10,914 nt of DNA from a virus (taxonomy: Duplodnaviria; Heunggongvirae; Uroviricota; Caudoviricetes). The position numbers were made by a program, and so were the translations under genes. Below are positions 1-10,914 of this stretch, in pieces. The notes beneath the pieces were generated by a model. The model was not told the DNA's origin. It worked only from the letters and a program-made list of their open reading frames with translations, and did no database searches. Positions within the stretch are counted from its first letter, which is position 1. Each line of letters opens with the position of its first letter. Where the stretch lies: the IMG/VR virus record IMGVR_UViG_3300010283_000213, positions 1 through 10,914 of that record. One strand, given 5' to 3'.

Positions 1-1
1 G

Positions 2-2026
2 CAGGAACAGGACGGGCGACTGGCTGGCGATAACGTGCCACCTGTCTGGCTTGGAGAGCAACAACTTGCCGAACTGGACAACCTGCAAATCGTACCGGAC
101 GGACGCTATCGCGTGCGTCTCTATCAGGCGGGGTTATTGCGTCCGGGGCTTGTTAATACCATCGGGCAGAAACTGGCAGCGGCAGGTGTCAGGGATGCTG
201 ATTATTATCCTGAAGGAATGCACAGCCAGAAACGGGAGAACTGGCGCGAATATCTGGAACGTGAACGGGCAGAGCAGGCGGAAAAGAAAAAGGTAGTTGA
301 ACTGCCTGTAAAGAAAAAAGAGCCATGCTATCAGGATGATGAATTAAAGCCCCGCGTTGAAAGTCGCGTCGATGGTGTTTTCTGGGTAACGCCCAAAGTG
401 GATAAGCAGTCAGGCGAAATTATCCGGCCTGAGACGTGGTTATGTTCTCCGCTTGAACTACTGGGAACGGGGACGATCGGTAAAGAGCATTACCGCGTGA
501 TGCGCTGGAAAAAATTAGCAAACCATGAAGTCATCACAATGGCGATCCCGTGTGGTGGCATTGGCGACCGTGACGGCTGGCGGTTGCTTAAAGATCACGG
601 GCTGAATGTGACAACAAATGGCAAATACAGGGCTATCCTGGCTGACTGGATGCAGTTAAGCGGAAGCCATGAGGAATGGCAGTTAAGCACAACAACGGGC
701 TGGCATTTTGGCGCGTACATCATGCCGGACGGTTCAATCATTGGTGATTCTGAAAAACCGATCCTGTTTACCGGAAAAAGTGCCGCTGTTAATGGCTATT
801 CGGTTGCGGGTACGGCGGAGGGCTGGCGCGACAGCGTGGCGCGGCTGGCTGGTGGCAATCCGTCCATGATGCTGGGTGTTGCCACGTCACTGGCAGCACC
901 TTTGATTGGCCTTGTTGGTGCTGACGGCTTCGGGGTACATCTTTTCGAACAGTCATCGGCAGGGAAAACCACCACGCAGAACATCGCTTCAAGTTTATGG
1001 GGAGAGCCGGACGCGCAACGGCTGACCTGGTACGGAACGGCGTTAGGTATCGCCAACGAGGCCGAAGCACACAACGACGGGCTGTTACCCCTGGATGAAA
1101 TAGGCCAGGCCGGAAACGCGCGGGAAGTGTCCACGTCAGCCTATACGCTGTTTAACGGTTCGGGGAAATTACAGGGGGCGAAGGACGGCGGCAACAGGGA
1201 GATCAAACACTGGCGCACGGTGGCAATCAGCACCGGAGAAATGGATGTTGAGACATTCCTCAAAAGTGAGGGGGTAAAAGTCAAAGCAGGCCAGCTTGTC
1301 CGTCTGCTTAACGTACCGATGGAGAAAGCCACGCAATTTCACGAATACAGCACCGGAAAGGCGCACGCAGACGCGTTAAAGGATGCCTGGACTGCAAATC
1401 ACGGGGCGGCGGGTCGTGAGTGGGTTAAATGGCTGGCAGACCACCAGCAGGAGGCAAAGGACACGGTAAGGGAATGCCGCGAACGGTGGCACAACCTGAT
1501 ACCGGAGAGCTACGGCGAGCAGGTCCACCGCGTGGGGGAACGTTTCGCCATACTGGAGGCTGCGCTTGTGCTTTCCGGTCATGTAACTGGCTGGGCCGCG
1601 CAGGAATGCCGGGACGCAATACAGCATAACTTTAATGCCTGGGTGAAGGAGTTCGGCACGGGTAACAGGGAATTTAAACAGATGGTTGAACAGGCTGAGG
1701 CGTTTTTGTCGTCGTTCGGGTTCAGTCGATACCTTCCTTACCCAAACAGTGATGAGCGTGATTTACCGATTAAAGACCTTGCCGGATACAGAAAGGGGAG
1801 TATCAGAAATGAAGATGATGAGTTCCGTTTTTACACGTTTCCTCATGTGTTTGAGGGTGAGATAGCACAGGGATTTAATCCGTCTCACTTTGCCCGCGCG
1901 TTGAGTGCTGCCGGAATGCTGGAAGCGGGTAACGATCGCCGTTACAAGAAAAAGGCGCTCGGCAAAATTGGGGGTAAGCAGCATGTTTTTTACGTGATGA
2001 TGTTCCAGCCTGAGGCAGACGATTAA
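2..2026 (+). CDS. Replication primase/helicase (P4 alpha-like / Pri-Rep-like), 5'-partial: the reading frame is open to the window edge, so the GTG at 35 in the ORF track is not the true start
   Basis: Frame stays open from nt 2 with no upstream stop; 663+ aa; Walker A P-loop (SSAGKTTT) mid-protein; long C-terminal domain; TAA stop at 2024-2026; iteron array begins ~25 bp downstream, the usual replicon layout of P4-like and PICI satellites. Family assignment is from motif and context, not a search. Confidence 0.7.
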   Translation, partial: QEQDGRLAGDNVPPVWLGEQQLAELDNLQIVPDGRYRVRLYQAGLLRPGLVNTIGQKLAAAGVRDADYYPEGMHSQKRENWREYLERERAEQAEKKKVVELPVKKKEPCYQDDELKPRVESRVDGVFWVTPKVDKQSGEIIRPETWLCSPLELLGTGTIGKEHYRVMRWKKLANHEVITMAIPCGGIGDRDGWRLLKDHGLNVTTNGKYRAILADWMQLSGSHEEWQLSTTTGWHFGAYIMPDGSIIGDSEKPILFTGKSAAVNGYSVAGTAEGWRDSVARLAGGNPSMMLGVATSLAAPLIGLVGADGFGVHLFEQSSAGKTTTQNIASSLWGEPDAQRLTWYGTALGIANEAEAHNDGLLPLDEIGQAGNAREVSTSAYTLFNGSGKLQGAKDGGNREIKHWRTVAISTGEMDVETFLKSEGVKVKAGQLVRLLNVPMEKATQFHEYSTGKAHADALKDAWTANHGAAGREWVKWLADHQQEAKDTVRECRERWHNLIPESYGEQVHRVGERFAILEAALVLSGHVTGWAAQECRDAIQHNFNAWVKEFGTGNREFKQMVEQAEAFLSSFGFSRYLPYPNSDERDLPIKDLAGYRKGSIRNEDDEFRFYTFPHVFEGEIAQGFNPSHFARALSAAGMLEAGNDRRYKKKALGKIGGKQHVFYVMMFQPEADD

Positions 2027-2049
2027 CCCCCCTGTGTGAGGTGAAAAGT

Positions 2050-2174
2050 TGCGGGTTATGCGGGTTATCCTGTGTATAAGTGAATTAACTGTATGAATAA
2101 AAAGGAAATCAATAACCCGCACGTAACCCGCAAAACGGCAGTTATAACCCGCAAAAGTGCGATTATAACCCGCA
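2050..2174. repeat. Iteron-type replication origin (cluster 1): 2 tandem TGCGGGTTAT-type repeats (2050-2068), an AT-rich spacer, then 4 inverted copies (A/G)TAACCCGCA at 2112, 2123, 2144, 2165
   Basis: Directly read: 9-10 bp repeats in opposite orientations flanking an AT-rich stretch (2069-2111); downstream copies spaced 11, 21 and 21 bp; located immediately 3' of the primase/helicase gene. Confidence 0.7.
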
Positions 2175-2237
2175 GAATTTCACCGTAAGGGTGTAAACAA
2201 GCGTAACTATCAACGTTAAAACCGGAGAACAGACAGC

Positions 2238-2660
2238 ATGACAGCACAGATAGCAGCTTACGGGCGGCTGGTGGCTGACCCGCAGTTAAAGACCACCAGC
2301 AAGGGCACACAAATGGCTATGGCAAGCATGGCGGTCCACCTGCCGTGCAATCAGGCAGATGACGGACAGGCGACGATGTGGTTATCCGTCCTGGCGTTTG
2401 GCAGACAGGCCGACGCACTGGCAAAACACCACAAAGGCGAGCTGGTGAGCGTGGCGGGTAACATGCAGGTAAGCCAGTGGACAGGCCAGAACGGGGAAAC
2501 GCGGCAGGGCTGGCAGGTTATCGCAGACAGCGTAATCAGTGCCAGAACGGCGCGACCTGGTGGCAAAAAAGGCCAGCAGGGTCAGGCTACTGACGCTCTA
2601 AATAGGGCTAAGCAACAGGCGGGGAATGATGATCCATACGGGGATAACATACCCTTTTAG
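2238..2660 (+). CDS. ssb: Single-stranded DNA-binding protein (SSB-like, OB fold) with acidic C-terminal tail ending DNIPF
   Basis: 140 aa; ATG at 2238 with upstream GGAG; Gly/Gln-rich linker followed by acidic tail ...NDDPYGDNIPF resembling the DDDIPF tail of bacterial SSB; N-terminal region consistent with an OB fold. Confidence 0.75.
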   Translation: MTAQIAAYGRLVADPQLKTTSKGTQMAMASMAVHLPCNQADDGQATMWLSVLAFGRQADALAKHHKGELVSVAGNMQVSQWTGQNGETRQGWQVIADSVISARTARPGGKKGQQGQATDALNRAKQQAGNDDPYGDNIPF

Positions 2661-2677
2661 CGATAACAGGGGGATAC

Positions 2678-2926
2678 ATGCCAGTGACATTTGAAGAAGT
2701 TCAGCAACATAAAAAGTTTCATGGTATTGATGATCTGGAAACCACGACAGCAAAAAAATATCGCCGTCTGCTTTCTTCCGATGCGTTATTTGTTGTGGAT
2801 CATCATGATTTTCTGCGCAGCTCACTGACCGGGGAAATTTTCGCAACCAACCGTGAGCAGGTGGAAGCGATGATCGAATATTTGTGGAAAATAAGGCGCA
2901 GAATGCGCGATCCCGTGAAACAGTAA
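2678..2926 (+). CDS. Hypothetical small protein (82 aa), function unknown
   Basis: Strong SD (AGGGGGA) 6-8 nt upstream of ATG 2678; 17 nt after the ssb stop (operon-like); followed by an intrinsic terminator. No family recognised. Confidence 0.55.
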   Translation: MPVTFEEVQQHKKFHGIDDLETTTAKKYRRLLSSDALFVVDHHDFLRSSLTGEIFATNREQVEAMIEYLWKIRRRMRDPVKQ

Positions 2927-2935
2927 AGCGATAAA

Positions 2936-2963
2936 GGCCCGGATTTTTCCCGGGTCTTTTTTT
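2936..2963 (+). terminator. Candidate rho-independent terminator after the replication/ssb operon
   Basis: GC stem CCCGG (2938-2942) / CCGGG (2950-2954) with 7-nt loop, followed by TCTTTTTTT (2955-2963). Confidence 0.55.
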
Positions 2964-3023
2964 CAGGTTTTGTAAATTATTTGTTCGTGGTTGTTTCTGG
3001 CTGTTCAGTGATTCTGGCTGATA

Positions 3024-3051
3024 TTTACATACTGATTTTTATGTATATGTT
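3024..3051 (+). promoter_or_regulatory. Candidate sigma70-type promoter for the head/packaging operon (-35 TTTACA, 16-bp spacer, -10 TATGTT)
   Basis: Hexamer match only; sits in the 274-bp intergenic region upstream of the capsid gene. An activator-dependent promoter nearer the 15-bp direct repeats at 3098-3132 is equally possible. Confidence 0.25.
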
Positions 3052-3097
3052 GGCGTGTGGCACTCAGACGTGAGCCGCCACAATGCCGCCTGACCCC

Positions 3098-3132
3098 CTG
3101 CGCGATGCCGGGTTGATCTGCGAGATGCCGAG
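3098..3132. promoter_or_regulatory. Tandem 15-bp direct repeats CTGCG(C/A)GATGCCG(G/A)G spaced 20 bp apart, upstream of the capsid gene: candidate regulator binding sites
   Basis: Read directly: 3098-3112 and 3118-3132 (13/15 identical); a third ATGCCG at 3083-3088 about 22 bp upstream. Confidence 0.35.
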
Positions 3133-3200
3133 AGTGTCGGGCGGCGCTCCCTCCGTGTTGGTTTCACGTCCTGAATCTTAACCAATACGAGAAAACCTTC

Positions 3201-4370
3201 ATGAAGAAATTAATCGAACTCCGCCAGCAAAAAACCGCCCTGAAAAACCAGATGCGATCCCTGCTGGAAAAAGCCGACAGTGAAAACCGCAGCCTGAACG
3301 ATGACGAGGGCAAACAGTTTGATGAACTGCGTGCAAAAGCCGACTCCCTCGACACAGAAATTTCCCGCCTCGAGTCTGTGGCTGATGAAGAACGCAGCAA
3401 GCCAGGAACGGGCATCCAGAAATTATCATCTGATGAATTGCGTAACTACATCGTAACCGGAGATGTGCGATCACTGTCCACCAGCACTGACAGCGGCAGG
3501 GATGGCGGATATACCGTAATTCCTGAGCTCGATCGCGAAGTCATGCGCCAGCTACAGGATGACAGTGTTATGCGCGTGATCGCGACCGTGAAGACTGCAA
3601 AATCAAATGAGTTTCAGAAACTGGTTTCCACTGGCGGCGCAACTGTAGGACGAGGCACAGAAGGCAGCGCACGCAGTGAAACCAACACCCCGAAAATTGA
3701 ACGCGTAACCATCAAGCTGAATCCGATCTACGCCTACCCGAAAACCACGCAGGAAATCCTTGATTTTTCAGAGGTGGATATTCTGGGCTGGTTATCCTCC
3801 GAAATTGCCGACACGTTCGCCAGCACCGAAGAGGATGATTTTGTTAATGGCGACGGTAACGGCAAGCCGAAAGGCTTCATGGCTTACACCCGTGCGGCGA
3901 CCAGTGACAAAACCCGCGCTTTTGGCACCATTGAAAAAATGGTAGCGGCAAGTGGAACCGCCATTACAGCGGACGAACTGATCGACATTCTCTACAAGCT
4001 GAAAGCGAAATACCGCAAAAATGCCGTCTGGGTGATGAACTCGGGCACGGCAGGGACACTACAGAAGCTGAAAAATGAGAACGGCGATTATATCTGGCGC
4101 GACAGCCTTAAAGAAGGTGCGCCGGATATGTTGCTTGGTCGTCCTGTTTACTGCCTGGAGTCCATGCCGGACATCGGCGCAGGAAAAGCACCGCTAGCGG
4201 TTGGCGATTTCAGTCGTGGTTATTTCATCGTTGATCATGTAACAGGGATTCGCACCCGACCGGACAACATTACTGAACCCGGATTCTACAAGGTCCACAC
4301 GGATAAATATCTGGGCGGTGGTGTGGTGGATTCAAACGCCATCAAAATTCTGGAAATGAAAGCTGGCTAG
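3201..4370 (+). CDS. Major capsid protein, HK97 fold, with N-terminal coiled-coil scaffold (delta) domain
   Basis: 389 aa; N-terminal ~70 aa strongly charged with heptad-like pattern (MKKLIELRQQKTALKNQMRSLLEKA...), as in HK97-type capsid proteins with fused scaffold; followed by prohead protease and portal genes. Confidence 0.85.
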   Translation: MKKLIELRQQKTALKNQMRSLLEKADSENRSLNDDEGKQFDELRAKADSLDTEISRLESVADEERSKPGTGIQKLSSDELRNYIVTGDVRSLSTSTDSGRDGGYTVIPELDREVMRQLQDDSVMRVIATVKTAKSNEFQKLVSTGGATVGRGTEGSARSETNTPKIERVTIKLNPIYAYPKTTQEILDFSEVDILGWLSSEIADTFASTEEDDFVNGDGNGKPKGFMAYTRAATSDKTRAFGTIEKMVAASGTAITADELIDILYKLKAKYRKNAVWVMNSGTAGTLQKLKNENGDYIWRDSLKEGAPDMLLGRPVYCLESMPDIGAGKAPLAVGDFSRGYFIVDHVTGIRTRPDNITEPGFYKVHTDKYLGGGVVDSNAIKILEMKAG

Positions 4371-4382
4371 TCATGAGTAAGG

Positions 4383-4405
4383 AGGAGGCTGCGGCCTCCT
4401 TTTTC
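4383..4405 (+). terminator. Candidate intrinsic terminator/attenuator immediately after the major capsid gene
   Basis: Perfect 7-bp stem AGGAGGC (4383-4389) / GCCTCCT (4394-4400), 4-nt loop TGCG, then TTTTC. Confidence 0.55.
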
Positions 4406-4424
4406 AGCTTTATGGAGTACACCG

Positions 4425-4985
4425 ATGAAAAACACCGATTTTGAAATCCGCACATCTGAACTGACCGCCAGCAATAAAAAGCTGGTGGGGTATGCCGTTC
4501 GCTGGAACAGCCTTTCAGAAATTATCTGGGACGAATTCCGCGAACAGTTCACGCCGGGGGCTTTTGCTGACTATCTGGCGGCGGGTAATGATGTGCGCTG
4601 CCTGTATGAGCATGACTATACCCAACTGCTGGGGCGCACCAAATCCGGCACTCTGGTACTGACTGAGGATAACACCGGGTTACGTTTTGAACTGACACCG
4701 CCGGATACCCAGCTTGGAAAAGATGTGCTTACGCTGGTGGAGCGTGGCGACATTACAGGAATGAGCTTTGGTTTTCGCGCATTATGCGAGGAGTGGAGTA
4801 TCGCGCAAAAACCGTATTTGCGTACCGTAACCGCCGCTGAACTCCGTGAAATCACAATAACGTCGATGCCTGCTTATCCAGAATCTGGCGTGGAGATTGC
4901 CCACCGTTCGTTGTTTGCACAGCACCCTGAATTATGCCCGACAGGAAATAATCGTCATCGCTGGTCTGAGCTGGCGGGGTTGTGA
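4425..4985 (+). CDS. Prohead maturation protease, HK97 family (peptidase S78/U35-like)
   Basis: 186 aa; position between capsid and portal genes; N-terminal MKNTDFEIRTSEL...GYAVRWNS... typical of HK97-type prohead proteases; SD-like GGAG upstream. Confidence 0.8.
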   Translation: MKNTDFEIRTSELTASNKKLVGYAVRWNSLSEIIWDEFREQFTPGAFADYLAAGNDVRCLYEHDYTQLLGRTKSGTLVLTEDNTGLRFELTPPDTQLGKDVLTLVERGDITGMSFGFRALCEEWSIAQKPYLRTVTAAELREITITSMPAYPESGVEIAHRSLFAQHPELCPTGNNRHRWSELAGL

Positions 4986-4986
4986 T

Positions 4987-6201
4987 ATGTGGTGGCCTTT
5001 TAGTCGTAAAAAAAGCGAGCAGCGTAACCTGTCCATTGATGATTTTCTGGCGCTGTCCGGCGTACCGAATACCGGATCCGGAGAATATGTTTCTGCCGGG
5101 ACGGCTGAATCATTGCCTGCAGTGATGAATGCGGTTTCTGTCATCGCTGAGGCGGTGGCCACGATGCCGTGTTATCTGTATCTGGTACGTAATGACAAGG
5201 GCAGGGAGGCGCGGGAATGGCTGGACAGTCACCCGGTAGATATTCTGCTGAATGAGCAGCCTAATTCGTGCCAGACACCTTACCAGTTTAAACGCACAAT
5301 GATGCGTCACTGCCTGCTGAACGGTAACGCCTATGCGGTTATTGAGTGGGGGCAGGACGGGCAGCCAAAATCACTTCATCCTTATGCGCCGGGGTGTGTT
5401 GTACCGGAACGCACAGGCGCACACAAATACCGCTATACCATCACCGAACCCTGTACAGGAACGGTGCGCACGTATTTACAGGAAGAAGTTCTGCATCTCC
5501 GCTATGCCTCGGATGATGGCTTTCTGGGGCGTTCCCCCGTCACGATTTGCCGTGAGGCGCTGGGGCTTGGCCTTGCTCAACAGCGTCACGGAGCCAGCAT
5601 TATGAAAGATGGCATGATGGCGGCAGGGATTATCACGTCAGGCGAATGGCTGGACGGTGTGAAAGGTAAACAGGCATTAGACGCCCTGGAACGCTACAAG
5701 GGGGCGAAAAATGCCGGAAAAACGCCAATCCTTGAAGGGGGCATGGATTACAAGCAACTGGGAATGAGTAACCAGGATGCGGAATGGCTGGCCTCCCGTC
5801 GCTTCTCCATTGAAGACATCGCCCGCATGTTCAACGTATCGCCTATTTTTCTGCAGGAATACAGCAACAGCACCTACAGCAATTTCAGCGAGGCAAGCCG
5901 CGCGTTTCTGACCATGACAATGCGCCCGTGGCTGGCGAACTTCGAACAGCAAATCAAGGCCGCTTTGCTGGTGGCTTCTCCCGTACCTGGTACCCGTTAT
6001 CTGGTTGAGTTTGATTCAGCCGATTTATTACGCGCCACACCCACCGAACGTTATGCCACGTATGAGAAAGGGATTAAGAACGGGATCATGAATCCGAACG
6101 AAGCCCGTGAGCGTGAGGGTATGCCGCCGCGTGAAGGTGGTGATGAGTTCAGCCAGGCATGGAAACAGACTGTGGAAATTAAAGGGAGAAAAGATGAGTG
6201 A
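4987..6201 (+). CDS. Portal protein, HK97 family
   Basis: ATG at 4987 one nt after the protease stop (the ORF track's 4897 start would overlap the protease gene by 89 nt); ~404 aa; size and context fit a portal. Confidence 0.8.
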   Translation: MWWPFSRKKSEQRNLSIDDFLALSGVPNTGSGEYVSAGTAESLPAVMNAVSVIAEAVATMPCYLYLVRNDKGREAREWLDSHPVDILLNEQPNSCQTPYQFKRTMMRHCLLNGNAYAVIEWGQDGQPKSLHPYAPGCVVPERTGAHKYRYTITEPCTGTVRTYLQEEVLHLRYASDDGFLGRSPVTICREALGLGLAQQRHGASIMKDGMMAAGIITSGEWLDGVKGKQALDALERYKGAKNAGKTPILEGGMDYKQLGMSNQDAEWLASRRFSIEDIARMFNVSPIFLQEYSNSTYSNFSEASRAFLTMTMRPWLANFEQQIKAALLVASPVPGTRYLVEFDSADLLRATPTERYATYEKGIKNGIMNPNEAREREGMPPREGGDEFSQAWKQTVEIKGRKDE

Positions 6202-6496
6202 AGCCAGAATTACACCTGATGAAGTCAGGGCACATCTTCGACTTGATGATGATTTATCCGGTGAAGGCGAACTTCTGAAAATGTATACCGATGCGGCGCT
6301 GGAAGCCTGCCAGAAGCATATCGGGAAACGTTTTGAAGACGGGCTGGAATTTACCCCGGCAATGCGTGTTGGTTGCCTGATGTACATCGCTTTCCTGTAC
6401 GAGAACCGGGAAGCGGTTTCACCAGTGGAGCACTCGGAACTGCCTATGGCTATTTCTGCGCTCTGGTCAGTTTATCGTGACGTAGGGGTGTACTGA
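6194..6496 (+). CDS. Head-tail connector / DNA-packaging protein, gp6-like
   Basis: Internal ATG at 6194 preceded by AAGGGAGAA; 100 aa; overlaps portal stop by 8 nt and shares ATGA with the next gene (translational coupling); MSEARITPDEVRAHLRLDDD... resembles gp6-like connector N-termini. Confidence 0.65.
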   Translation: MSEARITPDEVRAHLRLDDDLSGEGELLKMYTDAALEACQKHIGKRFEDGLEFTPAMRVGCLMYIAFLYENREAVSPVEHSELPMAISALWSVYRDVGVY

Positions 6497-6936
6497 TGCC
6501 GTGGCAACCATTAAGGCGATGCACTGAGCCTGGCTGTAATAAGCGCGTGAAGTCCGGCAAGTGTGAAGAGCACAGGCGGGCTGCATGGCGTGCAGAGGAT
6601 GCCAGACGGGGACACCGCCGCGCGCGCGGGTATTCCCGACAGTGGGACAAATACCGCGCCCTGTACCTGAGCAAAAACCCGTTATGCGTGCGTTGTCTGG
6701 CTAAGGGGATTTATACGCCAGCTCTTGTGGTGGATCACATCATTCCCATCAATGGCGGCGGTGATGTTCTCTTCTGGCCTGAGTGGAATCACCAGGCATT
6801 GTGCCAGACGTGCCACAACCGTAAGACGACACGGGAAGATCCAGCCACGAAAGCAAACCGTAAAGCGGGCATGTATCGCGAGCAGGAAGAACGGGCGGCA
6901 CACCGTAACGACTGGATGTATGGCGATGATGACTGA
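6496..6936 (+). CDS. HNH endonuclease (phage terminase-associated HNH)
   Basis: 146 aa; Cys-rich N-terminus (CTEPGCNKRVKSGKCEEH) and HNH motif (VVDHIIPINGGGD...WNHQALCQTCHNRKT); located just upstream of the terminase genes, as in cos-type HK97-like phages. Confidence 0.85.
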   Translation: MPWQPLRRCTEPGCNKRVKSGKCEEHRRAAWRAEDARRGHRRARGYSRQWDKYRALYLSKNPLCVRCLAKGIYTPALVVDHIIPINGGGDVLFWPEWNHQALCQTCHNRKTTREDPATKANRKAGMYREQEERAAHRNDWMYGDDD

Positions 6937-7105
6937 ACAGGAGCAAACCAGGCTGATACGTGGACTGATAAGGCAGCGTGACACATGGAAGACACAGGAG
7001 ACAGAGCACAAAGCCAACAGGACAGGGCGCACAAAACGCACCACAGCGAAGCGATTAACCGACCGTGACCGCGAGGTCATGGAATGTTTTCGCAATCGCT
7101 GGTGA
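6926..7105 (+). CDS. Possible small, highly basic protein (about 59 aa); coding status uncertain
   Basis: Frame-2 ORF whose unique part (6937-7105) lies between HNH and terS; Arg/Lys/Thr-rich product; DNA is A+C-rich and T-poor, so it may instead be non-coding packaging-site DNA. Confidence 0.25.
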   Translation: MMTEQEQTRLIRGLIRQRDTWKTQETEHKANRTGRTKRTTAKRLTDRDREVMECFRNRW

Positions 7106-7180
7106 GGCCGTCAGAGGGGGTGGGGGTGGTTTTCAGGACGAAACCGTCCCTGCCGGACACCGACCGCCCCCTCAAATTTT
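7106..7180. promoter_or_regulatory. GC-rich inverted-repeat element between HNH and terS: candidate cos/packaging recognition region
   Basis: GAGGGGGTGGGGGTGG (7114-7129) facing CCGACCGCCCCCTC (7160-7173), with inner palindromes GGACG..CGTCC and GTCC..GGAC (7135-7159); position HNH-[site]-terS matches where cos lies in HNH-terminase phages. Confidence 0.3.
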
Positions 7181-7224
7181 TGTGCACGGTAATTTTTTTG
7201 AAAATAATTGGGCGAAAAAAGAAC

Positions 7225-7581
7225 ATGGCAAGACCACCAAAAGCCCCCGCTTACCTGGATGAAATCGCGGTCAGGCAGTGGAAGGAAAAATCGCGCCAGC
7301 TTTCCGGGCGGGAAGACCTTACCCCCGCCGACTGGAGCAATCTGGAACTGTATTGCGTTAACTACTCCATATACCGCAAAGCCGTCGAAGACCTTGCGAC
7401 GCGCGGGTTCAGCATTGTTAACAGTCAGGGCAGCGAGAGCAGAAACCCCGCCCTGAGCGCAAAGGCTGACGCAGAAAGAATAATGATCAAAATGGCTTCT
7501 TTGCTGGGTTTTGACCCGGTAAGCCGCCGCAGAAATCCACCGGAAACAGAGGAAGAGGACGAGCTTGACTGCCTGGCATGA
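7225..7581 (+). CDS. terS: Terminase small subunit (P27-family-like)
   Basis: Internal ATG at 7225 (MARPPKAPAYLDEIAVRQWKEK...), 118 aa; the track's 7084 start would run through the GC-rich element; directly upstream of and overlapping the large terminase. Confidence 0.7.
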   Translation: MARPPKAPAYLDEIAVRQWKEKSRQLSGREDLTPADWSNLELYCVNYSIYRKAVEDLATRGFSIVNSQGSESRNPALSAKADAERIMIKMASLLGFDPVSRRRNPPETEEEDELDCLA

Positions 7582-9226
7582 GTACGCAGAAGGCGTAAAA
7601 AACGGCAAAATTACGGCCTGTAAACGACTGAAACAGGCCGTTAAACGGTATTTTTCTGACCTTGAAAACCCCCTTTACACGTTCGATCCGGAGGTCGTTG
7701 AGCGGTTTATTGCCTTTTCCAGGGTGTGTCCGCACGTAAAAGGCGCAATGCGTGGTAGCCCCATTGAGCTGGAGCCGTGGCAGCAGTTCGCCTTTGCGTG
7801 CATCCTGGGCTTTAAGGTTAAGGCCACCGGACGGCGCAAATACACCAGCGCATTCATTGAAGTACCGCGAAAAAATGCCAAATCCACGGTCGCCGCTATC
7901 CTGGCTAACTGGTTTCTGGTTATGGAAAACGGGCAGCAGGATATTTACACCGCCGCCGTGAGTCGTGATCAGGCGCGGATCGTGTTTGATGATGCGCGTC
8001 AGATGTGCCTTTTATCCCGACCGTTACGAAAGCGGGTAAATATTCAGGCACACAAGGTGATACACCCGAAAACCAACAGCCTGTTAAAGCCACTGGCAGC
8101 AAAAGCAGCAACCATTGAAGGTACAAACCCGAGTCTTGCCATTGTGGATGAATATCACCTGCACCCTGACAACGGGGTTTATTCCGCGCTTGAACTGGGA
8201 ATGGGGGCACGCCCAGAGGGGCTGTTATTTGCCATCACCACATCGGGGAGCAACGTTGTTTCAGCCTGTAAACAACACTACGACTATTGCTGCCAGATAC
8301 TGGATGGTGAAGAGGTGAACGAATCCATGTTCGTGCTGATTTATGAGCTGGATGATGAAAGCGAGGTTGACGATCCGGCGATGTGGATAAAGGCGAATCC
8401 CAATATCGATGTTTCCGTAGATCGTGAAAAACTGGCCTCAACCATCCAGAAAGCGCGGGGTATTCCGTCGCAGTGGGTGGAAATGCTCACCAAGCGATTC
8501 AATATCTGGTGTCAGGGGGCTACGCCGTGGATGGGTAACGGTGCATGGGCTGAGTGCGCCGGAACGTTCACGGAGGAAGATTTACACGGTCAGGAGTGTT
8601 ACGCGGGGCTTGATTTATCATCCACAAGCGACATCTCCAGCGTGTGCTATGCCTTTCCGGTTGGTAAAACCATTATGCTGGTTTCTCGTCACTATCTGCC
8701 GGAATTTCAGCTACAGAACCCCGCCAATAAAAACCGCGCCATCTATCGCCAGTGGGCAAAGGCGGGCTGGATACGCACAACACCGGGTGACTGCATTGAT
8801 TATGACCGTATCCGTGATGACATCATGCTGGATGCAGAGAATTTCAATATCAGGCTGGTGGGCTTTGATACGTGGAACGCCACGCACCTGAGAACGCAGT
8901 TACAGGGGGCAGGCTTTGAGGTGGAGCCGTTCCCTCAAACCTACCTTCGTTTCAGTCCGGCGGCGAAATCGTTCGAGGTTTTTGTTAACCGGAAGGTGAT
9001 TGTGCATCGTGGTGATCCTGTGCTGGCCTGGTCAATGAGTAATGTTGTGATGCAGAGTGACGCGAACGCCAATATCAAGCCGAACAAGAAAAAATCATCC
9101 AACAAGATAGACCCGAGCGTTGCGGCGCTGATGGCGTTTGGCACATTCCAGGCTGAGCATGAGGAATTTGCATTTGATATGAGCGACAGCCAGAAAGAGC
9201 GACTAGCGGCGTTTGATGGGGTATGA
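7565..9226 (+). CDS. terL: Terminase large subunit (ATPase + nuclease)
   Basis: 553 aa; Walker A-like PRKNAKST, Walker B-like LAIVDEYH, C-terminal acidic nuclease-type region; TTG start at 7565 overlapping terS end (an alternative downstream start is possible). Confidence 0.85.
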   Translation: MTAWHEYAEGVKNGKITACKRLKQAVKRYFSDLENPLYTFDPEVVERFIAFSRVCPHVKGAMRGSPIELEPWQQFAFACILGFKVKATGRRKYTSAFIEVPRKNAKSTVAAILANWFLVMENGQQDIYTAAVSRDQARIVFDDARQMCLLSRPLRKRVNIQAHKVIHPKTNSLLKPLAAKAATIEGTNPSLAIVDEYHLHPDNGVYSALELGMGARPEGLLFAITTSGSNVVSACKQHYDYCCQILDGEEVNESMFVLIYELDDESEVDDPAMWIKANPNIDVSVDREKLASTIQKARGIPSQWVEMLTKRFNIWCQGATPWMGNGAWAECAGTFTEEDLHGQECYAGLDLSSTSDISSVCYAFPVGKTIMLVSRHYLPEFQLQNPANKNRAIYRQWAKAGWIRTTPGDCIDYDRIRDDIMLDAENFNIRLVGFDTWNATHLRTQLQGAGFEVEPFPQTYLRFSPAAKSFEVFVNRKVIVHRGDPVLAWSMSNVVMQSDANANIKPNKKKSSNKIDPSVAALMAFGTFQAEHEEFAFDMSDSQKERLAAFDGV

Positions 9227-9513
9227 CGAGAATGACTGAAACTGATCTACTAAAAATAATTCGCCGCATTACCGGAATCAGTCAGCAGCCTGACGAACAG
9301 GCTACACAGCCGGACAGCGTGATAGCCGAAAATTACGCGCGTGTGGTGGCTGAGGTAATGCGCCGTGACGGTATTGAGCTTAACGGCGTGGATATGCGCA
9401 ACATACGAACCAGAGTTCTTGAGTTGCTGGCATACCGTCGCCGTTCTCAACAACGGAGGGAGAGCGCGAAAAATACTTACCAGTGGAGGAAGCCGGAGCA
9501 CTTACGGCGGTAA
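9223..9513 (+). CDS. Hypothetical small protein (96 aa), last gene of the packaging operon; possibly a head-completion/adaptor protein
   Basis: ATG overlaps the terL stop (ATGA); Arg-rich C-terminus; no family recognised. The adaptor role is inferred from position only. Confidence 0.5.
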   Translation: MTRMTETDLLKIIRRITGISQQPDEQATQPDSVIAENYARVVAEVMRRDGIELNGVDMRNIRTRVLELLAYRRRSQQRRESAKNTYQWRKPEHLRR

Positions 9514-9552
9514 CTGGTTGATATTACCGAAAGTGCAAAAATGCACTTAGCA

Positions 9553-9646
9553 ACTGGTGGCGAGTTGCAGATCTGCAACTCGACTATGAAACTACGGAAA
9601 CTACCCGTAGTTTGGGTAGTAAGAGCAACACCCAGATTTTGGGGCT
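9553..9646. repeat. 94-bp structured direct repeat, copy 1 (contains a 22-bp perfect palindrome and nested heptamer repeats)
   Basis: 90/94 identical to 9987-10080; palindrome CGAGTTGCAGATCTGCAACTCG at 9561-9582; then AAACTAC-GG-AAACTAC-CC-GTAGTTT-GG-GTAGT. Confidence 0.8.
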
Positions 9647-9708
9647 TACTTGCGATACCCAAATATAGGGTATCGGTGGCATCACTGGCCCCACTTTCCT
9701 GATGTGTT

Positions 9709-9862
9709 TGCGGGTTATTTGGGGGTGGTTGCGGGTTATTTTGAATGGCTTGCGGGTTACGATTTGGCTAACATTTGAACGTGTCATTTTTCAACGCATT
9801 GATATTAAATAATAAAAAATACTTAGCACGCGAAGATAACCCGCTAACCCGCATAACCCGCA
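9709..9862. repeat. Second iteron cluster (ori- or crr-like): 3 direct TGCGGGTTA(T/C) at exact 21-bp phasing (9709, 9730, 9751), a ~75-bp AT-rich spacer, then 3 inverted TAACCCGC copies (9836-9862)
   Basis: Same iteron sequence as cluster 1 at 2050-2174; followed by (TA)5 at 9882-9891; no ORF of convincing coding character spans it. Confidence 0.7.
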
Positions 9863-9986
9863 CTGTTTTGTATATATATACGAAAAATTGCATTCAGGAG
9901 GGGGAGCAAAATCCCTACCGTCTCTTATCTCTTGGAGTGCCCGCCTCTTCGAATTTTAACCCCCGTGAAATTACAAAATTTCCCTG

Positions 9987-10080
9987 ACTGATGGCGAGTT
10001 GCAGATCTGCAACTCGACCATGAAATTACGGAAACTACCCGTAGTTTGGGTAGTAAGAGTAACACCCAGATTTTGGGGCT
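9987..10080. repeat. 94-bp structured direct repeat, copy 2; ends exactly at the IS903 left terminus
   Basis: Mismatches to copy 1 at 4 positions; palindrome at 9995-10016; similarity to copy 1 stops at 10080, where the IS terminal inverted repeat begins. Confidence 0.8.
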
Positions 10081-10914
10081 GGCTTTGTTGAATAAATCGA
10101 ACTTTTGCTGAGTTGAAGGATCAGAGCACGTATCTTCCCGACAACGCAGACCGTTCCGTGGCAAAGCAAAAGTTCAAAATCACCAACTTGCCCACCTACA
10201 ATAAAGCCCTCATCAACCGTGGCTCCATAACTTTCTGGCTGGATGATGAAGCCATTCAGGCCTGGTATGAGTCGGCAACGCCTTCATCACGGGGAAGACC
10301 TCAGCGCTATTCTGATCTCGCCGTCACCACCGTTCTGGTCATTAAACGCGTGTTCAGGCTGACCCTGCGGGCTGCACAGGGTTTTATTGATTCCATTTTT
10401 ACACTGATAAATGTTCCGTTGCGCTGCCCGGATTACACCAGTGTCAGCAAGCGCGCAAAGTCGGTTAATGTCAGTTTCAAAACGTTCACCCGAGGTGAAA
10501 TCGCGCATCTGGTGATTGATTCCACCGGGCTGAAGGTCTTTGGTGAAGGCGAATGGAAAGTCAAAAAACACGGCAAAGAACGCCGTCGTATCTGGCGGAA
10601 GTTGCATCTGGCCGTTGACAGCAACACACATGAAATCATCTGTGCAGACCTGTCGCTGAACAACGTAACGGACTCAGAAGCCTTCCCGGGTCTTATCCGG
10701 CAGACTCACAGAAAAATCAGGGCAGCATCGGCAGATGGCGCTTACGACACCCGGCTCTGTCACGATGAACTGCGGCGTAAGAAAATCAGCGCCCTTATCC
10801 CACCCCGAAAAGGTGCGGGTTACTGGCCCGGTGAATATGCAGACCGTAACCGTGCAGTGGCTAATCAGCGAATGACCGGGAGTAATGCGCGGTGGAAATG
10901 GACAACAGATTACA
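10081..10914 (+). mobile_element. IS903-group (IS5 family) insertion sequence, left end and most of the transposase gene; continues beyond the window
   Basis: Starts with GGCTTTGTTGAATAAATCG, which I recognise as the IS903 terminal inverted repeat; the downstream ORF translates to a DDE transposase closely resembling IS903 transposase as I recall it. Confidence 0.85.
10158..10914 (+). CDS. IS903-group DDE transposase, 3'-partial (runs off the window)
   Basis: Hand translation from GTG 10158 is open to the window end (252 codons): VAKQKFKITN...LHLAVDSNTHEIICADLSLNNVTDSEAFPGLIRQ...ASADGAYDTRLCHDEL... Absent from the ORF track only because no stop is reached. Start could also be the TTG at 10113. 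Confidence 0.85.
   Translation, partial: MAKQKFKITNLPTYNKALINRGSITFWLDDEAIQAWYESATPSSRGRPQRYSDLAVTTVLVIKRVFRLTLRAAQGFIDSIFTLINVPLRCPDYTSVSKRAKSVNVSFKTFTRGEIAHLVIDSTGLKVFGEGEWKVKKHGKERRRIWRKLHLAVDSNTHEIICADLSLNNVTDSEAFPGLIRQTHRKIRAASADGAYDTRLCHDELRRKKISALIPPRKGAGYWPGEYADRNRAVANQRMTGSNARWKWTTDY

Follow-up and report, generated by a model that had tools for sequence, protein, structure and literature searches.

Capsid-forming PICIs (cf-PICIs) are phage satellites that have already been described, and the locus considered here falls into this known family. Their prototype is EcCIEDL933 from E. coli O157:H7 EDL933, for which Alqurainy et al. (10.1101/2022.09.08.507074) showed that the island makes its own small capsids, that the phage gives only the tails and that packaging genes are needed for transfer: each gene of the packaging module was mutated singly and all were essential for transfer except the hypothetical gene 1792, whose mutation severely reduced it. 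He et al. (10.1101/2025.02.11.637232) described the tail piracy of cf-PICIs, solved the T=4 capsid structure of the EcCIEDL933 major capsid protein (MCP) and defined the neck genes as the variable part that determines tail specificity; two of their elements, KpCIDSM30104 and EcCIGN02175, have the same packaging architecture as the locus studied here. Classical Gram-negative PICIs (EcCICFT073 type) use a lambda-type cosN and redirect the helper terminase through Rpp (PMC6739421), and still other satellites are embedded in their helpers (10.1101/2022.07.18.500453). For classification, elements that have 10 of the 11 core components pass in SatelliteFinder as Type B, to which 459 of 969 elements belong, and 9 of 11 is accepted as well (de Sousa et al., PMC10085698).

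Gene content and class of the locus

The window, that is the whole stretch of 10,914 nucleotides that was analysed, contains most of a cf-PICI of the EcCIEDL933 group, a reading to which we give a probability of about 90%. The earlier note had proposed this class from the gene content, and the proposal is supported by the synteny with EcCIEDL933, by att-bounded relatives and by the placement of the portal in a clade of satellites. The genes and sites it had listed (pri-rep, iteron ori, ssb, capsid, protease, portal, connector, HNH, terS and terL) are all present at the stated positions and intact, the genes being all on the plus strand, with Pfam, PHROGs and NCBIfam in agreement (Table 1); the 5' end of pri-rep is cut at the window edge, where about 33 codons are missing.

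Table 1. Features of the window, with amino acid identity to the EcCIEDL933 counterpart where given
Feature	Coordinates	Strand	Matches and remarks	Identity
pri-rep (DUF927 primase/replicase)	2-2026	+	Pfam DUF927, 7e-48; PHROG 1139 'DNA primase', 7e-180	90%
Iteron cluster 1 (ori)	2040-2184	.	count of 9-mer TGCGGGTTA	
SSB	2238-2660	+	PF00436, 4.9e-17	71%
Small conserved ORF, 82 aa	2678-2926	+	phrog_1957 (no function assigned)	43% (hyp 11608)
HK97-fold major capsid protein	3201-4370	+	PF05065, 2e-71; TIGR01554, 3.5e-102	64%
Prohead serine protease (S78)	4425-4985	+	PF04586, 7e-46	
HK97-type portal	4987-6201	+	PF04860, 8e-93; TIGR01537	81%
gp6-like head-tail connector	6194-6496	+	PF05135; TIGR01560, 71 bits	56%
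HNH endonuclease (packaging cofactor)	6496-6936	+	PF01844, 8.8e-10; PHROG 144	84%
Small ORF, 61 aa	6920-7105	+	phrog_3173	77%
Candidate cos/packaging-initiation region, non-coding	7106-7224	.	conserved blocks	
Small terminase, P27 family	7225-7581	+	PF05119, 4e-23; TIGR01558	88%
Large terminase, ATPase and nuclease domains	7565-9226	+	PF03354; PF20441	94%
Conserved terminal ORF, 93-96 aa	9223-9513	+	phrog_1561 (no function assigned)	
Right-end non-coding module	9553-10085	.	99-nt direct repeat around iteron cluster 2	
IS5-family insertion sequence, cut by window end	10081-10914	+	NF033579, 2.8e-85; transposase from 10158	

The order DUF4222, pri-rep, ori, ssb, small ORF, MCP, protease, portal, connector, HNH, small ORF, terS, terL, small ORF is common with EcCIEDL933; the module proteins are 56-94% identical (62-81% for MCP, protease and portal), the iteron TGCGGGTTA is the same, and both the prototype and the window's element group measure about 15.4-15.7 kb without tail or lysis genes. 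The differences concern the integrase (47% identical) and its site (hpt instead of roxA/phoQ), the lack of a PF05521 gene and of a PerC gene, a second iteron cluster placed at the right end within a 99-nt repeat that EcCIEDL933 does not have, and the IS5-family insertion of the window copy. Apart from the missing neck gene and the IS near its right end, the window copy is an ordinary E. coli-type member. Its portal and MCP are also 88% and 76% identical to those of a locus of K. pneumoniae ATCC 13883, a strain we take to be the same as DSM 30104, in which case that locus would be KpCIDSM30104.

Since the window is cut at both ends, the presence of int, alpA and att sites was established by proxy, on the 98.6% identical element of E. 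coli KSC9. This 15.7-kb element starts with int and alpA and closes with terL followed by the small ORF. It lies between gcd and hpt, in the first codons at the 5' end of hpt, and is bounded by att repeats (TATGAAACATAyTGTAGAAG) 15,738 bp apart, within the approximately 10-18 kb of att-bounded cf-PICIs. Its integrase is of the tyrosine type (Arm-DNA-bind_3, PF13356, and Phage_integrase, PF00589), its AlpA matches PF05930 (5e-10), and both proteins are likewise found in PEC178, 90-9280 and ETEC4085. We infer from these relatives that the window copy, whose int/alpA end and attR are out of view, is probably complete. Tail and lysis genes, which the earlier note had reported as absent, number zero in the window, and KSC9, PEC178 and 90-9280, whose elements are complete, have none either. 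The earlier note would have been refuted by such genes lying directly outside the module; near-identical elements in complete genomes instead end at host genes or att repeats, with the order int...terL-hyp.

The window itself has pri-rep with an adjacent iteron ori, MCP, protease and portal, a gp6-like connector and the hnh-terS-terL order of cf-PICIs; the PF05521 "adaptor", a core component, is found neither in the window nor in the KSC9 element. The membership stands as SatelliteFinder cfPICI Type B, with the same 10 of 11 core components when int and alpA are counted from the near-identical relative, no forbidden tail or holin components and no difference in kind. By tblastn against 50,697 phage records, just four records exceeded 60% identity to the portal while the remainder reached at most about 36%; these four are satellite-sized genomes of 15-16.5 kb, a fragment of 3.8 kb or, in a record of 106 kb that was examined in part, the terminal region. 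The portal thus falls among satellites, not ordinary phages, and belongs to a satellite-specific clade apart from its phage homologs.

Other known systems resemble the locus in part. Classical Gram-negative PICIs share with the window's group the int/alpA/Icd-like/DUF4222/primase/ssb modules, the terminal small ORF and the right-end 99-nt structured element, but an EcCICFT073-type PICI was ruled out by the presence of its own portal, connector, HNH, TerS and TerL and by the absence of a lambda cosN (none within one mismatch in KSC9, and a single chance-level match with two mismatches in the window). HK97-like temperate phages, with HNH-dependent cos packaging, have in common the MCP, protease, portal, connector, HNH, P27 terS and terL families as well as the HNH-(cos)-terS-terL arrangement; the portal and MCP of one such prophage are, however, only about 32-37% identical, and these phages have genomes of about 40 kb against about 15.7 kb for the island, which is devoid of tail, lysis and lysogeny-control modules. 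An intact HK97-like prophage was rejected, as KSC9, PEC178 and 90-9280 show neither contiguous tail, lysis and immunity modules nor a genome of about 40 kb. Finally, the ETEC4085 relative is like the helper-embedded satellites in lying within a prophage terL, whereas the closest relatives of the window, whose own site is out of view, occupy the chromosomal gene hpt.

The neck module and the weighing of alternatives

In necks of the HK97 and SPP1 type, a head-completion or stopper protein (gp7 or gp16) sits on the adaptor (gp6 or gp15), keeps the DNA in and makes contact with the tail. The head module had been described in the earlier note as complete, which is slightly too strong: the capsid, protease, portal and gp6-like connector are there, but the neck does not have the head-completion gene (PF05521) seen in the prototype. 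The connector is the sole neck gene in the window where the prototype has two, and tblastn with the PF05521 gene drew no match from either the window or the KSC9 element. The alignment shows that the absence is clean. In EcCIEDL933 the gene precedes the connector, after the portal, and its loss corresponds to the exchange of a swappable, sharply bounded cassette (about 6165-6460, breakpoints mapped against PEC178) with conserved flanks and no scar. A variable neck is likewise a property of KpCIDSM30104 and EcCIGN02175, which nevertheless have both genes (their "adaptor" being PF05521 and their "connector" gp6-like). Because PF05521 is missing while the packaging genes of the prototype are essential, transfer of the window copy is putative.

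The connector-only module is mobile. Among 5,426 complete E. coli genomes, about 150 carry it, often as a version that is 99-100% identical to that of the window. It occupies three or more sites (hpt, rcnR/thiM and the interior of a prophage terL) and is combined with various integrases and even with a different primase type; the same architecture recurs in about eight other genera, scattered over the connector tree. The gene order is conserved in 80 loci from Enterobacterales and Orbales, and the dN/dS of 0.05-0.32 across genes, connector included, indicates purifying selection.

These data bear on the alternative offered by the earlier note, namely a decayed prophage derived from an HK97-like temperate phage by deletion of its tail and lysis genes. 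Such an origin would account for head and packaging genes of HK97-type families and for an IS element at the right end, but it is contradicted by a 15.7-kb unit that has host genes and att repeats at its borders and carries int, alpA and pri-rep of the PICI type, by the repetition of this compact architecture in the 80 loci and many genera, by the distance of the nearest genuine phage portals (at most about 36% identity) and by the prototype being a satellite by experiment. Every ORF is undamaged and has its full length, and the dN/dS values are not those of a decaying prophage. This reading is largely refuted and we regard it as very improbable. It is also unlikely that the locus represents a true cf-PICI lineage that no longer forms transferable particles, owing to the loss of PF05521 and here also to the IS. 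The loss of transfer by EcCIEDL933 packaging mutants, gene 1792 excepted (10.1101/2022.09.08.507074), the lack of a head-completion homolog in both the window and the KSC9 element and the interruption of the right-end module argue for such a defect; against it stand the frequency and near-identity of the connector-only module in E. coli, its variety of integration sites, integrases and even primase, its scattered recurrence in further genera, the purifying selection acting on the connector and all other genes, and the cleanness of the cassette exchange.

For a functional cf-PICI, the missing head-completion function would be either dispensable for this type of connector or provided by an HK97-like helper along with the tail, and we infer that the latter is more likely. 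A connector able to bind helper tails directly, without need of a head-completion protein from any source, would agree with the long tree branches that connector-only connectors tend to have, suggestive of a divergent function, and with the wide persistence of this variant. Such self-sufficiency seems doubtful to us, as the connector has about 100 aa, the same length as in two-gene elements, with no added domain, as adaptors of the HK97/SPP1 type are capped, and as the ETEC4085 island with a 99% identical connector resides inside the terL of an HK97-like prophage in which a head-closure protein is encoded as well.

Candidate packaging site and proposed life cycle

Between HNH and terS, EcCIEDL933 has a small hypothetical ORF, presumably gene 1792, to which the 61-aa ORF corresponds in position and by its 77% identity. 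The spacer that follows contains the conserved blocks GGGGTGGGGG (7117-7126) and CCGCCCCCTCAAATTTTTnnGCACGGnnATTTTTTTGAAAATA (7164-7206), with most columns at least 75-90% conserved among 64 distinct loci ranging from E. coli to Gilliamella, and the linear record of a packaged relative, vB_KppS-Ant, starts and ends inside this spacer before terS. Judging from these sequences, the spacer directly upstream of terS is most likely the cos site of the island.

Up to packaging, the steps of the life cycle come from experiments on the prototype and are carried over by homology. The island of about 15.7 kb would reside in the chromosome, its closest relative having been placed in the first hpt codons presumably by its tyrosine integrase, until a helper phage causes it, by way of AlpA, to be induced and excised. 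Pri-Rep would bind the TGCGGGTTA iterons and replicate the island with the assistance of its own SSB, and the late operon would provide the HK97-fold capsid protein, protease and portal for assembly of small capsids (T=4 in the prototype). The cos of the island itself is the predicted target of TerS, TerL and HNH, which would cleave it and package island DNA of unit length. Finally, the gp6-like connector would attach to the portal, and the particle would be completed by a tail from the helper phage.

Right end, insertion sequence and split origin

The terminal ORF has no match in Pfam, NCBIfam, PDB or PADLOC, and its homologs lie at the end of cf-PICIs and of classical E. coli PICIs alike. 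The repeats that the earlier note had seen downstream exist, as two 99-nt direct copies (9553-9651 and 9987-10085, 94% identical, three hairpins per copy), but they also bracket the second iteron cluster, made of three direct TGCGGGTTA (9709-9759), an AT-rich spacer and two to three inverted copies (9836-9862). The repeats and the IS had been taken for the end of the element, which proved incorrect: homology to KSC9 breaks off at 10080, and the KSC9 homolog runs about 440 bp further, as far as the start codon of hpt, where its attR lies. The IS sits within the element, about 440 bp short of attR and not at the boundary, and breaks no gene; since it interrupts the right end, the window stops short of the true attR. 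The IS is 99.9% identical to plasmid copies annotated as IS5 family transposase, and its inverted repeat, GGCTTTGTTGAATAAATCG, is IS903-like. The insertion, presumably about 1 kb of extra DNA, could affect the packaging size or right-end functions.

The iteron 9-mer was counted 12 times in the window, where chance alone would give 0.09. Cluster 1, with two direct copies (2050-2067), an AT-rich spacer and four inverted copies (2113-2174) at 21-nt spacing, is collinear with positions 10194-10318 of the EcCIEDL933 locus, and cluster 2 is homologous to positions 10376-10527 of the same locus, where cluster 1 adjoins directly. In the window, cluster 2 sits 7.5 kb from cluster 1, at the right end, and the origin is thus split. 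Downstream of the 82-aa ORF that follows ssb, a GC hairpin with a T7 terminator-like site, missed by the consensus scan, was read by eye at 2936-2963.

Gene content and kinship of the element

All genes of the window lie on one strand in a single string (see the table), and their Pfam, PHROGs and NCBIfam assignments are strong and in agreement. Together with the iterons and with the absence from the window of tail, baseplate, holin and endolysin genes, these assignments confirm what the earlier note had observed, a co-oriented set of pri-rep, iteron origin, ssb, capsid, protease, portal, connector, HNH, terS and terL without tail or lysis genes; profile searches of the proteins in the three databases recovered the expected HK97-type families and the P27 terS. 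Its interpretation as a capsid-forming phage-inducible chromosomal island (cf-PICI) was also right: the window is collinear with the characterised prototype EcCIEDL933 in the EDL933 chromosome, and the element belongs to a known and experimentally studied family. EcCIEDL933 forms small capsids of its own, in which it packages no DNA but that of the island, and tails are all that it needs from its helper; its transfer requires each gene of the packaging module, hypothetical gene 1792 excepted, and its induction depends on alpA (10.1101/2022.09.08.507074). Its capsid is a T=4 HK97-fold shell, and cf-PICI capsids are released without tails and can be fitted with tails from other species, with tail compatibility determined by two neck proteins (10.1101/2025.02.11.637232). 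Such islands are reportedly among the most abundant phage satellites and cross species through the tails of unrelated phages, and recognizing them correctly prevents their mis-annotation as defective prophages.

Features of the window and their identity to the EcCIEDL933 counterparts
Feature	Coordinates	Strand	Evidence or remark	Identity
DUF927 primase/replicase (pri-rep)	2-2026	+	E 7e-48; PHROG 'DNA primase' 7e-180; 5' end cut by window	90%
Iteron cluster 1	2050-2174
SSB	2238-2660	+	Pfam	71%
82-aa ORF	2678-2926	+	phrog_1957
HK97-type major capsid protein (MCP)	3201-4370	+	PF05065 2e-71; TIGR01554	64%
S78 prohead protease	4425-4985	+	Pfam	62%
HK97-type portal	4987-6201	+	PF04860 8e-93; TIGR01537	81%
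gp6-like connector	6194-6496	+	TIGR01560, 71 bits	56%
HNH	6496-6936	+	Pfam	84%
61-aa ORF	6920-7105	+	phrog_3173	77%
terS-upstream spacer (candidate cos)	7106-7224
P27-family TerS	7225-7581	+	TIGR01558	88%
TerL	7565-9226	+	Pfam	94%
Terminal ORF (93-96 aa)	9223-9513	+	phrog_1561	73%
GCGGTAACTnGnTGATATT unit	9505-9560
99-nt repeat, copy 1	9553-9651
Iteron cluster 2	9709-9862
99-nt repeat, copy 2	9987-10085
IS5-family element	10081-10914 (to window end)		NF033579

The same gene set could have been left by an HK97-like phage that decayed as a prophage and lost its tail and lysis genes. This reading is effectively excluded by several lines of evidence. When the portal was searched by tblastn against 50,697 phage records, only four matches exceeded 60% identity and all other phages stayed at or below about 36%; two of the four are 'phages' of 15-16.5 kb, vB_KppS-Ant and Pasteurella Pmp8, whose deposits are packaged satellite genomes, while the other two come from a fragment of 3.8 kb and from the end of a record of 106 kb. 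A portal-based scan with one genome per species gave 80 loci in Enterobacterales and Orbales, all of which keep the order MCP, protease, portal, head completion (not always present), connector, HNH, terS and terL. Moreover, the ORFs are all full length, with dN/dS of 0.05-0.32 against EcCIEDL933, PEC178 and KSC9, and in three complete E. coli relatives RefSeq annotates no tail or lysis gene inside the unit. The vB_KppS-Ant record (LR881103.1, 16.5 kb), although deposited as a phage, has the gene set of a cf-PICI; the label 'tail length tape measure protein' on its 765-aa ORF after terL (2036-4333 of the locus) finds no Pfam or PADLOC match, and this ORF is probably an accessory gene.

The two small ORFs of phrog_1561 and phrog_1957 are kept in EcCIEDL933 and in other E. 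coli cf-PICI relatives, and the former is also seen in classical E. coli PICIs; neither matches a family or a solved structure. For the terminal ORF, no sequence match was found in Pfam, NCBIfam, PADLOC or the PDB, and a relationship to Rpp is unsupported, as the PDB would be the expected home of Rpp structures. Promoter and terminator scans of the window gave no enrichment over shuffled sequences, and integration at a tRNA was dismissed after a negative tRNA/tmRNA search of the window.

Complete relatives and the integration site

Of 5,426 complete E. coli genomes searched with megablast, 39 match the window over 80% or more of its length, and strain KSC9 comes closest, with 98.6% identity across positions 1-9544. 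Because near-identical copies are present in public genomes, this copy in itself adds little to what is known of the family. The KSC9 unit sits between gcd and hpt in the order int, DUF6387, AlpA-type HTH, ORF6N, Icd-like, DUF4222, DUF927 pri-rep, all window genes and then hpt; the integrase carries Arm-DNA-bind_3 and Phage_integrase domains and the regulator matches PF05930 (Phage_AlpA). The int/alpA genes and the att site, for which the earlier note proposed to look upstream, are seen in this complete relative, with att repeats 15,738 bp apart. At the left junction (10081-10103 of the KSC9 locus), TATGAAACATACTGTAGAAG corresponds to the first codons of hpt, and the genuine hpt start, 15,738 bp away on the right side (25819-25841), reads TATGAAACATATTGTAGAAG; integration thus takes place in the 5' end of hpt, whose start and upstream region the island supplies anew. 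The start so re-supplied carries a T4I change.

Near the att core, both arms of the KSC9 island contain the tandem motif GTATATCACTCGGTGTATCACT (10229-10250 and 25734-25755 of the locus), and both arms of EcCIEDL933 hold an analogous, different tandem, GGTGTAGTTAATGGTGTAGTnAAT (4283-4312 and 19508-19537 of the EDL933 locus). The position of these 11-12-nt motifs suggests that they are arm-type integrase sites.

A neck with the connector and no head-completion gene

The main departure from the prototype lies in the neck. Whereas the portal and HNH genes of EcCIEDL933 are separated by a PF05521 head-completion gene and, after it, a gp6-like connector gene, the window has the gp6-like gene only, its start overlapped by the portal stop; searches of the whole window and of the KSC9 island revealed no PF05521 homolog. 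In the terms of He et al., the PF05521 protein is the 'adaptor' and the gp6-like one the 'connector' (10.1101/2025.02.11.637232). The naming was checked on the locus of K. pneumoniae ATCC 13883, whose identities of 35% and 62% equal the paper's figures for KpCIDSM30104. We take ATCC 13883 and DSM 30104 to be the same strain.

Comparison with PEC178 delimits the change: MCP, protease, TerS and TerL are 98-99% identical to those of the window while the connector is just 56% identical, and the difference is limited to about 6165-6460, between flanks of 95-100% identity. The neck is a sharply bounded, exchangeable cassette that has been swapped (15104-15442 of the EDL933 locus).

The module family is present in 534 complete E. 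coli genomes, about 150 of which have the connector-only neck (in 71 of these, identity to the window is 99% or more), the remaining carriers, mostly O157:H7, having both neck genes. About one quarter of the E. coli elements with this module therefore lack the head-completion gene, on which transfer of the prototype depends. The connector-only module is found at hpt in KSC9, at rcnR/thiM in 90-9280, alongside a different integrase and a primase of another family, and, in ETEC4085, inside terL of an HK97-like prophage (1-25001 of the locus), where the connector is 99% identical to that of the window. Connector, head-closure, gp10, tail-completion and tail genes are all encoded by this prophage itself, and the island is a helper-embedded cf-PICI. 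Across species, 10 of the 80 loci are connector-only, in about eight genera other than Escherichia (Xenorhabdus, Pantoea, Symbiopectobacterium, Yersinia aleksiciae, Leclercia, Erwinia psidii and Gilliamella among the loci); they are scattered on the connector tree, which rules out a single clade. SatelliteFinder already has a class, Type B, for cfPICIs with 10 of the 11 core components, and it comprises 459 of 969 elements (PMC10085698). Given this class, the roughly 150 E. coli genomes and the several integration sites, the connector-only variant is catalogued, common and mobile.

How such islands complete their necks bears on what helper functions a cf-PICI truly requires. The head-completion proteins of cf-PICIs share 50-62% identity with their counterpart in the ETEC4085 HK97-like prophage, whereas portal, MCP and connector reach just 32-37%, and connector-only islands may use the head-completion protein of the helper. 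We give a probability of about one in three to the reading that they form a sub-type which has dropped its own stopper and whose gp6-like connector is tuned to the head-completion protein and tail of an HK97-like helper, a 'neck plus tail piracy' in which more than tails would be taken. This is hinted at by a variant that is common, mobile and under purifying selection, by the closeness of the head-completion proteins to those of the HK97-like prophage and by the 99%-identical connector in an island embedded in such a prophage. If it is true, these islands would release no stable DNA-filled tail-less capsids without a helper, unlike EcCIEDL933 and KpCIDSM30104.

Replication origin, packaging site and right end

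The interval from pri-rep to ssb holds two direct and four inverted copies of the 9-mer TGCGGGTTA, which flank an AT-rich spacer, and the whole window contains 12 copies against 0.09 expected by chance. In EcCIEDL933 the two iteron clusters adjoin just after pri-rep (10194-10318 and 10354-10509 of the EDL933 locus). In the window, cluster 1 is kept in place, whereas the homolog of cluster 2, made of TGCGGGTTA iterons with their own AT-rich spacer, lies after the last ORF, 7.5 kb from cluster 1 (77% identity to EcCIEDL933 over 9729-9880); PEC178 likewise has cluster 2 at its right end (17091-17391 of the locus). The replication origin of a cf-PICI can thus split into two distant iteron clusters.

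A classical PICI carries a lambda-type cosN immediately 5' of its terS-like gene, whereas neither the window nor the KSC9 island contains one. In the non-coding spacer that precedes terS lie the blocks GGGGTGGGGG and CCGCCCCCTCAAATTTTTnnGCACGGnnATTTTTTTGAAAATA, most columns of which are at least 75-90% conserved over 64 distinct loci that range from E. coli to Gilliamella, exceeding the flanking coding DNA. The linear vB_KppS-Ant record starts 22 nt ahead of terS, and its other end lies 37 nt beyond the small-ORF homolog; both ends fall within this spacer, yet about 70 bp of the relatives' sequence are missing there. HK97-type HNH-dependent cos phages have cos between the HNH and terS genes. 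Taken together, the missing lambda cosN, the conserved spacer, the ends of vB_KppS-Ant and the cos position of HK97-type phages point to this spacer as a concrete candidate for the cf-PICI cos site.

At the right end, a 99-nt direct repeat (copies 94% identical) brackets iteron cluster 2; three hairpins form in each copy (z-scores from -4 to -6), and the repeat includes a perfect 22-nt palindrome, CGAGTTGCAGATCTGCAACTCG, with GATC at its centre. The unit is present in 652 of the 5,426 E. coli genomes, mostly in one copy, and in both of the single-copy genomes that were inspected it directly follows a terminal-ORF homolog, where a classical PICI, which forms no capsid, has its right end (9001-9099 and 9001-9098 of the L087 and L088 loci); it is absent from EcCIEDL933 and the other-species loci. 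A permissive Rfam scan of the whole window gave no family, this structured repeat included. A role as lambda-type cos site was rejected, as cosN is missing and the classical PICI has its cosN elsewhere, upstream of the terS-like gene, and a role as intrinsic terminators is unsupported, the hairpins having no T-tracts and the consensus scan being empty.

These repeats and the IS do not end the element, contrary to the earlier note: homology with KSC9 stops at 10080, where the IS starts, and in KSC9 a further 438 bp separate this point from hpt. The IS has an IS903-like inverted repeat and is 99.9% identical to copies carried by plasmids. It interrupts the second 99-nt copy about 440 bp short of the expected attR and is an insertion into the right-end non-coding region, with attR beyond the window. 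Its junction was found in none of the 5,426 complete E. coli genomes searched. An array of short units, each opening with GCGGTAACTnGnTGATATT followed by a differing small hairpin, lies 3' of the terminal ORF, the first unit overlapping its stop codon. EcCIEDL933 has four units (18760-19190 of the EDL933 locus), KSC9 two (24500-24860 of its locus) with an extra module of about 300 bp between them, and the window one.

Follow-up and report, generated by a model that had tools for sequence, protein, structure and literature searches.

Abundant satellites of the PICI and cf-PICI kinds drive gene transfer, and engineering is turning them into delivery vehicles. The current account of their replication has one Rep acting on one origin adjoining rep. 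In PICIs and SaPIs this origin lies directly 3' of rep and has an AT-rich region flanked on either side by iterons (PMC6092414, PMC9371898), and the winged-helix domain at the C-terminus of SaPI Rep binds both of these iteron sets (PMC9371898). Capsid-forming PICIs (cf-PICIs) are ~10–18 kb long, encode integrase, regulation and replication functions together with their own head and packaging genes, and lack tail and lysis genes (10.1101/2025.02.11.637232).

A phage satellite of another kind, P4, has two sites kilobases apart that share the same octamer iteron, one of them directly downstream of the helicase-primase gene. The alpha protein of P4 binds both sites, ori and crr, and crr is required in cis. 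In R6K, P1 (incA) and F (incC), too, the initiator has a second cluster of iterons away from the origin. The R6K gamma enhancer loops to the alpha and beta origins to act on them, and incA of plasmid P1 and incC of F are copy-control arrays that limit initiation. We found no mention of a second origin module in the PICI and cf-PICI literature searched.

Two mirrored iteron clusters in a cf-PICI

The window, that is the whole stretch of 10,914 nt that was analysed (47.8% A+T), is the right part of a cf-PICI, a phage-parasitic island of E. coli. Pfam matches in the window include capsid, protease, portal, connector, HNH, terS and terL, the gene content of a cf-PICI. In gene order, the DUF927 Rep helicase and SSB come first, followed by a head and packaging module of HK97/P27 type and finally an IS. 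The complete island in relative L001 is 15.5 kb long and bounded by a 22-nt att repeat. The features are as follows.

2–2026, plus strand: rep, 3' 674 codons, DUF927 replication initiator-helicase with its N-terminus beyond the window (Pfam, tblastn)
2050–2174, no strand: candidate origin module 1 (cluster 1), from repeat search; PICI ori position and layout as in PMC6092414 and PMC9371898
2238–9513, plus strand: SSB, major capsid, prohead protease, portal, connector, HNH, terS (P27 family), terL and a small ORF, the genes between modules 1 and 2 (Pfam; RefSeq annotation of near-identical islands)
7155–7189, plus strand: the island's own cos-like segment in the HNH/terS gap, core GACCGCCCCC at 7162–7171 (by-eye alignment to the phiP27 cos region)
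9553–9679, plus strand: direct repeat copy 1, 127 nt, with a perfect 22-nt palindrome at 9561–9582 (repeat search; blastn against L001)
9680–9708, plus strand: conserved leader directly 5' of module 2 (alignment of 24 unique cluster-2 variants)
9709–9862, no strand: candidate origin module 2 (cluster 2), from repeat search and conservation analysis
9863–9890, plus strand: CTGTTTTGTATATATATACGAAAAATTG motif and (TA)n tract, found as a constant flank on the outer side of module 2 in every lineage
9891–9987, plus strand: phiP27-type cos-like segment 'cos1', core TGCCCGCCTC at 9938–9947 (alignment to phiP27 cos)
9987–10080, plus strand: second copy of the direct repeat, cut short by the IS (repeat search; blastn against L001)
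10081–10914, plus strand: IS5-family (IS903-like) IS (Pfam DDE_Tnp_1_5, E = 2.9e-37, and DDE_Tnp_1; terminal inverted repeat at 10081)

Exact matches to GCGGGTTA number 13 in the window against 0.33 expected, a count reached in 0 of 200 shuffles, and TGCGGGTTAT with up to one mismatch finds the identical 13 sites. Six lie at 2050–2174 and six at 9709–9862; these 12 clustered copies bear out the preliminary description, which had reported the same repeat in two clusters ~7.6 kb apart. The remaining match (10814–10823) lies inside the IS transposase gene and was discarded as a chance occurrence.

Cluster 1 starts 24 nt past the DUF927 helicase stop codon, the canonical place assigned to it in that description. 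Its tight copies at 2050 and 2059 (plus strand, 9-nt spacing, 2050–2068) are followed by a 43-nt spacer (2069–2111, 72% A+T) and by phased copies on the minus strand at 2112, 2123, 2144 and 2165, spaced 11, 21 and 21 nt (2112–2174). Cluster 2 had been placed beyond the last packaging gene and is found past terL and one small ORF. The coordinates also agree with the make-up given for it: three phased copies at 9709, 9730 and 9751 (plus strand, exact 21-nt spacing, 9709–9760), a 75-nt spacer (9761–9835, 69% A+T), three inverted tight copies at 9836, 9844 and 9853 (minus strand, spacings 8 and 9, 9836–9862) and, after these, (TA)5 at 9871–9880. The reverse complement of cluster 2 reads three tight copies, AT-rich stretch, three phased copies, and cluster 1 reads two tight copies, AT-rich stretch, four phased copies. 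Cluster 2 is therefore the mirror image of cluster 1, inverted ~7.6 kb away.

Both clusters have the layout of a PICI/SaPI origin, with opposed sets of short iterons around an AT-rich region. Cluster 1 resembles such an origin in position as well, directly 3' of rep, whereas cluster 2, 7.6 kb downstream, resembles it in layout and iteron. The published systems have a single origin adjoining rep, whereas here there is a second complete inverted module, ~60 nt to >10 kb away across the family and, in this island, at the far end, past the packaging operon and beside a cos-like site. The distal sites of R6K, P1 and F differ in that they are not mirror copies of a whole origin with its own AT-rich region, and their initiators come from other families.

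Rep and the iteron classes

The Rep encoded at 2–2026 matches Pfam DUF927 (E = 6.8e-48), and window positions 2–2023 align to residues 34–707 of the L001 protein (tblastn). It is homologous to the SaPI Rep helicase (PDB 8tch, E = 6.6e-15) and has no significant similarity to P4 alpha (BLASTP best E = 0.11). Its Pfam match is DUF927 and not D5_N/Pox_D5, which the L058-type sister Rep does carry.

The C-terminal ~107 amino acids of Rep track the iteron class. Identity to the L001 Rep in this domain is 92–95% for Reps with GCGGGTTA iterons and 34–36% for Reps with TTGTCCC iterons; the helicase cores of the two sets are 91–95% identical. Structure prediction could not model the fold of the C-terminal domain (pLDDT 41 and 46). 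Among relatives in Escherichia, Serratia, Yersinia and Tenebrionibacter, one iteron is common to both modules in six classes: GCGGGTTA in E. coli, CTTGTCCC in L006 and L007, GTTGTCCC in L047 and L050, TGGGTTA in L016 and L060, GGGATAA in L008, and GAACCAA in L010, L013 and L014. The iteron sequence shifts in modules 1 and 2 together, and the class at both modules tracks that of the Rep C-terminal domain, an indirect sign that this domain may recognise the iterons.

The two modules are separated by either ~60 nt (L078, L047, L016 and L060) or 2–10 kb. Contiguous and split layouts share the same module-2 sequence, and module 2 of L078 ends in the same TTTTGTATATATATACGAAAAATTG motif. The CTGTTTTGTATATATATACGAAAAATTG/(TA)n flank follows the tight copies in every lineage, islands with adjoining modules included, with 5 to 9 TA units among the aligned cluster-2 variants. 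Variable columns among 23 unique cluster-2 variants number 2 of 48 in the iteron cores versus 51 of 104 in the spacers (Fisher p = 1e-8). The 21-nt phasing is kept, and an IHF consensus in the module 2 spacer (9792–9804) is retained in 24 of 24 variants, with variation at its N positions.

We consider it unlikely that cluster 2 is a negative copy-control locus, which would bind the cognate Rep and titrate or 'handcuff' the origin. Such a locus would be expected to share the ori iteron, to co-vary with the Rep C-terminal domain and to lie at a distance from ori, as cluster 2 does, and islands can lose cluster 2 and persist with another Rep. However, cluster 2 keeps the full origin layout with its two opposed iteron sets, and the conserved AT-rich spacer and IHF consensus that make it unlike a plain incA/incC-type array would not be needed for titration. 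Where the modules abut, moreover, they make one mirror-symmetric unit.

The preliminary description had likened the two clusters to P4 ori and crr. What stands is the presence of two sites in cis, kilobases apart, with the same iteron; in the P4 crr unit, too, two tight copies at 9-nt spacing precede inverted copies. The resemblance is analogy only. The P4 iteron is TGTTCACC, different from the island's GCGGGTTA, and the P4 initiator, in which primase, D5-type helicase and origin-binding domain are combined, is unrelated in sequence to the island's Rep, which is of SaPI type. P4 crr comprises two direct 120-nt repeats with iterons, whereas cluster 2 is a single module, and in P4 crr is proximal to the helicase gene and ori distal, whereas the island's two sites are mirror images of each other. 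Sister islands such as L058 have a P4-alpha-like Rep, TGTTCACC-containing iterons and no cluster 2. The best reading of cluster 2 is as a second cognate candidate origin module, predicted to bind Rep and functionally like the P4 ori/crr pair, not homologous to it.

The cos-like surroundings of module 2

Cluster 2 lies directly upstream of the phiP27-type cos-like segment, ~30 nt away, and is flanked by two copies of the 127-nt direct repeat (9553–9679 and 9987–10080). No iterons occur inside these repeats, and copy 1 shows strong structure in either strand (z = -5.5 and -6.8). In L004 the homologous segment matches phiP27 21764–21845 (88% over 82 nt) across the annotated cos-site, and ~45 nt of this right-end segment are identical to phiP27 across the 10-nt cos core; the segment has further matches at the ends of Burkholderia phage genomes. 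The annotated cos-site of phiP27 lies between HNH and terS, and the island's segment at 7155–7189 is in the same position. The island has a further, more diverged cos-like copy at its right end beside module 2.

Relatives have two cos-like copies at the right end; in those that are uninterrupted, the island goes on at this end with 72 nt, cos2 and attR. In the window the IS at 10081, which is not part of the feature, takes the place of the island's last ~650 nt. Neither the mirror relation of the clusters nor the 127-nt repeats on both sides of cluster 2 had been noticed in the preliminary description, nor had the cos-like segment after it or the IS.

The origin module and cos-like site together form a 434-nt unit between the direct repeats that is present or absent as a block, and is exactly absent in L058. 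Module 2 of the E. coli islands travels as one cassette with a cos-like site of phiP27 type at the right-hand end. Such a unit could be a separate neighbouring or nested mini-element with the 127-nt repeats as its ends. This seems barely credible, as the unit contains no gene and lies within the island's att sites, and in L003, L004, L006 and L063 the module lacks the repeats, while elsewhere it adjoins module 1.

The proximity to cos-like DNA raises a different possibility, that the cluster 2 repeats are a packaging signal recognised by the small terminase, like the R sites of lambda cosB, where an IHF site is likewise present (PMC9026076). This is very improbable. The rep-adjoining ori is made of the same repeat, which goes with the Rep C-terminal domain rather than with terS; in L058 the terS protein is identical (WP_001353110.1) but cluster 2 is missing. 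Contiguous module 2 copies are not followed by a cos, the phiP27 cos region itself is without such repeats, and 7155–7189, upstream of terS, is the canonical place for the island's cos.

Co-occurrence of the modules and a candidate two-part origin

Of the 60 best E. coli relatives, cluster 1 occurs in 38 on sequence that reaches past cluster 2, and module 2 is present in 38 of these 38 listed genomes; of the rest, 21 lack both clusters, one has cluster 2 only and none has cluster 1 only (raw counts, kinship ignored). Viral contigs were also sampled with cluster 1 as the anchor, and module 2 was found at 13 of 13 informative loci (7 adjacent, 6 distal). A second cluster was not found within 10 kb in L009 or in the 4.9 kb to the contig end in L011. 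The linkage in relatives that the preliminary description had proposed to check holds from cluster 1 to module 2 at every informative locus; orphan copies of cluster 2 also lie beside unrelated Reps in several islands.

That description had also held that its reading would be refuted by otherwise identical elements without cluster 2. Taken literally, near-identical islands of this kind exist, such as L058, whose packaging module is 98.7% identical. In L058-type islands, however, the DUF927 Rep and its ori have been swapped for a P4-like Rep with other iterons, so the absence of cluster 2 supports its link to Rep rather than refuting it. With these losses and the orphans, the link between Rep and cluster 2 is strong but not absolute.

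The comparative evidence, with six shared iteron classes, favours the earlier proposal that cluster 2 is a candidate crr-like cis element or second origin. The accompanying suggestion of an origin remnant from a neighbouring degraded element is rejected because cluster 2 lies inside att-bounded islands with different integrases and integration sites, ~570 nt inside attR in intact relatives. Since relatives keep both modules together, adjoining or kilobases apart, we favour, with some confidence, a two-part replication origin that depends on Rep and of which cluster 2 is the second half.

We propose that the DUF927 helicase-initiator reads the 8–9-nt iteron through its C-terminal domain. Each module has a tight array and a 21-nt-phased array, opposed, around an AT-rich stretch, a layout that SaPI/PICI Rep hexamers bind, melt and use to load themselves. 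Module 2 mirrors module 1 with the tight arrays outward, as one unit where the modules abut in some relatives and, in this island, with the SSB gene and the entire head and packaging operon in between. Rep at module 2 may either fire a second initiation site or loop to module 1 and stimulate it in cis through Rep–Rep contacts and an IHF bend; the looping option is modelled on P4 crr acting on P4 ori. Against a need for the second module, the proximal ori was enough for a published EcCICFT073 rep-ori plasmid to replicate (PMC6092414), although its Rep may be of another type.

A conserved second module would alter the definition of the minimal replicon and that of island boundaries and cis elements in synthetic PICIs, and cargo acquisition would be viewed as taking place between two halves. 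It would also add to P4 another, independent example of a phage satellite whose iteron sites cooperate over a long range. It is possible, though doubtful, that the origin of this large family of enterobacterial satellites is obligately two-part and mirror-symmetric, with halves that cooperate across up to ~10 kb of cargo via Rep/IHF looping; evolution would then have converged on the P4 ori/crr arrangement with a SaPI-type helicase that is unrelated to the P4 initiator. In the same doubtful reading the distal half may form with cos a portable 'replicate-and-package' cassette. Were the cassette portable, islands with other Reps could be amplified in trans by the commonest Rep.

Orphan GCGGGTTA clusters at island right ends occur in islands with another kind of Rep and ori: L004 and L018 (AAA_25 helicase, AAGTGGG iterons), L024 and L027 (ACTGTTCA iterons), L042 and L046 (CTGTCTAC), L047 (GTTGTCCC ori) and L061 (P4-like Rep). 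Some are sequence-identical to copies in matched islands, and the cassette is accordingly swapped by recombination and able to persist without its Rep. Cluster 2 might be a relic devoid of function, left from one half of an ancestral origin or from another island's right end captured by recombination, that merely hitchhikes with the cos-like site and the 127-nt repeats. The frequency of orphans, their identity in matched and mismatched islands and the clean absence of the repeat-bounded unit from L058 point that way, as does the decay of the L018 cluster. Against this, conservation is far stronger in the iteron cores than in the spacers, the phasing and IHF site are maintained, matched second modules recur in six iteron classes and four genera, and cluster 1 is accompanied by module 2 at every informative locus; we regard a relic as distinctly unlikely. 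The orphan copies also hint at cross-talk among co-resident satellites.

Two iteron clusters in a capsid-forming PICI

The window carries, in order, the last 674 codons of the DUF927 helicase (Rep), SSB, an HK97/P27-type head and packaging module (capsid, prohead protease, portal, HNH, P27-family terS and terL) and a small ORF, followed by about 570 nt of non-coding DNA and an insertion sequence (IS). DNA 98% identical to it in E. coli chromosomes forms a 15.5-kb island, with ends marked by a 22-nt att repeat, that encodes an integrase and AlpA/Icd-type regulators and lacks tail and lysis genes. The element is a capsid-forming PICI (cf-PICI) in the sense of 10.1101/2022.09.08.507074. The member in E. 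coli 042 has the same layout and is presumably EcCIO42 (PMC6092414); this cf-PICI interrupts the gene for the large terminase of an HK97-like prophage, in which it has integrated (L063, 1-885 and 16116-16859). EcCICFT073 was sought in CFT073 at 1.39-1.44 Mb, where only a lambdoid prophage was found. About 90 loci were compared.

Features of the window
2-2026, DUF927 helicase gene (Rep)
2050-2174, cluster 1 (module 1): two tight iteron copies (9-nt spacing), 43 nt of 72% A+T, four inverted copies (11, 21, 21 nt)
7155-7189, cos-like copy between HNH and terS, the position of the phiP27 cos
9553-9679 and 9987-10080, 127-nt direct repeat, copies 94-97% identical, bracketing cluster 2
9709-9862, cluster 2 (module 2): three copies at exactly 21 nt, 75 nt of 69% A+T, three inverted copies (8, 9 nt)
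9871-9880, (TA)n tract
9891-9987, cos-like segment (cos1)
10081-10914 (window end), IS5-family (IS903-like) IS, in the second direct repeat

The iteron GCGGGTTA occurs 13 times in the window against 0.33 expected: six copies lie in each cluster and one, a chance match, in the IS transposase gene. The iteron spacings in the preliminary description were correct on recheck. The reverse complement of cluster 2 has the layout of cluster 1, making the clusters mirror images, and the phased arrays of both point inward, toward the intervening 7.5 kb. In the 15.5-kb circle of the island L001 the arcs between the modules measure 8.0 and 7.5 kb; we draw nothing from this near-opposite placement, since the modules are not opposite in shorter islands.

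Conservation and linkage of cluster 2

Cluster 2 was aligned in 24 unique variants from genomes, viral contigs and metagenomes, with one decayed copy set aside. Variable columns number 2 of 48 in the iteron core and 51 of 104 in the spacer (p = 1e-8), and the 21-nt phasing is constant. The IHF consensus WATCAANNNNTTR has only two matches in the window, at 9511-9523 and 9792-9804 (minus strand), both in right-end non-coding DNA; the second, in the cluster 2 spacer, is conserved in each of the 24 variants, with variation at its unspecified positions. A scan of 9200-10100 for sigma-70 promoters and terminators returned none in or beside cluster 2 and so lends no support to an operator or promoter role. 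The (TA)n tract varies from 5 to 9 units among strains, and one metagenomic copy of cluster 2 (L040) has a fourth tight iteron.

Linkage is given as raw counts, which may partly reflect shared descent, for the 60 top-scoring E. coli hits to window 1500-9990 and for a sample of viral contigs. In 38 the match starts in the DUF927 gene, contains cluster 1 and runs past cluster 2 (content verified in four loci). Another 21 begin after cluster 1 and stop precisely where the first direct repeat ends; one has cluster 2 without cluster 1, and none has cluster 1 without cluster 2. Viral contigs anchored on cluster 1 have module 2 in 13 of 13 informative loci, 15 further contigs ending too early to be informative.

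The 21 shorter matches have a P4-alpha-like Rep (D5_N/Pox_D5) with CTGTTCACC iterons, as verified in L058 and L090. The preliminary description held that cluster 2 should not be missing from otherwise identical islands. It is missing from the sister island L058, whose packaging genes are 98.7% identical to those of the window and which is without exactly the 434-nt repeat-bounded unit; this island has the other Rep and the other iterons, which speaks for the link between cluster 2 and its Rep, not against it. Sister islands such as L058 have one copy of the 127-nt repeat, which implies that recombination between two copies would delete or add exactly the unit of cluster 2 and cos1. In the sister cf-PICIs L058 (4221-4445) and L059 (7984-8208) nine CTGTTCACC iterons, each including the P4 type I iteron TGTTCACC, come after the P4-alpha-like Rep; they are confined to a single compact stretch, and neither island has a distal cluster.

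The preliminary description also considered that cluster 2 might be an origin remnant left by an adjacent degraded element. L001 (gcd/hpt site) and L002 (cspD/clpS site) differ in integrase and chromosomal flanks; the stretch common to them begins at the regulatory genes and stops about 170 nt before attR, cluster 2 and both direct repeats included. Islands at thiM, yqeG and tRNA-Pro/yejO, and one inside a prophage terL gene, also have cluster 2 at their right end. Its retention within islands of differing integrase and integration site contradicts an origin in a neighbour. That cluster 2 is a separate mini-element is unlikely.

Co-variation of the second module with Rep

Rep is homologous to SaPI Rep helicases (PDB 8tch, E = 6.6e-15; 5dgk); no homology to P4 alpha was found. 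[quoted passage not shown] E. coli DUF927 Reps have helicase cores 91-95% identical to that of L001. Over the last ~107 residues, identity to L001 is 92-95% where the iterons are GCGGGTTA, as against 34-36% where they are TTGTCCC; the corresponding region of the L016 Rep (TGGGTTA iterons) is intermediate at 66%. AlphaFold gave no usable structure for the C-terminal 142 aa: pLDDT was 41 on the sequence alone and 46 with an alignment of 27 sequences.

Relatives of the DUF927 Rep in other species have different iterons, and most have a second cluster of the matching iteron.

Iteron classes and placement of module 2 in relative loci
CTTGTCCC: L006, L007; clusters 2.3 kb apart
GAACCAA: Serratia L013 and L014, 2-5 kb apart; L012, partly decayed; Yersinia L010, adjacent
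GGGATAA: L008; module 2 directly after module 1, one mirror-symmetric unit
TGGGTTA: L016, L060; as for GGGATAA
GTTGTCCC: L047, L050; as for GGGATAA

Within the GCGGGTTA class both contiguous and split layouts are found. A module 2 homologous to cluster 2 of the window, with its spacer, tight triplet and TATA motif, starts about 60 nt past cluster 1 in seven viral contigs, L078 among them. This adjacency marks cluster 2 as probably one of two halves that make up the origin region; SSB and the packaging operon separate these halves in the window. In Yersinia pekkanenii (L010) the double-module region is present three times within 6 kb (7144-7403, 11726-11985 and 12907-13196), which suggests tandem islands or a repeated replication module.

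On this comparative evidence, cluster 2 is in our reading probably an origin module bound by its cognate Rep. Either replication would also start there, or the module would assist the rep-proximal one in cis through a long-range contact resembling the one between P4 ori and crr; those two sites are annotated at a distance of 4.5 kb and have the TGTTCACC iteron in common. A negative copy-control site would be another role for a Rep-bound cluster; on the sequence evidence we consider it less probable. The iteron origin of PICIs as a kind of element is already known, as is the idea of two cooperating iteron sites, from P4. No mirror-image second module, second PICI origin or crr analogue was found described in the PICI literature searched. 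What is new is that module 2 is conserved across genera, that it is either contiguous with the origin or split off by the whole cargo region, and that in E. coli it is fused to a phage-type cos site. Its role is directly testable in existing strains.

Orphan clusters and the cos-like right end

Right-end clusters of GCGGGTTA also lie beside unrelated Reps and origins (L004, L018, L024, L027, L042, L046, L047 and L061). Some of these orphans are identical in sequence to copies in matched islands, pointing to recent exchange of a cassette of cluster plus cos. The orphan in L018 is decaying; a second cluster is absent within 10 kb in L009 and in the 4.9 kb before the contig end in L011. Together, the orphans, the decay and these two negatives argue that islands using another Rep do not require module 2. 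In such islands module 2 may hitch-hike with the cos-like site, or may permit amplification by the Rep of a co-resident island. The N-terminal domain of Rep was considered as the reader of orphan clusters and rejected, since its identity is independent of iteron class (L001/L006, 78% despite different iterons; L001/L003, 39% despite the same iteron). These ~130 residues are a mosaic module shared by three helicase types, DUF927, AAA_25 RepA-like and D5_N/Pox_D5 P4-alpha-like (residues 1-130; window 2-~300, L004 4437-4830, L058 2390-2780).

Beyond the iterons first described, cluster 2 is flanked by the 127-nt direct repeat, the CTGTTTTGTATATATATACGAAAAATTG motif and a phiP27-type cos-like segment. 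The repeat holds a perfect 22-nt palindrome, CGAGTTGCAGATCTGCAACTCG, and is predicted to fold strongly whichever strand is taken (z = -5.5 and -6.8). The window gave no matches to Rfam (E up to 1) and no tRNA, and iterons and repeat fit no known RNA family. In the closest relatives the first direct repeat is preceded by 270 nt of additional sequence (L001 17545-17813, against window 9544/9510) flanked by repeated GTAACTGGTTGATATT...hairpin modules, which indicates that the right-end non-coding region was assembled from reshuffled short modules.

CTGTTTTGTATATATATACGAAAAATTG comes directly after the tight copies of cluster 2 and accompanies module 2 in every lineage examined. By BLAST, the ~100 nt beyond it share homology with the cos region annotated in Stx phage phiP27, 10-nt cos core included, and with the termini of Burkholderia phage genomes. 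A packaging role for the cluster 2 repeats themselves is unlikely, in our view, though they adjoin this segment. The conserved tail was considered as a classical PICI cos and rejected: the literature places that site next to rpp, and BLAST shows a phiP27-type cos region. Uninterrupted relatives have a third cos-like copy (cos2) beyond the second direct repeat, where the IS lies in the window; the IS removes the last ~650 nt of the island from the window (72 nt, cos2 and attR).

Islands have several phiP27-type segments: one lies between HNH and terS, with one or two more at the right end (L001, 18487-18570; L004, 13226-13307). Classical PICIs without capsid genes (L004, L006) have a copy identical to phiP27 over ~45 nt, cos core included, which suggests packaging by P27/HK97-type helper terminases.

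Follow-up and report, generated by a model that had tools for sequence, protein, structure and literature searches.

The 274-bp gap in front of the capsid gene of the element studied here is probably the control region of a capsid/packaging operon carried by a capsid-forming phage satellite. Its parts would be a terminator, a conserved box with phased units, a promoter and a structured leader that acts post-transcriptionally. What is conserved above all in the gap is an RNA structure, and this was absent from the interpretation given in the initial annotation of this DNA. That annotation had measured the gap correctly (2927-3200) and had regarded it as regulatory for the capsid/packaging operon, and this view is upheld. 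The DNA sites to which it had attributed the regulation are a different matter and are discussed below.

The window, by which the whole analysed stretch of 10,914 nt is meant, showed a 100% match to E. coli KSC9 (NZ_CP018323.1). It represents a phage satellite of this strain, of the kind known as capsid-forming PICIs (cf-PICIs). In KSC9, an island of ~15 kb is located between gcd and hpt, and the window spans most of it. The island encodes an integrase, an HTH regulator, Icd-like genes, a DUF927 primase-replicase, an SSB and an 82-aa ORF, together with an HK97-type major capsid protein, a prohead protease, a portal, a connector, an HNH protein, a P27-family TerS and TerL. Because the gene set and its order are those of the cf-PICIs (bioRxiv 10.1101/2022.09.08.507074), the window was assigned to this group. 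The gap follows the replication-module operon, which is composed of pri-rep, ssb and orf82, and precedes the capsid ATG at 3201. For the comparison, 160 loci encoding capsid relatives (59-100% identity) were taken from GTDB genomes and IMG/VR. The compared region was the 420 nt 5' of each capsid start, and 141 distinct sequences were obtained.

The structured leader RNA is encoded on the + strand from ~3057 and extends over ~145 nt. It is built from a hairpin P1, a long hairpin P2, a pyrimidine-rich linker and a helix P3. Its structure, conservation, strand and restriction to cf-PICI capsid genes were computed in this analysis. A common leader layout was found in 85 of the 141 distinct capsid upstream regions, and these come from Enterobacterales. 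The hosts are E. coli, Leclercia, Enterobacter, Kluyvera, Pluralibacter, Citrobacter, Rahnella, Kosakonia, Pantoea, Erwinia, Pectobacterium, Serratia, Rosenbergiella and some Xenorhabdus, and Klebsiella-type elements carry the leader as well. The layout starts with a -10-like block, CATGTATATCTT, which reads TATGTATATGTT in the window. Five nucleotides after this block there is an almost invariant 25-mer, GTGGCACTCAGACGTGAGCCGCCAC. It is followed by a segment of 45-75 nt whose sequence is specific to each lineage and which forms a hairpin in every case, and then by a C/U-rich stretch. The last part is the near-invariant GGTTTCACGTC...ACG(A)GAAACC, after which the capsid ATG comes.

The consensus structure obtained with RNAalifold on 34 representatives contained P1, P2 and P3, and 13 of its 28 pairs showed double changes. 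A covariance model was built from the same 34 representatives. It found exactly one copy per element, always 5' of the capsid gene, and no other match in the window. Across 94 distinct leaders, 97.3% of the cells pair, and double changes are seen in 14 pairs (204 cells). None of 500 column shuffles reached any of the five covariation measures. When the 3' partners were slid by 1-3 columns as a control, 33-56% of the cells were paired. In the helices, G·U is found 49 times and A·C 9 times, and folding is better for the + strand than for the - strand. The excess of G·U over A·C indicates an RNA of the + strand, contrary to what a DNA palindrome predicts. This bias and the conserved promoter directly upstream are both in agreement with a structure in the sense-strand RNA, the transcription of which is predicted.

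P1, P2 and P3 are all present in the minimum free energy (MFE) folds of four divergent types, and extension at the 5' side does not refold the leader. The MFE of the whole leader in the window has a z of -1.64, which is not significantly better than that of shuffles. The leader is non-coding: a closed ORF started by ATG is missing from 76 of 119 distinct leaders, and the lengths of the leaders show no preference for any residue class modulo 3. A leader peptide was thus rejected; the 32-codon ORF at 3084-3182 exists only in the window subtype. Many cf-PICIs of Xenorhabdus and Pasteurellaceae are devoid of the leader, and the leader is therefore not essential for the expression of the operon.

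P1 (3057-3081, + strand) is a two-part hairpin, GUGGC-A-CUCA-GACG-UGAG-CC-GCCAC, and is predicted to be 5'-terminal. Across genera, 122 of 142 distinct sequences carry it unchanged, and it is found in the MFE fold of every type that was folded. Covariation is seen at three pairs, two of which change from G-C to A-U and one from A-U to C-G; the variants are GUGAC/GUCAC, AUGGC/GCCAU and CUCC/GGAG. The invariance of P1 would fit equally well with a DNA operator or with an RNA bound by a protein or by RNA polymerase. P2 (3085-3145, + strand) is long and variable, and its base stem pairs 3085-3094 with 3136-3145. All nine pairs of this stem are changed on both sides across the 94 leaders, and each of the 100 distinct versions of P2 forms a hairpin. 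Three forms of the apical part are found, namely a three-way junction, a single inner hairpin and a plain hairpin. The tip of the commonest (main) subtype is the three-way junction with two small hairpins, P2a and P2b, for example GCUGCGAGAAGUAGC and CUGCGAGAUGCAG. These have GNGAN pentaloops on covarying stems (CUGC/GCAG, CUGA/UCAG, CGGA/UCCG). Other subtypes contain one inner hairpin flanked by U-rich loops, and in L003 and L215 P2 is a plain hairpin of 13 bp with a bare tip. Since some subtypes have no apical modules, the tip of P2 is dispensable for the common role of the family. The linker GCUCCCUCCGUGUU (3146-3159, + strand) is single-stranded and pyrimidine-rich. Neither the consensus structure nor the MFE folds pair it, and a C/U-rich linker of variable sequence is found in all types. 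It may serve as a ribosome standby site.

With this structure in hand, the direct repeats of the gap can be assigned. The initial annotation had listed a 9-bp pair, two 15-bp copies at 20-bp spacing and a further ATGCCG, and had read them as sites on one face of the DNA helix for a dimeric activator or repressor. The repeats themselves exist. The 9-bp repeat TTCTGGCTG occurs at 2995-3003 and 3012-3020. The 15-mers are CTGCGCGATGCCGGG at 3098-3112 and CTGCGAGATGCCGAG at 3118-3132, identical at 13 of 15 positions and spaced as described. The third ATGCCG lies at 3083-3088, where the 5' strand of P2 begins. The spacing of the 15-mers equals two helical turns, which favours the reading as DNA sites. 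When the 274-bp gap was shuffled 500 times with its dinucleotides preserved, repeats matching at 13/15 positions or more appeared in 4% of the shuffles (p≈0.04), so the 15-bp pair is marginally non-random. An exact repeat of at least 9 nt appeared in 11.8% of the same shuffles (p≈0.12 for the TTCTGGCTG pair, which is therefore unremarkable). Both pairs are thus of modest significance.

The position and the evolution of the repeats speak against DNA sites. The 15-mers are found 47-81 nt downstream of the conserved -10 (3046-3051), at ~+41 to +75 of the predicted transcript, whereas an operator is expected upstream of the promoter or overlapping it. They make up the apical part of P2 (3098-3132, + strand). 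In most relatives their sequence is replaced wholesale while the base pairing is kept, which is the opposite of a conserved site sequence. They are limited to the window-type subfamily and are missing from the plain-hairpin variants. The TTCTGGCTG pair is strain-specific. Its first copy is absent in most near-identical E. coli relatives, where TTGTTCCAGGTTGTTCGGTGATTCTGGCTG is found instead, and the pair arises from a few substitutions in the lineage of this strain. Neither repeat pair is conserved. The fold of the P2 tip is poorly defined in the window, and the CUGCG(C/A)GAUGCC units there can be recognised as the counterparts of P2a and P2b. The overall result indicated that the phased 15-bp repeats are two small hairpins within the leader RNA and not protein-binding DNA sites. 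That the 15-mers and the TTCTGGCTG pair bind a dimeric regulator is accordingly considered very improbable.

Part of the idea of phased activator sites survives at other coordinates, between the replication module and the promoter. The replication-module operon is ended by an intrinsic terminator on the + strand (2933-2963), with a stem of 2933-2942 paired to 2950-2959 and a T run after it. It folds at -15.9 kcal/mol (z = -2.95), and its stem shows compensatory changes in relatives from CCCGG/CCGGG to CCTGG/CCAGG. The weak Rfam matches in the gap fall only at 2930-2964 and correspond to the terminator ends of sRNA models. The terminator is followed by the conserved box TTTTGTAAATTA (2968-2979), the core of which is TTTTGTAAAT (2968-2977). 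The TTTTGTAAAT box is located 87-88 bp 5' of P1 in 129 of 132 distinct upstream regions. It marks the left boundary of the packaging module, and nothing to its left is common among relatives. It is also kept in the leaderless relatives of Xenorhabdus and Pasteurellaceae, and it occurs a single time in the 24-kb element.

Phased TGTT(C/T) units start at 2982, 2992 and 3002 (span 2982-3006). In the window, TGT(T/A) forms an exact 10-bp series with 2972 (TGTAA of the box), 2982, 2992, 3002 and 3022 (at the -35). Among 65 distinct promoters of the same flavour, TGT[TA] peaks at -86, -75, -55, -35 and -15 relative to P1, and the first four of these positions are occupied in 51-94% of the promoters. 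The related pattern T[GT]T[TA][CA] gives an extra peak at -65 in 60% of them. A second flavour of promoter has T(A/T)C at -74, -64 and -54 and no recognisable -35, in the place of which there is a terminator-like hairpin. The conserved TGTT units, which are repeated with a phase of 10-11 bp and reach the -35, are thus reasonable candidate activator sites as judged from their sequence. The 15-mers and the TTCTGGCTG pair are not these sites. The arrangement resembles PhoB boxes, OmpR sites and the TTGC-N6-TTGC of lambda CII, in that TGTT(C/T) recurs every 10-11 bp from -86 to -35 and the last unit overlaps the -35, as in activator-dependent promoters with phased direct repeats. However, the sequence of the unit is unlike any of them. 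The phased TGTT motif was not found at the alpA-like promoter region of the element. Inspection by eye of the control region gave no convincing match to a LexA box, a σ54 promoter, the P2 Ogr-type TGT-N12-ACA, ops or boxA. The AlpA binding element of P. aeruginosa, GGGACG-N5-GGTA (PMC7969949), was not seen by eye either.

The promoter candidate of the initial annotation is present and is conserved in relatives. It is σ70-like (3024-3051, + strand) and consists of a -35 TTTACA (3024-3029), a 16-nt spacer and a -10 TATGTT (3046-3051). Promoter-like matches expected by chance in the interval amount to 0.8, and one was observed; it is the only + strand match in the first 9 kb of the window. The register of the -35 and -10 is conserved, with a family consensus of TgTTTAC...ATGTATATcTT. 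From the position of the -10, transcription is predicted to start at ~3057-3059, and P1 would therefore be a hairpin at the very 5' end of the transcript.

At the other end of the leader, P3 (3160-3169 with 3187-3196, + strand) encloses the ribosome-binding region GAGAAAA (3189-3195) before the capsid ATG. In the 94 leaders, 98% of the P3 cells pair; the variation is mainly from U-A to U-G, and there is one double change. In three other types this region, ACGGAAACC as against the GAGAAAA of the window, is unpaired with a probability of ~0.00-0.01. In the window the region is predicted to be partly buried. It is partly open because a window-specific alternative, P3' (3154-3163 with 3180-3189, + strand), competes. 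In silico, then, the ribosome-binding region of the capsid gene is held in a helix.

Another helix of 8 bp can be formed on the + strand between 3067-3074 (GACGUGAG, the loop and 3' arm of P1) and 3163-3170 (UUCACGUC, the 5' strand of P3), possibly as a pseudoknot. It pairs in 94 of 94 leaders, with G·U in three sequences. In eight sequences of two subtypes a U of P1 is changed to G, and its partner in P1 and its partner in the P3 strand are both changed from A to C. This covariation is essentially one substitution event, with an estimated p≈0.04, and to enforce the helix costs ~4-4.5 kcal/mol. A scan of IMG/VR with GGTTTCBCGTC...GAAAC for further variants of the helix returned almost only chance matches, and the one variant among them was already known. 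Since P3 and the alternative helix are nearly invariant, covariation says little about both. The 11-nt GGUUUCACGUC does not vary between genera, whereas P2 drifts. If the same nucleotides took part in two pairings that exclude each other, this would also explain why two segments are frozen during this drift. The findings are suggestive of a switch, in which the alternative helix would open a ribosome-binding site that P3 otherwise closes.

The most likely function of the leader is post-transcriptional control of capsid translation and of mRNA stability. From the arrangement described above, we infer where transcription starts, that translation is controlled, that the leader may switch and that an activator may act at the TGTT units. 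The terminator would close the replication module, and the box and phased TGTT units would lead into the σ70-like promoter. The transcript from ~3057 would open with the structured leader, in which P3 would hold translation initiation low by default. The 5'-terminal P1 would shield the mRNA end; a hairpin at the 5' terminus is a classical means of mRNA-end protection. If P1 is melted or bound by a factor, its loop could pair with the 5' strand of P3, and the ribosome-binding site may open. Leaders that sequester the ribosome-binding site, such as riboswitch platforms, RNA thermometers and standby-site leaders, are similar in several respects. They too are conserved structured 5' UTRs with a terminal helix on the ribosome-binding region, a competing helix that could free this region and a single-stranded tract beside the closed site. 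They differ in that the cf-PICI leader is found only before satellite capsid genes and matches none of 4227 Rfam families. In addition, its invariant part is a small 5' hairpin and not a large aptamer core.

In a stronger form of this proposal, the leader would be a bistable device made of RNA that only capsid-forming satellites possess. P1 and GGUUUCACGUC would each be under two exclusive pairings and probably also under the constraint of a conserved host machine or a helper-phage factor. We regard this form as speculative and rather doubtful. If it is true, the host machine would be RNA polymerase or the ribosome, and the satellite would itself time the production of its capsid. The leader would then either switch translation in response to a signal, in a new way, or act on RNA polymerase as put does, and it would be the first RNA-level regulator described for any PICI.

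Another explanation is that nothing switches. P1 would be a mere 5' stabiliser hairpin of the ompA type, and P2 and P3 would be passive elements that fix the level of translation. P1 begins 0-2 nt from the predicted 5' end, as the E. coli ompA-type stabilisers do within ~2 nt, the MFE fold is stable and independent of context, and the evidence for the alternative helix is thin. In ompA-type stabilisers, however, structure suffices, while P1 is invariant in sequence. Invariance of the 25-nt sequence or of the 11-nt GGUUUCACGUC across genera would be needless for a generic stabiliser, and the change in the P1 loop was accompanied by changes in its stem partner and in the P3 strand. A leader without any switching is therefore judged unlikely. 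The leader could also act on RNA polymerase in the manner of HK022 put, or recruit an N-like helper factor through boxB-like pentaloop hairpins, and so make the 7.5-kb operon resistant to termination. Like putL (PMC9378689), it has two stem-loops directly after the promoter: the pair formed by P1 and P2 begins at the predicted +1, with 3 nt between the two. In putL/putR, the two stem-loops likewise stand at the transcript start of a phage-type operon, and the first stem has an internal loop. P1 is invariant across genera while the satellite proteins fall to 60-76% identity, which suggests a conserved host partner, plausible for put and for the cf-PICI leader alike. A conserved intrinsic terminator follows the capsid gene (~4379-4405), within the operon. 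As in lambda nut, the main subtype has hairpins of 4-6 bp with pentaloops of the G-N-G/R-A type, here the GNGAN loops of P2a and P2b, in the leader of an operon with an internal terminator. Several observations are in conflict with this mode of action. No similarity in sequence or model to known elements was detected in Rfam or in 50,697 phage records outside those derived from cf-PICIs, and the leader has no sequence similarity to putL/putR. Both stems of put contact RNA polymerase, whereas P2 is freely variable, and the cf-PICI leader has a third helix that pairs with the ribosome-binding site. Compared with nut, no boxA-like sequence was seen by eye in the leader, its hairpins form part of the end of a larger helix and are missing in whole subtypes, and their loop sequences are unlike known boxB. 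The terminator after the capsid gene is present equally in the leaderless relatives, so that read-through is independent of the leader and antitermination is not needed there. Resistance to termination by either route is thus judged quite unlikely, and post-transcriptional control of the capsid message is preferred.

The gap could also be taken for the replication origin or for a cos/pac packaging site of the satellite. Superficially, repeats, an AT-rich stretch (3021-3051) and more repeats follow each other downstream of the replication genes. The origin of PICIs has been described as an AT-rich region that lies downstream of pri-rep with a set of iterons on each side (PMC6092414). Such an origin was located at 2050-2174, directly 3' of the primase gene and 900 bp upstream of the gap, which itself lies beyond ssb and orf82. 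It contains two copies of TGCGGGTTA (2050-2067), an AT-rich stretch and four copies of TAACCCGCA (2112-2174) at 21-bp spacing. The two repeat sets of the gap, on the other hand, bear no relation to one another and are not kept in relatives. The cos site was approached through LR881103, a linear cf-PICI record that was sequenced as 'phage vB_KppS-Ant'. It starts 22 nt before terS, and its end, ...GGTTTTCAGGAC, aligns to the window at ~7138 in the gap between HNH and terS. If the record ends are taken as virion ends, the cos site is most likely there. Both roles were thus rejected for the capsid gap, which can hardly be an origin or a packaging site.

Structured cis-regulatory 5' leaders are well known as a kind, and the present family and its association with satellite capsids appear to be undescribed. 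The bioRxiv report on cf-PICIs (10.1101/2022.09.08.507074) and its successor (10.1101/2025.02.11.637232) mention no promoter, transcription start or leader of the capsid/packaging operon. Neither the P1 sequence nor transcription data on cf-PICIs were found in the papers searched. A search of the whole window against Rfam 15 gave no match at E ≤ 1, and only terminator-type and chance matches at E ≤ 10. Among the phage records, the P1 region was found in only three, all of which contain cf-PICI sequence. The leader would add an undescribed RNA family to annotation resources, and it could serve as a sequence marker for the cf-PICI family. Together with the promoter and its phased repeats, it offers a concrete and mutable handle on the control of the capsid operon.

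When ORFs were clustered over 128 loci to look for a satellite gene that accompanies the leader, the associations between genes and leader simply tracked phylogeny, that is, Enterobacterales versus Xenorhabdus/Pasteurellaceae. In a scan of IMG/VR with the core pattern, 138 of 142 matches precede a capsid start of the form MKKL(L/I)ELR. Of 5426 complete E. coli genomes, 153 contain the window-type leader, in as many as 5 copies in a single genome; strain 042 is among them. The main-type leader is present in a further small set.

The gap between the primase and ssb genes carries, at window 2050-2174, repeats flanking an AT-rich stretch. In its left part, TGCGGGTTA occurs twice at 2050-2067 and is followed by the AT-rich stretch, while the right part holds four copies of the inverted iteron TAACCCGCA at 2112-2174, with spacings of 11 and 21 bp. 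Judged by sequence, this layout is that of a textbook PICI replication origin. Three further copies of TGCGGGTTA were found at 9709-9717, 9730-9738 and 9751-9759, spaced at exactly 21 bp. They are located past terL and orf96, close to the right end of the island and distant from the origin. This group of iterons could be a second initiator-binding cluster, serving copy control, handcuffing or as a second origin.

A candidate cos site was located at 7106-7224, in the gap between the HNH and terS genes, with its junction at ~7138. The ends of LR881103, a linear cf-PICI record sequenced as 'phage vB_KppS-Ant', align exactly at this junction. The G-rich GGGGGTGGGGGTGGTTTTCAGGAC region of the gap is likely the cos site.

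Directly 3' of the capsid stop codon, there is an intrinsic terminator-like hairpin, AAGGAGGAGGC-UGCG-GCCUCCUUUUU (4379-4405), which was not picked up by a simple terminator scan. It is kept in relatives both with and without the structured capsid leader, and their versions have compensatory stem changes and UUCG-type loops. The hairpin probably sets the ratio of capsid to downstream genes.

On the upstream side, the control region is adjoined by the 82-aa ORF (2678-2926), which belongs to phrog_1957 (unknown function) and had no match in Pfam. From gene position alone, it would suit as a candidate late regulator. A 24-nt inverted repeat with 71% complementarity has its arms in the terminator T-run region (2944-2967) and in capsid codons 8-16 (3224-3247). 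The arms are paired in MFE folds of read-through-length transcripts. This repeat may be due to chance.

Two relatives from Photorhabdus and Xenorhabdus (L063 and L065) carry a leader of another type, ~150 nt long, at ~170 nt before the capsid start. Because its GACGU...ACGUC hairpin and clear intrinsic terminator, GCGGUGGUU...ACCGUUUUUUU, precede the capsid gene, the sequence suggests an attenuator-type leader at the position matching that of the window family. The cf-PICI leader and capsid start were also observed in PQ569648.1 (Klebsiella phage P12620-1, 106.5 kb), at ~102,100-102,330, near one end. Either the assembly of this record is chimeric, or a satellite was packaged or assembled together with a large phage genome.

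Follow-up and report, generated by a model that had tools for sequence, protein, structure and literature searches.

The interval between the HNH endonuclease gene and the small terminase gene terS of the window, i.e., of the whole stretch of 10,914 nucleotides that was analysed, is very probably the cos site of a capsid-forming PICI (cf-PICI), of the class found in the phages P27, SfV, and phiE125. A cos site at this position had been proposed in an earlier note on this DNA and was supported by the homology of the interval to cos sites that were mapped in HNH-associated phages having a P27-family TerS. The site lies between HNH and terS, is homologous to mapped or annotated cos sites, and is accompanied by a TerS of PF05119 and a TerL of the HK97 type. 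The mechanism itself is known, and this analysis adds the assignment to a family (by sequence P27/SfV/phiE125 rather than HK97), a prediction of the overhang to the base, the result that the inverted repeat of the interval is not the signal, and the result that the T-poor tract of the interval is a gene of the satellites and not of the related phages.

The features of the region are given below, all on the plus strand.

6496..6936, plus strand, HNH endonuclease gene (Pfam PF01844, E = 9e-10), a packaging accessory nuclease of HK97/P27-type cos systems
6920..7105, plus strand, small basic protein gene that overlaps the HNH stop (phrog_3173, WP_001251188.1)
6994..7035, plus strand, imperfect 19-nt tandem copy, 6994-7012 and 7017-7035, 79% identical (repeat search)
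7116..7141, plus strand, left conserved block, consisting of a G-run and then TTTTCAGGACnA (alignment)
7142..7154, plus strand, variable spacer, free in sequence between lineages and fixed in length (alignment, fixed distances)
7161..7170, plus strand, predicted cohesive end CGACCGCCCC, a 10-nt 3' overhang (alignment to P27, SfI, and phi644-2/phiE125)
7171..7181, plus strand, CTCAAATTTTT, nearly invariant, with which the packaged DNA is predicted to begin on the left
7183..7207, plus strand, right conserved block GCACGGTAATTTTTTTGAAAATAA, putative TerS site, cosB-like (invariance, HK97 analogy)
7225..7581, plus strand, small terminase gene terS, P27 family PF05119, ATG at 7225 (Pfam, E = 1.6e-23)
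7565..9226, plus strand, large terminase gene terL with ATPase and nuclease domains (Pfam PF03354 and PF20441)

By its gene set the window is an E. coli cf-PICI. Elements of this type have been defined as islands of 10-18 kb that carry an integrase, a replication module, and their own capsid and packaging genes, including protease, portal, connector, HNH, TerS, and TerL, and that are without tail or lysis genes (10.1101/2025.02.11.637232), and a gene set as in the window has been described in two cf-PICI preprints (10.1101/2022.09.08.507074; 10.1101/2025.02.11.637232). Pfam searches of the window ORFs identified the major capsid protein, prohead protease, portal, head-tail connector, HNH, TerS, and TerL, as well as a DUF927 primase and an SSB, and no tail or lysis genes among these ORFs. 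The HNH protein was 39% identical to L34 of P27 (E = 5e-19) and 36% identical to gp74 of HK97, TerS was 32% identical to L35 of P27 (E = 1e-17), and TerL was 28% identical to gp2 of HK97 over about 500 amino acids (E = 2e-48). A chromosomal island of E. coli APEC37 matched the 1.3 kb around the HNH-terS interval at 100% identity; according to the RefSeq annotation this island has an integrase upstream and clpS/clpA downstream, and homologues of the interval were found in 515 of the 5426 complete E. coli genomes. Elsewhere in the window a 31-nt inverted repeat (203-233 and 2993-3023, 77% complementary) brackets the primase-SSB block. A 99-nt direct repeat (9553-9651 and 9987-10085, 94% identical) flanks a stretch of low GC content (about 40%) downstream of terL and of a 96-aa ORF of phrog_1561 (9223-9513); short palindromes such as GAGTTGCAGATCTGCAACTC are abundant there, no RefSeq gene is annotated in the region, and it may represent cargo or the boundary of a variable region.

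The interval 6937-7224 corresponds to the gap between the two genes, with HNH ending at 6936 and the ATG of terS at 7225 (Pfam, RefSeq). The earlier description of its composition was accurate as regards the T-poor tract, which contains 7.3% T at 6937-7060 as compared to 21.5% in the whole window (the lowest-T stretch of 124 nt in the whole window begins at 6931), and as regards a GC-rich block (7106-7180, 64% G+C) that is followed by an AT-rich tract (7181-7224, 68% A+T). The additional label A+C-rich was only partly apt, as the T-poor tract contains 38.7% A, 25.8% C, and 28.2% G, and the highest A+C content of the window is found elsewhere, near position 3180. The inverted repeat to which the earlier note had drawn attention is present, with the arms GAGGGGGTGG at 7114-7123 and CCGCCCCCTC at 7164-7173 being complementary at nine of ten positions, but an equally good 10-nt inverted repeat was obtained in 150 of 500 dinucleotide shuffles of 7106-7224. 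With chance performing as well and covariation being absent, the repeat was rejected as a signal. The informative features of the interval are its conserved blocks, and not the inverted repeat as such.

The conserved blocks were determined using a comparison set of 80 related loci from IMG/VR, which comprised 60 unique HNH-terS intervals, and a gap alignment of 19 divergent representatives in which 55 columns were invariant and clustered in blocks. In about 80 related elements the 119-bp gap at 7106-7224 contains three blocks at fixed spacing, namely the G-run (7117-7126), CGACCGCCCC-CTC-AAATTTTT (7161-7181), and T7GAAAATAA (7193-7207). The distances from the G-run to the 10-mer (44 nt) and from the 10-mer to the T-box (31 nt) did not vary in 78 of the 80 copies scored; of the two exceptions, one was off by 1 nt and the other was an artefact of the pattern matching. 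The full order in the alignment was GGGGTGGGGG, a conserved TTTTCAGGAC, the variable spacer, GGnACC, CCTCAAATTTTT (7170-7181), GCnCnG, and TTTTTTTGAAAATAA (7193-7207). The first of these elements, at 7117-7126, was invariant and begins 44 nt before the predicted overhang, and T7GAAAATAA was invariant in all relatives of the 19-sequence alignment, with T7 at 7193-7199 corresponding to +23..+29 from the predicted nick. From the T-box to the ATG of terS the sequence varies freely. The 10-mer motif occurs once in the window, and no deposited phage matched positions 6900-7300. Just left of GGnACC the variable spacer tends to hold a hairpin of 3-4 bp (CCG..CGG in the window, CCT..AGG or CCTC..GAGG in relatives); this may reflect covariation, with a register that shifts between sequences and stems that are too short to judge.

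The cos relatives were reached through phages with a TerS 32-35% identical to that of the satellite. When the gap profile was searched against them with nhmmer (nominal search space of 1 Mb), it matched the cos region of P27 (E = 1.4e-6), the end-to-start junction of phi644-2 (E = 2.8e-4), ST64B (E = 5.5e-3), and phiE125 (E = 0.018). A BLAST search with the end-to-start junction of phi644-2 recovered P27, over its annotated 'cos-site', as well as ST64B, SfII/SfIV/SfV, several Klebsiella phages, and Burkholderia phages, and several of the linear records recovered end at the identical base. The P27 record carries a 10-nt 'cos-site', which is a database annotation, exactly at the aligned position (CGCCCGCCCC). 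The records of phi644-2 and phiE125 end with CGCCCGCTTC and start with GTCAAATTTT; for phi644-2 ten-base 3' extensions have been reported, the right one being 5'-CGCCCGCTTC-3' and the same as the cos of phiE125 (PMC2920897). Run-off sequencing placed the cos site of SfI at TGCCCGCCCC (PMC3636060). The deposited record of SfV begins 7 nt to the left of where the 10-mer aligns, which shows that record ends are not always true ends.

In the anchored alignment CGACCGCCCC (7161-7170)-CTC-AAATTTTT of the window corresponds to CGCCCGCCCC-GTC-AAATTTTT of P27, and the 10-mer of the window aligns ungapped to those of P27 (CGCCCGCCCC), SfI (TGCCCGCCCC), and phi644-2/phiE125 (CGCCCGCTTC). Two satellite loci carry exactly the P27 10-mer CGCCCGCCCC. 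With published 10-nt 3' overhangs as its anchor, the alignment predicts an overhang at 7161-7170, of 3' polarity by analogy; the bottom strand would be nicked at 7160/7161 and the top strand at 7170/7171. The prediction draws on relatives whose TerS is 32-35% identical. The probable cut is thus placed within the C-rich arm of the inverted repeat, and the packaged molecule would have CTCAAATTTTT at its left end, beginning 54 nt before terS.

DNA from particles was consistent with ends in this gap. The record LR881103 (vB_KppS-Ant), which was obtained from particle DNA using a Nextera XT library (PMC8006926), stops at the equivalent of window position 7139, ending with GGTTTTCAGGAC, and restarts 22 nt before terS. 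It is without exactly 69 nt that are found in contiguous copies 99.75% identical to it. The predicted nick divides these 69 nt into 31 and 38, as would be expected if both ends of a linear molecule had been lost in tagmentation. A second record, PQ569648, is derived from a lysate and contains a satellite segment that extends from codon 2 of terS to the last codon of the small gene. It provides weaker support than LR881103 as PQ569648.1 (Klebsiella phage P12620-1, 106.5 kb) looks chimeric, its last 15.9 kb or so (about 90,640-106,503) being a cf-PICI that is joined to unrelated sequence at terS codon 2. Both are Illumina assemblies, the one perhaps trimmed by its authors and the other chimeric, and they bracket the ends of the packaged DNA and do not define them. 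In addition, high-molecular-weight or concatemer bands of the DNA of the cf-PICI KpCIDSM30104 have been attributed to annealed cohesive ends (10.1101/2025.02.11.637232).

Regarding the identity of LR881103, vB_KppS-Ant was published as a filamentous ssDNA phage, and its authors reported >99% identity to a portion of the genome of K. pneumoniae DSM 30104 (PMC8006926); this strain is the host of KpCIDSM30104 (10.1101/2025.02.11.637232). The record encodes capsid, protease, portal, HNH, TerS, TerL, integrase, and primase, and on account of this gene content vB_KppS-Ant is a cf-PICI, almost certainly KpCIDSM30104 itself. Other contig ends were judged uninformative, namely those of Logan contigs of about 16 kb that carry the small gene (of a dozen such candidates two were looked up, and both run straight through the gap) and those of two IMG/VR contigs (L062 and L074) that end near the site and not at it. 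A contig of 1.6 kb from a lysate on E. coli O157:H7 ATCC 43895 (OR845787.1, our L003) carries the satellite HNH-cos-terS region. It was rejected as a copy of EcCIEDL933, since no complete E. coli genome is more than 97.5% identical to it, and for the same reason does not stem from the sequenced version of the propagation host.

A small, conserved and genuine gene accounts for the T-poor tract, which is not a cos accessory sequence. The possible basic peptide that had been pointed out in it earlier is real, as the ORF at 6920-7105 encodes a protein with a pI of 11.1 that is present in RefSeq (WP_001251188.1). Its start may be placed so as to give 61 amino acids (from 6920), 59 (from the ATG at 6926), or 58 (from the ATG at 6929). 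The protein matched phrog_3173 over its full length (E = 6e-27, 57 of 57 profile positions), and contains 12 Arg, 10 Thr, and many Glu, Gln, and Lys residues. The low T content is due to this composition rich in Thr, Arg, Lys, Gln, and Glu together with a 7-codon insertion that is specific to the lineage of the window; according to the protein alignments the insertion is found only there and coincides with the 19-nt tandem copy. Of the 58 codon columns, 33 varied at the first position, 37 at the second, and 50 at the third. The median dN/dS of the gene was about 0.26, i.e., it is under purifying selection, and over the last 16 codons (motif ERDRE-x-x-ECFRNR) pN was 0.13 and pS 0.48. The codon-position bias and dN/dS therefore place the conservation of the gene at the protein level. 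Despite heavy divergence, and with indels that stay in frame, the ORF is intact in nearly all relatives among the 80 IMG/VR loci.

The protein family was represented by 123 clusters; all of them came from Enterobacterales, and each bore the name hypothetical. When the small protein of a sister satellite was searched by tblastn against 50,697 phage records three matches were obtained, all of them satellite DNA, and the window's own small protein matched nothing in the same records. The gene is absent from P27, ST64B, and phiE125, where HNH abuts the G-run. It is likewise absent from two satellite lineages (L052 and L061) that keep all cos blocks, and three copies (L018, L031, and L043) have a premature CGA-to-TGA stop at the equivalent of about 7052 of the window; therefore, the gene is dispensable in at least some elements. 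AlphaFold predicted a long helix and a short helix (pLDDT 78.5), for which the structural searches returned no match in the PDB and none of value in BFVD; there was no Pfam match for the protein. In EcCIEDL933 mutation of the packaging-module gene 'hypothetical gene 1792' severely reduced transfer (10.1101/2022.09.08.507074), and the small gene may be the equivalent of this gene.

By analogy with the characterised systems, packaging may proceed as follows. After induction and replication the P27-family TerS of the satellite would bind the invariant A/T-rich block at about 7183-7207, which is the putative docking site because the T-tract of HK97 (+24..+30) and the T7 of the satellite (+23..+29) take similar positions. 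TerS would then recruit the satellite TerL, and TerL together with HNH would nick both strands 10 nt apart in the C-rich block (7160/7161, bottom; 7170/7171, top), leaving the 10-nt 3' overhang CGACCGCCCC. Packaging would run rightwards, terS first, into the small capsids made by the satellite until the next cos is reached. The G-run 44 nt to the left would form part of the recognition unit and is probably needed for the terminal cut.

The earlier note had also suggested that a cos site of the satellite's own would make packaging specificity independent of any helper. This agrees with cf-PICI genetics, in which mutants in the packaging module of the satellite abolish satellite transfer and the corresponding mutants of the helper phage do not (10.1101/2022.09.08.507074), but the satellite has an almost identical nicking core to P27/SfV-type phages. 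Any private specificity of the satellite therefore probably resides in the right flank at 7183-7207, a flank absent from all deposited phages, where its T7GAAAATAA differs from the phage flank CCCGCGAAAAATGAAATTTAA. A private docking site on a shared nicking core would fit both this difference in flanks and the shorter N-terminus of the satellite TerS, which has 16 residues before the Pfam domain as compared to 53 in P27 and phiE125. A more speculative joint reading, to which we assign a low probability, is that of a hybrid cos. Its nicking core (the G-run at -44, the 10-mer, and TCAAATTTT) may be of the P27/SfV type, and its terminase-docking flank may have been replaced by the T7GAAAATAA box that is read by the N-terminally shortened TerS. 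The phrog_3173 protein, which is found in cf-PICIs and is absent from related phages, may in addition be a cos or terminase accessory factor that helps to keep satellite and helper packaging mutually exclusive, and may be the product of gene 1792.

Several other explanations of the interval were considered. The G-run and the C-run could form an RNA structure (a terminator or attenuator, or a control of terS translation) instead of a site at the DNA level, which we consider unlikely. Although the RNA fold pairs 7114-7123 with 7164-7173, followed by AAAUUUUU, and RNAalifold retained 11 pairs across the 19 sequences, the z-score of the fold was only -1.76 (14 of 200 shuffles folded as well), compensatory changes were found in 0 of the 11 pairs, the covariation term was -0.18, and the gap had no match in Rfam. 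A consensus scan gave terminator-like matches at 7063-7082 and 7108-7123, but a strong terminator would cut terS and terL off from the operon, and nothing convincing emerged from the Rfam, promoter, and terminator scans as a whole. The same two boxes are moreover found in phages in which the C-rich one is the mapped cohesive end. A role at the RNA level could coexist with cos. The T-poor tract at 6937-7105 could for its part be non-coding accessory DNA of the cos site (cosQ-like) with a fortuitous ORF, given that it lies directly left of the cos blocks and that DNA-level conservation is seen in its last 45 nt. This is highly improbable in view of the variation concentrated at third positions (33, 37, and 50 of 58), the dN/dS of 0.26 with a C-terminal pS of 0.48 against a pN of 0.13, a reading frame that stays open at about 60% amino acid divergence with indels in multiples of three, the end-to-end match to a protein family profile, and the two lineages that keep the cos blocks without the tract gene.

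As to the origin of the site, it could have been borrowed from a helper phage and be cut by the helper terminase, as in P4 and the cos-type SaPIs. In P27, SfV, ST64B, and related temperate phages of enterobacteria the 10-mer and its immediate flanks are indeed almost the same as in the satellite, and the two satellite loci with exactly CGCCCGCCCC point the same way. We nevertheless regard a borrowed cos as very unlikely, as the satellite encodes its own HNH, TerS, and TerL, and the prototype cf-PICI needs its own packaging genes, its transfer persisting in helper packaging mutants (10.1101/2022.09.08.507074). T7GAAAATAA is also invariant in the satellites and set against CCCGCGAAAAATGAAATTTAA in the phage flank, and the region 6900-7300 is without a match in deposited phages. 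Headful (pac) packaging, or packaged ends elsewhere (e.g., at the 99-nt repeats at 9553-10085) with the gap serving only as a promoter or regulatory region of terS, is a further alternative; the repeats downstream of terL are unexplained, and the cos ends of this element are predicted by alignment. It appears scarcely credible, however, given that the set of TerL, HNH, and P27-family TerS is that of phages with mapped 10-nt 3' cos ends, that the particle-derived assembly breaks in the gap and not near the repeats, and that cohesive-end concatemers were reported for a close relative (10.1101/2025.02.11.637232). The sole promoter-like match at 6400-7700 was on the minus strand, and was no more than shuffles give. 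A cos site of the satellite itself, cut at or near 7161-7170, is therefore the reading that we retain.

Cf-PICIs are common and move between species by borrowing phage tails only. Knowing the cut site provides a precise handle for the detection of packaged satellites in virome reads and a basis for satellite-specific transducing plasmids. It also raises the question of how the satellite avoids cross-packaging, with a cut site nearly the same as that of P27/SfV-type prophages. Because the mechanism was already known, what is gained is of practical and comparative, not conceptual, value, and the points worth testing are the role of the small protein and that of the private right flank.

Among the known cos systems HK97 resembles the satellite in architecture, having an HNH protein (gp74), a 10-nt overhang, a TerL of the same family, and the same order of G-run, GACCGCC..., cut, and a T7 tract, here at +24..+30; its TerS binds +15..+29 from the cut, including the T-tract (10.1101/2023.07.17.549218). 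The spacing from the G-run to the cut is 40-41 nt as compared to 44 nt in the satellite. In an nhmmer search of the circularised HK97 genome the best match of the gap profile (E = 1.7) lay elsewhere in the genome and not at its cos, and the window TerS had no detectable similarity to gp1 of HK97 (BLASTP, E = 4), which falls outside PF05119. HK97 was therefore rejected as a direct reference by the profile search and the unrelated TerS, and was kept as an architectural analogy. The Burkholderia phages phiE125, phi644-2, and phi1026b share with the satellite the order of HNH, cos, and a PF05119 TerS, and several of the linear records end exactly at the same base. They differ in their distant host phylum, in the last three bases of the overhang, and in a G-run 43 nt upstream.

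Like the satellite, SfI and SfV of Shigella and ST64B of Salmonella have the 10-mer at the aligned position followed by xTC and a T-rich run, and a G-run about 44 nt upstream (44 in SfV). Unlike the satellite they are full-size lambdoid phages with a right flank of the P27 type, and their nhmmer support was weaker. The sequence xTCAAATTTT after the overhang is common to P27, phi644-2, and ST64B. In the Stx2e phage P27 (AJ298298, misc_feature 21806-21815) the order is that of the satellite, i.e., HNH, G-run, 10-mer, xTCAAATTTTT, an A/T-rich tract, and a P27-family terS, and the G-run likewise starts 44 nt before the 10-mer. The P27 10-mer is identical to that of the window at 8 of 10 positions, and to those of some sister satellites at all 10. 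The two differ in the right flank (ACACCCGCGAAATTAAAAATTT in P27, GTGCACGGTAATTTTTTTGAAAATAA in the satellite), in the small gene, which P27 does not have between HNH and the G-run, and in the about 37 extra N-terminal residues of the P27 TerS before the Pfam domain. The P27-type right flank is also found, at about 500-1000 and together with a P27-family TerS, in the 16.5-kb record PQ793804.1 (Salmonella phage As1), which may represent a further satellite lineage that was entered in the database under the name of a phage.

The available text of the cf-PICI preprints gives neither the location of a cf-PICI cos site nor a comparison with phage cos sites. The packaging modules of EcCIEDL933 and KpCIDSM30104 belong to the same type of element as the window and have the same gene order, and such cf-PICIs package their DNA by self-encoded and helper-independent means into small capsids (10.1101/2022.09.08.507074) and have cohesive ends (10.1101/2025.02.11.637232).

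Follow-up and report, generated by a model that had tools for sequence, protein, structure and literature searches.

Which function, if any, a palindrome-rich repeat fulfils at the right end of a phage satellite is the question raised by a 10,914-nt stretch of viral DNA (IMG/VR record IMGVR_UViG_3300010283_000213, hereafter the window). Near its end, two direct copies of a non-coding repeat bracket a cluster of iterons, and the second copy stops at an insertion sequence. A sequence-only reading of this DNA had proposed an att-related duplication, a terminase or regulator recognition module, or a small mobile intergenic repeat.

Repeat copies and host island

Judging from its gene content, the window is a capsid-forming PICI (cf-PICI). 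Its primase gene and first iteron cluster (Table 1) precede the SSB, major capsid, prohead protease, portal, connector and HNH genes, an order taken from our own annotation and from that of near-identical islands, and the gene set agrees with the cf-PICIs described in bioRxiv 10.1101/2022.09.08.507074. The repeat region falls in the non-coding DNA that separates the last ORF from attR at the right end of the island.

The repeat search of the window aligned 9553-9651 with 9987-10085 at 94% identity over 99 nt. Over the 94 nt originally described, 90 positions are identical, as claimed, and the four differences are G/A at 9557, T/C at 9585, C/T at 9592 and C/T at 9626. The perfect 22-bp palindrome CGAGTTGCAGATCTGCAACTCG reported for each copy was found in both, and the scan of the window for the core of this palindrome gave 2 matches compared to 0.06 expected. 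The copies had also been said to carry two direct plus two inverted AAACTAC heptamers. Exact AAACTAC occurs at 9589 (+), 9598 (+), 9607 (-), 10032 (+) and 10041 (-), i.e. five times compared to 0.89 expected. The described layout therefore holds only loosely: GGGTAGT (ACTACCC), a degenerate form, takes the fourth place, and copy 2 has AAATTAC as its first heptamer.

After copy 1, the sequence continues into the hairpin GATACCC..GGGTATC at 9654-9674, as had been seen. It had been suspected that the original unit was longer than 94 bp and that the IS had inserted into it, and the intact relatives bear this out. Two E. coli chromosomes (L001 and L002, with the island adjoining clpS) and several IMG/VR contigs present two full 118-nt copies, 97% identical and 434 bp apart. 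Since the third hairpin is included in both copies of these relatives, copy 2 of the window was truncated by the IS, which inserted after base 94. From 10081 on, the DNA matches at 99.9% identity an IS5-family element that over 5,000 plasmids carry, and the terminal GGCTTTGTTGAATAAATC at the junction is that of IS903. The IS junction of the window was found in 0 of 5,426 complete E. coli genomes.

The complete unit is ordered as palindrome 1, the heptamer block, a small CCCA..TGGG hairpin and palindrome 3. The spacer hairpin AGTGCAAAAATGCACT that precedes copy 1 is one of several exchangeable cassettes placed after the stop codon, whose variant stems differ and are still complementary.

Table 1 Features of the window that bear on the repeat unit (positions from the first letter of the window).
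Feature	Positions	Strand	Basis or remark
DUF927 primase gene	35-2026		gene 1 of the window in order
First iteron cluster, canonical PICI origin	2051-2173	.	directly 3' of the DUF927 primase gene; layout as in PMC6092414
P27-family TerS gene	7225-7581		
TerL gene	7565-9226		
Small ORF, 96 aa, PHROG_1561, no Pfam domain	9223-9513	+	last gene of the packaging operon
Spacer hairpin AGTGCAAAAATGCACT	9532-9547	+	sequence; position after the stop codon
Unit copy 1, complete	9553-9679	+	covariance model, 164 bits
Palindrome 1, perfect 22 bp, CGAGTTGCAGATCTGCAACTCG	9561-9582	.	arms invariant in 37 variants except three positions
Unit core, 118 nt, GAGTTGCAG to GGTATCGGTGG	9562-9679	+	repeat comparison with intact relatives
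Heptamer block AAACTACGG-AAACTACCC-GTAGTTTGG-GTAGT	9589-9620	.	2 direct and 2 inverted sites, 9-bp phasing
Palindrome 3, CGATACCC-N7-GGGTATCG	9653-9675	.	part absent from copy 2
Second iteron block	9710-9861	.	GCGGGTTA, 3 direct (9710, 9731, 9752) and 3 inverted (9837, 9845, 9854)
Unit copy 2, truncated after 94 nt	9987-10080	+	115.8 bits; palindrome 1 at 9995-10016, heptamer block at 10023-10054
IS5-family (IS903-like) left end	10081-10914	+	99.9% identity; annotated IS5 family transposase; runs off the window

Distribution and relation to island modules

The unit was found in 704 of 5,426 complete E. coli genomes, at 801 places of which 799 are chromosomal, with a median of 1 and a maximum of 6 copies per genome. 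Some 85 IMG/VR contigs contain it as well, and so do Salmonella enterica islands, where the copies are near-identical to those of E. coli. In the plasmid database 5 records match the unit, one of them a 10.79-kb circularised PICI. The comparison with 50,697 phage genomes gave no match, and mimicry of a helper phage was rejected on this ground. A covariance model built from 37 variants detected no diverged unit in 69 sources without a BLAST match, two more pattern scans of IMG/VR for diverged units gave only one further match, at chance level, and a scan of genome contigs with the small ORF returned one locus, which lacks the unit.

The unit occupies one fixed place near the right end of the island. 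In the 105 loci holding both, it always lies 3' of the small ORF, on the same strand, at a distance of 45-790 nt. In the cases examined, the search of host and related genomes advised by the sequence-only reading led to satellites only, and by this distribution the unit is a satellite-specific non-coding cassette of the PICI-type satellites of E. coli, Shigella and Salmonella. Normally there is one per island, behind the small ORF that closes the packaging/late operon. The cassette is apparently undescribed: it is not annotated in the records examined, and PMC6092414, PMC6739421, PMC9026076, PMC10111431 and the cf-PICI preprints (including 10.1101/2022.09.08.507074) do not describe it. It is also optional. 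The small ORF was found at 2,021 places in 1,574 genomes, so that only about 40% of the islands with this ORF carry the unit (L123 and L006, for instance, have the ORF and lack the unit, and the covariance model detects no diverged copy in such islands), and it is missing from about 60% of otherwise similar islands.

These data bear directly on the roles proposed at the outset. The place of the unit behind the terminase genes and close to the end of the island, its richness in palindromes and, in the window, its GGCGAG start had suggested a packaging signal, an att-arm duplication or a MITE-like repeat, all of which we now consider very improbable. A terminase recognition module does not agree with the company that the unit keeps. 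It is found, 93-100% identical, alongside three unrelated TerS types, namely Terminase_4/P27 (in a packaging module comprising TerS, TerL and HNH), PHROG_141 (DUF1441) and PHROG_57 (Phage_Nu1). It lies downstream, after terS, terL and a further ORF, whereas the cos site of HK97 is 49 nt upstream of terS and that of Rpp-PICIs about 100 nt upstream of rpp (PMC9026076). Moreover, among the 80 closest cf-PICI loci (TerL at least 93% identical), 27 have the iteron module and are without the unit, and the covariance model finds nothing there. The lambda cosN sequence GGGCGGCGACCT was not found near the unit within 2 mismatches. The resemblance to the P2/P4 cohesive end, which had been offered as a hint, comes down to 6 nt (GGCGAG) in common with the 19-nt P4 end, and most relatives have GGGTGAG instead.

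An att arm would be expected within about 250 bp of the crossover core and with one integrase/att pair. Between the unit and the att cores there are 300-640 bp, and the unit is common to islands inserted at clpS, at the tRNA gene by mug and inside prophage late genes, the latter being helper-embedded PICIs as in PMC10111431. The idea of a small mobile intergenic repeat fares no better, with a median of one copy per genome and, in all 105 loci with both, the same small ORF ahead of the unit. The 801 places in 704 genomes are not the many unrelated loci of a known dispersed enterobacterial element. As the unit is specific to satellites, fixed in position, often absent, and independent of the terminase, integrase and primase (it co-occurs with three terminase types and with differing integrases, att sites and primases), the cos, att, ori and MITE roles were excluded.

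The DNA between the two copies deserves separate consideration. Iterons placed around an AT-rich core 3' of pri-rep are the canonical layout of a PICI origin (PMC6092414), and the inter-copy segment 9710-9861, with an AT-rich core between the direct and inverted GCGGGTTA sets, has exactly the layout and the iteron of 2051-2173. In the window GCGGGTTA is matched 13 times compared to 0.33 expected, and the second block and the primase-proximal origin use this same iteron. The likeness to a PICI origin concerns the DNA between the repeats and not the repeats themselves. Such a second, right-end module is not mentioned in PMC6092414, PMC6739421 or 10.1101/2022.09.08.507074, and it is common in cf-PICIs. 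Unaccompanied by any unit, it is found in 215 genomes at 80-90% identity, and the inter-copy segment of the window is present in only 19 genomes at 95% identity or more.

The unit could also be an accessory of replication. The two repeats and the second iteron block would then make up a cis region like crr of P4, or the unit would serve the primase-helicase as a single-strand initiation signal. The window's repeats do bracket an origin-like block with the primase-proximal iteron, P4 (with a fused primase-helicase) needs ori and a distant crr made of two 120-bp direct repeats by attP (X51522), and the unit forms several stable hairpins on either strand, like single-strand initiation signals. 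Nevertheless, we judge this role quite improbable. The unit contains no GCGGGTTA iteron, and an iteron-type origin or crr within the unit itself was rejected, the iterons being only between the copies and after the primase gene. About 90% of the unit-bearing islands have a single copy with no iterons nearby, and one island (L122) has the unit together with another primase and is devoid of GCGGGTTA iterons. Conversely, the iteron module enters islands that lack the unit, among them L123 and L124, and is found without it in the 27 of 80 cf-PICI loci, of which 19 lack the small ORF and 8 have it. The two copies are direct, whereas inverted ones would be expected if both strands were primed.

The bracketing of an iteron cluster by two copies, as originally noticed, is real; it is not the normal state of the element, and appears to be a rare, lineage-specific product of recombination. 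Two copies occur only with the iteron block in between, in about 20 genomes, and wherever unit and module are together on a long enough contig the order is unit-module-unit. The left junction reads ..GGTATCGGTGG/CATCACTGG and the right one ..CTGATGG/CGAGTTGCAG, while single-copy islands have at the same place ..GGCTGGTGG/GTGAGTTGCAG, which is a Chi site. The junctions of the duplication fall at Chi or Chi-like motifs (..GGTGG or ..GATGG). We infer that, in the lineage of the window, an iteron-type origin module came to lie between two cassette copies when this mosaic region recombined twice, at short homologies of the Chi-like kind. The paired copies would therefore be a by-product of module shuffling, not a functional pair by design, and the IS903-like element would later have cut copy 2 after base 94.

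Conservation, folding and possible protein-binding features

Between island backgrounds, nucleotide identity amounts to 93-100% in the unit and to only 78-97% in the adjoining ORF. Since it is more conserved than the adjacent coding sequence, the unit is probably functional, and its high identity argues for constraint or for recent modular spread. With spread only, the unit would have no function of its own and would be a hitch-hiking recombination cassette or scar, kept alike by recent horizontal transfer and gene conversion. We regard this as rather improbable. The right-end non-coding DNA is indeed a mosaic of exchangeable cassettes with sharp junctions, Chi or Chi-like motifs are present at junctions, the unit is polymorphic for presence or absence with diverged intermediates lacking, and near-identical copies in E. 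coli and Salmonella fit a recent transfer. A scar does not, however, readily account for a unit that outdoes its coding neighbour in conservation across many backgrounds, keeps its palindromes with compensatory changes, holds the same position and orientation in 105 of 105 loci and is present in 704 genomes.

Our preferred reading, proposed with low confidence, is that the cassette acts on the sense strand as a folded 3'-UTR element of the late mRNA. Its three or four stable stem-loops, lined up before the terminator of the operon, would shield or insulate the 3' end of this mRNA, or would yield a 3'-UTR-derived RNA. The position of the unit, its co-orientation with the small ORF in all 105 loci, its folding scores, its conservation relative to this ORF, the compensatory changes and its occurrence regardless of the packaging, integration and replication modules are consistent with this proposal.

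No + strand terminator is predicted between the small ORF and the unit, even in the presence of intervening cassettes or of the iteron block. In most islands the unit is followed by a terminator-like hairpin, which in intact islands consists of ACCGAGGGCGGAATTCCGCCTTCGGT then TACTTATTGT, about 45 nt 3' of the unit, and contains a G.T pair that fits the + strand only. Together with the co-orientation of the unit and the operon, the missing intervening terminator and this downstream hairpin suggest that the unit may be transcribed. Against the proposal, the downstream hairpin lacks a U tract in L005, the group that diverges most. Inside the unit there is no intrinsic terminator, as no hairpin there has a T run, and no sigma-70 promoter was found in or adjoining the unit on either strand. 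A candidate sigma-54 promoter, CTGGTGGGTGAGTTGCA, shows the TGG-N8-TTGCA spacing in many single-copy islands; because this spacing is lost in the window (1 nt shorter) and in the L068 group, the match was attributed to the Chi site abutting the palindrome. A coding role was discarded as well. A 26-codon ORF (ATGAAACTACGG...) and antisense ORFs cross the unit, and their starts and stops are not conserved, the ATG of the former being lost in L016 and an early stop appearing in the L095 group.

Compared with shuffled sequences, the folding z-score of the unit is -6.2 on the + strand and -7.0 on the - strand, and that of the 244 nt from the stop codon to just past the terminator is -8.6 and -9.7, respectively. 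The - strand folds equally well or better, as expected of any DNA that is palindromic, and this weighs against an RNA in particular. Among the 37 distinct variants, 97.4% of the stem cells pair. Double changes were observed in 2 of 32 pairs, C-G > U.G > U-A at the base of palindrome 3 and A-U > C-G inside it. As the variants differ little (77-100% identity), the covariation test is not decisive, and in the shuffle control, which is weak, the score was reached in 15 of 500 cases and the number of pairs in 65 of 500. The commonest polymorphisms are C/T changes giving G.U on the + strand (T.G in 20/37 at 10-31 and in 13/33 at 41-68), and A.C-type cells, which would fit the - strand, are rare. This pattern of variation, made of few independent events, points weakly to pairing on the sense strand.

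The unit gave nothing at the gathering score of Rfam 15 (best matches at chance level, E of 0.46 or more), and no tRNA- or tmRNA-like structure was found in it. Its complementarity to the rest of the island is limited to chance 10-11-mers, and antisense targets inside the island were rejected on this basis. A more specific version of the proposal would see in the cassette a novel structured RNA, specific to satellites and derived from the late operon's 3' end, which, possibly with the PHROG_1561 protein, controls the output of this operon or acts on the helper or the host. We consider this version unlikely. In the structural model, the arginine-rich C-terminal helix of PHROG_1561 loosely resembles RNA-binding peptides of the N type. 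The analogy with lambda N/boxB (arginine-rich tail and hairpins with A-rich loops) was kept as a lead only, as the residue spacing differs. If true, this version would define a new RNA family confined to PICI-type satellites and swapped among them as a module.

Several features of the unit are typical of double-stranded DNA recognised by proteins, and each of them counts against a folded RNA. Palindrome 1 is symmetric through its centre in both variant forms, AGATCT or AAATTT, a symmetry that is needless for the loop of an RNA hairpin and typical of a site for a dimeric protein. The heptamers, direct-direct-inverted-inverted at 9-bp phasing, resemble operator arrays, and the unpaired linkers are conserved to the same degree as the stems. 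That the cassette is optional, being present in about 40% of the small-ORF islands, also speaks against the 3'-UTR proposal. Nearly as likely as the 3'-UTR element is a double-stranded platform for one or several DNA-binding proteins, dimeric or oligomeric, where a nucleoprotein complex would form at the island's right end. Such a protein might be encoded by the host, by the helper or by the satellite itself, in which case PHROG_1561, whose C-terminal helix is basic, is a possible candidate.

A platform would account for the dyad of palindrome 1 being kept through the centre in its two forms and for the invariant core of the heptamer block, the 7-2-7 palindrome AAACTAC-NN-GTAGTTT, with extra sites alongside at 9-bp phasing. 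A 9-nt deletion removes exactly one heptamer in two separate variant backgrounds. One variant group has the middle two bases of the 7-2-7 palindrome inverted (CT vs AG), a DNA-level event typical of palindromes. The two TACCC-N7-GGGTA dyads are about 54 bp apart, roughly five helical turns, and the conserved linkers fit as well. The unit is always found beside the same small gene, as in many protein/site pairs, and the protein of this gene is predicted to be all-helical with a long basic C-terminal helix (pLDDT 69.5).

On the other hand, about 60% of the islands have the small ORF without the unit, so the ORF does not need it, and the motifs of the unit are identical even where the basic C-terminus of the ORF differs. 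No DNA-binding fold or family was found for the small ORF, and its model gave no match in the PDB with E below 1.8. The motifs of the unit are absent elsewhere in the islands, and the change at the base of palindrome 3 through T.G fits pairing better than half-site recognition. Among host factors, the motifs of NarL (7-2-7), CytR, PurR, CpxR and LexA do not fit in spacing or sequence. Of the earlier suggestion of sites for a dimeric DNA-binding protein or a structured RNA, what stands is a discrete, palindrome-dense cis element, for which both readings are still plausible.

Comparison with known systems

PICI and cf-PICI satellites are major vehicles of gene transfer in Enterobacteriaceae, and their known cis elements are att, ori and cos. 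The unit adds a further conserved non-coding cassette in cis, independent of the packaging, integration and replication modules. If functional, as an RNA or as a protein platform, it would mark an unstudied step of the satellite life cycle and would also be a useful marker for the detection of satellites.

The cos sites of lambda, HK97 and Rpp-PICIs (PMC6739421, PMC9026076) are, like the unit, cis-acting, partly symmetric, associated with terminase genes and bound by protein, the binding being only putative for the unit. They differ in lying upstream of terS or rpp, while the unit is downstream, terminase-independent, optional and without cosN. The REP/BIME, ERIC and MITE elements are also short, palindromic, non-coding and repeated. 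The unit, in contrast, has a median of one copy per genome and one fixed position in satellites, with no terminal inverted repeats or target duplications.

The omega protein of pSM19035 is a small dimeric repressor that acts on arrays of heptad operators. The unit likewise has 7-bp motifs, direct and inverted, with regular phasing; this phasing is, however, 9 bp, the sites are only 3-4, and no ribbon-helix-helix or helix-turn-helix partner was found. In the retroregulation of lambda, sib is a structured 3'-UTR element. It is located downstream of int, whereas the unit is upstream of int in the circular form of the island.

Satellites can encode regulatory RNAs, as in the case of the PLE sRNA (bioRxiv 10.1101/2022.04.08.487710). 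Like such 3'-UTR elements and sRNAs, the unit is a run of hairpins extending from a stop codon to a terminator-like hairpin and co-oriented with the operon, with a weak G.U bias on the sense strand and a compensatory change. It differs from them in having no Rfam family, promoter of its own or target in the island. By analogy, the unit itself comes closest to two kinds of element, multi-site operator platforms on one side and structured 3'-UTR elements or sRNAs of satellites on the other.

For the arrangement in the window, the nearest named precedent is, again by analogy, P4. P4 and the satellite of the window depend on a helper, encode a large replication protein of the primase type and each contain two separate clusters of their iteron. 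Direct repeats of some 120 bp close to the att end are a further shared trait (annotation of X51522), those of P4 crr being located beside attP, 4.7 kb from ori. The repeats of P4 carry type-1 iterons and are 180 bp apart, whereas here the flanking copies are iteron-free and 434 bp apart, and in most islands the unit is single-copy and iteron-free, or even accompanies another replicon. The right-end iteron module nevertheless recalls the ori/crr pair of P4, and replication from two sites in PICIs thereby becomes testable.

Chi sites and the circular and helper-embedded islands

The 10.9-kb window contains 9 Chi sites (GCTGGTGG), 6 on the plus strand and 3 on the minus strand, against 0.49 expected from shuffled sequences, which is a strong enrichment. 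The 10.8-kb circular island L122 also contains 9 Chi sites and the E. coli two-copy island L001 (1-13700) contains 15. Chi density in these islands is approximately 4-fold that of the E. coli chromosome, which carries about 1 Chi per 4.6 kb. Most islands with a single copy of the unit have a Chi directly adjoining the 5' edge of that copy. The enrichment may guard concatemers or cut ends against RecBCD.

The E. coli record L122 (NZ_CP148328.1, 10,790 bp), deposited as a plasmid of the non-mobilizable class, is a PICI in circularised form with the order int, alpA, primase, capsid-protease fusion, DUF1441 TerS-like gene, small ORF and unit. It shows the excised state, with the unit ~480 bp upstream of int. 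Helper-embedded PICIs have been described (PMC10111431). The unit-bearing islands L004 and L005 directly precede prophage late genes truncated at their 5' end (terminase gpA, major capsid) and are, therefore, helper-embedded PICIs of this kind. In L005, an abortive-infection gene lies between the prophage gene and the unit.

The 96-aa ORF, its 3' cassettes and the IS junction

The conserved C-terminus of the 96-aa ORF is an arginine-rich tail, RRRSQQRRESAKNTYQWKKPERLRR, placed within a long C-terminal helix in the AlphaFold model (pLDDT about 60-80). The tail presents a loose likeness to the arginine-rich RNA-binding motif of lambda N, RRRERRAEKQAQWK, with a different spacing.

The DNA 3' of this ORF is a mosaic of ~45-nt cassettes, each starting with a TAACTnGnTGATATT-like copy of the region of the ORF's stop codon, followed by a short hairpin. 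The stems vary among cassettes yet remain complementary (ACGCAAAATTGCGT, GTGCAAATTTGCAC, CCTCAATTTTGAGG, GGCCCAAAAATGGGT and GCGCAAAATTGCGC).

The IS5-family insertion at the exact position found in the window was absent from 5,426 complete E. coli genomes and is, therefore, private to the source of the window. In the IMG/VR contig L012, an independent break interrupts the unit after GATTTTGGG, at almost the same point.

Features of the window and of related islands
Feature	Record	Position
Chi	Window	848, 1441, 2267, 2293, 3478, 4481, 4733, 5967, 8854
Primase-proximal origin	Window	2051-2173
G+C-rich gap	Window	7105-7225
Arginine-rich tail	Window	9433-9513
~45-nt cassettes	Window	9514-9552
	L001	12111-12460
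	L068 (another unit variant group)	620-870 (- strand)
	L006 (small ORF without unit)	3288-3520
	L005	2850-3000
11-mer, second occurrence	Window	9720
Second iteron module	Window	9710-9861
	L123	2540-2700
	L124	2540-2700
	L129	about 4735
End of second iteron block	Window	9860-9891
IS junction	Window	10081
Truncated prophage late genes	L004	3330-4460
	L005	4178-4966

Candidate cos region and second iteron module

Between terS and a small ORF after HNH, the window presents a 120-bp G+C-rich gap (GGGGGTGGGGGTGG ... CCGCCCCCTC), which, from the analogy with HK97, would be the expected location of cos in this cf-PICI. Its 11-mer TGGGGGTGGTT is found again inside the second iteron block.

This second, origin-like module, found in 243 E. 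coli genomes, is frequent at the right end of cf-PICIs and of islands related to them. Of the 80 closest cf-PICI loci, 31 carry it. It directly follows terL, without the small ORF, in 19 loci. The block ends with CACTGTTTTGTATATATATACGAAAAATTGC. This sequence, an overlapping palindrome that contains a run of (TA)5, has a vague similarity to one half of an SOS (LexA) box and is kept in the unit-free modules of L123 and L124. A second right-end iteron module is not described in the PICI papers PMC6092414, PMC6739421 and 10.1101/2022.09.08.507074. The iteron GCGGGTTA is common to this module and to the primase-proximal origin, and the two together recall the ori/crr pair of P4.
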